Positions 1 to 64,000 of a stretch of DNA of 64,000 nucleotides are shown here, piece after piece. Below the pieces are notes generated by a model. The model was given only the letters and a program-made list of their open reading frames with translations, made no database searches and was not told the DNA's origin. The DNA is from Octopus sinensis (Eukaryota). Location: the NCBI RefSeq assembly GCF_006345805.1, contig NC_042999.1, positions 105,400,001 to 105,464,000 on the forward strand, written 5' to 3'. Made by a program: the position numbers and the translations under genes. The stretch's first letter is position 1; each line of letters opens with the position of its first letter.

Positions 1-266
1 GCATCATTACTTCACAGTTCCTTTACCTCAATCGGTCCACACAAAACTACATCAAAACGGAATCGGATCCCATAAAATTCAAATGTTCACTGGAGAAATT
101 TCTTCAAAAATCCCGGAGGAACTTCCTACACAAGGATATGTCTCCAACAATAATAGCGCTTTGTAAGAGTGAGCTATGTTTATCCATGTTTGACTAAAAG
201 TTTTCACCAGGTGGTGGTAATGAGTTAGACATGGCCTGGGCTTATACTGGCCGAAAACTATCAAGT

Positions 267-268
<2 letters not shown>
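1..268 (+). mobile_element. 3' end of a CR1-group LINE (decayed)
   Basis: Translates HSSFTSIGP...KFKCSLEKFLQKIPEELPTQGY, paralleling the C-terminus of the LINE at 21270-21450 (GPQLFN..FKVNLD..DKP). Ends CATGGCC...GAAA and runs into (TA)n. Confidence 0.6.
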
Positions 269-310
<42 letters not shown>

Positions 311-319
311 ATATATATA

Positions 320-473
320 GGCGCAGGAGTTGCTGTGTGGTAGGTAGCATGCTTACCAACCACATAGTTCCGGATTCAGTCCCACTGCGTGGCATCTTAT
401 TTCTACTATAGACTTGGCCGACCAAAGACTTGTGAGTGGATTTGGTAGACGAAACAGAAAGATGCATGTCTTA

Positions 474-540
<67 letters not shown>

Positions 541-772
541 GTGTGTGTACGTATATATTTGTGTGTCTGTGTTTGACCCCCCTAATATCGCTTGACAACC
601 GTTTCTGGTGTGTTTACGTCCCCGTAACTTAGCGGTTCCGCCAAAGAGATCGATAGAATAAGTACGAGGCCTAAAAAGAATAAGTCCTGGGGTCGATTTG
701 CGATTTGCTCGACTAAAGCGGTGTTCCAGCATGGCTGCATTCAAATGACTGAAATAAGTAAAACAGAGTAAA
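320..772 (+). mobile_element. tRNA-like SINE family A, full copy with internal (TA)n/(TG)n
   Basis: Head GGCGCAGGAGTTGCTGTGTGGTAGG (A-box-like) and GGATTCAGTCCC (B-box-like). Tail CAGCATGGCTGCATTCAAATGACTGAAA. Homologous copies at 4472, 36482, 45770, 48276, 48870 and 59810. Confidence 0.9.
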
Positions 773-785
773 TATATATATATAT

Positions 786-874
<89 letters not shown>

Positions 875-1365
875 CAAAACACTTTGATTCATATATTTCC
901 AGTAGCCAGTGGCGAAAGGATCCATAAAGGACCTGCGAAAGTTGAAGTACCAAATATGTTGAGAGACCTTTCTTTTGTTTGTCCACTCATTCATATATTT
1001 ATATCATGGATATACACTCACACAAAGACACGCATATGTATATATTTATATATGAATATTTGCAAGAATATATACGCATCCGTTTGATTACGTTTGTTAC
1101 GTCTTGTTATAGCTGGGTAATACTGGATTCCTTCTTATCTAGTAGATTTCTTTAACGGTGATATCCATATATTATCAGATTTATGAAATATTTATTCGCT
1201 GCAGGGTTTCAAATGCCATGCGTTTGAAATTACATACATATCACTATATGCTGACGCAGATGCTTATATCCTATGTGATATAAAACAGAATACATAAATA
1301 AATAAAGATGTTGAGCAAAAGACGATATGTGAAATTTTAATGTTTCTCTGATAGACTGACATATA

Positions 1366-2656
1366 CGAGGGGCATTCAATAAGTAATGCCCCTGACCCAC
1401 TTCCCATAGCAGTAGAGAAACGAAACTTGGCACAGCTATTAGTCTTTTTCTACATAGGAACCACCCAGAGTTACGCATTTCTCCCATCGTTTGATGCAGC
1501 TCTGAAGACCGTTTTTGTAGAAGACCCCAGCTTGGTCCTCCAACCACGACGTGACTTCAGAAATCAAGGCTGCATCCTCTGGGAAACGCTTCCCTTTCAA
1601 AAACACCTTCATGGCTGGGAAGAGGTGAAAATCAGAGGGTGCAGGTCAGGCGAGTAGGGAGAGTGGGGGATGAGTTCATAGCCGCACGCCTGTGCTTCTG
1701 ATCTGGCGACACGCGAGTTGTGGATCGGAGCGTTGTCCTGCAGGAGGAGGATGCCTTTGCTGATCTTGCCCCACCTCTTGATTTTGATAGCTTCTCATAA
1801 TTTCCTCAAAAGTGAAGCATAATAGACACCTGTAATTGTGGCACCCTTTGCCAAGAAATCTGTCATCACTACTCCGTCCTGGTCCCAGAAGACTGTGAGC
1901 ATGACCTTGCCAGCGGAGGGCTGCACCCTTGCCTTCTTTGGAGGAGGTGAGTCACGGTGCTTCCACTGCATTGACTGGGCTTTGGTCTCTGGATCATCGT
2001 GATGGACCCAGGTTTCATCCTGTGTAATCAGTCTTTTGAAAAATTTTGACTCATCTTCTTGGCACATCTCCAAATTCATCCTCGCGCAATCGACGCGTTC
2101 TTGCTTCTGGAAAGGTGTGAGCAGCCTGGGAATCCATCTGGCAGACACCTTTTGCATATGCAAATGGTCATGAATGATAGTTTCCACAGACCCGGTACTA
2201 ATCTTGACCTCATGGGCTATTTGGCGAATAATTATGCGTCGATCTTCCAAAATGGCAGCCTCAACTTGACGGACAGATGCCTCATCAATGGCAGAAGAGG
2301 GCGACCAGATCTGGGAGCTGTTTCCACAGAGTTCCGACCATGTTTGAATTCACGATGCCAGCGTTTTACAAGGTCATATGATGGGGCATCATCACCATAA
2401 GTTACTTTTATTTCATCAAAAGTCTCCCGTGGTGTGCGTCCTTTCAAATACAAAAACTGCATCACTGCTCGACACTCAACAGGCTCCGTTTCACATTTGA
2501 CTCAGTTCAAACACCTGTAAATCAGAAACCACAATTAATTCAGAGCTGTAATTGGCCACTTCATCTATAGATATATAAATAATTGCACATGCAAAATTTC
2601 AGCTAGATCAAACAATTGTAAGTGGGTCAGAGGCATTACTTATTGAACGCCCCTCG
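1366..2656 (-). mobile_element. Full-length mariner DNA transposon (DD34D, probably irritans subfamily), inactive
   Basis: 1291 bp. TIRs CGAGGGGCATTCAATAAGTAATGCCCCTGACCCACTT / AAGTGGGTCAGAGGCATTACTTATTGAACGCCCCTCG. TA duplication at 1364-65 and 2657-58. Internal transposase relic. Confidence 0.96.
1439..2489 (-). pseudogene. Mariner transposase pseudogene (~350 codons; lost start, in-frame stop, frameshifts)
   Basis: HTH region (VKRWHREFKHGR..PRSGRP), WIPRLL (WVPHEL motif), ITQDETW (D1), SAGKVMLTVFWD, QDNAP (D2), PYSPDL/PSDFHLF (D3, 34 residues after D2 when a 1-bp deletion is repaired). Ends GSYVEKD*. ACG at 2487-89 in place of ATG, TGA at 1795-97. Confidence 0.95.
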
Positions 2657-2958
2657 TAGGATATAAGTAAGGAATCAGACCTACATTTGTAAGTATATAT
2701 GTTAGTATGCATAGATGTGTTAATATAGAGTTACATATATGCCAATTTGCTTAGATATAAAAATGTTGGTTAGAAATGTTGTTTTTGTAAGAGAGGGTGA
2801 GTCGAGATGTTTAAATTCGATTTAACTCGATTTCACTGAACACGGTTATCGAGAAATACACACTATGCATATGTATATATATAATATATATATATTATAT
2901 TATATAATATATATATATATATTAATATATATTATATATATATATATATTATAATATA

Positions 2959-3010
<52 letters not shown>

Positions 3011-3271
3011 GTATTTATGTATCTATTTATATATATATACATACATACATATATATATATGTGTGTGTGTATATCTATATATGCATATTTATATATATAT
3101 ATTATATATATATATTATATATACGGGTGTGTGTGATTGTGTATAGAAGAATATATTATAAAAGGGATTCCGACCTGTCTGATTTTCACGTTTTATTTAC
3201 AATCTTATAATGATATAGGATAATATAATAATTTAAAATAAAATAATAGAATGTTAAATGTTCATTCTGAT

Positions 3272-3315
3272 TGAACTAGTACTTTCATGCATTAATTCTG
3301 CAATCTTCAGGTTCA
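3272..3315 (-). ncRNA. Type I minimal hammerhead ribozyme (left arm)
   Basis: Minus strand: UGAAC CUGAAGA UUGCAGAAUUAAUGCAU GAAA GUAC UA GUUCA. Intact core, helix I UGAAC/GUUCA. Confidence 0.8.
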
Positions 3316-3397
3316 TGTAGTAGTGGTGACGGTCATGCTTCACAATTTTTGACTTTCACAGTCAAAATTGTGAAGCATGACTGTCACCACTACTACA

Positions 3398-3442
3398 TGA
3401 ACCTGAAGATTGCAGAATTTAATGCATGAAAGTACTAGTTCA
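3398..3442 (+). ncRNA. Type I minimal hammerhead ribozyme (right arm)
   Basis: UGAAC CUGAAGA U-UGCA-GAAUUUAA-UGCA-U GAAA GUAC UA GUUCA. Helix III AGUACU is palindromic. Predicted cleavage after CUA (3437). Confidence 0.8.
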
Positions 3443-3556
3443 ATCAGAATGAACATTTAACATTCTATTATTTTATTTTATTCCATTATATTATCTTATA
3501 TCATTATAAGATTGTAAATAAAACGTGAAAATCAGACAAGGTCGGAATTACTTTTA

Positions 3557-3602
<46 letters not shown>

Positions 3603-3620
3603 TATATATATATATATATC

Positions 3621-3684
<64 letters not shown>

Positions 3685-3777
3685 TATATATTAGATTCAT
3701 TGATTCAGTTGAATTAGTTGACACAGCTTGGAGTAAGGTGAATAAAATGAATAAAATAATAAGATGTCAGGTACTAA

Positions 3778-3863
3778 TGTAATACGATCGTTTCAATCAG
3801 CGTCATTTAATTGAACAATACAAGCATTACATCAATTTGAATAAAGTGCCATCTTCAATTGCA
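3778..3863 (-). ncRNA. Degenerate type I hammerhead in a TA-flanked PLE-like fragment (~3692-3920)
   Basis: UGCAA UUGAAGA...GAAA CGAUCG UA UUACA. Helix III ACGAUCGU is palindromic. C3 is U and helix II is long and eroded. Confidence 0.55.
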
Positions 3864-3920
3864 GAATATATGGTCGTATTGCATTAATAACCACCTTCTT
3901 GTTACTTTATTTGATTATAC

Positions 3921-3957
<37 letters not shown>

Positions 3958-3989
3958 ATATATCTATATATATATATATACATACATTA

Positions 3990-4345
3990 GCTGCTTTCTC
4001 GTATATGAGCAAAGCTATTAATAGGAAGAATCACGGAAATGAGTCGTTGATAATGCAATGTGAGGCCCTTGTATAGGTCTTGAGTCCAGCGAGTGTTTTG
4101 CACATTCTATTACATAATGTATAGCAGTGCTGGCTGACAGAAAGACCAGGTTTCACAGTATGAACAATTGTGAGATGCCTTTTCGATAGCCCATCTCAAA
4201 GGCACACCTTTCCACAAATTGTACATGTTCCGCTGTGAAAAGAAGCCATATCACGTTTTATAATTGGTTCAAACCTGTGAGTTCTCTGATGGCGGATCAG
4301 GCCTGCGCAACTGAAGCATTTCCTACGAATCACACACATAAAAAG
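3990..4345 (-). mobile_element. RTE-type LINE 3' end with C2H2-like fingers
   Basis: RKCFSCAGLIRHQRTH, CTICGKVCL and CKTLAGLKTY resemble the C-terminal zinc fingers of RTE ORFs. Broken by stops. Confidence 0.5.
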
Positions 4346-4471
4346 CAAAAAATGGGTGTGTGTATTCATATATACAAGTACATGCACAGTATAAAGGATA
4401 TCTATATGACATTGAATCATTGGTCACCTATAAGCATGTAAGCATATTCATGACATTTTTCTCATTTATTA

Positions 4472-4677
4472 TTTTATTCATTTATTTGTTTCAGTCATTT
4501 GAGTGCAGCCATGCTGGAGCACCGCCTCTAGTCGAGCTAATCACCCCAGGACTTATTCTTTGTAAGCCTAGTTCTTATTCTATCGGTCTCTCTAGCCGAA
4601 CTGCTAGTGATGCAGACGTAAACACACCAGCATCGGTTTTCAAGCGATGTTGCGGAGACAAACACACAGACACAAGT

Positions 4678-4762
<85 letters not shown>

Positions 4763-4906
4763 CGACGGACTTCTTTCGGTTTTCGTCTACCAAATCCACT
4801 CACAATTCTTTGGTCGGTCCGAGGTTATAGTAGAAAACACTTGTCCAATGTGCCACGCAGTGGAACTGAACCCCGAACTATGTGGTTGGTAAGCAGCCAC
4901 TCCTGC
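4472..4906 (-). mobile_element. SINE family A copy
   Basis: Reverse complement of the 320-772 element, with an internal (CA)n(TA)n tract. Confidence 0.9.
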
Positions 4907-6332
4907 TTACCAACCTATAAATAATTTACACGCTAAAGTAACTATAGTACATACTTCATATATATTATTTTGTGTTCCAAGGGAAACGGGAACGTATTTT
5001 CATTTATTTCTTGATACAAAACTTACAAACAGTTGTATAACCTCATTTAATATATTTTAAAATAATTTCTAGGAGAATTTGTGCTTTTGGGAGTAGAAGA
5101 TACTTTTCAAGTTTTCGATTGCTCTGTCGCCACGTACATAACATTTGACAATTACATTCCAAACGGAACATTTTCGAAGTGTTATTTTAAATTTACATAT
5201 CATAGAAACACATGTTCTATTACGAATAATTGTTTTCCATCTACAGTTTTGTTACGTCTTATGTAGTGTCGACTCTCTTCGGGATATTACATGCTACAGT
5301 TCAACAGATATCAAGCTCTGGTGGCACGTCTGGTGGCCTAGCTGACATTTTCAGGTGCAGACATTTTAGTGAGAAATATTCCTAATGAGCTGTCCGTTAC
5401 AAAGATGCTTCCGATAATTTTCTAGCACAAATAATGTAAATCAGTTTTCGCAGATGGTTGCAAGAATTCTGCAAATCTAAATTGCTGAGTTTGTCAGAAA
5501 TGAAAAAAATATATTTATACATGATGGCACTCTTGCTACAGTTCTTCGCATATGTGGTTTTGCTCCAAACGTTTACACTTGTTCCAGGAGGGATAATGGC
5601 GATCTTAGTTCCAGCAGCAGTAGTAGTTGCTGTGGCGGTGATGGTCGAGATGATGCAGTGCTTTCTTACTCCCTGACACATATTGCATTGCTTGCATTAT
5701 TTTTGTTGTTAGAGTTGCGAACACTGGTATGTACAGTGGTAGTGAAGGCGAGATTTAATTGTTGCCATGCAATGCTTTACATACCGCTATACTACTATTG
5801 ATTTTGTTGTGATGGTTACAAACTACCGTAGCTGATGCAGCGGCGCTTAGTAGATTGAGATTTTCTCCTTTGTTTGCCGCGATTTTGTTGTTTGAGTTTC
5901 CATTCACATTTCAGTCTTTGTACTTCGAATGTAGACGAATCTCCCTCAGTTCTTCACAAGCTGGTTATTGAATACGTCGCCATCTTGTAAATTTTAGTGT
6001 CCGGAACAAAGAAATTTCAGAATTCAGTCATAATTTTTAGTTCGCTAAAGTGCAAGATACAAAATAACTAACTAGCTGACTTGGCTCTTGGAAGACTTAA
6101 CAACAGGTAAATAAGAGACATTAACAATGGAAATTTGTCTAGATATTCAAATAAAACAAACATATCGAGGAGCCGTAGTGTACATGTTGACACAGCGAGC
6201 AATAACAACAACACAAATAGCAGTAATGATAATGATGATGATCATAATAATAAAACCGATAACGAAAAATGCAATAACAACAACATAAACAATAAATAAT
6301 TATAATAATTATGTTTTATTTCTTCTTCTTCT

Positions 6333-6407
<75 letters not shown>

Positions 6408-7437
6408 TAAGCATTATAAACAACTGCAATCACTATCAGAACTAAAGCCAGCTCTGAACCATCATTGTCCAATAATCATCATAATCGCCATTACCCACAT
6501 CAATCTCCTCCCCCCTCCTCCCTCCTCCTCCTCCTCATCATCATCATTATCTTGGTTATTATCGATCCAGATTTTATGGCTATTTTTATTTCTCTGTTCT
6601 GTTTACTCTTTCTTTCTTTCTTTCGTTCTTTCTTTCTTTCTTTTTTTAAAAATATATTTGCGAAATAGTTTTTCGTTGCTTTAGTTGCTACATTTCTTTC
6701 TGTGTTTCAGATTTTAGATGTTGCTTCTTTTACTAGTTTTTGCTTTTCAGAATCTTCTATTTTAATACGTTTGTGTGTTTGTTAATTTCTCTCTATTTGT
6801 TTTGTTTCGTTTATACATAAAGATACAAACATATAAGTTCATAAAATTATATAGAGGTGTATGCATGCTTGTATTTATATATATGTATATATATATATCT
6901 ATATATATATGTGTGTGTGGGTGTGTGTGTGGGTGTGTGTGTGTGTGTGTGTGTATTGTGTTTGTTTCCCCCAATTGTGTTTGAGGTGTAAAAACATTCA
7001 ATATAAATTTTTAAACAATTATTTTTCAATAAAACTTTACTCCTTTGGTAACCAGCACTTCATTTCTCTCTTTCTATGGGACGTCTGTTTTACTCACCCC
7101 TCTGTCTCTCAATATATAGATACGAAGCTGCATACATACACATAATAAAGGTTCATATATATACATATATGTGTGTGTGTCTGTGTGCGTGAGTGTGTGT
7201 GTGTTTGTGGTTGTGTGTGCGCATGGGTATGTGTTATATACCTACATATTATATGTATTAAATATACATATAATATATATGTTCATATTAAATATATATT
7301 AAATATATATTAAATATACATATAATATATATTGTTCATATATATGTATGTATACATACACACACACACACATATGTATATATATATGAAACTTTATTAT
7401 GTGTACTCATGCAGCTTTGTATCTATCTATCTATCTA

Positions 7438-7485
<48 letters not shown>

Positions 7486-7945
7486 ATATACCTTTCTATG
7501 TATATGTATGCATATTCACATATATACATGTTTATATATGCTATATATTTATATGTCCGTGTGTATATGTGTGTATATACATATACATATATACTTGCCT
7601 CTATATATCAATATATATTTTGAGAGAATGTGAGAGATACTCCGTGCGTGTGAGTTTTCTGTTTATTATTACAGTTTCTTTATCCTTTCCAACCACCACA
7701 TATACCCGCACACATTTTTACAGGGATTTGAACAAATAGAAATATCAAATTAAGTTCATTTGGAAACAAATATTGTGCTTTGATGCAGTGAAGAGCAAAC
7801 AATCAATCGTAAGATAAAATTTTAAATATAATTTATGGGGAAAATAAAAAAAAGAGACGAAAAACAATTTTTCCTTTCTAAAGCCTATTTTATCGTTTGC
7901 ATGTTTGTATGTATACGAAATATATTATTATTATATTTAGTATAT

Positions 7946-7993
<48 letters not shown>

Positions 7994-8036
7994 GCTATAT
8001 TATTCACACACACACACACGCACGCACGCATACAGA

Positions 8037-8087
<51 letters not shown>

Positions 8088-8234
8088 TATATATATCTAT
8101 ATTATATATATATATATACATGCATGTATGTATATCGTCTGTTTCCGATCTTTATGCTACTAAATTTCTGTTTGAAACGTGAAAAAAATACAGTTTGTAG
8201 TTTCATATGTTCATCTAAGTGCAATATAATTCAT

Positions 8235-8283
<49 letters not shown>

Positions 8284-8401
8284 TATATATATACGCACAA
8301 ATGTAAGCACAACCCAAAGACAGAGCAACATACTTATGCATAGATAGGGAGAGTCAAACACAAATATGCGTGCAGACATACATACACACAACTACACATT
8401 T

Positions 8402-8477
<76 letters not shown>

Positions 8478-9260
8478 AATATAAAGAGTCATATTTACAT
8501 TCCTCAACTTACTTTTATATAGTAAAATGGCTTAGTCAGTGGCGCACGTAATTAAATAATTCTGTTACATCATTTAGTTTTGTACCATTAAATCTGAACT
8601 CCAAATAGGCAGAAGGATTCGTGGAGAAACACAGTCAGACATAAAGTGATGGTCATGAACTAAAGCACACACGGTTTTAATTCGGTTCTTTTTATCAAAG
8701 CGCTTCCAATATGCCTTGATATTTCAATGGAAGTTAACTGCAAGGTATTTGTGCGAATAGACAAATGTTGAGGCTTAGTTGAATCTGAAAATTTTCACTG
8801 AAGTTACAGAAACACATCTAAATTAAATTACATTCCCACTCGTTTAGTTGTAGGTAATATGTGTGTGAAGAATTTTAATCAAATCATACATAATTCGGGT
8901 GCTGACAGAACACATCAGACAAGAACCTAAACAAAAGCATCTGAAGTTCTTGTTTTATGACTGCATGGTTTAAGTAAATCATCCAAATATACAATTTGTT
9001 CATATGTAGATTATAGGGAATTTACGTCCCTTCGACAATCTAAGATTGCCTGAGTTAAGTTTGAAACAAAAGTAAAAAGAACTCCCTTAGCACATGATAT
9101 CTGAACACGAACGAACACATAATTCCCCAAATCAAACTTTTTGGCAAATTTATATCATACACCTGGTCAATTCCGATTGAATAAGATCTGGCTTGATGTC
9201 AACTAGTTTATATTATTCAAAGGTTTCGAACTTACAAGCTTTTCCAGCACACGTACACAA

Positions 9261-9300
<40 letters not shown>

Positions 9301-9303
<3 letters not shown>

Positions 9304-9573
9304 CAAAATGGGACAAGAATTCAAAACATCCGGACAGTTAGGTGATACAAAAATGGTACATCAAAACATCTAGATAGACGATACAAAGGAAACAAGGACG
9401 GTTCATTCGGAGTTTTCTTTCCTCAATAAAGTACCAAATTATCTTCACAATTTTGGTCGATTATTCTTGAGATTGCTCCAAACTAGACTGCCCCAAGGAA
9501 AAACTAAGCTAAGAGCATTAGACTCCTTGGGAGAAAGCAGCGAATGTACACAAAACAAGGACGAAAAAACGGA
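9301..9573. repeat. TA-flanked dispersed repeat, related to 33282-33432
   Basis: Shares AAACAAGGACGG(T/G)TCATTC and AATTT(T/C)GG with the 33.3-kb segment. Bounded by (TA)n on both sides. Confidence 0.55.
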
Positions 9574-10902
9574 ATATATATATATATATATATATATTTA
9601 GTTGGAAAATTAAAAGTAGTAACTATTATGTTTAACTGTCTTATATCAACATTTTTCTCAATATTTATTTTTGTTCCTAGCCGGTTCGTTTGATTAAATT
9701 ATCATATCTCCCGCTGCTTCAGATGCCAAAATATCAAAACTTTTCAAGGTCTAGTATAACGGTTTTGCTATGGAATAGTAAAATTATTTTCCCGTTTTCT
9801 GAAGAAGCATTGTTTGGTACTTACGACACTTTTGATATTAAGTGATATTTGTGATTAACATAATTTTTTTCACAAAATGTAAGGGTGGAAACGTCTGAAG
9901 TTTTACATCTTATCTAGATGTCCACCAGACGTATATTCTTGTCACATTTCTGAAGCTTTAGCTATTGCAACACAATATATACACAGAATATGTTTATATG
10001 TTCATGGAAAAGAAAAGTGGTGGCGTAAAATATTTAGCAGTTAAACAGTCCTCAGGCTCTATTTCAGTAACAATGAATATTTAAATGTGTGAAATAATTT
10101 TAATGCTACGTATATTATGATTATGCATCATTCTTAAGTCATTTCAATATTTAAAAACACTAAATAAACATGAGACATTTTAGAAGAAGAAAGATATAGC
10201 ATGATAATGAGCAGAAGTACTTTTAAAAAGTATATTGCTTGTAGCGTACGAATTACACTAACATATATTTACATACTAAATACAAATCGTCTTTATTCAA
10301 ATAATTGAGAAATATATGTAAAAACACAAAATTGTGACCCTAACAGAGACAAGCAGAATTATTTCTACCGACTCCGTGATAAGTAACAAATAATTTCAAA
10401 CCATAAAGTAATTAGGAAATTGCTAGAGATTATACAAACATAAAATGTTAAAGAAACATCGTGAAAATGTTTATAATTAGATACGCTACGAGGCAAGGAA
10501 TATACAACTAAGCAGAATAGTAGCCAAAGACGAAACATGTTGTAATTATGATTAAGGTGAACATCTCTTGGGTATCTGTATATTATACAATTTGTTATAT
10601 GCATTTTTCATAATCCAGGAAGTTAATTCGTGATTTTATGTAGTTCGATTGATGCACAATACATATGCGCAATACACACAACCTACCATCCCATAGACAT
10701 ACACATATACATACTTAAACGCATACATATATACATATATATAAAGTGGTTGTATAAAGTCAACAAGATATGACATTCCTGTAGAGAGAATTACACAATC
10801 GCTATATAGCCCTAGGAAGTATCGACGCTTCCTGTCGGCTTTGACACATTTTCTGTGTCCTTATATTCGCAAAGGGGAGGCAAGCACCCCCACCAGCTAG
10901 GA

Positions 10903-10934
<32 letters not shown>

Positions 10935-10935
<1 letters not shown>

Positions 10936-11691
10936 ATTTTCACACTTCGGACAGTGGTAGAATGTGGCATATAATTCATATTTTACTCTTAGTGTTGTTG
11001 AGAAAAGTTTCTGTTTTCAAAGTTATTTCGTGTTCAAGTTGTATTTCGGTAATTTCAACCAATCAATGAGATGTATTAAGCTGAATAAAAGTACTGTCTT
11101 TGTTTGTCAACAACAACTATCGGCGGTGTATATTTCGTTTGTCACTGTTATTTATGACATTGTTCGTGCGTTTGTGCTGGTTTTAGCTTTAGGGTTTTAG
11201 GGTTAGGGCTAGGTTTCTTTGAGTTAGGGCTTTAGGGTTAGGGTTAGGGATGGGTTTTAGTGTTCGGGTTAGGGTCTTATGGTTAGAGTTATGGAAAAAG
11301 TGAAACATGAAATTGGAAGTCTTTCCGAAAATAGTAGCTGAAAAACAGGAAAAATAAGGTAAAAGCAGTAGAAATGCACGAACAATTATGGTGGTGCCAT
11401 GAAGTAAACATACTTCAGATACACTAGTTTATTCATACAAACGTAACTGAGATGAAATATGTCATAAATAACAATGACAAATGAAATATACACCGCCGGA
11501 GGGTGTTGTTGACAAACAACAGAAGTAATTTTATTCGGCTGAATACACGTCATTGATTGGTTGAAATTACCGAAATACGACAAATTTAACACGAAATAAC
11601 TTTGAAAATAGAAACTTTTCTCAACAACACTAAGAGTAAAATAAATATATTTTATATGACACATTCTACCAGTGTCCGAAGTCTGAAAGTG
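10935..11691. mobile_element. Non-autonomous long-TIR element (MITE-like) with internal degenerate TTAGGG array
   Basis: 10935-11160 is the reverse complement of 11458-11691, and 11161-11185 pairs with 11360-11384. Termini CA(T/C)TTTCA...TGAAAGTG. TTAGGG-like repeats at ~11183-11290. No clear TSD. Confidence 0.8.
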
Positions 11692-12300
11692 TTTAGTTAC
11701 AAAATATTAATTTCTCGATCTGCCGTTGAAAGAGCAATGATCCGAAGTAAATTCTCACTTTATGAAAGCAGAGGATGCCTATTTTGGTGCGGTTAGGTTT
11801 TTAATATGTAGGATTCAAAATAATAATATTATTTGCTACTATCACATATTTCAATAAAATTAGCATAATCAGAATGCCATTTGAAATACGAAAACAACAT
11901 GTAAAAATGTATTGCTTAAAATAATTAGAGAAAGAGAAGTTTCTATCTTACATTCTGTCTCTTCTTTTCATTGTAATAGATTTACTGATAAATATCTTTC
12001 ACTTTTCAAAATATGTCTTTAAAAATTCTAATACCACATGCTTTTATGTGAGTATACTGCGCAAATACACGAAGAATAGATTTTACAACTTAGCTTATGA
12101 TATAGTCCGAAGATGCATATAGTGAGCGATACCATCTCTACTGTGAACAAATTTGTATATATATGGATGCATACAACCAGCTATATATACTCATATATAT
12201 ACTCATACATCATATGATGTTAGGTCGGATGTACAGTTACATACATCGTACACCATGCATTATATACATACTTACATACAGGCATTATATATTAATATAT

Positions 12301-12332
<32 letters not shown>

Positions 12333-12334
12333 AT

Positions 12335-12365
<31 letters not shown>

Positions 12366-12897
12366 TATATATATAACGATATTTAATATTCTACATTTAC
12401 ACATACATAGGTAAGGCCACGCGCCAGTTTCAGTGTGTATGTGTATGAAAGACAGTGTGTATGACTGCATGTAAAGACAGGCCATTAATGATATGCAGAT
12501 GTATTCTTCAAGCTCGATATACGATCTTCATATAATGTTCCAATTTATTCATAGAATAAGTAAGCAAGTCTGAATTCTGTGTTGAGAGTTTTTGGAATAA
12601 GTAACTATCCATTCTACATAGAGGAAATCTATTTTTATAATCACCATATACGTTTCTATCTTGAAATTTATTCTTTAAGTTATTCACCAAGTTTCTAAAG
12701 TTTCTAACCATCATTGCACTGTATTTTACACAAGTATTCACACCAAGATCAGCCAAATCAATAACCATAAGTTCAGATATAAATTTAAAGGTCTAAGTAG
12801 TTTTAACTAAGATAGGTCTAAGTTAAGTAGGAAGGATTAATTTGTGTGCATATGTATCTCACTTTGTGTCTCATACCCATACATATATGTTTATATA

Positions 12898-12958
<61 letters not shown>

Positions 12959-13407
12959 CATACATACATACATACATACATACATACATACATACATACC
13001 ATACATACATACATACATACATACATTTATAAATATACGCATATGTATATCCACATATATGTATACTGCTTATATAGGTGTCGGAATATAAGATTCTGTA
13101 AGGCTTTACCCCTGAATATTTATTGATCGATGTGTTTATAAATAGATGTATCAGTGTCACTGGTGTTGTATTCATAAACATGAGTTCTTTGTTATGTTCT
13201 GTATTTATACAATAACACTAGACATATTCTATTAGTGTTAGAGAACTGATAAATTGGCACACGTTGTAAAATTGATCAGAAAACTTTTACTACTCAGGCA
13301 ATGTTCTCCAATATCTTAGTTTCGAGTACCAGTACTAGTCAATGTCTATTATTTGATTGCTGTCTTATATATATGTACATACGTATATTTATATGTGTGT
13401 ATGTATG

Positions 13408-13458
<51 letters not shown>

Positions 13459-15451
13459 TGTATATATATATATATATATTGTTAAAATTTACAGACAACA
13501 AAAGACGAAGACATGTGTCATTGAGACATACATACACACACACACATACATATATTCATACATACATAATACATACATACATACATACATAACCTCGAAA
13601 TCTCCAATTTCTATATTCGGATTACAAATCTACATTTATACCAATATAAACTGTAACAATTGGTTTCGTAAGTAACTGCCAGTTAGCTTGAATTTTCAGA
13701 AGAAATCAACTAAATGACTCGCCCATTACAAATACAATCAGGCGGAACAGTATAACTATGCAAGAATCTTCTTAGGTTTAAAATGCGACATTGTTTTCGT
13801 TATCTATATTACAATTATAGAGCTCTGTAAATTTGTTAGAAACCGGCTCCATATATATAGATTTGCTTGTTTAGCTTATTGTGTCTCGTTCCGTGTGAGA
13901 AAGTAATGCTTGTTTTGAATGAATATCAACACATTTTCCAAATAAATAATCCTAACCCCATCGTTAGTAATATCCATTTTAATAAAAATTATTGACACTT
14001 TTATAGAGATTGTATTAGAATTTCTGCAGTAAATTTGCTGAGAATAGAATAGTTTTTGAAATTGATTGAATGTAATTCTGGATTTTCATTAACACTTTTT
14101 CAATTTAAAGTGTGGATTGTAACTCATTATATCTATTGCTCTATTTATGATCTTGTTCATATATTTAGTATCATTCGTTACTTATTGTTGTATGATAGAT
14201 TGTACGTAACAGATCTCTTGAAATATCCCACTGAAATCTTTGTGTAGAATCATTTACAATTTGTACGTTAGCAGAAATGTTTGTGATTCTGTGGTGTTTA
14301 TATCTTTTCCCTTTATTATTTATATTCACAAAGTAAATGCTCTGATTATAACTCTCCAGATTTAAATAAAGTACGCTTTTACCGAATGATTGACTTGTCA
14401 ACCAATCTACCGTTCATTTCTAATTTTCTCAAGTGTTCTGAATATGGATGTAAGATGCTGTAGGACACTAAAAAAGTTAAATATTTTGGCAAACTAGATC
14501 ACTGGGAAAAATCGAGGCCAATAATTCGGAACAGAAAAGTATTGAAACAAGTACCTTGAGGGCTATATTCAAGTCTCTGAATTACAACTTCAGGATCAAA
14601 GAATATCATTATTTTTTCTGTGTTTGCCTCCTTTATCTCTCTGTCTGTATGTTTCTCTTTCTCACTCTCTCTCTCTCTTTCTATCTAACACTATACAGTC
14701 AAATATCCAAATGTATACAAATGCAAACACGAACACACACATACACATGCACATATTTCTGCACTTGCAGATGTATATGTATGCGTGTATGTTGTTGATA
14801 CTTACAACACAGAATAATGCTGCATAACACATATTAAGAAATTTGTAGTTGCGGAAAATATTACACGTAACAAATGTCAGTGCATTTTAAATATTGAGTA
14901 ACATATGGTTGTACGTGAATACTATAGAAAATAATTAATCATCCGAAAGGTAAATATAGCAAAATTCATATATATCATTGGAGGTAATAATTAGTATCAC
15001 TTTTAAAACACACTATTAAATGCACACGTGACCTAATATAACCCAGTAGTAAAAACGTGTTTTTGAACGAATTGTTTTGAACCCCAAGAGGAAAACGTGT
15101 TTGGTGTAGACAATAAATTATCTACGTTAGAGAAACCACGACAAATTTCAACGGTATTTCAATGAAAAACGTGCACAGTTGTACATATATTATTTTGAAC
15201 ATTTATTAGTGGAATGTTAGTCATTACTAGAAGCCTAGGGAATTATTTCTCATAAGAGTGCGCTCAGCGCTTCTAATGTTTCGAGCAACACATCATTCTA
15301 CTTGCAAAATATATTACAGAATTAAGCAGCCAATCAAATTCACAAGGTACAAATAAAAATATCTTAATTACAGAACTCAACAGATTATGTGCTGAAATGC
15401 ATTTTGAAGGAACTTGCCTTTCAGAACTGACTTAATATCTTCCAAAGCTGG

Positions 15452-15497
<46 letters not shown>

Positions 15498-15583
15498 CTT
15501 TAAGTATGTATGTATGTATGTATGTATGTATGTATGTATGTATGTATGTATGTATGTATGTATGTATGTATGTATGTATATGG

Positions 15584-17392
15584 AAGAAAAGTCAAGGTAG
15601 AAAATACTAAAATAATTTTATGAAAAAGCTTTTGAGTACCGGTTTCAGCCTTTCAGACTTTTTCAACTGTAAGTATAGAAAACAATTAAATTTTGAAAAA
15701 ATTAAAAAGGATTTTTTTAAAGAATATTTGCATAGTATTCAAATACAATGGGCATTTTCCTTGTTTCTGCCTGTCTCTGTCTCTCTTGCTTACTCTTGTG
15801 GATTCGAGGTCGTTGTGAATTCTTGGCAGAGAAGGAGAAGAAGAAGAAGAAGAAGGAAGGGAAGAAAAAGAAGGGGGAGAAGAAGAAAAATGCGGGAGTG
15901 CGATGATAGTAGTAGGACGTTCAATGGTCAAGTTCCCTAAAAGTGACTTGTTGTGGCTGGTAGTAGTGATTGAATTCTTGAGACATCTCTGTTGAATGTA
16001 TTGTTTATAAAATTTGCGTTGGTGTTATTCTCAACGACAATAGTGGTGAAGTTAGGAAGGATGTGGCGGAGAGGAAGAACACGAAGAAGAAGGAGAAAGA
16101 TAAGGGAGAATAAGAAAGGAATGCATGGGGTATGATAGTAGTAGGATGTTAAATTGTCAAGTAACAACAAGTGGCTCTGTATGGATTATAGCAGTGATTG
16201 GGACTGTTTTTAAATGAATTCTTGGGAATCTCTTGAGTGTATCATTTTTAATATTTGCTTGTGTGTTTGTGTTATTCTAAGGCCGTGGTAGTTATGTCGT
16301 TTGTTGTAGATGCGTTCAAAACGGGTCTGTATTTTGTAATAAGCAGAATCTCTTTACCAATTCGTTGGCTACAGGTTGTATCGTCCCTGAATTGGCAGGG
16401 GAAAATTCTGAAGTTTGGATTTTTGTCGTTGGCGCAAATGTCAACGTGTTGGCCGAATGCAATTTTTCTGTTTTGGGAGATTTTGATGTCTGAGTTCGTG
16501 GATGTTGAGTTGAAGAGCACGTTGAAAGCATATGTCAATTAGTGAAGGTGGGTCGTTCCTGGTGATGAGTGTAACAACCAAAGGGGCTGATAAAGGAAGT
16601 GCAGTTGTCTTAATGGACACGGTATTCTCTATAACTCTAGTACTATCCATATTAGAAGTCACAACATATGAAAAAAGCCCAAAACTACAGTCAGCAGAAA
16701 ATAATGAGATACTGTTTTTTGTTTTGCCAATGTATTGCTCTTGACATCCAGATCAGGTTCGTGCGTATATCAGGTTCTTCGAAGCACATGTGAAGCTGCT
16801 TTTCACTGTGAAACGTTGTCCCTATTTGAAGGAGAACTCTGATCCCTCAATTAAATTGTCGCATATCCCACAGTGGGATCTTCCGCATTGTCTTACTGAT
16901 GGCTTCTGTGTTGTTGAGCGTATTCGGGCTTGTGTTAGGAGACTTTTCATAGATATGGGTTGTATCTTGCTTTTTACGATGGTGTGTGTTTGGAGGATTA
17001 AGTTAATTATGTGGTCCTTTTTTTAGCAGGGCAATGTTTTGAAGGAGACTTCATTGTATCGGAGACTTTATTGTTAAGAGGTTTGTGTGTGGATATGTAT
17101 GGTAAGGCTTTTGGCTGTAAATCCTTCTTTAATTTGGGATGTCTGAGTTCGTGGATGTTGAGTTGAAGGGCACGTTGTATGCATATGTCAATTAGTGAAG
17201 GTCGGTCGTTCCTGGTGATGAGTGTAACAACCAAAGGGGCTGATAAAGGAAGTGCAGTTGTCTTAATGCACACGGTATTCTCTATAACCCTAGTACTATC
17301 CATATTAGAAGTCACAACATATGAAAAAAGCCCAAAACTACAGTCAGCAGAAAATAATGAGAGACCTAAAATCCATAATAAACCTATACTTA
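15584..17392 (-). mobile_element. Rearranged, 5'-truncated Penelope-like element (Neptune-type)
   Basis: Minus strand: RT-thumb end (RNDRPSLIDIC..ALPYISTHKPLN), Cys linker CGRSHCGIC, GIY-YIG FTCASKNLIYA..SGCQEQYIGKTK (16709-16905), EN C-terminus KEILLITKYRPVLN (~16315), then a 3' UTR with an HHR. Plus strand: RT N-terminal motif KGADKGSAVVLM at ~16575 and ~17230. Confidence 0.9.
15628..15673 (-). ncRNA. Hammerhead-like motif with U3-A8 core in the PLE 3' terminus
   Basis: AG UUGAAAA AGUCU-GAA-AGGCU GAAA CCGG UA CU. Helix II is 5 bp, helix III ACCGGU is palindromic, helix I is short. Confidence 0.65.
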
Positions 17393-17429
17393 ATATATAT
17401 ATATATATATATATATATCATCGTTTTGT

Positions 17430-18172
17430 GCTATCTATAATTTTCTAATTTCTTGTCCGTTTGAATAGGAAAGTCTCACAAAATCATACATTTCTTCGAT
17501 TCCAGTAATCTTTCGACCCGATGATTGTACTATATGTTTCCAGCTTCAAATCTCCATTTACAGCAGAGTTTGCAGTGTATAACTTTTACAGCCTGGTCAT
17601 CCCTCCCTTTCCTATATTCTTTCTGTGCTAAATTGGGGTATTCTGTCACAATATATGCCACTGTCTTGTTCCAAATTCCACAGGCTCTACATTTTTCTGA
17701 CACACTCTCTCCACACATTTTTTTCAAAGTTGTTTGCTTTTATCGTTTGGGCTTGGGCTGTTACAATTAGGCTCTCAGTTTCTTTCTTTTAATTGACCCT
17801 ATATCAATCCAGCGCTGGAGTTTGCTCCGCATACTTCTTCAGTGAATCTCCTAACTTGGCCATGCAGAGTTTTCTCTTCAATCAGTCTGATATGCTCACT
17901 TTGTATTTCATTCTTGTCCTTTTACCCTTTTACGCGCTTCATCACCTTTTATTTAGTAGCTTTCTGTAAATAATCTTTTAGACTTTTTCTTTACATCTGT
18001 ATATATTTTACTCCTGCTATTAAGCCTCTTCCACCTGGGTCTCTCCTCAAGTACAGCCGGTTGATATCAGCTTTCGGATGGTGGGCTCCATACATAGTCA
18101 ACAACTTCCTAGATTTTCTATCAAGTTTCTCTATATCGTTTCTGGTCAAGTGTAAAATTCCAACTATTATCA
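17430..18172 (-). mobile_element. R4/Dong-like non-LTR retrotransposon fragment
   Basis: KLDRKSRKLLTMYGAHHPKADINRLYLRRDPGGRGL and CRACG..TVAYIV..PNLAQKEYRK.RDDQAVKVIHCKLC (CCHC/RHD region of RLE-type elements). Confidence 0.85.
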
Positions 18173-18181
18173 TTATTATTA

Positions 18182-18762
18182 AGGCGGTGAGCTGCCAGAA
18201 TCGTTAGCACGCCACTCAAAATGCTTAGCGGTATTTCGTCTGCCGTTACGTACTGAGTTCAAATTCCGCGAGGTCGACTTTGCCTTTCATCTTCTCGGGG
18301 TCGATAAATTATGTACCAGTTACGCACTGGTGTCGTTTAATCGACTTAATCCGTTTGTCTGTCCTTGTTTGTCCCGTCTGTGTTTAGCCCCTTGTGGGTA
18401 GTAAAGAAATAAAAATAGGTATTTCGTCTGCCGCTACATTCTGAGTTCACATTCCCCCGAGGTCGACTTTGCCTTTCATCATCTCGGGCTCGATTAAATA
18501 AGTACCAGTTACGGACTGAGGTCGATATAATCGACTTAATCCGTTTGTCTGTCCTTGTTTGTCCCCTCTATGTTTAGTCCCTTGTGAGCAATAAAAAAAT
18601 AGGTATTTTGAATGCCGTTACGTTCTGTGGTCGACTTTGCTTTCATCCTTTCGGGGTCGATTAAATAAGTACCACTGAGGCAATGAGAGCGATGTAATCG
18701 ACTTATTCGCCTTGTTTGTCCACTCTATGTTTAATCTCCTGTGCAAAGTAAAGAAATAAATA
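18182..18762 (+). mobile_element. SINE family B: one head plus three tandem ~185-bp body units
   Basis: Head GGCGGTGAGCTGCCAGAATCGTTAGC. Units start GGTATTT at ~18230, ~18418 and ~18602, each with GTCGACTTTGCCTTTCATC..CGGGGTCGAT..AGTACCA. Confidence 0.85.
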
Positions 18763-18904
18763 TTTGTTAATGTTTGGATGGCGGGGATTTTGAAGATATC
18801 TAACTTGTGTATCACTCTGGGTTAAACGAAGTAAAGGATCTTTTCCCTTGCAACAGCAGATCGAGAAATAATTTTTTGTGATTAAACATTTTCACATTTC
18901 GGAC

Positions 18905-19156
<252 letters not shown>

Positions 19157-19953
19157 GATATATAAATAGGAAAATTCTGCCAACTAGACACCCATTTATT
19201 AATTGTTTTGCAAACAATATATCAAATTCGCTGCACTACAATATTGCCACAGCATTTCCTTTATCTATCACCGCTGGACAATTCGTCGTATCTAATTGGC
19301 TTGATTGATTATCGTCGACATTTTTAGTTTTCTAATACGATTATATAATTCGCCTTATTATAGTAATACATATGTTATTATTTTGCACGATGTATTATAT
19401 CTCAAGATCATTTTGGAAAATTGTAAGTTGTCATTTGCCAAAAGACATTTTTAAAAACTGACGTTTGTATAGAACTGTATTAAATTTGAAATACGATAAA
19501 AAAAGTATCGTGCAAAATACATTGTGCATGGTCTCTTAGAGCATATTTTAAATCTACTAGAATGAACTCTTAATATGTATTATTATATAAACGAAATTAT
19601 TCATCGCTGTAAAAATAATTGTACCTTCACAATTTTTTTCTTTTATACTATGTAGTTTTCTCACCGGAAAGCAACAGATGGTTTGAAAGGTGTTGTAATA
19701 TAATTCACATGAGAAACTTTAAGCCCCAAGTTCTATAACAATATTATGTAGTTTTACTAATGTACTTGTAAAAGCCAGTGGATTAAATTACTTCAGCTTT
19801 CTACCGAACCTCAAAGCAAAATCTTAACTGTTCATTGTAAATATTATTTAAAGTATCAAACTATGTTTCGCTTGTGTTTGCTGATGCTGAAAATTTAGAA
19901 ATAAATATTTATTTTAAATCATAGCGATGGATACATACATACATAATACATAC

Positions 19954-19995
<42 letters not shown>

Positions 19996-19997
19996 AT

Positions 19998-21543
19998 ACA
20001 TAGATGAGGTTGACGCAAATTCAGCTGCTGGCCCTGATGGATTCCCAGTAGTCCTCAAATCGTGTAAACGAGCCCTTGCAAAACCATTGCAGCTTCTTTT
20101 TCAGAGCTTTCTTGCAAGTCGTAAGCTTCCAGGCTACAGACAGAAGGGATAATATGCCCTAGCCATAAGGGAGGAAGCAGAATAGATGCTGAAAAATTAT
20201 AGGCCTATCGCTCTGACTTCATACATCAGCAGAATCATAAAACGAATAGCCCGCCATAAAGTAATCGCGTTCCCTGAAGAAAAGGACTTGCCGATTGTCA
20301 CCCAGCATGAATTTCGACAAGGTAGAATGTGCCTAACTCTCGGAACACTATGGCTGGGTGTTAAAACAGGTGCTCAGTGTGGATCTGATATAACTCGACT
20401 TTGCAAAAGCCTTTGACAAAGTTGACCATGGTATATGTCACAAACTGCGTGATCTCGGCATAGACGGAAAACTTGGTGAGTGGCTGCACCCTGTTCCACA
20501 GGGCACTGTATTAGGGCCACTGCTGTTCATAGTGGTTCTCTTAGACATGCCCTCAGCTGCTCAGTATGTCATCCTTGCTAGCTATGCAGATGGTACAAAG
20601 TCTCTCAGACAATACAAAACCCAGAAAATATTGCATATCTGCAACGTGAGTTGAAAGCAATATGCAGTTGAGCTGAAGACAACAGCATGCAGTTTAATGC
20701 AGGAAAATTCTAAGCCCAGCACTACCAGCAAACAAAGCTGAACGTCATGCAGTCAGGATATACTGGTCCGGAAGAATTGCAATCACTGAATAAAAAAATA
20801 GTGCGTGACCTGAGCATTGACATGAGTAATAATGCATCTTTCCAAGTGCATATTACCAATTTGGTAATAAAAAGCAAACGGCTAGCTGGATAGATCCTCT
20901 GAACTTTCAAAACAAGAGAAAAGGAGACAATGATGGTCTTGAGGAGGGCATACTCCTGCTCCCAACTATGGTCAGCACTCAATATAAAATTAACGGCGGT
21001 ACTCGAAGTAATCCCACGTAGCAACACTAACAAAATCGTCACAGTGCAACATATTAGCTACCGGAAGACTAAAAAATTAAAACTCATCTCCCTAGAACGA
21101 AAGTGGGAAAAAGATATGCAGTGATATACATCTGGAAAATCCTGGAAGGGCCTTGTTCCAAATTTCAACATTGATTGAAAGTTACACAAACATCAGAACT
21201 GGGCACCAATGCATAGTACCAAAGATCTCTGCATCTCCATCAAAATAAAGGATCAGATACAGCAATAGCTTGGGTTTGAAGGGCCCACAGCTCTTCAATA
21301 TCCTTCCAAAATGCCAGAGAGATCTGCCTGGTGTGGATGTAAGTGTCTTCAAAGTAAACCTGGATCTCCTCTTCTCAAGGGCTTCAGATAAACCTATCTA
21401 CAGGCAGGAAACACAGATGAGAAACACCCTCATTCACCAAATGGACACATAGCAGGGAAGGTTTCAGATAATGGTGTAGCACAGTCAACGGTAGTGCTGC
21501 AGCATGACCGCAGCTTTGAAGCTGAAACAATTTAAAGATTTAA

Positions 21544-21545
<2 letters not shown>
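19998..21545 (+). mobile_element. CR1-group LINE, 5'-truncated, decayed RT to 3' tail
   Basis: SAAGPDGFP, KNYRPIALTS, QHEFRQGR, DFAKAFDKVDHG, VPQGTVLGPLLF, YADGTK (YADD), GPQLFNILP. Many frameshifts and internal deletions. Confidence 0.92.
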
Positions 21546-21601
<56 letters not shown>

Positions 21602-21643
21602 TAATAACAATAATCCTAGGATGGAAATTGTGAATATTTAATG

Positions 21644-21779
21644 TATCGCTATGCGCGTTCCCATAAATGATATGACTTTTAAAATCACAGCCCGTATTCC
21701 TGGGATGATAAAAATGTAGTCAGTAGTATCGGTAGCCATCCGATTCATCATCATCATTGATTCATTTCTTCAGGCGATA
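21644..21779 (-). ncRNA. Degenerate type I hammerhead with very long helix II, in a TA-flanked PLE-like segment (~21601-22035)
   Basis: UAUCGC CUGAAGA...GGAA CGCGCA UA GCGAUA. Perfect 6-bp helix I. GAAA and the presumed ACGCGCGU palindrome each carry one change. Confidence 0.6.
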
Positions 21780-22032
21780 TAATATTAATGGGTGAACCAT
21801 AGAGGGATGCTTTTGTCTTTTTAACAGTATGAAGATCAAGCAAGTTATGTGGGAATTTCTGTGTGTATTTGGCGGGGAGGTGTATAAGTTAATGAGAATA
21901 GAGGGAGGAATGGTAGTTATATGGGGATGGAGTAGTGTGTGGGGGCGTTGCATTTATTTTGCTATTCATTCGGCAGATGTTAAGGATGGGTACTACATTC
22001 TTGTGTATAATTTCATGTAAGGACTGACTATC

Positions 22033-22107
<75 letters not shown>

Positions 22108-22878
22108 CATTAATATATGCATACATACATAGGTATGTGCATACATAAATATATGTAAGTATGTATATATTACTGCATTAATACAAAAATCGGATCTATA
22201 TCTGGCACAAACTTATCGTATCGTCTATTATAGTGATCCAGGTTCATTTTCAGCTTATATCTATAAAGCTGGTATCCGCCTAGAAAAAGAAAGCGTACAC
22301 GAAAAGCAAAATAAATCATTAAAACTAAGAACTGGCAGAAAAAATGAGTAAAAATGAAAATACAAGCCATGATGATATTACATAGGTATAAATGATGATC
22401 TGCCTGCTTTTTTTTTTTTTCACCACTTTAGGCAAAAGATGATGATGATAGCGTGTCTAATAAAGTCCATTATCAAATACTAAGGGGACGACAAGACATA
22501 AATCAATAAAATTGTGAGATCACAATGACTAGTAGTATTTCTTTTATGGCAATGTACAGTTTTTTTTTAGTTTCACACCATTATAGACAGCGTAAAAGAA
22601 ATGTTTTTATTATTCTTGTTGCATAGAATGTAGTGCATGGTCTCATAAGTGAAGACAAAGAAAAGCAACTTCCTCCGCAAACAGATCATATTTCGATGCA
22701 CATACTCAGTCTATACTCACACATGGTATACACGTGTATAAGTACACACACATACGCACGCACATAAACACACACACACACACACACACACATATGTATA
22801 GCAGCATGCAAATATATGTGTATAAGTATGCAAGTACATGTATATAAATACAAATTGCACACACAGTACAGATATACA

Positions 22879-22920
<42 letters not shown>

Positions 22921-23957
22921 GAAGAAGCGGACATCAAATGAGAGAAAATGTTGGCAAATCGTTTCAATGCTAAGAAACTAATATTTGTTCCATTATAGTT
23001 TATGATGGTCAACTTTGACAGCTCTCTATTTCACCGTCAATAAATTTACAAAAGCACCATACCCTGAATACTTCTCATTGAACCAATCACACTCAGAGAC
23101 ATGTGCGTACATGTGCATATCTATATGTATATATACATATGCATACATATATATTTATATATATATATATGTATGTGTACGTATTTGGGTGTGTATGTAT
23201 GTATGTATACATACATACATATATATTTATATATAAATGAAAATATCTATGTATATTTTCACATATGAAGAGATCCATGGAATCTCAAGCAATTTGCTTA
23301 CTGCATTTATGATGATGCTCCAATAATGTCCACATATACATTAATTCATATACATTTTCCAACCCCAATTGAAAATTCCGAACAGAAATGGGGATAAATC
23401 AATAAGATAGTACTCTACATTTTGGTTCATAGAAAGGTGTACTTAAACAGGTCTTCTAAGGTCTTTTTGAGTCTAATTGATTAAAAGCAATTACTATCTT
23501 AAAAGTAAACTGTTTTTTTGGTTTAGATATTATTTTCCGTATTTTAATACATTGTGTCACCTATATAATATTACTTGTAGAATAAAATTGCATTTTCTTT
23601 AAAAGTCGATTTTTAAACATCAAACTAAGGTAAGATATATCTGTATATGAAGTGGTATATATGTATTTATGTATTTGCTTCATGTTCTGGTCACGAATAT
23701 AAGTGTGTATGGTGTTCAGTGTGAAAGTGACATTGTGTAGTTATGCATGCCACGTAACTTGAATGGCATATGACCTTGAAATTTTTAATATTTCTTTTTT
23801 CCCCGTACGCTGTATGAATGTGGCAGAGAGGACCAATATAACACTTAAAGATTATATCATGTACACTGCACGAGTGCATAATAATTCTTTTTAGTCACAC
23901 ATATGTAGAGAGATACATAAAATTACGTACCTATCTGTATCTATGTTTATATCTTTC

Positions 23958-24008
<51 letters not shown>

Positions 24009-24036
24009 ATGTATATACATACATACATGCATATAC

Positions 24037-24112
<76 letters not shown>

Positions 24113-25770
24113 TGAGAGGGAGATAAATAGATAAATAGAGAGATATAAATATATATGTATATATATATGTATGTATGTATGCTTGTATATTCATATTATG
24201 TGTGTATGTGTGTGTACTTGTATTCTTCAAAAGCACTGTTAAATACCTTAGACGGCAACAACAAAAGCTGCAGTTTAGAGGTGTATATAGGTCACAGATA
24301 TTTCATTAAGTGGCAGGATATAAACATATGCACCTGACTTAGAGCAAGGGAATTTGATTTGGAGCCTCCCTTCATTCTGAAGGAACCATTACACGTTGTA
24401 AGCATTTTTTATTAAATAGATCTAATTTAATTCAAAATTCAAAATGCAGGAATGTTATTTACAGATACAGTTAAGTACAGTTCATTAGTTGTGTCAAAGA
24501 CAGAACTTAATATCTGCCTTTTGGAAATATGTTCGCAGTCAGAATGCTCGTAGCTTGGAATCTAATCTTGTTAATGACCCACAATATAGGTATATCATTT
24601 AAGTTTTATCAATAATCTATAAAGGCAAAATAAACAAAATACTAGAGATTATTCACTAATGATGTGCAAGAAAATAAAACACCATCTCCAATCTAGAGGC
24701 AGAATATTGAAGGCTAAATTTCGTATATCGATTCATCATATCTACAGCTTGTAATATCCATGAACGTTCTGCTAAGTATTCTACATCGTCGAAATTAACT
24801 TGTGATGCATGTTTTCTTTTTCCTATTTATCAATAATATTATCTGCGGCAATGTAAATTTATCACATCATCCCCTGCGATTACTACACATTATCTATTAA
24901 CACTGAACTGAGAAGAAATGGCTGCAGAGTATTGATGCCTTGTGATGTAACATACAGAATGTCAAAGAAAGAAATGTTGACATATGCATTTTCATCGACA
25001 ATGGTTAGGAAACGGGATCGGGAAACCACAAATTATCATTTTACTTGTATAGGCAGCGATCATAACTTACAATTATTCGTTATCAGATGAGATTCTAATC
25101 CGAATGCTTGCAAAATATTGGTCACTTCTGTTATGGGAATCTTAATATGATAATTTCAATTCGAGATTCGGATTAAAACCGGTGTGCTAGAAGCAATTTA
25201 CTTTAAATATTGATTTCGAAATTAGAAACAAGGTAATACATTAGTTGATATTTCAGTAGCCTTAAATTCTGGAGTGCTTTTTTGCTAACATTTTTTTGAC
25301 TTTTTCTTAAAAGCTTATCATCCTACATATTTGATAAAGGTCTACTATGATATTCAAAATTTGTTTCTTGTAAATTTAAATTCCATCCTCATTATATTAA
25401 TTTGATGGTTATACGCACTTATTGCTACGAGGCTAGTTTTCCTATAGTGGATATAAATGAATTTCTAGAAAAGTCATCATAAAGAAATATATATCAATGT
25501 TTAAATATATCATTGCTAAAGTTGTCTGACGCAAGTGAGGTAATAAATACTTAATTTTATGTATTTCCTAATGTGTACTATACTCTAGTGTATGATTTTA
25601 ATATTGAAAACAGGCACTGAAAATTTTGCTTTTATTTTAAACCAAATGATAACAATCCAAATCATAACATCTAGATACAAAGAAAAAAAGTAAAGAAAAA
25701 TAAAATAGGGTTACGCAGTAGAATATGGAGGGGGTGCAATGAGCCACCCATCCCAGAACAAATGGTGTGA

Positions 25771-26676
25771 TCAACCGTAAATTGCAGTAATGATGGCGAT
25801 GGCATTGCCGTGGAGAATGGCTAGCGACAATAACTGCAGGAGTGGTTCCACCTCGCGGTAGCCATTTCTTAGTCGGGTCACCATAATTCCGATTTTTCCG
25901 GAGGAAACCAGTAGTTCAGCGTCCGAGGAACATCTGTAGTTTTCAACATCGACCGACACAAAGTGATAACGATTATTAAGGGCTCCGTATTTATTTATGT
26001 TACTCATTTCTGAGTTATGGTTAGGAGGGTTGGAAACAGGAGAACCTGTCGCTGCGCATCGCATCCAAGATTTGGGATCTGACTCCCTCGAGTGGTTAGA
26101 GGGTTGTTTCATTGGGGCGCTTACTATCCGCGCGGTGAAAGTCTACTGGCTCCAGTTGAAACCAGAAGCTAGCCGAGTCAAGGCCTCTTCCACTTATGTC
26201 ATTCAGAGCGGCGTATGAGGGTAATTGGTTCGCGGTAAAGATAATGGATGCAGGCTGAATTAATCGTATGCGAACAACGATATTTGTGCGCACACACACG
26301 CGGAGAACGACGTTTTGGGCCACTCCAATACGACTGCATTTATAATCTAGAATGGTTCCAGTAAATGAGGAGGGCAGTGAATTAAGCCATGTGCCAATAT
26401 TTGACCGTGAAGCAGAACCAAGGCAGGAAAGGTCTAACGATCTCTAAATCGGTTTGAGTGTAGACGTCCATCTGATGTCATTCCAGTTACGTTGGACGTC
26501 CACATTCTGGGGAATGGCAAGGCGGTCCAGTCGACTAGGGCTGACTCCAGTTCCCGGGTTAGATTTCTTTCGACCATCCCGATGACGGTGCAGGTGGAGG
26601 AGACCAAAGGAAAATAGGCCGGCAGAGACAAGTCCAATGAGGAACGGAGACCAAGGCCACCGAATATAATGAGCAA
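25771..26676 (-). mobile_element. CRE-like RLE non-LTR retrotransposon 3' fragment
   Basis: GGLGLRSSLDLSLPAY, GTWLNSLPSSFTGTILD, YAALNDI..LEPVDFHRADSKRPN (RH...KRPDG), KYGAL..FVSVDVE, QLLSLAILHGNAIAI. Confidence 0.8.
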
Positions 26677-27759
26677 TTTATCTACAAGTTGATTATATTA
26701 ACTATGATAATAATGTGCTCTCTATACTAACGAACAAACGAGGTTTCAAGTAGTTGCAAAAGCTTCCTCAATTCACATCTTTCCATTCTGAAAATGGGTT
26801 AACATATATAAAAGACAAAATGGGAGCGCTGGAAAATCCTTTATCTACTTGATGAAGTTGGATATAGTACTACGCATCAACGACAACTTAGGGCCGAAAT
26901 TTCAGTAACGATATTTTCCATGAATGAGCTATTTAGTATGACAACGACAGTACTTCGTCGAAATACATTCTCTTCTTAGCGAATAAACACGAATACGGTT
27001 GTGTGTGTATACTGAATTCCTTGTGTAAGTAAAATGAAGTTTTTTTTAACAGTATATCTAAGTCATAATACCACTTATCTCACTAGGCATACATGCCTTC
27101 ATTCATGAATTCCCATGCAGCATTTCTTAAATAATATGGTTTCTTTTAAGACAACATAATACTCGATTTCTTTTGAAATCGAGTATTATATATATATTGT
27201 AAAATATGTTTGTTCATGCTTATTGCATACGTTGAATTTTCAGGAAATAATCCAGTTTAACAATTCCGTTTAAATAATCCCTCTACATAATTGTATACCC
27301 TAGCATTACTCTCATCCAAAAAGTACCTATATTTTGTCATGGAATGTAGATCGTCTCTCATTTTACACTAGCTGTCGTGTATCAAATATGATGATAGAGA
27401 TAATCCTCAACTGCTACAGCGTTTGTAATGCAAGCACTATAACTGCTCTTTAGCTCTTAAGATCGCCGCAGGGAAAAAAATCATAGTTACATTATAAGCA
27501 TTTTCGATTGACAATTCTTCCAGGTTTCTTGTGCGTTGTTGCTGACGTTTGTATATGTTGACGTTTTATTGTAGTTTTATACTAAAGTTTTCTAAGAGAC
27601 TAGATGATTTATATGAGTTCCATATAGTATTTTGCTACGGAGGTGACACTGACTGGTTCACGGTTTGTAAAGAACAGCCCTGATAAATTAATGCGTTTTC
27701 GTGCATACTTTGTTAGTTGAGGTTTTCGACATCTGAAGAAATGTAGTCTACTTCAGAAA

Positions 27760-28240
27760 ACAAAACATGCAATCACAATATCATATCTGCATTGAATAAG
27801 AGATCTCCAAAGAGATCAGGTGCAAGAGAATAAAAGACCGAACCTAGTGGTGGTGGACAGGGTGCACCACATATGCTATACAGTCGATGATGCATGTCCC
27901 TTTGACTCCCGAGTAATTAAAGAAGGAAGGCGATAAGATAGAAGATACAATACTTTTAAGTACGAAATGACCCGGCTATGGAAAATGAAGAAGCTGAAGA
28001 TAGTGCCAATTATTTTTGGGTCCTTGGGAAGAGTAGCGGTGCATGAAAGAAAGTAGAAAGAGTGTTCAGTAGAAATGTTGCAAAACGTCTGCCTCCTTGG
28101 CACCGCCAGAATAACCAGGAAAGTATTAGATAGATGAAAAGAACAGATTGCACAGTACCGTGGGCTACATGTACTAAGCCCAATACGCTTGGAAGACTGC
28201 AGGAGCTCCAACAAAACCTTTGATGAAGAGAAATAGCAAA
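27760..28240 (+). mobile_element. R4/Dong-like RLE C-terminal fragment
   Basis: RPNLVVVD, VDDACPFD, KYEMTRLWKMKKLKIVPIIFGSLG, LQNVCLLGTARITRKVLD. Confidence 0.8.
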
Positions 28241-29629
28241 CAAAAAATCGATCTATTATAATTATAATATAAGGAATAAACGGAGGGTTCTAAGCACTTG
28301 AAAGACTGCTGAAAACTTGTTGATACGTCAGGTTACAAGTAGTAACCCGCTACCTGTATAAATCCTACCAGGAATAAGAACGAACACGAGCCAAACCAAG
28401 ATAATGATAATAACAACCACCTAACATAAGCTGCATCAGTAAAAGAATGATATGAAGATATATCATTACCTGCAATTCGCTGCAACAACAGTAAACAAAG
28501 CAGGAATAAATATATTAATAATAAATGTAAAAGAAAGCAAAGTCTTTGCAACAATTTATTATTTTTGTAAATTTTTTTAAAGGAAATATGTTTGTAGAGG
28601 AAACGAAACATGAGCAAAATCAGGAAATCTTACAATGTATGATTTGATTAAGTTATAATTGAAGATATAATGGCATTTCAACAGTCTGCAATGGTGCCAC
28701 TTAGATGTGTTGTATTTACAATGGGAAAATAAAACCCTACAAAATAATTTTAAATACAAATTTTAACATGTTTAAGATAATTTTCTTCATATATGTTATT
28801 TTACTCTACTTTTAATAAAATGTTAAAGAACAAGTATAAAATGAAATATTTTATTAAGTGCAATTTATGCTTTGTGAATATTTTCGCATTAAATTATATA
28901 TTTTCTATGTTGTTTTTATATTAGCTATTATTTAAAAACCTAAAGGACAAATATTTGCATGTCTGTCTGTGCGTGCATACAAGAATTCAGTATTTTGACA
29001 GAAAGTTAATATATTTATATATAAATGTATCTGTACACACACATATAGTGAAGAAAATCTATATGCATATATTTCTCCTGAGTAACGTACATAAATGTGT
29101 GTGTTTATATGTATATATGTAAACTATCTATGTGTGTGTGTGTGTGCGCGTGCGTTGTGGCATGTAGATCTTTATACGAAATTTATTGATGCCTATATCT
29201 ATACAAAAATACCGTATGAATATATTTACAAAACTATTTGTTCATGTGCACTCATGCAAAGGATATTATGCACAATATGTAATATAGCTAATATTATATT
29301 GTTCTCGTATTATGTGATTTTTCTTTTAGTTTTATTTAACTTTTTCGGTAGAGTTAAAACCGGTCGCTAACAAAATGACGACCTTTTGAGTTAAGAGAGT
29401 TCTCGGTGTTTGTAAATATGTGATTTAGTTGGTCTGTTGTTTGAACTGTCGATGCATACCCCCAAGTGGGAATCACATGCAAAGAAAATTTTTGGAATGT
29501 CTTACAAATCTTTACTGTGCCTTAATAGATTGGATTTTGAGAATCAGCGTTAGTTTCTTTTGCTCTTTCCTCGTTAAAATGAGTATTTCTTGTTTTTGTA
29601 CAGATTTATTAGTGCATAACCTAATACAC

Positions 29630-30287
29630 CTATGATCGTAGATGCAAATGATTATTTACAGTCAGGGTAAAACAGCAGTCAGTTCACATTGATTGATCTT
29701 GATTGTACATTCACATCCTATGGGCAGCTGATCTCTAAAATACCTTTTTTCGCTGTCCTATACAATATGAGGTCTGCTGTTTTTGCACCGAATTGTTGTT
29801 TTTACCGTGTGTTCCATCAGCATTTCTTGTTTTCAAAAGCATGAAGACCTACTAGTCTTGATATGTATACTCCAGGGCAATCTTTCCTGCAGATAGCATT
29901 GTAAAAAATCTTTGCAAATCTATTATGTCTCAGGAGCAGGTATTGTTTCGCAGATGTCTTGGGGAAGGCGATAATGATATGGGTGATATGTTCGACTGGT
30001 ATGTAGAGCCAAAATTGTTTATCATATCGTGTAGGCTTGGTGGTATCTTTGCTCTTCTTGTTTATGAGGTATTTAGTATCTCCTGATCCTGTATATGGAA
30101 GTAATATACTTCTACTTGGAGTGTAATATATCTATCACAGGTCCATGAGAGTCTACTCTTGCAGTCAATTCTGTTGTTATCTTGTGGCTTACGGCATATG
30201 CATCCATGCATTATTTTAGATTTTATGATGACCGCTTTTTCCGACAAGCTTCTCTTTTGGTAGGTTAGACCAGCTTCTTTTGGGTTG

Positions 30288-30290
<3 letters not shown>
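29630..30290 (-). mobile_element. R4-like LINE fragment (heavily decayed)
   Basis: MHGCI.., IQDQEI, EHITHIIIAFPKTSAKQYLLLRHNRFAK match the RLE-proximal region of R4-clade ORFs. Confidence 0.6.
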
Positions 30291-30382
<92 letters not shown>

Positions 30383-30619
30383 ACCTACTTGTACAGTAGT
30401 TCTTCTCCAAATTTGAAGATCTTGTTGCTCTCATTATTGAATATTCATCGAATGTACTCATTTCTTTCTCTACCATTCACTAGGTGTTCTGTGAATGATA
30501 CAATGCACATTCAAAGGCTGCTTGGATTGAATTTATGCATCTGCCGCTTTCACTTTAGCTCACATAGATCCTACCATTGTGGTTGTTTATGTAGGAGTTG
30601 CCAGTGGAAGTGAGTATTT

Positions 30620-31960
30620 TTCCTGTCTTGTCCTTCTTTCCTTTCTCCAGTCACCTTTCTTACCCTCTGTACCACTTTCCAAAATATACTTCTATTTCTT
30701 ACAAAATTTTCACTCGACTATTTCCTGATCTTTTCACTCGCCTCCCATTTTGCCACCCTTACTACTCTCTTTACTAACCTCTTCGTTTCTCTGTGGCGAT
30801 CATAAACTTCTCTATCTCCTACTACTACTCTTCAAAGGCCATTTTCTCCTCTGCCTCTGCATCCCTTACCTGATCATTCCACCACTCACTACTTTTCCTC
30901 ACATCAATTCCAACCATTCGTATACCACATGCTTCTCTAGAAGCCTCCTACTCCTCATGTACATCTCCTAGCTCCCGTTTTTTAACCTATTCAAATTCAC
31001 CTCTCAGATTCTCTACATACGCCTTCTCCTTCTCTCTCTTATAGAGTTCCTTCACGTTCACAACCTCTCTCCTCCCTGTCACTCGCCTAGAATTTCATTT
31101 TGAGCATACCATAAACATACCTTATCATTAGAAGTGATCATACACTCTTCAACCTTCACCTCTTATTGCATGTACATTCACCAACCTTCCTATCACTCTC
31201 TTATCAATTAACATATAGTCCATCGAGGCCCTATCCACTACTGTTCCTCCCTCTATCTTCCACCACGTGAACTTATTCTTTTCCCACTTTTAGAAAATAC
31301 TATTCCTCACAACCAACTCCTTCCCCATACTGATTTCCAACAACCTCCTTCCACTCATTTCGACCACGAACACCATATTTTCCTACTACATTTTCTACTT
31401 CCTCATTTCCCATAGCATTCAAATCACCCACAGGACCATTTTCCCCACCCCACCCACACACTCTGTCAGTTCCCTCCAGAACTCCTCTACTTCTTCCTCA
31501 TTCCCTTCACTTTCTAGACCATATGTACTAAAAAAACACCCACACCTTTTCTTCCCACCTCATTTTAACCTACATTAATATTGAATACATTTCCCTTCGC
31601 TCCACCACATTCTGCTTCACACGCTCACTCATCAACATTGCCACTTCATCACAATCCCTTTCTCGACACTCGTCCAGGCATATTCCCAAACTGATACACT
31701 CTCTTACCTTTCAGTACCAGCACATTCATCCCTCTCCCCATCCTCACACTCCTTATCACTCTCCTCTTTACCTCCCTTGTACTACACCAACGCACATTCC
31801 ATGACGCTAGAACTAGGGTCAGATTTGATGTTAACCTTCTCTCACCCCATTTTCTTTTCTTGCCGCCTTTCTAGGAATATAGATTTAATAGGAGGCGAGG
31901 ATTCTCAGTCCCCTCGCTCCTGATCCTTTTAGTCGCCTCTTACGCCACACAGAGAATACG
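30620..31960 (+). mobile_element. Pyrimidine/C-rich decayed LINE-like segment
   Basis: Strong C/T strand skew over ~1.3 kb, ending in CCTTTTAGTCGCCTCTTACG, which I recall as a 3'-tail motif of some invertebrate LINEs. No clean protein motif recovered. Confidence 0.35.
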
Positions 31961-33433
31961 GCAACTGCTTTCTACCGATCCCCACCACCAACGCAGGACG
32001 ATTTTCTTGTTAACCCATAGCTGAGACCTTTACAGGTACTACCACTCCGTGCCGGAGTAGACATGAGAACAATAGTGGTTAAGCGTTGTTTCACACTCCT
32101 CAAATCCTGAAACCAAGGGCCCAGGGTCCCACTACCGGAGGTAGATTTTTGCAATCACAATATCTACTTTCATTTTTATTTTTATTTCTATTTTCATTTA
32201 TAGAATTACATTCATTATTATTATTCTTTATACCGTTAGTCTTTAGGTTAAGATGGGCTCCAATGTGAGTTGTTTCCCTTCGTACATTAGACGGTTTATT
32301 AGTATATTCTTTACTATCATTTTCCCCTTTCTTGTTCTACAAAGTATTAGTATTACATTTCTTATTATTATCATAGTAGAAATCAGTTAATTCCTATTTT
32401 TAAGTGAATATATAATTTAGAAAAACTTTCTAGAGACAGAATGCACCACGCGGAGGTTACTGGAGTTACTTATATCATAATATATATATTATTTAGTAAA
32501 ATGTTTAGATAAAAACTTTATATAGGGATCTAACCAAGTTTATGTTTTCTTTTTTTTATTTTCTGGCGAATGGAATAATAAACCATATAACATTACACTA
32601 ACTAGACATTCTATTGTAATTATCTAATTACTGATCAACTTTATTTATATATGTGGTATGCCGTTTAAGTCCATTCTTATTACTTTTATTATTTTTATTA
32701 TTTTGCTTTAATTTTAGTACTCTCAGAAGTAATAATGAAACTTAGGTATAAATGTTTTTAATTACAATTACCCATATCAGAATACCCTTTAGGCAAACTA
32801 ACGGTTTCTTCATTTTTCAATACGCTAACAAACGAACTGAAATAAAGTAAAACAAAGTTACATATACACAAGTAACGGTTTAAAAAAAAATATACGAGAA
32901 TACACAAGCGTACATATATGGATTTAAGGCTAACTTTACGAATGATATATCAACAATTTGGAATATAGTTCTGACTGTGACGAAATATTCAATTAACTAT
33001 AATTCGATATGAATCATTAATTTAAGTTTTCTAATTTGAATTTATTGATTGGACATGGAAACAATTGTAGGTACCATGAGTTTGATATTGTTAGAAATCG
33101 GATTTGTTTCAATAAATTGATCCCCATTGTAAATTTCACCATTTTCGTATTTTGGTTAGATATAAATTGTACTATAACCATATCCAACAATGTGAAACTA
33201 ACATCTTTTAGTATTTCACAGATAGAGTGGATAAAACCGGGAAATTGGATGCTGGTATCTCTTTAAGAGGTATTATATAAGAAAATGGAACAAAAATGAG
33301 ACAGACGACTACAGACCATGCGGACATGTAAAAAATAAAAAGACGGACTGGAAGAAACAAGGACGGGTCATTCACAGTAATCTGTCATCCATCGAGTATC
33401 CAGACAGTCGTAAAAATTTCGGCTGGTGCGCTT

Positions 33434-33478
<45 letters not shown>

Positions 33479-34855
33479 ATATATATTTGTCTATATAATA
33501 TGCAATGTGCTCTATAGTTATATAGAACTTTCCAATTGAATCACTAGAGCACAGTAAAGAACTACGAACTTTGTCTTTCGTCCGACTACCTCTGTCTCTA
33601 AATTCTTCTCAATTACACTCAACGAAAGGCTTAAAATAACACCGGCAAGCATTACAAAATTCCATTGAACACTCTTGAAATATCCTCACATCAAACAAAC
33701 TCCACGCATTAGTTATCTTCTATTACTGCAAAGCAATATCTTTGCAAATGATTTCACTTTTACTTAGTAAAAAATAAACGACCTATCGTGCTATAGTAGC
33801 CGAAAAAAAATTGTTTTTGCAATATATAATTTTACCACCAATTCTTTCCCTCTGTCTGACATCCTTCGGGAAGGCGTTCTGTAACGAGTACACCTTATTT
33901 TAGAGAATCATGTGTAATGCAATGTGCGGCTATTTCTCTTTCAGTGGACTTACTGTACATAAACGACTTAATTGTTATTGTTTTTAGACTAAATACACTT
34001 ACATGTCTTTCGCTCTTATATCTCTACAACATATCATCTATACAAAATTTAGATAGATTGCAACAGTGAACCTGTACTAGCAGAAATATGCCAAGACGTT
34101 CAGTTCGGGTAAATAACATCAATACTTATTGAATAGATTAAAGAAAATCAATCAGTAATCATGCCAAAGACATAATCAAGACTCGTCTCTCTTCTAGATT
34201 AACGACTGCATTCCTAAGGAAAATGTCATCGTGATTTCAACCCCTTAAGCATTGGTGTGATTGTTAGCATCTCCTAACTCAACTTCAATTTTCTTTTATC
34301 TCTAGACTACCAACTTATGCCATTCAGGTTACCTCAAAGAATGTTTCTGTTTTCCTTATATATTCTTAATTCACAAAACTAAACATTAGCATTTTCCCAC
34401 GCATTCTGTAAGAGGCTTGCTATCATATGGATTTCCATTTTGTCTCTGGTTTCTCTAAACCGAGTAGTTTATAGATATACAATATGTGACGGAGTGATGC
34501 ACACAGAACAGGGAGAAAATTTCGAGGATTTAAGAAGTAATCTCTCAAAATAGATGTAAGCTCTCAGTAGCATATCTGCTCTTTCTTTTCAGGTAAAGGA
34601 GCAATTGTGTGTGTGTGTGTGTCAATATAATTTAATATAAAATGATATATGTATATATATATATGATATAAGATAATATATATATATATATATATATACA
34701 TACATATATATACAATTTAAAAATAGGATAAAATCTTTATAAGAATTTATCAAGTAGTTAGCGTGAAAAGCTCATAAGGGAAAATTTAATTATTCCTTTA
34801 AAATATATTTATTTATATTAATTTTAATAGAAATATATATATTCATACATACATA

Positions 34856-34910
<55 letters not shown>

Positions 34911-36481
34911 ATATATGTATATATATATGTGTGTGTGTGTGTATGTATGTATAAAACAGTTCTTTACAACTCATCAGCGCAGTATACTATACTCAAGATT
35001 GATAATCAGTTGACACAACTTTATATACTCCAAAAGAGAATTAATTTATACCCATAATGTATATATTTAAAACAATTAAGTGAGTTAAAGAAAGGAATTA
35101 CATAAAACTGATTCATTAAGCAAAAACAGAAAAGAAGTGTATTATATGTCTCAAGTACGGGATTATTAATCAAAATTATTTACGGAAAAGATCAAAGGCA
35201 ACAGACAGACACTATAATAAGCAATATTCATGCAAAAATGGAATTTATGTTAAGAAAATAAAAATGAATTCGTTAAAAATAGAGAGAAGCATATTTATAT
35301 TTTTCATGTTTTCAACGATAGTCAAAATATTCTCTAAGCAAATAAACTAGCTGTGAGTAAATTTGTTAAGAAATTAATAAATGAATTTCTTGAATATATC
35401 TTCAGTGTCTGCTCACAAAGAAGTAAAATTAAATAATTCAAAGGGGGTAAATAAGCATGGATGTTGGGGATTTATTGTGCATAATTTTACGATCAAAATG
35501 GAAAGATAGATAATAATATGCTAGTACTATTAAGAACACCCCGATTCCCTTTCAAATTCACGCGTTAGAAAGAAACAATGTTGGGTATGTTTTGGAAGCT
35601 ATAGCATAAATTCCAGACTGGTAAAATCGGGCATCAAGCTGATAATCATTATTTGTAGAATGAAGTTGTAAGCTCGTGATAGGAATGAATGCACACGAGA
35701 ATGTCCCACTAAACGGAGAGAATCAATTATTAAGCTATTTCCAAAGAAGTCAAATGAACATACAAAATAATAGCAAAAAACAACGATACACTTAGTTCGA
35801 TTTGTAATTCAAGAAAAGCTTTATTTTCTCGAATGATTCCTAAGAATTGACTGATAGTGGAAGACAGACTGGTTTTCAAGTAGGCATTAAGACAATTACT
35901 TAGATCTCTATAGTTAACTTTCTCACAGAATATATTTTTATATCTTTCAGATCTTTTCACTACACCACCCACCTTAAAATGTGATTTAACTGTTATTGTG
36001 GAACACAATAACATGGTTTATTATAACCACAGCCTACCAATAATACAGAATATACAAACCACAGCATTAACATGAGACGTGTGGGATTGCTTCGGGAATT
36101 GCCATGGAATAATTCCAAAGTAAAAAATGGTGTCATACGTGGAAGTGAGATTCAACAAGCCTTTACAAATTTTTTAAACATAAACATAATAAAAGTGCAT
36201 GAGCTTTTTGAAATAAATGTGAAAGTCGGAAGAAGATGAAGTGATTCCCTATAATATTTCCCTATAATATTTGATGTAACATGACGTACTTTGAGATCTG
36301 TAGAACCATCTTCATAAGAATACAAAATCTTATAGAAATATCTGATGAAATATAGCATGCTGATTATTAGCAACAAAAAAGATAATAGAGCGTAGGTGAG
36401 ACTCAAATAAATCAATAAATGAAAGACTAATAACAATAAAAAAAAAAAATAATAATAATGATGATGATGATGATGATGATA

Positions 36482-36645
36482 GGCGCAGAAGTGGCTGTGT
36501 GGTAAGTAGCTTGCTTACCAACTACATGGTTCTGGGTTCCGTTACAATGCATGGCAAGTGTCTTCTACTATAGCCTCGGGCCGACCAAAGCGTTGTCAGT
36601 GGATTTGGTAGGCGGAACCTGAAAAAAGCCCGTCGTATATATGTG

Positions 36646-36682
<37 letters not shown>

Positions 36683-36897
36683 ATGTATTTGTGTGCCTGT
36701 GATTGTCCCCCATCATCACTTGACAACCGATGCTGTTGTGTGTACGTCTCCGTGACATAGCGGTTAGGCTAAAGAGACCGACAGAAGTACTAGGCTTACA
36801 AAGAATATGTCCAGGGGTCGATTTGCTCGACTAAAGGCGGTGCTCCAGCATGGCCGCTGTCAAATGACTGAAACAAATAAAAGATTAAAAAGAGAGT
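36482..36897 (+). mobile_element. SINE family A copy
   Basis: Homologous end-to-end with 320-772. Confidence 0.9.
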
Positions 36898-36921
36898 ATG
36901 ATGATGATGATAATGATGATG

Positions 36922-36958
<37 letters not shown>

Positions 36959-37129
36959 CAACAACAACAACAACAACAACAATAATAATAATAATAACAA
37001 TAGAGATAGAGATAGAGCGCTAGCCTAGACATTGGCTGGACGTGTTCTTCGCTGCTCTGGATAGTCAGCAGCCGAAGCCACAGAAACACTAATATAACCC
37101 ATCAGGACAACTGAGAAATAACTTTGAAA

Positions 37130-37560
37130 GATTGCAATATCTACAATTTCCTGCGAGCATTTTTATTTCCCTCAAAATAAGTTTAAAAAACTTACATATC
37201 TACAGTTTTCGAACACACAAACGGTCACCTTTAAAAACTTTAATATCTACAACTTCTGTGAATACCTATCCTTTCCTTACGCCCTGTGTATTCTAAAATG
37301 TAAACAATCTTTTTATTCTAAGACTATTACAATTTTCTCTGCTCGGACATACAAAATATAATTTAGTAAATTTTAAAACTCTAATATCTACAATTTTCTT
37401 CGAAAATTTTACTCTCATTTTCTTTACTTTTCGTCTCCGTAAGTATTCGAAAATGTAAACATCCATTTTGATTGTAAAAACACTACGGTCTTCTCTGAAC
37501 GGACATAGAAGAAAACATTTCTAGAAAATCTAAAAGGTTTAATATCTACAACTTTTTGTG
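37130..37560. repeat. Diverged tandem repeat (~150-bp period) with recurring ATATCTACA motif
   Basis: Motif at ~37137, 37196, 37243, 37384 and 37542. 37289-37352 resembles 37444-37508. Confidence 0.6.
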
Positions 37561-37708
37561 AAAAAAAATGTCACCCTGACTACCCGAATATACAAACAAG
37601 CCGTTTATTGCAACAATACAATTAAATGCACGATAAAAAGCAAGGGAAATTTTCAAAGAAAAAAATCAGAAATTCAAAAATTCAAGGAGGTGAACATCGA
37701 TATATGTA

Positions 37709-37801
<93 letters not shown>

Positions 37802-37835
37802 ATATATATATATTATATATATATATATATGTATG

Positions 37836-38462
37836 TATATAAAATACAGTGTATATTAAAACATATTAAGAGGCTTCCATCATAGGAATCCGTTATGCTA
37901 GAAAGAACAGTTAAATTCCAAACCACTAATTAGGGATAAATTCTCGAAAGAAATGAAACATTTTACTATCTAATTCCTGGACCATGGTTTCTGACCTATT
38001 TTAATAAACAAAAATTATTATTCACTAGGCGAAGTCGTTATCAACAGGGACGCCATAAATTAAATATATAAACAAGGAGACCAATCCAGCATGCATCTCA
38101 TTGCTTGTACATTTCAAATTTTTTTTCAAATCCACTGCACAATCAGTCTCTTTTTGTCGGCAGCAGGAAAATGCCGGCAAAATCTTCGAACGAATCTACC
38201 AGAAATCATTATACGTAATTAATAATATCAGGGTAATCAAAATTTTTGAAATTTCTACTACCAGTGGCCTAGCGTAAAAAAATTAGTCAATAGTCTATAT
38301 ATTATTCATATAAAATATAGTGTACATTAAAACACATTAAGAGGCTTCCATCATAGGAATCCATTACGCTAGAAAGAACAGTTAAAGTCCAAACCACTAA
38401 TTAGGGATAAATTCTCGAAGGGAATGAAAAATAAAAACATTTACCATCTAATTCCTGGTCCA
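37836..38462. repeat. ~150-bp direct repeat pair (37836-37984 and 38308-38462)
   Basis: ATTAAGAGGCTTCCATCATAGGAATCC...CCAAACCACTAATTAGGGATAAATTCTCGAA...ATCTAATTCCTGG is present twice. Confidence 0.9.
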
Positions 38463-38542
38463 GGAATTCATATAGTAAATGGTCCAGGAATTAGATCGTA
38501 TATGTCCATCTAATACCTGGTCCAGGAATTAGATGGTAAATA

Positions 38543-38788
38543 GCCCAGAAAGAATATAAGAGACATCATGACAATATAGCAAGGATTGTGCATTGAACAC
38601 TTTGCAACAAATATAGATTTAACAGAGCAAAATGTTGTACGAACATAAAAACGAAGACATCATCGAAAATGATAATGCAAAGATCCTGTGGGATTTTATG
38701 ATTCAGTGGGACCATGAGACAGAGAATAGGAAATCAGACATAAAGTTAATTGAGAAAGAAAGCAAATGATGCTGGATCGTAGATATAG
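38543..38788 (+). mobile_element. R4/Dong-like RLE fragment followed by (TTA)n
   Basis: AQKEYKRHHDNIARIVH, IENDNAKILWDFMIQWDHETENRKSDI..CWIVDI. Confidence 0.85.
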
Positions 38789-38797
38789 AACGTAGAT

Positions 38798-38841
<44 letters not shown>

Positions 38842-38889
38842 GTTATTATTACTATTACTATTATTATTATTATCATCATCATTATTATT

Positions 38890-38922
<33 letters not shown>

Positions 38923-39708
38923 ATTATTATTATCATTGATATACCTGTAATATCACATGAGCCAAGTCAAGTTCGCATATATTTATATAGGAACACATTT
39001 TATATTCTAATGTGAGGAAACATGACTATTTGTATTCGAGCACATGTAACACATAAACACGCACGCACGAACACACTCTGTCACACACAAACACAGACAC
39101 ACACACATACACACATACACACACAAGCGCACACACGGTTAACCATAGACATATAAATACGAACTTGCACTTTGTTGTCCATTTATAATGTGCATGAAAG
39201 TTTACCTTTATGAAGGAACTTTTCATGATCATGATATTTAGTAAAGATGTATATGTATATACACAGTAAATATCTAAATATTACTGACAAGTGCAATGTA
39301 TATAACATCTACAACAACAATTAGAAGAGCAAGAACAACGTGAACTAGAAGCGCAGAGGCAGTAACAAATGAAAAAAATGGGTGGTGACGATAATGACGA
39401 CTGCGAAGATTGCCACAATGAGGATGATGATAATGATGACGGTGACGGCGATGATGATGACAGTGAAGATAATGATAATGTTAATGGGTTGCTGCTCTTG
39501 CTATTGATGTCATGTTGATGATTTTAATGATAGTAATGATAGCGCTGAAGATGATAAATAAATAAAATTTCTCCAAGTGCAAATATGCAATAAAGAAAAA
39601 AATATTAAGAAATACTGATAACAGCAACAAAATTGCAATCAATATATCTCGCATACAAACACACATATGTGTGTCTATACATACATACATTCATACATAC
39701 ATACATAC

Positions 39709-39811
<103 letters not shown>

Positions 39812-41423
39812 GAATGCATACACACACACATGTGTGTGCGTGCGAGTTTGTGGATGTCTATGTGTGTTGCTATACGTTCATAATACATATGTCTATACGT
39901 ATGTATGAAGAAGCTAACTTTTAAATGCAAACTCGTCTTTAATGGTCCATTTGCGGGATTTTTGCAAGTATATCTTAATGCAATATCTGCTGAATATGAA
40001 TAAAAATATCTAATGAAGTTTGTAAACATCGGTACACCAACCCGCGCCCTATACATTAACTAAAAATACTTTTCAACCTGCCAACCTGCCTACCTCATGT
40101 TCAAATTCACACACATGGATATCTACATACACAGACACACACACACACACAAACACACACACATACATATATACATATTTCTATATATTACAGCAACACT
40201 GAAACGAACAGGAATAGGTTTGTCGTATATTCGTATTTGCTTTCACAATTGTAAACATCGACATACCACATGATACATTAATGTTATGGAGACATATTCA
40301 ACGAAAACTGTAAAGCTTTAAAAGGAATGAAAGTTAATTTTCACATATTACGGTATATAAGTATGCGCGATGTGGTGAATGTGTGTGCGTATGATGCATG
40401 TGTGCGTGTATGCGCGTGTATATGTTTGTGTGTGTGTGTGAGAGAGATTGTGTGTATGTGTGTATGAATGTGTATGTATGTGTACTCATGTATTTGCAAT
40501 GAAAATGGTTCTGGTTTCTATGCATATAGTTAGCGTATATACGCTTGCGCCTTTTGTACATGCATATCTATCTATCTGTCTATCTCTGTGTCTCTCTGTG
40601 TCTCTCTTTCTGTATGTGTGCGTGTGAGAGAGTGAATATATCAATCTTTGTATGTGTTTCTATGCATGTGTATTATGCATTTACGTATTCACTTGTATAT
40701 ACACATTTATATTATATAGACACGGTCATTTCCTCACGGACACGCACGTATGCATATAAATTTCCATATTCATTTCCTGATGCTATGCAGCCTGTGTATC
40801 ATATGGCAAAGTCATGATACTGAATGTTTAGTTTTTGAATCTTACAAAGCCTAGTCTGCACAACCATATTTCTGTAATGTAGTCGATTAAAACACTTTGA
40901 TTGATTGAAATTTTTCATGTTAATCGTAGGTAACAATATACGCAGGATGTAAGTGTTTACATGTACACGGACAGGGTGGGGGTACAGAAAATTTCCTAGT
41001 TCTGAGTAAAAGAAAATGCATGAAGGATCAGTTAATACTGGTTTTATTCAACATATTCTTATCTCAGATTCACACATGTATTCAGTTTTTCTAAGCCCTG
41101 GAAAAAAAAATGGGAATGTTGGGCCGCCAAGGAAGACTTCTGTTATATACTTAAGGGCAACAGAAGTTGCGTTTATTATGTATGTTTTTATGGATTTATT
41201 TTGTGACATTCTCACTGAGAACGCTCACGAACACGTGTGTGCGCACACACACACACACACACATACGCACACACACTCACTCATACATACACACTTACAC
41301 ATACAGTCAAAACATGAGATCCAGAGATTTTCCATGTAGAAAACATTCTGTAGCGGTCAAATGTCTGGGGACTACACTCAGAGTATAGAATGCATATAAG
41401 AGGAAATTATATATATATATATA

Positions 41424-41483
<60 letters not shown>

Positions 41484-42204
41484 ACATAATCAAAAAGGGT
41501 AATAACATAGGTTAATTACCAGTGGCTAGCACAAAAGACGAATTAGTCATTAGACAAAATATTATTCATATAGAAATAATAAAAGGCTCCCAAATGTATG
41601 AATATCAATAGTACAGTAATTGTTTCTTATCAGGAACAAAATGTTTAATAGGACTGCTATAGAAGTGCTCAATTGAATGAGACAAATATATGAAACTAAG
41701 GTTACAGAACAAACAAATGCAAGGTCATCCACATAACATTTCATACCTCGAACATTTAATCATAGAATATACATTCATGACATCACGGAAGATGAAACAT
41801 AACTCATCTGTACAAGCATATAAGAAAGTGCGAGAAAAATATGTGAATACACTTCATCACGGTTAATGTTAATACTTTAGCGATTAAGAAATAAATATTT
41901 TTTAAAAACATTACAACACCTAGAAAATAAATACGTAAAAATATAGTATAAAGTAAATATAAATATATATGTATATACAAATATATAAATGTATATATAA
42001 ATATATATATATATCATATATATATATATAATATATAATATATATATATATAATATATAGGAGGCATATAAATAAGTAATATATAATATATAATGTAAAA
42101 AGAAAAGTTCATCGTTTAAAAATCTTTTAAATTTACTTTTCAAATAAAGGAAACCTATAGTTAAAAACCAGTGTCCAAGCAAAAAAGAAGAAACCATATT
42201 TACA

Positions 42205-42285
42205 TTCCCTATGGCCATTTCAAGGGTACATTACTGTATTTATAGCACTAGGGTGCATCTCAATAATAACTCCTTGGTCAGGGGA
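42205..42285 (-). ncRNA. Type I hammerhead, left-arm copy (G8 to C)
   Basis: UCCC CUGACCA AGG...CCUU GAAA UGGCCA UA GGGAA. Helix III AUGGCCAU is palindromic. Confidence 0.7.
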
Positions 42286-42316
42286 CGGTACGTGATGATG
42301 TCTGTCTCTCTATTGT

Positions 42317-42398
42317 TTCCCCTGACGAAGGAGTTATTATTGTGATGCACCCTAGTGTTTTAAATACAGTAATGTACCCATGAAATAGCCATAGGGAA
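42317..42398 (+). ncRNA. Type I hammerhead, right-arm copy, intact core
   Basis: UUCCC CUGACGA...GAAA UAGCCA UA GGGAA. Helix I UUCCC/GGGAA, extended helix II includes AUUAUUG/CAGUAAU. Predicted cleavage after AUA (42393). Confidence 0.8.
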
Positions 42399-42769
42399 TG
42401 TAAATATGGCTTCTTTTTTGCTTGGACGCTGGTTTTTAACTATAGGTTTCTTTTATATGAAAAGTAATTTTTAAAAGATTTTCTAAACGATGAACTTTAT
42501 TTTTACATTATATATTATATATTACTTATTTATATGCTTCCTATATATATATTTATATATTTTTATATACCTATATTACTTTATACTATATTACTTTATA
42601 TTACATTATACTATATTTATATTATATTTATATTAATTTATACTATATTTTTATGTATTTATTTTCTAGGTGTTGTAATGTTTTTTTAAAAAATATATAT
42701 TTTTTAATCGCTAAAGTATTAACATTAAGCGTGATGAACCAATAATTAACGCAACCAAACTTCCACATG

Positions 42770-42814
42770 TTACTTTTGACAATCTTTTTCCAAAGAGTGA
42801 AACCGGTAAAGTAA
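42770..42814 (+). ncRNA. Type I hammerhead-like motif with U3-A8 core
   Basis: UUACUU UUGACAA UCUUUUUCCAAAGAGU GAAA CCGG UA AAGUAA followed by AAUAAA. Helix I is 6 bp, helix III is ACCGGU. Confidence 0.7.
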
Positions 42815-42946
42815 ATAAACATCTTTTAAATGGCATTTTCAAAACTTCTTTCGTATATAATTCAACTATATATATATATATATAGTGGAATTATATACGA
42901 AAGAAGGTTTGAAAATGGCATTATATATGTATATTATATACTATAT

Positions 42947-43018
<72 letters not shown>

Positions 43019-43082
43019 GTGTGTGTATATATATATATATGTATATATATTATGTATATATATATATATGTATATATATGTG

Positions 43083-43145
<63 letters not shown>

Positions 43146-43200
43146 GTGTATATATATATGTGTATTATATATATATATATATATTATATATATATATATG

Positions 43201-43232
<32 letters not shown>

Positions 43233-43344
43233 ATATCTATATATATATATACTATATATATATAACAAGTGGAGTTGTGGGGTACCGCACGAGTGGAATT
43301 ATATACGAAAGAAGGTTTGAAGATGCAATTTAAAAGATGTTTAT

Positions 43345-43389
43345 TTACTTTACCGGTTTCACTCTTTGGAAAAACATTGTCAAAAGTAA
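43345..43389 (-). ncRNA. Inverted copy of the U3-A8 hammerhead-like motif
   Basis: Lies in 43292-43422, the reverse complement of 42737-42867. The two arms enclose ~420 bp of mostly TA microsatellite. Confidence 0.68.
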
Positions 43390-44199
43390 CATGTGGAAGT
43401 TTGGTTGCGTTAATTATTGGTTGTTGCAAATTGCTACATTACATATATATATATACAGTCTTTGGTAACAGGGGCATGTTAAGGACATAAAAAAGTTCAA
43501 CAAGTTCCTTAAAATATTGAGCAAAAAAGATTACATAAATAATCGTTCTGAAGGACATACTTAAGATAGTTTCCAGAAGGAATTGATATTGATACTGTAT
43601 CTGTATATTCAAACATGCACAGAATATTGGTTGACACACAGTACTATAATCCATATAAATATAAAGTATTTGGTGACAACAGTATGTTGAGAATATAAAA
43701 AAGTTTAACAAGCTCATTAAAATAATGGGCAGAAAAGATTAAAACAAATGTATTATACATCTCAGGGTAATTTCCAGGAGGAATTATTAAAAAAAGTTCA
43801 GTATACACATACAGAATATTATGAGTTCAAAAAGATTTACATTATTGTAGTGGTGAAGTTGTAACTAATCTGTCCGTTTTAGGAGAAATGTGGAATTGAA
43901 AAGAATGTACCCTTTTTTCTTTTTTTCTTTTTTTTGGCTCTCCTTCAAGCATCAATGATTTTGGGGTTAGGATGAGGTGACTATGTTTGTCTTTGTGTGT
44001 ATGTGTGTATGCATACATATATATGTGGTGTGAATAGATGTGTATGTGTGTGTGGGGGGGGGGGCTGTTTTTGATTGGTTCCAGGTGGTGTAAATAGATG
44101 TGTGTTATTTAAAGAATTTTTGGGGGTAGGATGGTGTGTGTATATGTGCGCCCGCCCGTGTGCGCGTCTACGCGTGTGTCGCGGCCATACATATATATG

Positions 44200-44267
<68 letters not shown>

Positions 44268-44345
44268 GGATATATATATGTATATATATATATATGTATA
44301 TATATAGATATATATATATATATGTATATATATAATATATATGTA

Positions 44346-44376
<31 letters not shown>

Positions 44377-44377
<1 letters not shown>

Positions 44378-44565
44378 GTAGGTCCCGGGTTGATTCGGGG
44401 TTAACCACAGTAAATAAGGTACTCAATACATAGCAGAGAGTAAAATTAATTTATTATATAGAAGGAGCTTCTACAGGACTAGAACTGTTTCATTCAAGAG
44501 AAATCTTCAGGCTTCCTGAAGATTTCTCTTGAATGAAACAGTTCTAGTCCTGTAGAAGCTCCTTC

Positions 44566-44570
<5 letters not shown>
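44377..44570. mobile_element. Short PLE-terminus-like insert with a perfect 56-bp-arm hairpin and hammerhead cores
   Basis: 44456-44511 and 44515-44570 are perfect reverse complements with loop CTT. Each arm reads CUGAAGA UUUC-UCUU-GAAU GAAA CAGUUCUA GUC. The minus arm continues into AATAAA. Flanked by (TA)n. Confidence 0.8.
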
Positions 44571-44608
<38 letters not shown>

Positions 44609-44746
44609 GTATATATATATATATATATATATAGAATAAATATATGGTACAACGAAGTACCGATATTACTGGAAAGCATTACTATTTATATATATATACA
44701 TGTATATATATATATGTATATATATATATAATATATATATATATAT

Positions 44747-44880
44747 TAATAAAAGGATTTCCAACCTTGTCTGATTTTCACGTTTTATTTACAATCTTAT
44801 AATGATATATAAAATAATATAATAGAATAAAATAAAATAGTAGAATGTTAAATGTTCATTCTGATTGAACTAGTACTTTT
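44747..44880. repeat. Truncated second copy of the 3160-3560 family
   Basis: CTTGTCTGATTTTCACGTTTTATTTACAATCTTATAATGATAT...TGAACTAGTACTTT matches ~3160-3285. It starts in (TA)n and stops at the HHR GAAA box. Confidence 0.9.
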
Positions 44881-45769
44881 ATATGATCGGAATCTAATCA
44901 ATGATGGTACTCTTATCAATTATATGGTAAATATGTTTCATTAACATACTCTTAGTATACACTTCATTCTGTCCATGAATTATCTCTTGTAATAATGATT
45001 GCTTTGTATATCTCCAATTAAATCTACCCGCTTCAGTTTCTTCTCCTCAAAGCAGTTGCTCTGAGTCCTCGGCTTAACTTCCTTCTAAATGTACACAATT
45101 CGATATTAAGTCATACCAAAGAAAAATCTATGTTTAAAATAGATGTTATGTTTTTCATCGAACTCATTCTAATCAATTGCTCTCAAAAACATTGATTCAT
45201 AAGCAAGTAATATATTTATTGTTTAAATAAGTAATTCAGATACTCAGACATAGATATCTTTACTCAGTTACCTGATTTAGGAGAAAGTAAAAAAAAAAAA
45301 AGTTTAGAGGCTTGGCAATTCCTCTTGTGCATAATACAATCAGCAATATGAACAAAGAACCTAACTGATAGGACCAATCATAGAACAGAAAGTAACACGA
45401 ACTTTTTATGTAGATAACTTTTCTAACATATTTACATTTCTTGCAAATTTTCAAAACTGCAATCAAATGCAGGTTGGGTTGTAAAGTTACTATTCTCGAA
45501 GAGCTGAAGACAAGTTGCAGATAATTACAATGTAATAGATTTAAAATTAAATTCTTGTTATTTAAATTAGATTTACTTTGTTATTGATTCATGCAATGAA
45601 TTAGTGCTGTCGAATCTTTCGAATGGAAAACTATGCGGACTTTATAATACTCGTTACTATTGCTACGGTTTTAGAATAACCTTATTGTGTAATACTATAT
45701 GCAATTCTTTACATATAAATACATATATTTATGTATTATCTATCCATCTATCTATCTAAATATCTATAT

Positions 45770-45960
45770 TATTTATTTCAGTCATTAAGCTGTGGTCAAG
45801 ATTAGTCGAAAAAATAGACCCAATACTGTTTTTAGAAAGTCTGGTACTTATTCTATACGTCCCTTTTAACCTAACCGCTAAGCCATGAGGACATGAGCAA
45901 ACCAGCATCAGTTGCCAATCAGTGGTGGCGGGGCAAACACAAAGACATACGCACGCGCGC
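45770..45960 (-). mobile_element. SINE family A, 3' half, diverged
   Basis: TTTCAGTCATT, GGTACTTATTCTAT, AACCGCTAAG and ACCAGCATCAGTTG match family A. Confidence 0.7.
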
Positions 45961-46248
45961 TCACACACACACATACATGCGTTCTCAAACATATTTCAGA
46001 ATAAGAAAGCCATTTTTTTTTATCCAAAAGGATGTGACACCTAAGTATTTAATATGTACGTTTTAGATTATTCTGTGATATATAATTAGAAAATATATCC
46101 CTCAAGCAAGACCGCCCTCTTTTATTAAATTCAAAATATAAACGAACAGGTGGCATTATTTTATATACATCGCAATGGCAGTTGAATTGAACAACTAAGA
46201 TAGGAGGGAGCATTCGTATAGAAAGGAGGTAGGGAGGGAAGAGAGAGA

Positions 46249-46315
<67 letters not shown>

Positions 46316-46439
46316 TGTAAGTGCGGTAAAGGCAGAGACGAAAGGAAGGAGAATATTTGAGCAAAGGTTAAAGTAAGTGACTGGTTATGTTAGGTATGAG
46401 TAGAAAACATTATGGATAATGGAAAACATTATACAGAAT

Positions 46440-47680
46440 TGAAAATGTCAAGAAGGAGAGTAATATTAATGATTTTAATTTTTCATCATTTAATTTATTC
46501 GTTAAAACTGTCTATAACTGATCATGGTTAACTTGTCATATATGTGGGTTGCTTATGCGTGTACGTATGTACGTTTGATTAAAACATTCCATCATAATTA
46601 TTTGATTAGAATGGCAGTGTTGGATAAAGCTCTTAATGCTGTTGAAAAATTCTTTAAAACGCAGTACGGATGTTTGAGGTGGCCTACACAGCCTAACTAC
46701 TATGAGGTCATTGGTTTTGTTGTGCACGGTGACTGATTCACAATAGCCATTGGAGAACGTCATATTTCCATTTGCCGAAAAGGAATCACGCATGAAAATA
46801 GCAGCTCCACCCTTCCTTCTGTGGCCTCGATCCACGCAGATGTTGGTGAAATTCATCTCTTTCACTTCGGCTTCCAAGTGGGTGTTGTCAAGGTCGGTCT
46901 CGGTAAGAATGAAGAAAGGGATGTGATGTGGATGTTTACCAACCCAGTCCTCAATGAATTGGATCTTCCATATTTGTGCATTGGTGGAAGAACTGACACC
47001 CTGTGCATTGTGTACAAATGTTGGGGCAAGCATAGTGACGGGTTTTGACTGTTGCAGGGATCATTTTTTCTGAATGTGTGTTAGTGACAGCAATGTTGGT
47101 GTTGTAGCACTGGGGTAATAACATAGGATGCTACAGAGCTAAAAAAAAGAATTTTCCTACTCAGGGAGCAGTTTTTGACTGGAGGTGCGGTTTCTTTGTT
47201 GGGTGGTGTTGTCTTCCCTCTTTTGCTGTTGGTTTTGTTGTTGTTGTTGTTGTTGTTGTTTGTTTGTTTTTGTGTCTTCACGAAAAGACTAGGCCATCAT
47301 TTCTGGGGCAGGAAGTGTCTTTACTGTGGTTTATGCGTTGGCTTGGAGCCCCATTTCTGTTAGTGCGTCGGGTCCCTGGAAGACGAGTGAAGGGATTACT
47401 CACACAACAGACATGGTTTCTCGCTTTCAGAATACCGGTAGATTCTGGGATTCCGTGTTATGCGTGTTTTAACGGTCAATTTACTATTTGGTGGTGTTGA
47501 TGTTGATGTTATTGTAGGACGGGGGCTATGGCTTGCAGTGTTTGTCTGGATTGTACGTCTAGTGCAATGTAGAAGTGTGAGGATGCAGTCATTACGTGTG
47601 CAGAGCCTGTCACGTAGTGCACAACGGCATATTTTGGGGTTTCTTTTAGTGTCGTGAGACACACATTCTGCTTCATAATT
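46440..47680 (-). mobile_element. CR1-group LINE 5' part: Cys/His ORF1 remnant plus APE endonuclease
   Basis: ORF 46536-47033: HNAQG, LTETDL (TETWL), VDRGHRRKGGAAIF (DR..GGGV), LCRPP (YRPP), ECFN (GDFN). Upstream PKICRCALRDRLCTRNDC..LH is CCCH-like. Confidence 0.8.
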
Positions 47681-48275
47681 TTTTTTCAGTATTTTATACT
47701 ACAGTAAGATTGAGCTAGCGATGTGAGAGAAGAAAGTAGTGGTTCTTTTTAGTATTTGAGGTGGCAGAAAACGATGGTGGTAGAGGTGGTAGTGATGATG
47801 ATGATGATGATGATGAAGTTGATGATATTTGTGGTGGCTGCTATGAGAATAGTGAGTGAGAGAGATTTGAAGACATACTATCGTTCAGTAAAATAGTTAT
47901 TATGCTTGAATTTAGGAGCGGCTCTTCCTGTTGGTGTTACTGTTCATGATTTTCTGGCTATATTGACCAATATTTGAATTAGTTTGAAGGAAAGCTTGAT
48001 GTGATTTAGTTTGCTGCGTATCTGCTTAACACATAGAATTTCGAGTATATGTGCTGTTTCTTCGGCAATCTCATTTTGTGTTCGGGAGAGAGAAGACCAT
48101 GTGCTTATTAAGGGGTCAATTTCATTATCAGACCAATTTCATTTGTTGTAAGTCTGCTGGTTGGACGCCATGATTTCTTTCTCTTGGTTTTGTTTTGCTT
48201 CAGATATATGTATGTATTCTTTCTTATGTGTGTGAGGCTTTGGTTATCTGAAGATATTAACGAAGTGTATAAATA

Positions 48276-48468
48276 GGCGCAGGCGTGGCTATATGGTAAG
48301 AAGCTTGCTACCCAACCACTTAGTTCCGGTTTCAGTCTCACTATGTAGTAACTAGGGGAAGTGTTTTCTACTATAGCCTCGGACCGACCAAACCCTTGTG
48401 AGTGGATTTGGTAGATGGAAACTGAAAGAAACCCGTTGCATACATATATATGTATATATGATTGTGTG
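48276..48468 (+). mobile_element. SINE family A, 5' half, interrupted at its microsatellite
   Basis: GGCGCAGGCGTGGCTATATGGTAAG...GTGAGTGGATTTGGTAGATGGAAACTGAAAGAA. Confidence 0.85.
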
Positions 48469-48767
48469 TGTAGTGACGCCAGGTTTCTGACGCAATTTGG
48501 GGATTTCATCCGCGCATGCGCAAGCATCAGTCTTCCGGAAGGCCTGCCGGAAGTCCCTCATGCGCATGCACAGTCATCAGCAGCTGCTAGGTTTGACCGC
48601 TATTCTCTCTATCGGCCACCGGCTTCCTACCAGATTGGACGCGACTGAGACCAGCTCCGTGGAGCTGCCAATCTGACGGCGAGCAACGTTGCGAGTCTGT
48701 GAAAATGCCTTTGTATTTTGTCTCTAACTACTAACCCTGCTGCTTCCACCAAGGCGTCCACGCTACC
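48469..48767. mobile_element. Probable solo LTR (GC-rich) carrying promoter motifs
   Basis: Termini TGTAGTGACGCC...GGCGTCCACGCTACC (imperfect inverted ends, TG...C[A]). CpG-rich, unlike the flanks. Confidence 0.55.
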
Positions 48768-48869
48768 GATGTTCAAGAAGGTTTGGAAATGCAATTTTAA
48801 AGGGCCTTTTGAGATAAAATGGTGAAAGTGGTAAGTTCATCCCAAATTCTTTCTAAACTCACAGAGCAA

Positions 48870-49205
48870 CGCAGGGGATTTAGTTGAACGAATCACCATC
48901 AGTACGTATTTCTTAAGCTTCTTGTTTATTGTATCCGTCTCTGAAGCCGAACTGCTAAGTTACTGTAACGTCAATCGTCCAACACCAGATATTAAACGGA
49001 GGTAGGGGACATACACAAAGAAACGTGCTCACACACACACACATATACACGCACACATACATACATTGCATATATATCTATGATATGGTTCCTTTGGTTT
49101 CCGTCTTCTAAATCCACTCACAAGCAATGATCTAGCCTAGATAGAGTAGAAAACATAAGCGAAATGGCTGAACCATCAGAATCATGTGGTTGGGAAGCAA
49201 TCTCT
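48870..49205 (-). mobile_element. SINE family A, diverged copy
   Basis: GCCGAACTGCTAAGTTAC, GTTTCCGTCTTCTAAATCCACTCACAAG, CATGTGGTTGGGAAGCAA. Confidence 0.75.
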
Positions 49206-49550
49206 TGCATCATAACGACACTTATATCTATATGTATGTATGTCTGTCGGTATGTATGTATGTATGAATACATGTGTGTATGTATGTATGTATGCATGAA
49301 TGCATGTATGTAATTGTGCGTATGTATGTGTGTATGTATATGTTTTTGTATGTATGTATGAATTTGTGAATGCAAGCATATAGGTATTGTGCATGTAGAT
49401 ATATATACTATATATATGAATATATATTAGCTATCTCGCTCTCTATATATATCATTCAGTGAGAAAGATATATACATATATATATTTATACACATATATG
49501 TATATATATATATATATATATGTATATACACGTATATGTATGAATATAAG

Positions 49551-49581
<31 letters not shown>

Positions 49582-50219
49582 ATGTGTGTGTGTATATATG
49601 TGTGTGTGTGCAACTACATAAATGCATAACTTCGTGGTGTTGAGGCATATACACGCTTTGAGTTAGTCAAAATATTTACTTTGATCCCGTTGCCTTATGT
49701 TAGATTCCCAGACGTTTCCTTTGCAACATTTTAGTTGTTATCAATGTTGCGAAGAGAGGCAGCTCCAGACAGATTTAAAGACGTAGGTTTAGCTGCTATG
49801 CTGTCAAAAACATCCTGTGTGTTGCCGTATTGGACCGCCATGTAGGGAGAAATTCGACAGTATCAACACCAAGCAGTGTTCACGTATAAGTACATTTTAA
49901 GTGAGTTAAAATATGATAGGGACATATATTTACTTGTAAAAACTTCAGTGCAGTTACCGAGGAGAAAATTATTCTCTTGTGTTAAAAGGAATATAAACAG
50001 CTTAACTGCCTTCAATCGGATATCCATGCACTTTGTTTCCTTAGCTCTTTAGCGTTCTCAATGGGAAATACCGATTTGAGATAATTCTGACCAGATCTTA
50101 AAATGTCGCTTTAACTAAACACAGTAACTGCTGTAAATCAGTAAGTTTGATTTTAGAAGTTGAAATCTGACACAGATGTATTATAACTTACCGAATGTAA
50201 TAATAATAATAATAATAAT

Positions 50220-50282
<63 letters not shown>

Positions 50283-50439
50283 CTTACGGATATGTAAGTG
50301 CATAACAAGTGACATAATCTGAGATCGTCTGCTGGAACCAAAACAATTGCAGTGTGGAAGGTGTTTATAACCCATTTAAGAAACACAAAAACTGTTAGAT
50401 TCAGTTCACCATTTAAAATTTAATTTGGCAATTCCATCT

Positions 50440-51180
50440 TGACAGATGACGACGCCGTCTTTGATCCTTAGGGATTGTCATCATGGCATTGGCAGGCCCC
50501 CTCGTGGCGGAAAAGGCCGATTGTGGAGGCACATGTCCGATTACACTGAGAGCAGCGAAGAGGGCTCCCACGAAGATGAGCTCGTCTAGGATTTTGCTGA
50601 CGTTCCTTGAGCTGTCTCCATTTTCGCGTACCAGGTTTGTCCACACCCCTCCAGGTAGTACGGTCTGTGACCAGTATTTCAAGCTCACCAGGGGGGATGT
50701 TGCAGAGCTGTAGGGATTTCCTGAGATGATACTTATATCGCTTCTTTGGACCTCCATGCGGTCAGTTACCCCCTGCTAACTCCCCCAAAAGGACAATCTT
50801 GGTTATACAGTTTTCCGGCATCCTGATTACATGTACCCTCCAGCGCAGTTAACGTTCTAGGATCATACATTCGATTCTGGTCAATTTCGCTCGTATGTGG
50901 AATCTTGTCCTTCCAGGTTAGATGAAGAATGCACTGGAAACAGCAGATATGAAAGGATTCGAGGAGTTTGACATTACGACGATAAAATGTCCAGGTTTCT
51001 GAGGCACACAGAAGCGTGGAAACCGCAAGAGCACGATAGCCTTGATTTTCGTGGGGAGATTCAGATCACGATTAAGGAAGACATCCAAAAGCGGAGGGGG
51101 CAAGGTGGATGCAATTATGAATTTCGTGGTCAATGACCCCATTGCTTGAGATGATGCTACCCAACGAGCTGCCGGAGTTG
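50440..51180 (-). mobile_element. RTE (BovB-like) LINE 3' fragment
   Basis: RALAVSTLLCASETWTFYRRNVKLLESFH, LRWRVHVIRMPEN, GGPKKRYK, CSQCNRTCASTIGLFSH. Confidence 0.88.
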
Positions 51181-51810
51181 GTGGATAAGATCCTATGCTC
51201 CACCTTGGGACGAGCCAGCTTGCATGGCATCGCCCTCATCAGCCCTCAGTAGGAGCAGGTCCGCTGTTGAGTACTTGCAATACTAGAGCCCCGTTAGCCA
51301 CGTTTTGAGGATTCGTGCTCTAAATATATATATAAATAAAAATATACATTTATATACTTATACAAAATACAAAAGTAAAAGATATGCAATTAAAAAACAA
51401 ATTATATATATACACATAAAAACAGGTATATACATATTTAAAGCCATTTTGTTGAATGGGGTCTGACTGTTCAGGACTTCATCCGCCCTTTGACAGGTTT
51501 TGATATTCATCTCACAGAATATCCAGCAACACCCTCCTCACCAAGCAAACCTAGTGGTGTTGCCAGTTTAGTTGCCGACGACCCGACCATGCAACAGGTT
51601 GTACAGGATTACATGTTACCAGTAGCACTCAAGAACGACTTGACATAATATATATACACAGACCACACACATATAAACTTGCTTGCACACACATATACAC
51701 ATGTATACAGACGCACACATACATATATAAATATAATTATATAGCACTAGTCGCCATGATAGATCGTTAGCCACTACACACATTTTTTTCTCTCCTTTTT
51801 TTTGTGTGTA

Positions 51811-51848
51811 CCTCTCTGTAGAAGAGCGTAGGCTCGAAACGTAAAAGA
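51811..51848 (+). ncRNA. Minimal hammerhead-like motif in a TA-terminated repeat (~51745-51945)
   Basis: CCUCU CUGUAGAA GAGC-GUAG-GCUC GAAA CG UA AAAGA. Helix III is ACGU. The core deviates (A6 to U, one extra A). Confidence 0.55.
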
Positions 51849-51952
51849 CTTTTTTCTATTCCTGAGCGTTATACTAATACATCTGTTTGTTTTGTACACC
51901 ACTTGTCTTCGTCTTTTGTTTTTTTTTTCGTAAACTTTCCCTATATAATATA

Positions 51953-51997
<45 letters not shown>

Positions 51998-52014
51998 CCT
52001 ACATACATACAAAC

Positions 52015-52094
<80 letters not shown>

Positions 52095-52280
52095 ATAAAG
52101 GCTATAGGCCTCATTGGGGATAATATAATGCAATGAAAATACTGGTTTGTTACCAATCCATAGGAGGTTCAAGTATAAGGTAACTATATAAACTGTGGTC
52201 CATATATTTATATATTTAAAGAATATGGACAAAATGAAGGGTTAATTAATAAAACACTTATTCTTAATTATAAAAATATG

Positions 52281-52370
52281 ACATCTCTAACAGCGGTTTC
52301 GATTCAGTAAACTTTAGATAATTATTTTACAAAATTAAAATCATTATAAGATGAATCTCTTCAGATGCAG
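52281..52370 (-). ncRNA. Hammerhead with intact core and long helix II loop, in a TA-flanked PLE-like segment (~52090-52550)
   Basis: CUGAAGA GAUUCA...UGAAUC GAAA CCGCUG UU. Perfect 6-bp helix II, helix III one change from ACAGCUGU, helix I weak. Confidence 0.62.
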
Positions 52371-52548
52371 CAAAGATATACCGTTAACTGATAGCAAATA
52401 TACAAAAAGAGCCGCTTATAGAAGGCATCAATCCAACAGAGGGAGGAAAGGTAGTATATATTCTTATGTCTTAAATTAGAAATGAATAAATTAATAGCAT
52501 AGCATGAGGTATTAAGAAAGGGAAGCAGAAAAAGGAAAAGAAGACAAA

Positions 52549-52603
<55 letters not shown>

Positions 52604-52604
52604 G

Positions 52605-52671
<67 letters not shown>

Positions 52672-52690
52672 GCGTGTGTGTGTGTGTGTG

Positions 52691-52738
<48 letters not shown>

Positions 52739-55514
52739 GCCAGATTGAGGGTTGCATGGATTTCGGGGTAGTTCTTCACTCAGTATCTGACACTGCAAGC
52801 TAGAGGTGAGACGGACTGTCTTGCTATAGATTTCTCCTACTATATTTCAGTAAGCTTACTGTTACCGTAGTATGCAAGCAGACACACAAACACGTATATG
52901 TTTATATATGTCAGTGCATTTGTACATTTGTGAACGTAATTATGATTTGTAAATCTATAAGCAGTGGCCGATACGTGTTCTCTCCTATTTGTGACTATTT
53001 TTATTTACAAAATCCTATGTCACATGAACACCCATTTACTAAATAAACGCCTTTGGGTTAATTAACGAACGAATTATTCTGATCGGAATTATTGACTAAT
53101 AACCTTGAGCTATTGAGTTCAAAGTCAGCTTCAACATCTGTAGGCTGCAGATTAATATGTAGGAAATAATATGATAATTACGGAATTCAGTATAACTTTT
53201 ACTTTATAAGCTGGATACATCAAAAATATTTACATTATACCAAGTAAAAAAAAATCAAAGTAAAATCTTTATACAAGGCAGTATTTCCATTTGACCTAAA
53301 AAGTAGCCATTTCTCCCATAAAATACACAATGCCTTTAGAACAAAAAATGTTGGCCAACGAATAATTTGTAGTATTGAAAAAACATAATGGCATCACTGC
53401 TAAACTCAAAGTTGACTTGGGTTTAAAGAACAAGTTTAGTAATTTCAGTTACCTTTCTTTTTCTCAATGGACTACATATATTCACTCCGTATATTGAGTA
53501 TAAATATCCATTCAAGATTGGAAATAAAAACCCAACCTCATGTTTAGTAGTACTATAAATGTAATATGTTTAATTACATTCTAATAGAATGTAGTTCGAT
53601 ATTCATCTAGTAACTTGTGTGAAAGCATTGGGGAAAAGAAATATAAGCCATATATTAACCACTTGAAGAGTTGCTTTAGTAGAGAATAAATTCTAAACTC
53701 TATAGATAGAGAATTTAAAGCGAAATATTCCAGTGTTGTGTGCATTGGCAGCTTGAAAATTGATAATTCATTGTATATGTTAAGTTGCTCCTATTGATAA
53801 TGAAAATGTAAAAAAATATTGGGAACAAAATAAATTAATATAAAGATTTATAAACTAAACAACATAATTGTTTTTATCTATTCACTCTTTATAGTACGAA
53901 GAAACTATGATGGGATAAATGATAATCTAACAGATATAAGACATGTACAAATTACTCTAGTATAATACGACGCTCATTATCGAAATAGATATGCAGATAG
54001 TTCACTAAACTCAAAACTAAGAAAACATTTGGACAGATAGAGAGCATTAAGAATATATATCTTTAATGTTCCTCATTACTACTTAAATCTGATTTTCAAT
54101 TTGCTTTTGTTTTTTTTTCTTTTGAAAAATTTTAATGTAGCATCCAATGTATCACGAATTATACCTACATGTATAAAACCTTACTCCTAAACGCTCAAAC
54201 AATCACAGCCGTTGTGTACACATTGTTTATATAGCAAACACCTTAAAATATATCAAAATGTATTTGTACACCAGACATTCTGTAATGTATATTTGACATT
54301 GTAATAGAATTCGTTTGGTAATGTTAAACTCACGCTTAAATTAAAATTTCAGCCAACATATAGTAATAGGTACAAGATAGTTATTTATAAAGTTATATTC
54401 TCAGTGTCGATCATTATAGTTGTTACAGAGAAAGTATTTATCGGCCGAATCATATAAATATTTGGACATAATTCATACTTTTATAACTTTGCCCTTTCAC
54501 GTGTTTTTATAGCGTTCAATATATCTATCATGTTTAAGTACTCAGTCAGTTGTTTAATTTTATACGTATATCCCGCCTTTAGCTTCATTGCTGTTGTTTC
54601 TCTCATTTTAAGCTTACTAAACATTTGCCAGTATTTTGGACATCATTATCCTCTCTTTTGATTATACTGCTGAGATGTCTAACTTGATTCTATCTAAGTA
54701 CTGAGTGCATTTTACTTCTACTTTCTACACTTTCTCAAAGATATAATCTTCTCACCTGCATCAAAACATTTGTTATCTGCCATACACAAAGCATTGTTTT
54801 CTTTATCTTTCCAAATTTCACAACAATTTACAGAAAAGTACCAATATCGGTGGAATTGTACCCATGGACACAATTTTTTGGTTAAATGTTAAGCATAAGT
54901 TTCATATGCAGGAACACATGCACTCAATTACCGCCACATAGTTTCATGATTTTCTCATAATGAAGCAATGGTGACATCTTATCATAGTTGTGTGACACGA
55001 ACTTCCATCACACGCATACATATTTTCCCACTTAAACGTATTTATTTGCATACAATGGCTTGAGGAAATACACAGATTATGTATAATAAAATCAAGTGGA
55101 TGTCAAACTATTCGAAAATCTAAATAACAAATATGAAAATGACTCTCATTTTTGGGAAACATATAGGTATTAAAGTATATGAAAGGCTAATAAATTAGCA
55201 TATAAAATAAATTGACTATTTCATTGTATACCATTTAAGCAACAGATATTTAATGCCTACAAAATATTTCACTAACAGTTATTACAACAATTAAGGAGGA
55301 AACTTTTCACCTTCTTCCATTAAACAAATAATTGGCACCATCTTTCTAAAAAAAAGTTTTAAAATTATCATCAATCAATAATGCATCTGTGAGAGACTAT
55401 TCCAAAAAATGTTCATATTTTAAATAGAAAAAATGGGAAATGAAACAAATAAATCATTATACTTTATAGAGGAAAAAATTGATATCGAGATATGTATATA
55501 TGTATGCAAGTATG

Positions 55515-55572
<58 letters not shown>

Positions 55573-55588
55573 ATATATACATATATGC

Positions 55589-55620
<32 letters not shown>

Positions 55621-55677
55621 CATATACACACATATACATTACATACAATACATACATACACATAAATACATATATGT

Positions 55678-55786
<109 letters not shown>

Positions 55787-55984
55787 ATATGCTTGTGTGT
55801 GTGTGCTTCTGAGTGTAAGCGTCTAATTGATAGTGATAGAAATATTATTTGGAAATTATATATATAATTTTAAAAATCTATATAAATCTATATTGCTCTC
55901 CGCTATTCGTATTATGTGCATAATTGGTTTCAATATAATTAATTATTTCACAGAATTATTCTTATTATATGGTGAATCGTATGG

Positions 55985-56155
55985 TATGCTGGCAGAGACA
56001 CCTGGAAAAATGCTTCGCGGCATTTCACCCATCTTTTGCCCTTCATACTTTCGGGTACAATGAATTAAGTACCAGTCAAACAGTGGGGTCCATATAATCG
56101 ACTGGTCCCCTCCATCATAAATTTTAGCCTTGTGCCTTTAGTAGAAAGGATTTTA
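55985..56155 (+). mobile_element. SINE family B, diverged copy ending in (TTA)-rich tail
   Basis: GCTGGCAGA, AAATGCTTCGCGGCATTTC, TTTGCCCTTCATACTTTCGGG, AAGTACCAGT and ATAATCGACT match 18182-18762. Confidence 0.7.
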
Positions 56156-59100
56156 ATTATTATTAGTATTATTATCCTCATCATTATTGTTATTATCATT
56201 TTTATTGTTGTTTTTCTATATTAATTATTATTGTTGCTGTTGTTTTGCGGTAGTTGAACGTGTTTCAGGAGCTCGGTACTTTTGGCTCACATTATTTTCA
56301 GAGGCGTGTATTTGTTAATTTTATTGTTAAGCCAACCAAAACTGTAATGGACTAGCTGACTACTCATTTTCCTATTCATTTTACTGTACAAAATACTAAG
56401 AAGGATATTTTAAATATTTATAAAACGGCTCCCACACTGCTGTTTTTCCCTTGCAAGCTAACAATATAGCAGGCTGGCAGGGGATTTGCGGCTGAGACTG
56501 ATGTTTTGGCAGCTCCCATTACATGACACAAGAGCAGTACTATAGCAATAGCATCAGTATCATGGACAAGAGTATCATAGCACTAACCATAACAGAAGAT
56601 ACAGCTGCAAAAATGATTACAGCAAATGCACAAGCGATAGCAACAATAACAGCAGTAACAGAAACTTTAAGAGCAGTGTCGATGAGTCCAACAGAATACC
56701 AAAATCACTCCGCGTCAAAGGACAGTATTGCCACAGCTATCCCCCTAGTAGCAACAAACTATAACGGCAATAATGAAGAGTCTGTCATCACACCAGTTAC
56801 ATATAATAATGGCACCATCTATAAGAAATAAGGTAACAGCAAGAACGGCTGTAGAAACAACTGCCAAGACTAAAATGTAATGTTATCAATAAACATGTGA
56901 TGTTGAAACAAATGCATCAACTCTTGTAATCCGTAGGTATATACAAAAAAACAGAATATACCTTGACAGATTTTAAACACTCATTGTTAAAACATCACTA
57001 ACGTCCTCAATTAGTTGAGGACGTTGAAGGAGATTAACTGTCCTATTTTCTGGAAATAACGAGAATGTATACATTGACAGACAAGGCAAGACTTTTAGAG
57101 GGTGAGCGAAGTAGTATTCCAGGATATGTTTACTGTATCATCTGCTCTTTTACACTAGCTTTATGAAATTTCACTTTTTTCACCCCCAAATTGTTAAGCT
57201 AACAGATCGTTTTGTATCAGCTTGATTCGAAATAGAGCTGAACTTTAGGACGCTTGTTTAACGATCTTATGTAACAAGTTTAGATGTATAGTTTAATGCA
57301 ATCACTTGCATAATATTTAGAAAATTACGTCGTGCGTACATTTTTCAACCGGAGAGGACTGAGTTTGTATAAATGTTGTTTTCGAAAGCCTGAATCTGAA
57401 CATTTCTAAAACCAAATGGAAATTCAATGATCCAGAACATCATATATATTGGTAGGAATAATTTTCCAGTAATAACAATTTTCCCCTTAAAAAGAACAAA
57501 ACGGCCAGAATTTGTAATACCTGTAAATATGTTGTTTGCAATATGGCAGTCATTAGCACTGGCTAACAAACATTCGCTACGGCTGTGTTGGAATATGTGA
57601 TAAATTAGTGACTTACTCAAGCCTTACAATCCTAATGAAGAGTTTCCAGCTATGGTATATACTTGCCTATGTTAGAAACGCTCATCTACACTAGTGGATT
57701 GGCAGAATCATTGGGATGCCCTACAAAATCATTAGCGGTATTTGCCCCAGCTCTTTACGCTCCCATTTCAAGAACACGCTACACCCATGTTAAATTTGTT
57801 GTACATATTTTCTGATTGAGATATAAAATACTAGATAGTGCTGGGAGCGATTTCATTGTCAAACACCCGTTCATAATTTACGATATTGTCGCCATGTTAG
57901 AACAGAATTGAAACTGTTCGTATTTTCAATAGCTACAAGTAAATACTTCCTATAGTGTCAGGTGAAACATGCATTGTAAAACTGCATATACTATTAGCAT
58001 TTAGGCGCAGAAAAGAGATGGAGGTAATATGTTCTATTAAACATCTGGTTTAAAGGGATTTGCCCCAGTGTTTCTGGTTTTATTTTAGATATTCATAGAC
58101 AGTTTCAGTGTCGTGTGTTGCGTAATGGTATTATATGATACCTGTAAGATAATGGAGAACGTTTTGTCAGTGACGTATTGAATTTAATGTACGTTGTTTA
58201 GAAGGCAAATGTTTAAGTTTGAGTGAAGAGTAGGAATCATTGGTTTATGTGTGTATTTCATTTTTTTTATGTTCAACATCTCATTATAATTTCCAGAGAA
58301 GCAATTTATATTCCTACCTTTAAACTTAAGGTTCCGTATCCAATTTATTTCTGTTTCAGAACACTTTTTTTGTTTTTTACTTTCATGCCATTTTGATTTT
58401 TACACAGCAATATTTCTTGATGGAAGAAATGTCATGTCACTGAGACCTCCGAACTCTTCGCTAGTTGTTCGATATATTACTGACATAGTCCTACCATCAC
58501 ATTCACACGATGAATAATCAGTTATATCTGTTATCTTTTTGTTTCAATTAATAGAATAGTTTACTACATACTCTGTATTTCGTTTTACTTTTCTTCTCGA
58601 ATCTTCTCTGATCACTATTTTATATAAACTATTTCACCATTAGATGTAACTTATTTTTATCGACCTAGTGCAATTTATGTTCCAATAATCAACGCTTTTC
58701 TGATATCTAATTCATTCTCTCTAATAAAAAGCAATGCTCCCAGACCTTTTACTTTCAACATATAATTCCAACTTAAAATATCTATCACATAGGTCATTGG
58801 TAGATCATTCTCTTTCAGACTATATTGACGTCCTTTATTTCCTATTCATTTCCCACAGCCAGATAAAGTTAACTCTTCTGAGGAATTATTTACCTAAAAG
58901 ATTATATATTTATTGCAGAAAATAGTTTTCTTCCCAATAGATATAACAGTGTCTTAAATTTCACTTCAAATTTTAAATGATATTCTTGCGTTGACTGCGA
59001 GCAAGAATTGCTTACCCAATGTTGATATTGAACTCAGAATATAAGATTTTATGGATAAGAAATACATTAAAAGCTATAAACATGTTATGCGACGGCTACT

Positions 59101-59809
59101 GATTTTATTGAGCCTCAAATCATGCAAATGAAATTTGATGCTGACAGGTTTTATATTAAGAAGGAAGAAGAATGAAATCATACTTTCTAAGGCAAATTCT
59201 CATAAATCAAAATAAGATAGGATATACTTTAAATCATATGGACAAGTTCCATGCCTATTTATCTATACATTTTATCGGCATGTAGAAAGCATGCGCATTG
59301 ATGAAAAGGTCAGTTAAAGGACTGGAATTGTAATATTTCTAGAATGTGTTCTGGGGCACCGTGATACAGTAAGACTTGTTGAAAGAAGGAAGGACAAATG
59401 TATCAGGTGGTCCTCAGTGCATCTGTGATTCAATTCAGTATTTCAGAGGAGCCGATACTATTGTAGTAGTGACAGAATAGTGAGGGAAAGGAAAATGTTT
59501 TATCTGTTTGTAACATGTTTGTGAAAGTATATTTTCAAAACGGTCAAAGTGACAGTCATCATTTCAACGCACCCTAAACAGATCTTGTGTTACATAAGTA
59601 GCAACGTTGATTAATCTCGAATTTGTACACCCATAATTAAATCAAAATACCTTTAATCAAATCAATATTAAATTAATAGTACTTCCCTTGTTGTTATGTG
59701 GAGTAATATTTTTTTAGATAAAGTAAATTATATTATGAAGTTTAATCTAGCAAAATAATATTATTATCAAATTATCTTAATGCTTTTATTTCCTGCATGT
59801 TTTATTCAC

Positions 59810-59988
59810 TGGAGTGGCACATAGTCTTGAAAAGCTTCGTCGAACAAATCAAACCTGGTAATTACATTCTTTACCTCTGGTACTCATTCCATTGTTGTTT
59901 TGCTGAACCATTAGAGTATTGGACGTAAACATTGGTTGCAAAGCGATGTTGGAGGGACAAACACAGACACACAAACATATATACAGAT

Positions 59989-60019
<31 letters not shown>

Positions 60020-60034
60020 CACACACATATATAT

Positions 60035-60068
<34 letters not shown>

Positions 60069-60195
60069 ACATATATATATATATATATATATATACATTT
60101 ATATGACAGGATTCTTTCAGTTTCCGTCTACCAAATCTATTCACAAGGCTTTGATTGGCCCGAGGCTATAGTAGAAGACACATACCCAAGGTCCC
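59810..60195 (-). mobile_element. SINE family A, diverged copy
   Basis: AAGCGATGTTGGAGGGACAAACACAGAC, CTTTCAGTTTCCGTCTACCAAATC, CCCGAGGCTATAGTAGAAGACA. Confidence 0.8.
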
Positions 60196-61682
60196 AAGAG
60201 AAAAAAGGAGAGAAAGAAGGAGAGAAAAAAGAAGAGAAGAAAGGAGAGAAAAAAGGACAGAAAAAAAGGAGAGAAAAAACCAGGAGAGAAAAAATGCGTG
60301 TTGGAGCTAACGATCTATCATGACGTCCTATGCATATATATATATATACTTATATACACTTATATACCAAAAAATGTAATACAAAATTATGGAAATCATT
60401 ACAAGTGTTTCTGTGCATACTTTCTCTAACATGTGACCACAGACATGAAAGATCATTTGTAGAATTCAAGAAGAAAAAGATTGGTATTTAAAAATGGATT
60501 AATCCTTTATTTTCTCAAAAATGTAATTATACATCTCTTTTATTATCCTTCCTAGTATGATTATTTTGTTGTTTACCTAAATTATTTTTGTGTGCATAGT
60601 TATTTAGTTAAAAGTGAAATAACTATGGGCTATATCTAATTACCATAATGTAACAATTAATATGTACCTCGAACTGCCAAAATTATGATTATAAGCAGAC
60701 GAATCTAAATCTAAGTATGTAAGCCGACAGGCGTGGCATCCCGCAAAGACAACGAGATGATGACACACCAATTGAACAATAAAGAGATGCAAGAAATACG
60801 TAATTCTTCCAGTCTATCTATTTACGCCATAAAAATCTTAGAATGTTCCTCCATCGTCATAATGTAAAAACAAGTTTATGCTTAATAATGAAGTGACTAA
60901 AGAGTTTGCACGGTTTATATTTTCTGAATTTTTATTTCCATTAATACTTCATGTAGTATTAATTTCATTTGTATCTCTGGGTATTTAATTGCTGCGCTTT
61001 GTGAATAGATTGCTAAAAGCGGCATAAGGGTATGAAATACATGGAGACTAATGATGTTCCAGCAGTGCTCTCGATCCTACTCAAACGAAGACATGCAGGT
61101 GCACAGTTACTGTTGGATCATATTAATGCAATTATATGTCTAAAATTTAGCAATTACCATCTGGTATTGATGCGCAGGAACAATTGAAGTAATTTGGAAT
61201 AAAGCGTGTTCATTCTATCTTCCTGTATTAAAATCGTTTGTATTCATTCTTTGTATACATTTTCGGATTTCCACATGTATAGCCAGTTAACTGAAAGGTT
61301 CTACTCTGTGATAACATATAATAACCGATTCCAGAAAAGAAGCTTTAGAAAGCACGTTATAAGGTCATTAACGAGTTAGTATTTATACACAAACACACAC
61401 ACACACACGCACACAGACACACACACACGTGCGCGCGCACAAACACACACACACACAAACACACCGAAACACAAACACACTCACACACACTTACATACAA
61501 ACACAAACACACGTGCAGCTAGTTGACAGAGTTTCACAAAAGGAAAGTCTAAAGATGACTGTTTTAGAACAACTACACTACTAGAAACAAAATCTAAAGG
61601 CTCTATCATCCATAAAACCTTTCATGGAGTATAGCTCCATGCTCGTAGCTCAGCTGTCCAGAAAGACGCGAACTGTGCCGAC

Positions 61683-61728
61683 CCTTCTAATGATGCTTGG
61701 GTCTTAAGCTGAAACCGTACGGTAAAAA
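61683..61728 (+). ncRNA. Hammerhead-like motif (G5 to A) upstream of (TA)n
   Basis: UU CUAAUGA U-GCUU-GGGUCUU-AAGC-U GAAA CCGUACGG UA AA. Helix III ACCGUACGGU is a perfect 10-nt palindrome. Confidence 0.62.
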
Positions 61729-61821
61729 TATACCACACACGGCCATCTATGGTCAGTGCCGGCATCCAATTAAAGCTGCGTTAACATTGTAGATATTTAG
61801 CTCTTATTTCTAGCGGTGTAC

Positions 61822-61881
<60 letters not shown>

Positions 61882-62503
61882 GTACACGGCTACTAGATAT
61901 ATATATTATATATATATATATATATAACATAGCAGTTTTGTGAAATGAACAGTAGTGTGACAAGTATCTTATCATATATTCATATATCAGGAAATTATAC
62001 CCACCTTATTATGGATTAATTATGGATGGATTCATCGTCTGTGAGTATGAAATATCTCCTTATACCTCCGGTAATTGGACCTACATTATGGATGGATTTA
62101 CCTTTTCTGTGAATCTAACAAGCTTATTTAAAGCCTGTTATAAGACTGTGCATCATTAAAGAACTTTGGAAATCTGCTTACAATCTAAATTTGCTTTTTA
62201 TAGAACTATCTTTGATACTTCATGAGTGTAGCCTCACCCCCTAGGATGCTTGGAGAACTCATATGTGTTTTGGCTGATGAGTACGGGACACTTGTATTTG
62301 CTGCAAACTTTGCAGCTTTTAATAAAGCTGGTTTTCGTATGAAACAATTGTACTGAAAAACTAATCCATTCTTGTTGCTTTTTTCTTGCTTATAATCACC
62401 ACACATTATTTTCTGGTTAATACCATATAGATTTCTGGTGCATCTAAGTTAAGTACCGCATTCATGTGAATACAATAGAACTCACTTGAATCTTAATTGC
62501 TTT

Positions 62504-62571
<68 letters not shown>

Positions 62572-63077
62572 TACACAAACATACATACACACGTATATCT
62601 ATGCGTACATACATCTGGCACATATATATGTATATAAAAATACTTATGTACATATAATTATATGTATGGGTGGTGTATGTATGTGTGAGTACTTCGGCAT
62701 ACAGGCATTCGTGCGTATACGTGTATGGCTACTTAAACAAATATATCTACCAAAACATGTAAATGTAAATTTTCGTTCCAAATTAAGAATGAAATACATA
62801 TGAGAAAAAATAAATTATTCCAATATGTAATTTATATCAATTTAATTTTCTTACTTTCATTAGCTGCTACATTTCATAAATTGTTAATTCTAGCTACTTA
62901 CATTTTGCAAATAGTAATTCATTTATCTAATGTACGTTATTTCTTTGACACTGTTTTTTTTGTTTATGATGCAGGAATAGTTTTGGTTAGATGACTATGG
63001 AAATAATTGTTGGAATTGAATACTGATCTGCACAAATTATCATCACTTCACAACAAGTAAACCTAGGTAATAATCTT

Positions 63078-63440
63078 TATTCAAGTTTCATGAACTCTTC
63101 TATGGAATCGCGTATTTCCAAGCGACACTGTTTTCTGTACCTGCCCTGACTTCACTGTAACTCCTCTCTCTTCAATCCATTTTGCTCTCGTTAGATCTTC
63201 ACTTAAACTTACCATATCCGAACTTATCTTTTTCCTTTTCCAATAGTGTCTCAACACGAGGGCAAAGACTTTCATATTTAAACAGGGTTTTTCCTTCTTC
63301 ATTTATATGCCATACATCCGGCTTTCCTTGTTCAATTTCAACATCACATTGCATTAGTCTATTGCACTGTAACTTTACCTTGGCAATCTTGATAACCGCT
63401 GCCTTTGCTCATATCACGTATTTGCTCTATCCAGGGTATC
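63078..63440 (-). mobile_element. R4/Dong-like RLE fragment abutting (TAA)n
   Basis: MQCDVEIEQGKPDV, EKEKDK and QVQKTVSLGNTRFHRRVHET* parallel the other R4 fragments. Confidence 0.55.
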
Positions 63441-63441
63441 C

Positions 63442-63491
<50 letters not shown>

Positions 63492-63516
63492 TATTATTAT
63501 TATTATTATTATTATT

Positions 63517-63752
63517 CTATGTTTGACTTTTGCTTTATGTCTGTACAAGTTGGCTCCAAGTCTCACCCAGAGACCTCAAGAGACAACAGATTGGAAGTTC
63601 ACGTTGTTGTTATGCCTAGTGTGCCATATATTTGGGGTTTTTTTGTGTGTTGTACTAGTGAATGTCTAATACATAAAAAAATAATTTTTGTTTTAAACCT
63701 TAGGATTACATAGAGAGTATTTTGCGTAGGATATGAACAGTTCCCATGAGCA
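63517..63752 (-). mobile_element. R4/Dong-like extreme 3' end inside (TAA)n
   Basis: IVLMGTVHILRKILSM*, then a 3' UTR (CTTGAGGTCTCTGGGTGAGACTTGGAG). (TAA)n on both sides. Confidence 0.75.
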
Positions 63753-63753
63753 C

Positions 63754-63793
<40 letters not shown>

Positions 63794-63806
63794 TATTATA
63801 ATAATA

Positions 63807-63864
<58 letters not shown>

Positions 63865-63896
63865 TATTATTATTATTATCATCATCATCATCATCA

Positions 63897-63943
<47 letters not shown>

Positions 63944-64000
63944 ACAACAACAAGAAGAAAAATAATATTGGTAATGGTAGTGAGAATAGGAGAGGTAAAA

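Follow-up and report, generated by a model that had tools for sequence, protein, structure and literature searches.

EN+ Penelope-like elements (PLEs) carry an optional tail of 30–40 bp at one end only (PMC3846280; PMC8557442; PMC2377424), and the accessible text of one of these studies names the origin of this one-sided tail and of PLE inverted repeats as open (PMC8557442). In Schistosoma, pairs of hammerheads on opposite strands and 100–700 bp apart have already been noted, for which the accessible results and discussion give no mechanism (PMC4209133). An in vitro study of an anole retroelement describes, in its accessible text, that both target strands are cut and extended, that two reverse transcriptase (RT) start sites bound the tail and that uncut RNA can serve as template with the hammerhead being dispensable; the steps after priming are left unvalidated there (PMC11167929). 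Inverted pseudo-LTRs, one-sided tails and opposite-strand hammerhead pairs are known already, and the octopus palindrome analysed here is an ordinary member of this insertion class and probably inert. The present palindrome counts and a two-ended mechanism were not found in print, and literature searches outside subscription papers found no twin priming for Penelope elements.

The palindrome lies in a 64-kb window, by which we mean the whole stretch of octopus DNA that was analysed (Table 1). The first-pass annotation had reported a fold-back of about 400 bp with a 5-nt loop, (TA)n on both sides and a third partial arm 41 kb away. All of these are present, but the fold-back is larger than noted and spans 3124–3562 (~440 bp). 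Aligned with each other, the left and right arms show 186 identities, four mismatches and seven gap columns (blastn E 1e-175). The left arm extends to 3124 through a 29-nt tail that is absent from the right arm, which makes the palindrome an asymmetric unit of about 440 bp. Two of the loop bases (3358–3359) are the element's own +1 and +2 (AC of ACAGTC), and the TTC ahead of them was probably templated by the nearby TTCAC, of which it would be a short copy. The third arm has (TA)n on one side only and holds the 3′ half of the hammerhead only. Contigs from four public runs cover the arms and none spans the locus, which is uninformative either way as the unitigs are short and the locus is repetitive. 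An assembly or read chimera, with which the missing span would agree, is a most improbable origin of the palindrome: its arms differ by the four substitutions, the seven gap columns and the 29-nt tail, centres lie at the promoter-defined base in 48 loci of its own family (family 1) and in 496 loci of a second one (family 2), and an independent run contains a fold-back centre of the same family (the X19 loose end).

Table 1. Positions in the window of the two palindromes, their parts and a further family-1 copy.
Feature	Position	Strand	Basis
(TA)n-rich left flank, target microsatellite	2869..3123	.	sequence, repeat scan
Penelope 'tail', 29 nt between two preferred 3′ ends; left arm only	3124..3152	-	
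Left arm, tailed: element +3 to far 3′ end (site 2)	3124..3354	-	
Putative minimal type I hammerhead-like motif, left arm; core 3310-3283; predicted cut after CUA	3272..3315	-	
Junction TTCAC, 5 nt	3355..3359	.	set beside 47 other centres
Right arm, tail-less: likely start +1 (ACAGTC) to near 3′ end, site 1 TTATTAATAT	3358..3562	+	
Putative minimal type I hammerhead-like motif, right arm; predicted cut after 3437	3398..3442	+	
(TA)n right flank	3560..3691	.	repeat scan
Family-2 Penelope palindrome: tailed left arm, tail-less right arm	44378..44569	.	
Separate 5′-truncated tail-less single copy, family 1	44741..44882	-	alignment

The window also contains repeats of other kinds. An element at 42737–43422 with 131-bp inverted arms (96%) and a 424-bp (TA)n-rich centre looks MITE-type, and an inverted-repeat element at 11038–11581 has 128-bp arms (86%) and internal TTAGGG-like repeats at ~11180–11290. 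An abundant SINE-like repeat is present twice in tandem, in copies of 190 bp, at 18230–18601. On the minus strand, a 184-aa frame at 1795–2349 has what we take to be a likeness to mariner/Tc1 transposases, and a 174-aa frame at 46536–47060 presumably resembles a fragment of a LINE AP-endonuclease.

Each arm holds a core running from CTGAAGA to GAAA (3403–3431 on the plus strand in the right arm) within a motif made up of stem I TGAAC/GTTCA (5 bp), CTGAAGA, a 4-bp stem II, GAAA and the palindromic AGTACT of stem III. PLE hammerhead variants are reportedly the subject of work by Lunse from 2017. With its CUGANGA and GAAA boxes, a UH cut site and stems I and II, the motif would qualify as a minimal type I hammerhead, and its AGUACU is predicted to form an intermolecular duplex of 6 bp (-6.8 kcal/mol), as expected of a dimer-capable stem III. 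The hammerheads had been called canonical and intact. The conserved boxes and stems I–III bear this out in part, but in both families stem II has U·U at its base in place of the G10.1–C11.1 pair, and no Rfam match at the gathering threshold was found within the 64-kb window. In PLE hammerheads the G10.1–C11.1 pair is highly conserved and an extra base follows A9, according to the accessible text of PMC4209133. The expected competition between hairpin and ribozyme fold is reproduced by structure prediction, in which the pairing probability of stem I is 0.23 in one arm vs 0.0 in the full palindrome; read-through palindrome RNA is predicted to form a hairpin of -352 kcal/mol at 25 °C, which would shut the ribozyme off. 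If the locus is transcribed, such a hairpin might also act as a substrate of ADAR or Dicer, as the first-pass annotation suggested.

A search with the arm in the 2.7-Gb host genome gave 1413 candidates, of which 40 were scored, and six long copies were extended for coding content. The arms match the leader of an element with RT and GIY-YIG domains, confirming the link to PLEs made in the first-pass annotation. Long copies show RVT_1 at E 4e-4, which is below the Pfam cut-off, with the core YLDD visible, and C-terminal to it in one ORF GIY-YIG at E 6.7e-6, above the Pfam cut-off; the long copies examined carry stops or frameshifts. The parent element is 4.3 kb long and forms tandems of about 4.27 kb. 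Its RT and GIY-YIG domains, pseudo-LTR partial tandems and one-sided tail place it among EN+ PLEs. The linker ahead of GIY-YIG, C-x4-C-x2-C, fits the CX2-5CxxC of the Neptune clade, a motif that the accessible text of PMC8557442 also gives for Nematis, and copies are flanked by (TA)n, as in Neptune-type targeting. Another GIY-YIG fragment, partly duplicated, lies in the window on the minus strand at 16705–16998 and 16441–16752 and is 35% identical to the family-1 protein (E 5.5e-11).

One long copy (L049) has the layout inverted copy, direct pseudo-LTR, ORF, pseudo-LTR. Its arm starts between T and ACAGTC, 30 bases downstream of TATTTAA, with CCAAT boxes farther upstream; the ATG is at +265, the arm ends before it and the tail lies just upstream of it. 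Family-1 copies end preferentially at one of two 3′ positions that are 29 bases apart. Site 1 is TTATTAATAT, site 2 is CACACCC and precedes an AT repeat of ~12 bases in the element, and the Penelope 'tail' is the stretch from one site to the other. Given a TATA-proximal start and two preferred 3′ ends, the arm is likely the 5′ leader (5′ UTR) of the element RNA, reaching from its start site to the RT start sites.

An exact-pattern search of the genome found 48 head-to-head pairs folded at the family-1 point, against 0 with the reversed pattern as control. The centre reads GAC[A/T]GTC in 31 of them, which is the centre predicted by end-to-end pairing of cDNAs; the remaining 17 centres are each different, that of the locus at 3124–3562 among them. 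Single-arm copies start at the same base as the palindrome centres. Among the first 100 of 538 listed matches to the start-site pattern, which is blind to later starts and undercounts standard palindromes, 19 start at +1 to +3 and one in the ~15 bases upstream. Judged from these sequences, the fixed fold point is likely the RNA 5′ end and not the mark of a mobile palindrome, because the RNA likely starts there, as indicated by a TATA at -30/-29 in the two families, by the single-arm starts and by an extra G in family 2. A reverse transcriptase that copies a cap yields an extra G. In family 1, the base before +1 at (TA)n-flanked non-T junctions is G in 11, C in 16 and A in two cases; since the G is not specific here, the cap evidence comes from family 2. 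The extra C seen before +1 in many family-1 single arms ((TA)n-C-ACAGTC, 16 cases) is perhaps due to dinucleotide slippage at the junction.

The first-pass annotation had named an identical loop position in many copies as what would support a palindrome mobile in its own right. The position is indeed fixed in the 48 pairs, but a fixed fold point need not imply a mobile palindrome. That a non-coding unit moves whole, copied in trans by Penelope protein, would account for the fixed centre in 31 of the 48 and for 238 identical centres in family 2, and copying from the tailed end would also preserve one tail. We nevertheless consider it improbable: 17 of the 48 centres are all different, the one-tail rule described below is equally true of long pairs with all-different fold points, single arms begin at the same base, and the haplotypes of 23 out of 36 fully typed arms also occur among 23 copies that have the promoter. 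In addition, the palindrome has no TATA or CCAAT promoter and its RNA is predicted to collapse into the hairpin described above. Varied centres and shared haplotypes are also unlike a MITE-like invariant unit with its own lineage, although a minor lineage of palindromes may exist. We thus ascribe the fixity of the fold point to the likely 5′ end of the RNA.

Tails were typed by alignment in the 48 palindromes, of which seven with a truncated arm (L045 included) were set aside. Exactly one tail is found in 37 of the 41 complete palindromes, two in three and none in one (P 5e-8 for the one-tail excess vs independent 50:50 ends). Longer or uneven inverted pairs, 17 of which were picked from earlier matches, have one tail in 16 cases; among these, the arm reaching farther 5′ is tailed in ten and tail-less in five, and one pair is even. 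Read from the tailed side, the centre base of one-tail loci with the standard centre is T in 11 and A in 11, and six close copies (L042–L044, L069, L078 and L079) are split 3:3.

These counts, together with the 238 zero-loop sites of family 2, disfavour a snap-back origin, which the first-pass annotation had put forward. In a version with further steps, a single cDNA would snap back at the RNA 5′ end and the tail and centre pattern would arise later, through a second RNA-templated patch, asymmetric endonuclease trimming of palindromic DNA or flipping between the arms. A second arm copied from a tail-less first arm gains no tail, and so the five pairs with a tailed shorter and a tail-less longer arm do not fit; an arm copied from an arm always leaves T at the centre as read from the tailed side, against the 11:11 and 3:3 observed; and at several centres both arms are preserved in full up to +1. 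Later correction on a large scale is unlikely, since the centres of family 1 are still imperfect. Snap-back would, on the other hand, explain why the arms of one locus are closest to each other (2.0% divergence vs 4.0% between loci; 163 columns, 40 loci), why the two arms of many long pairs (L003, L116, L119, L120) stop no more than ~10 nt apart and why two tail-less/tail-less palindromes, L081 and L083, have flanks mirrored 14–20 bases past (TA)n, and the private variants common to both arms allow conversion. In their accessible text, PMC8557442 ascribes the tail to EN-mediated resolution and PMC3846280 reads junction palindromes as self-priming. Taken together, snap-back with a second step or flipping is the main rival to twin priming, although an unlikely one; L081 and L083 themselves fit rare true snap-back or conversion products.

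The similarity of arms within a locus also fits one RNA template for both primers of a twin priming event. Family variants are present in both arms 65 times and in one arm 25 times, where random pairing gives 20.7 (maximum 37 in 2000 shuffles) for both arms, and one RNA feeding both primers would explain the near-absence of double use of either site. The 25 one-arm cases cluster in L070 and L076 and suggest that these two loci used two templates. Variants private to a locus occur in both arms in 15 and in one arm in 71 cases, and those in both arms could be due to inter-arm conversion.

The second palindrome of the window, with its centre CTT at 44512–44514 and hammerhead-like cores at 44516–44538 (+) and 44510–44488 (-), belongs to family 2, which has no real DNA similarity to family 1 and provides an independent replicate with 1773 matches to the start motif and 496 palindromes. 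The family-2 centre lies between T and AGCTTC, 29 bases downstream of TATAAAT. From 38 distinct junction sites, two continuing upstream, ten with inverted bits and one local duplicate were removed; at the 25 clean (TA)n junctions left, +1 is preceded by G in 17 cases, by T in six and by C in two, where the element has T. The loop-less centre GGAAGCTTCC is present at the 238 sites mentioned, 21 of them among the first 50 of 496 listed. In both families, the commonest centre matches the pairing of identical cDNA 3′ ends, which is possible over 4 bp with a T·T mismatch for ACTGT and over 4 bp for AGCT. The single tail recurs in 24 of 24 palindromes (two pairs being possibly local duplicates), in all 17 long pairs with both ends found, from 20 fetched, and in 15 of 15 zero-loop copies (56/56 overall). 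The complete arm of the 24 palindromes is the tailed one in 13, the tail-less one in eight, both in two and other in one.

Stem I of the family-2 hammerhead begins at the first base of the RNA (AGCUUC/GAAGCU) and is combined with a 4-bp stem III and a GUA cut site, so that this hammerhead may fold as a monomer. In the long family-2 copies (L160–L179), several kb of upstream sequence are mostly of low complexity and devoid of ORFs, and these copies are possibly a large non-autonomous or flank-capturing branch. Another family-2 copy (L195) lies below an RT + GIY-YIG region that is about 40% identical to family 1. A wholly non-coding family 2 would agree with most of the long copies examined but sits less well with this one.

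Self-cleavage of the hammerhead might in principle set both the RNA end and the fold point. In family 2, one palindrome is folded next to the predicted cut (G000:C5:98103535), a few copies start at it among the first 100 of 321 matches, and the end of one copy (L196:3689–3907) coincides with the predicted GUA cut and is followed by (T5A)n. Occasional cleavage by the family-2 ribozyme is weakly suggested by these cases. In family 1, however, the centre lies ~80 nt upstream of the predicted cut, the genome pattern search found 0 fold-backs at the cut, and none of the 19 variants listed is a (TA)n-joined start there, which largely refutes the cut as the family-1 fold point. Moreover, the core reads CCGAAGA, a change that we take to be damaging to a hammerhead, in 25 of the 88 arms typed, and this subfamily still spread. 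We accordingly give self-cleavage very little credence as the origin of the fold point. The missing folds and starts at the cut site and the spread of CCGAAGA arms thus point to uncut RNA as the template in vivo, and on these sequence grounds the ribozymes are best regarded as passengers in the insertion.

We propose that the palindrome is probably a head-to-head pair of Penelope leaders from one two-ended ('twin') priming event. A TATA promoter in the upstream pseudo-LTR would give rise to a capped RNA starting ACAGUC, and the GIY-YIG domain would nick both strands of the (TA)n target, with which the anole in vitro work agrees. Within the 5′ leader, the two strands would then prime RT at opposite ends of the tail, possibly via AU repeats of the RNA that are able to pair with (TA)n. 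Both cDNAs would extend for ~200–230 nt, through the uncut hammerhead, to the RNA 5′ end, where their identical ACTGT 3′ ends would pair in the manner given above, followed by fill-in. In the product, the centre is fixed, a tailed arm faces a tail-less one and there is no promoter, for want of which it is predicted to be dead on arrival. Against twin priming, four of the 41 palindromes break the one-tail rule; later inter-arm inversion or conversion could also have randomised the centres, and any target duplication would be masked within (TA)n.

Whether the reaction is general is a more tentative matter, and we put it at somewhat less than an even chance that PLEs integrate by programmed twin priming, in which the tail would be the spacer between strand-dedicated priming sites and the 5′ end (ACAGU, AGCU) would be selected to be self-complementary. 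If this is true, inverted pseudo-LTRs and the one-sided tail are the normal footprint of integration group-wide, and the mini-palindromes are the smallest product of the reaction. With hundreds of such uniform products of minimal size, the two families define clear-cut rules in vivo, namely a single tail, centres of random orientation, joins with zero loop and a fold at the cap, all of which are directly testable in the existing in vitro system.

As far as the sources are accessible, the octopus insertions share with published EN+ PLEs the head-to-head inverted 5′ copy known as the inverted pseudo-LTR, the tail at one end, (TA)n targets, partial tandems and an RT with C-terminal GIY-YIG (PMC3846280; PMC8557442; PMC2377424). 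Unlike these, the octopus insert consists of the 5′ leader only and is folded at the likely start in hundreds of copies, and the published readings, antisense self-priming and EN resolution, misfit the octopus centre statistics. The Penelope promoter of D. virilis is described as internal and TATA-less (PMC2377424), whereas that of octopus looks upstream and TATA-type. Hammerhead pairs of PLE remnants are likewise of minimal type I with a palindromic stem III, but have the conserved G10.1–C11.1 where both octopus families have U·U (PMC4209133). Non-LTR retrozymes, which according to the accessible text descend from PLE pseudo-LTRs, are also small hammerhead repeats that are non-coding; they form head-to-tail tandems, however, whereas the octopus unit is arranged head-to-head and has one sense ribozyme on each strand (10.64898/2026.07.22.740005), and no tandem of the palindrome unit was found within the 64-kb window.

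The closest parallels for the proposed reaction come from two experimental systems. The anole Poseidon element PAc resembles the octopus elements in its two RT starts bounding the tail near the ORF start, in the cutting and extension of both target strands and in the uncut RNA template (PMC11167929). Its start site is not homologous to the cut DNA, whereas both octopus sites carry AU repeats through which pairing with (TA)n would be possible, and the accessible text of the PAc work links the two strands neither to the two sites nor to palindromes. In L1 twin priming, according to the accessible text, a single RNA is primed from both nicks and the cDNAs join by microcomplementarity, as we propose here, and the second primer acts at chance internal sites, which leads to inversion (10.1101/2024.08.27.596794). 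In octopus, by contrast, the priming sites would be fixed and about 30–60 nt apart, both cDNAs would reach the RNA end, and the inverted duplication would be a routine product.
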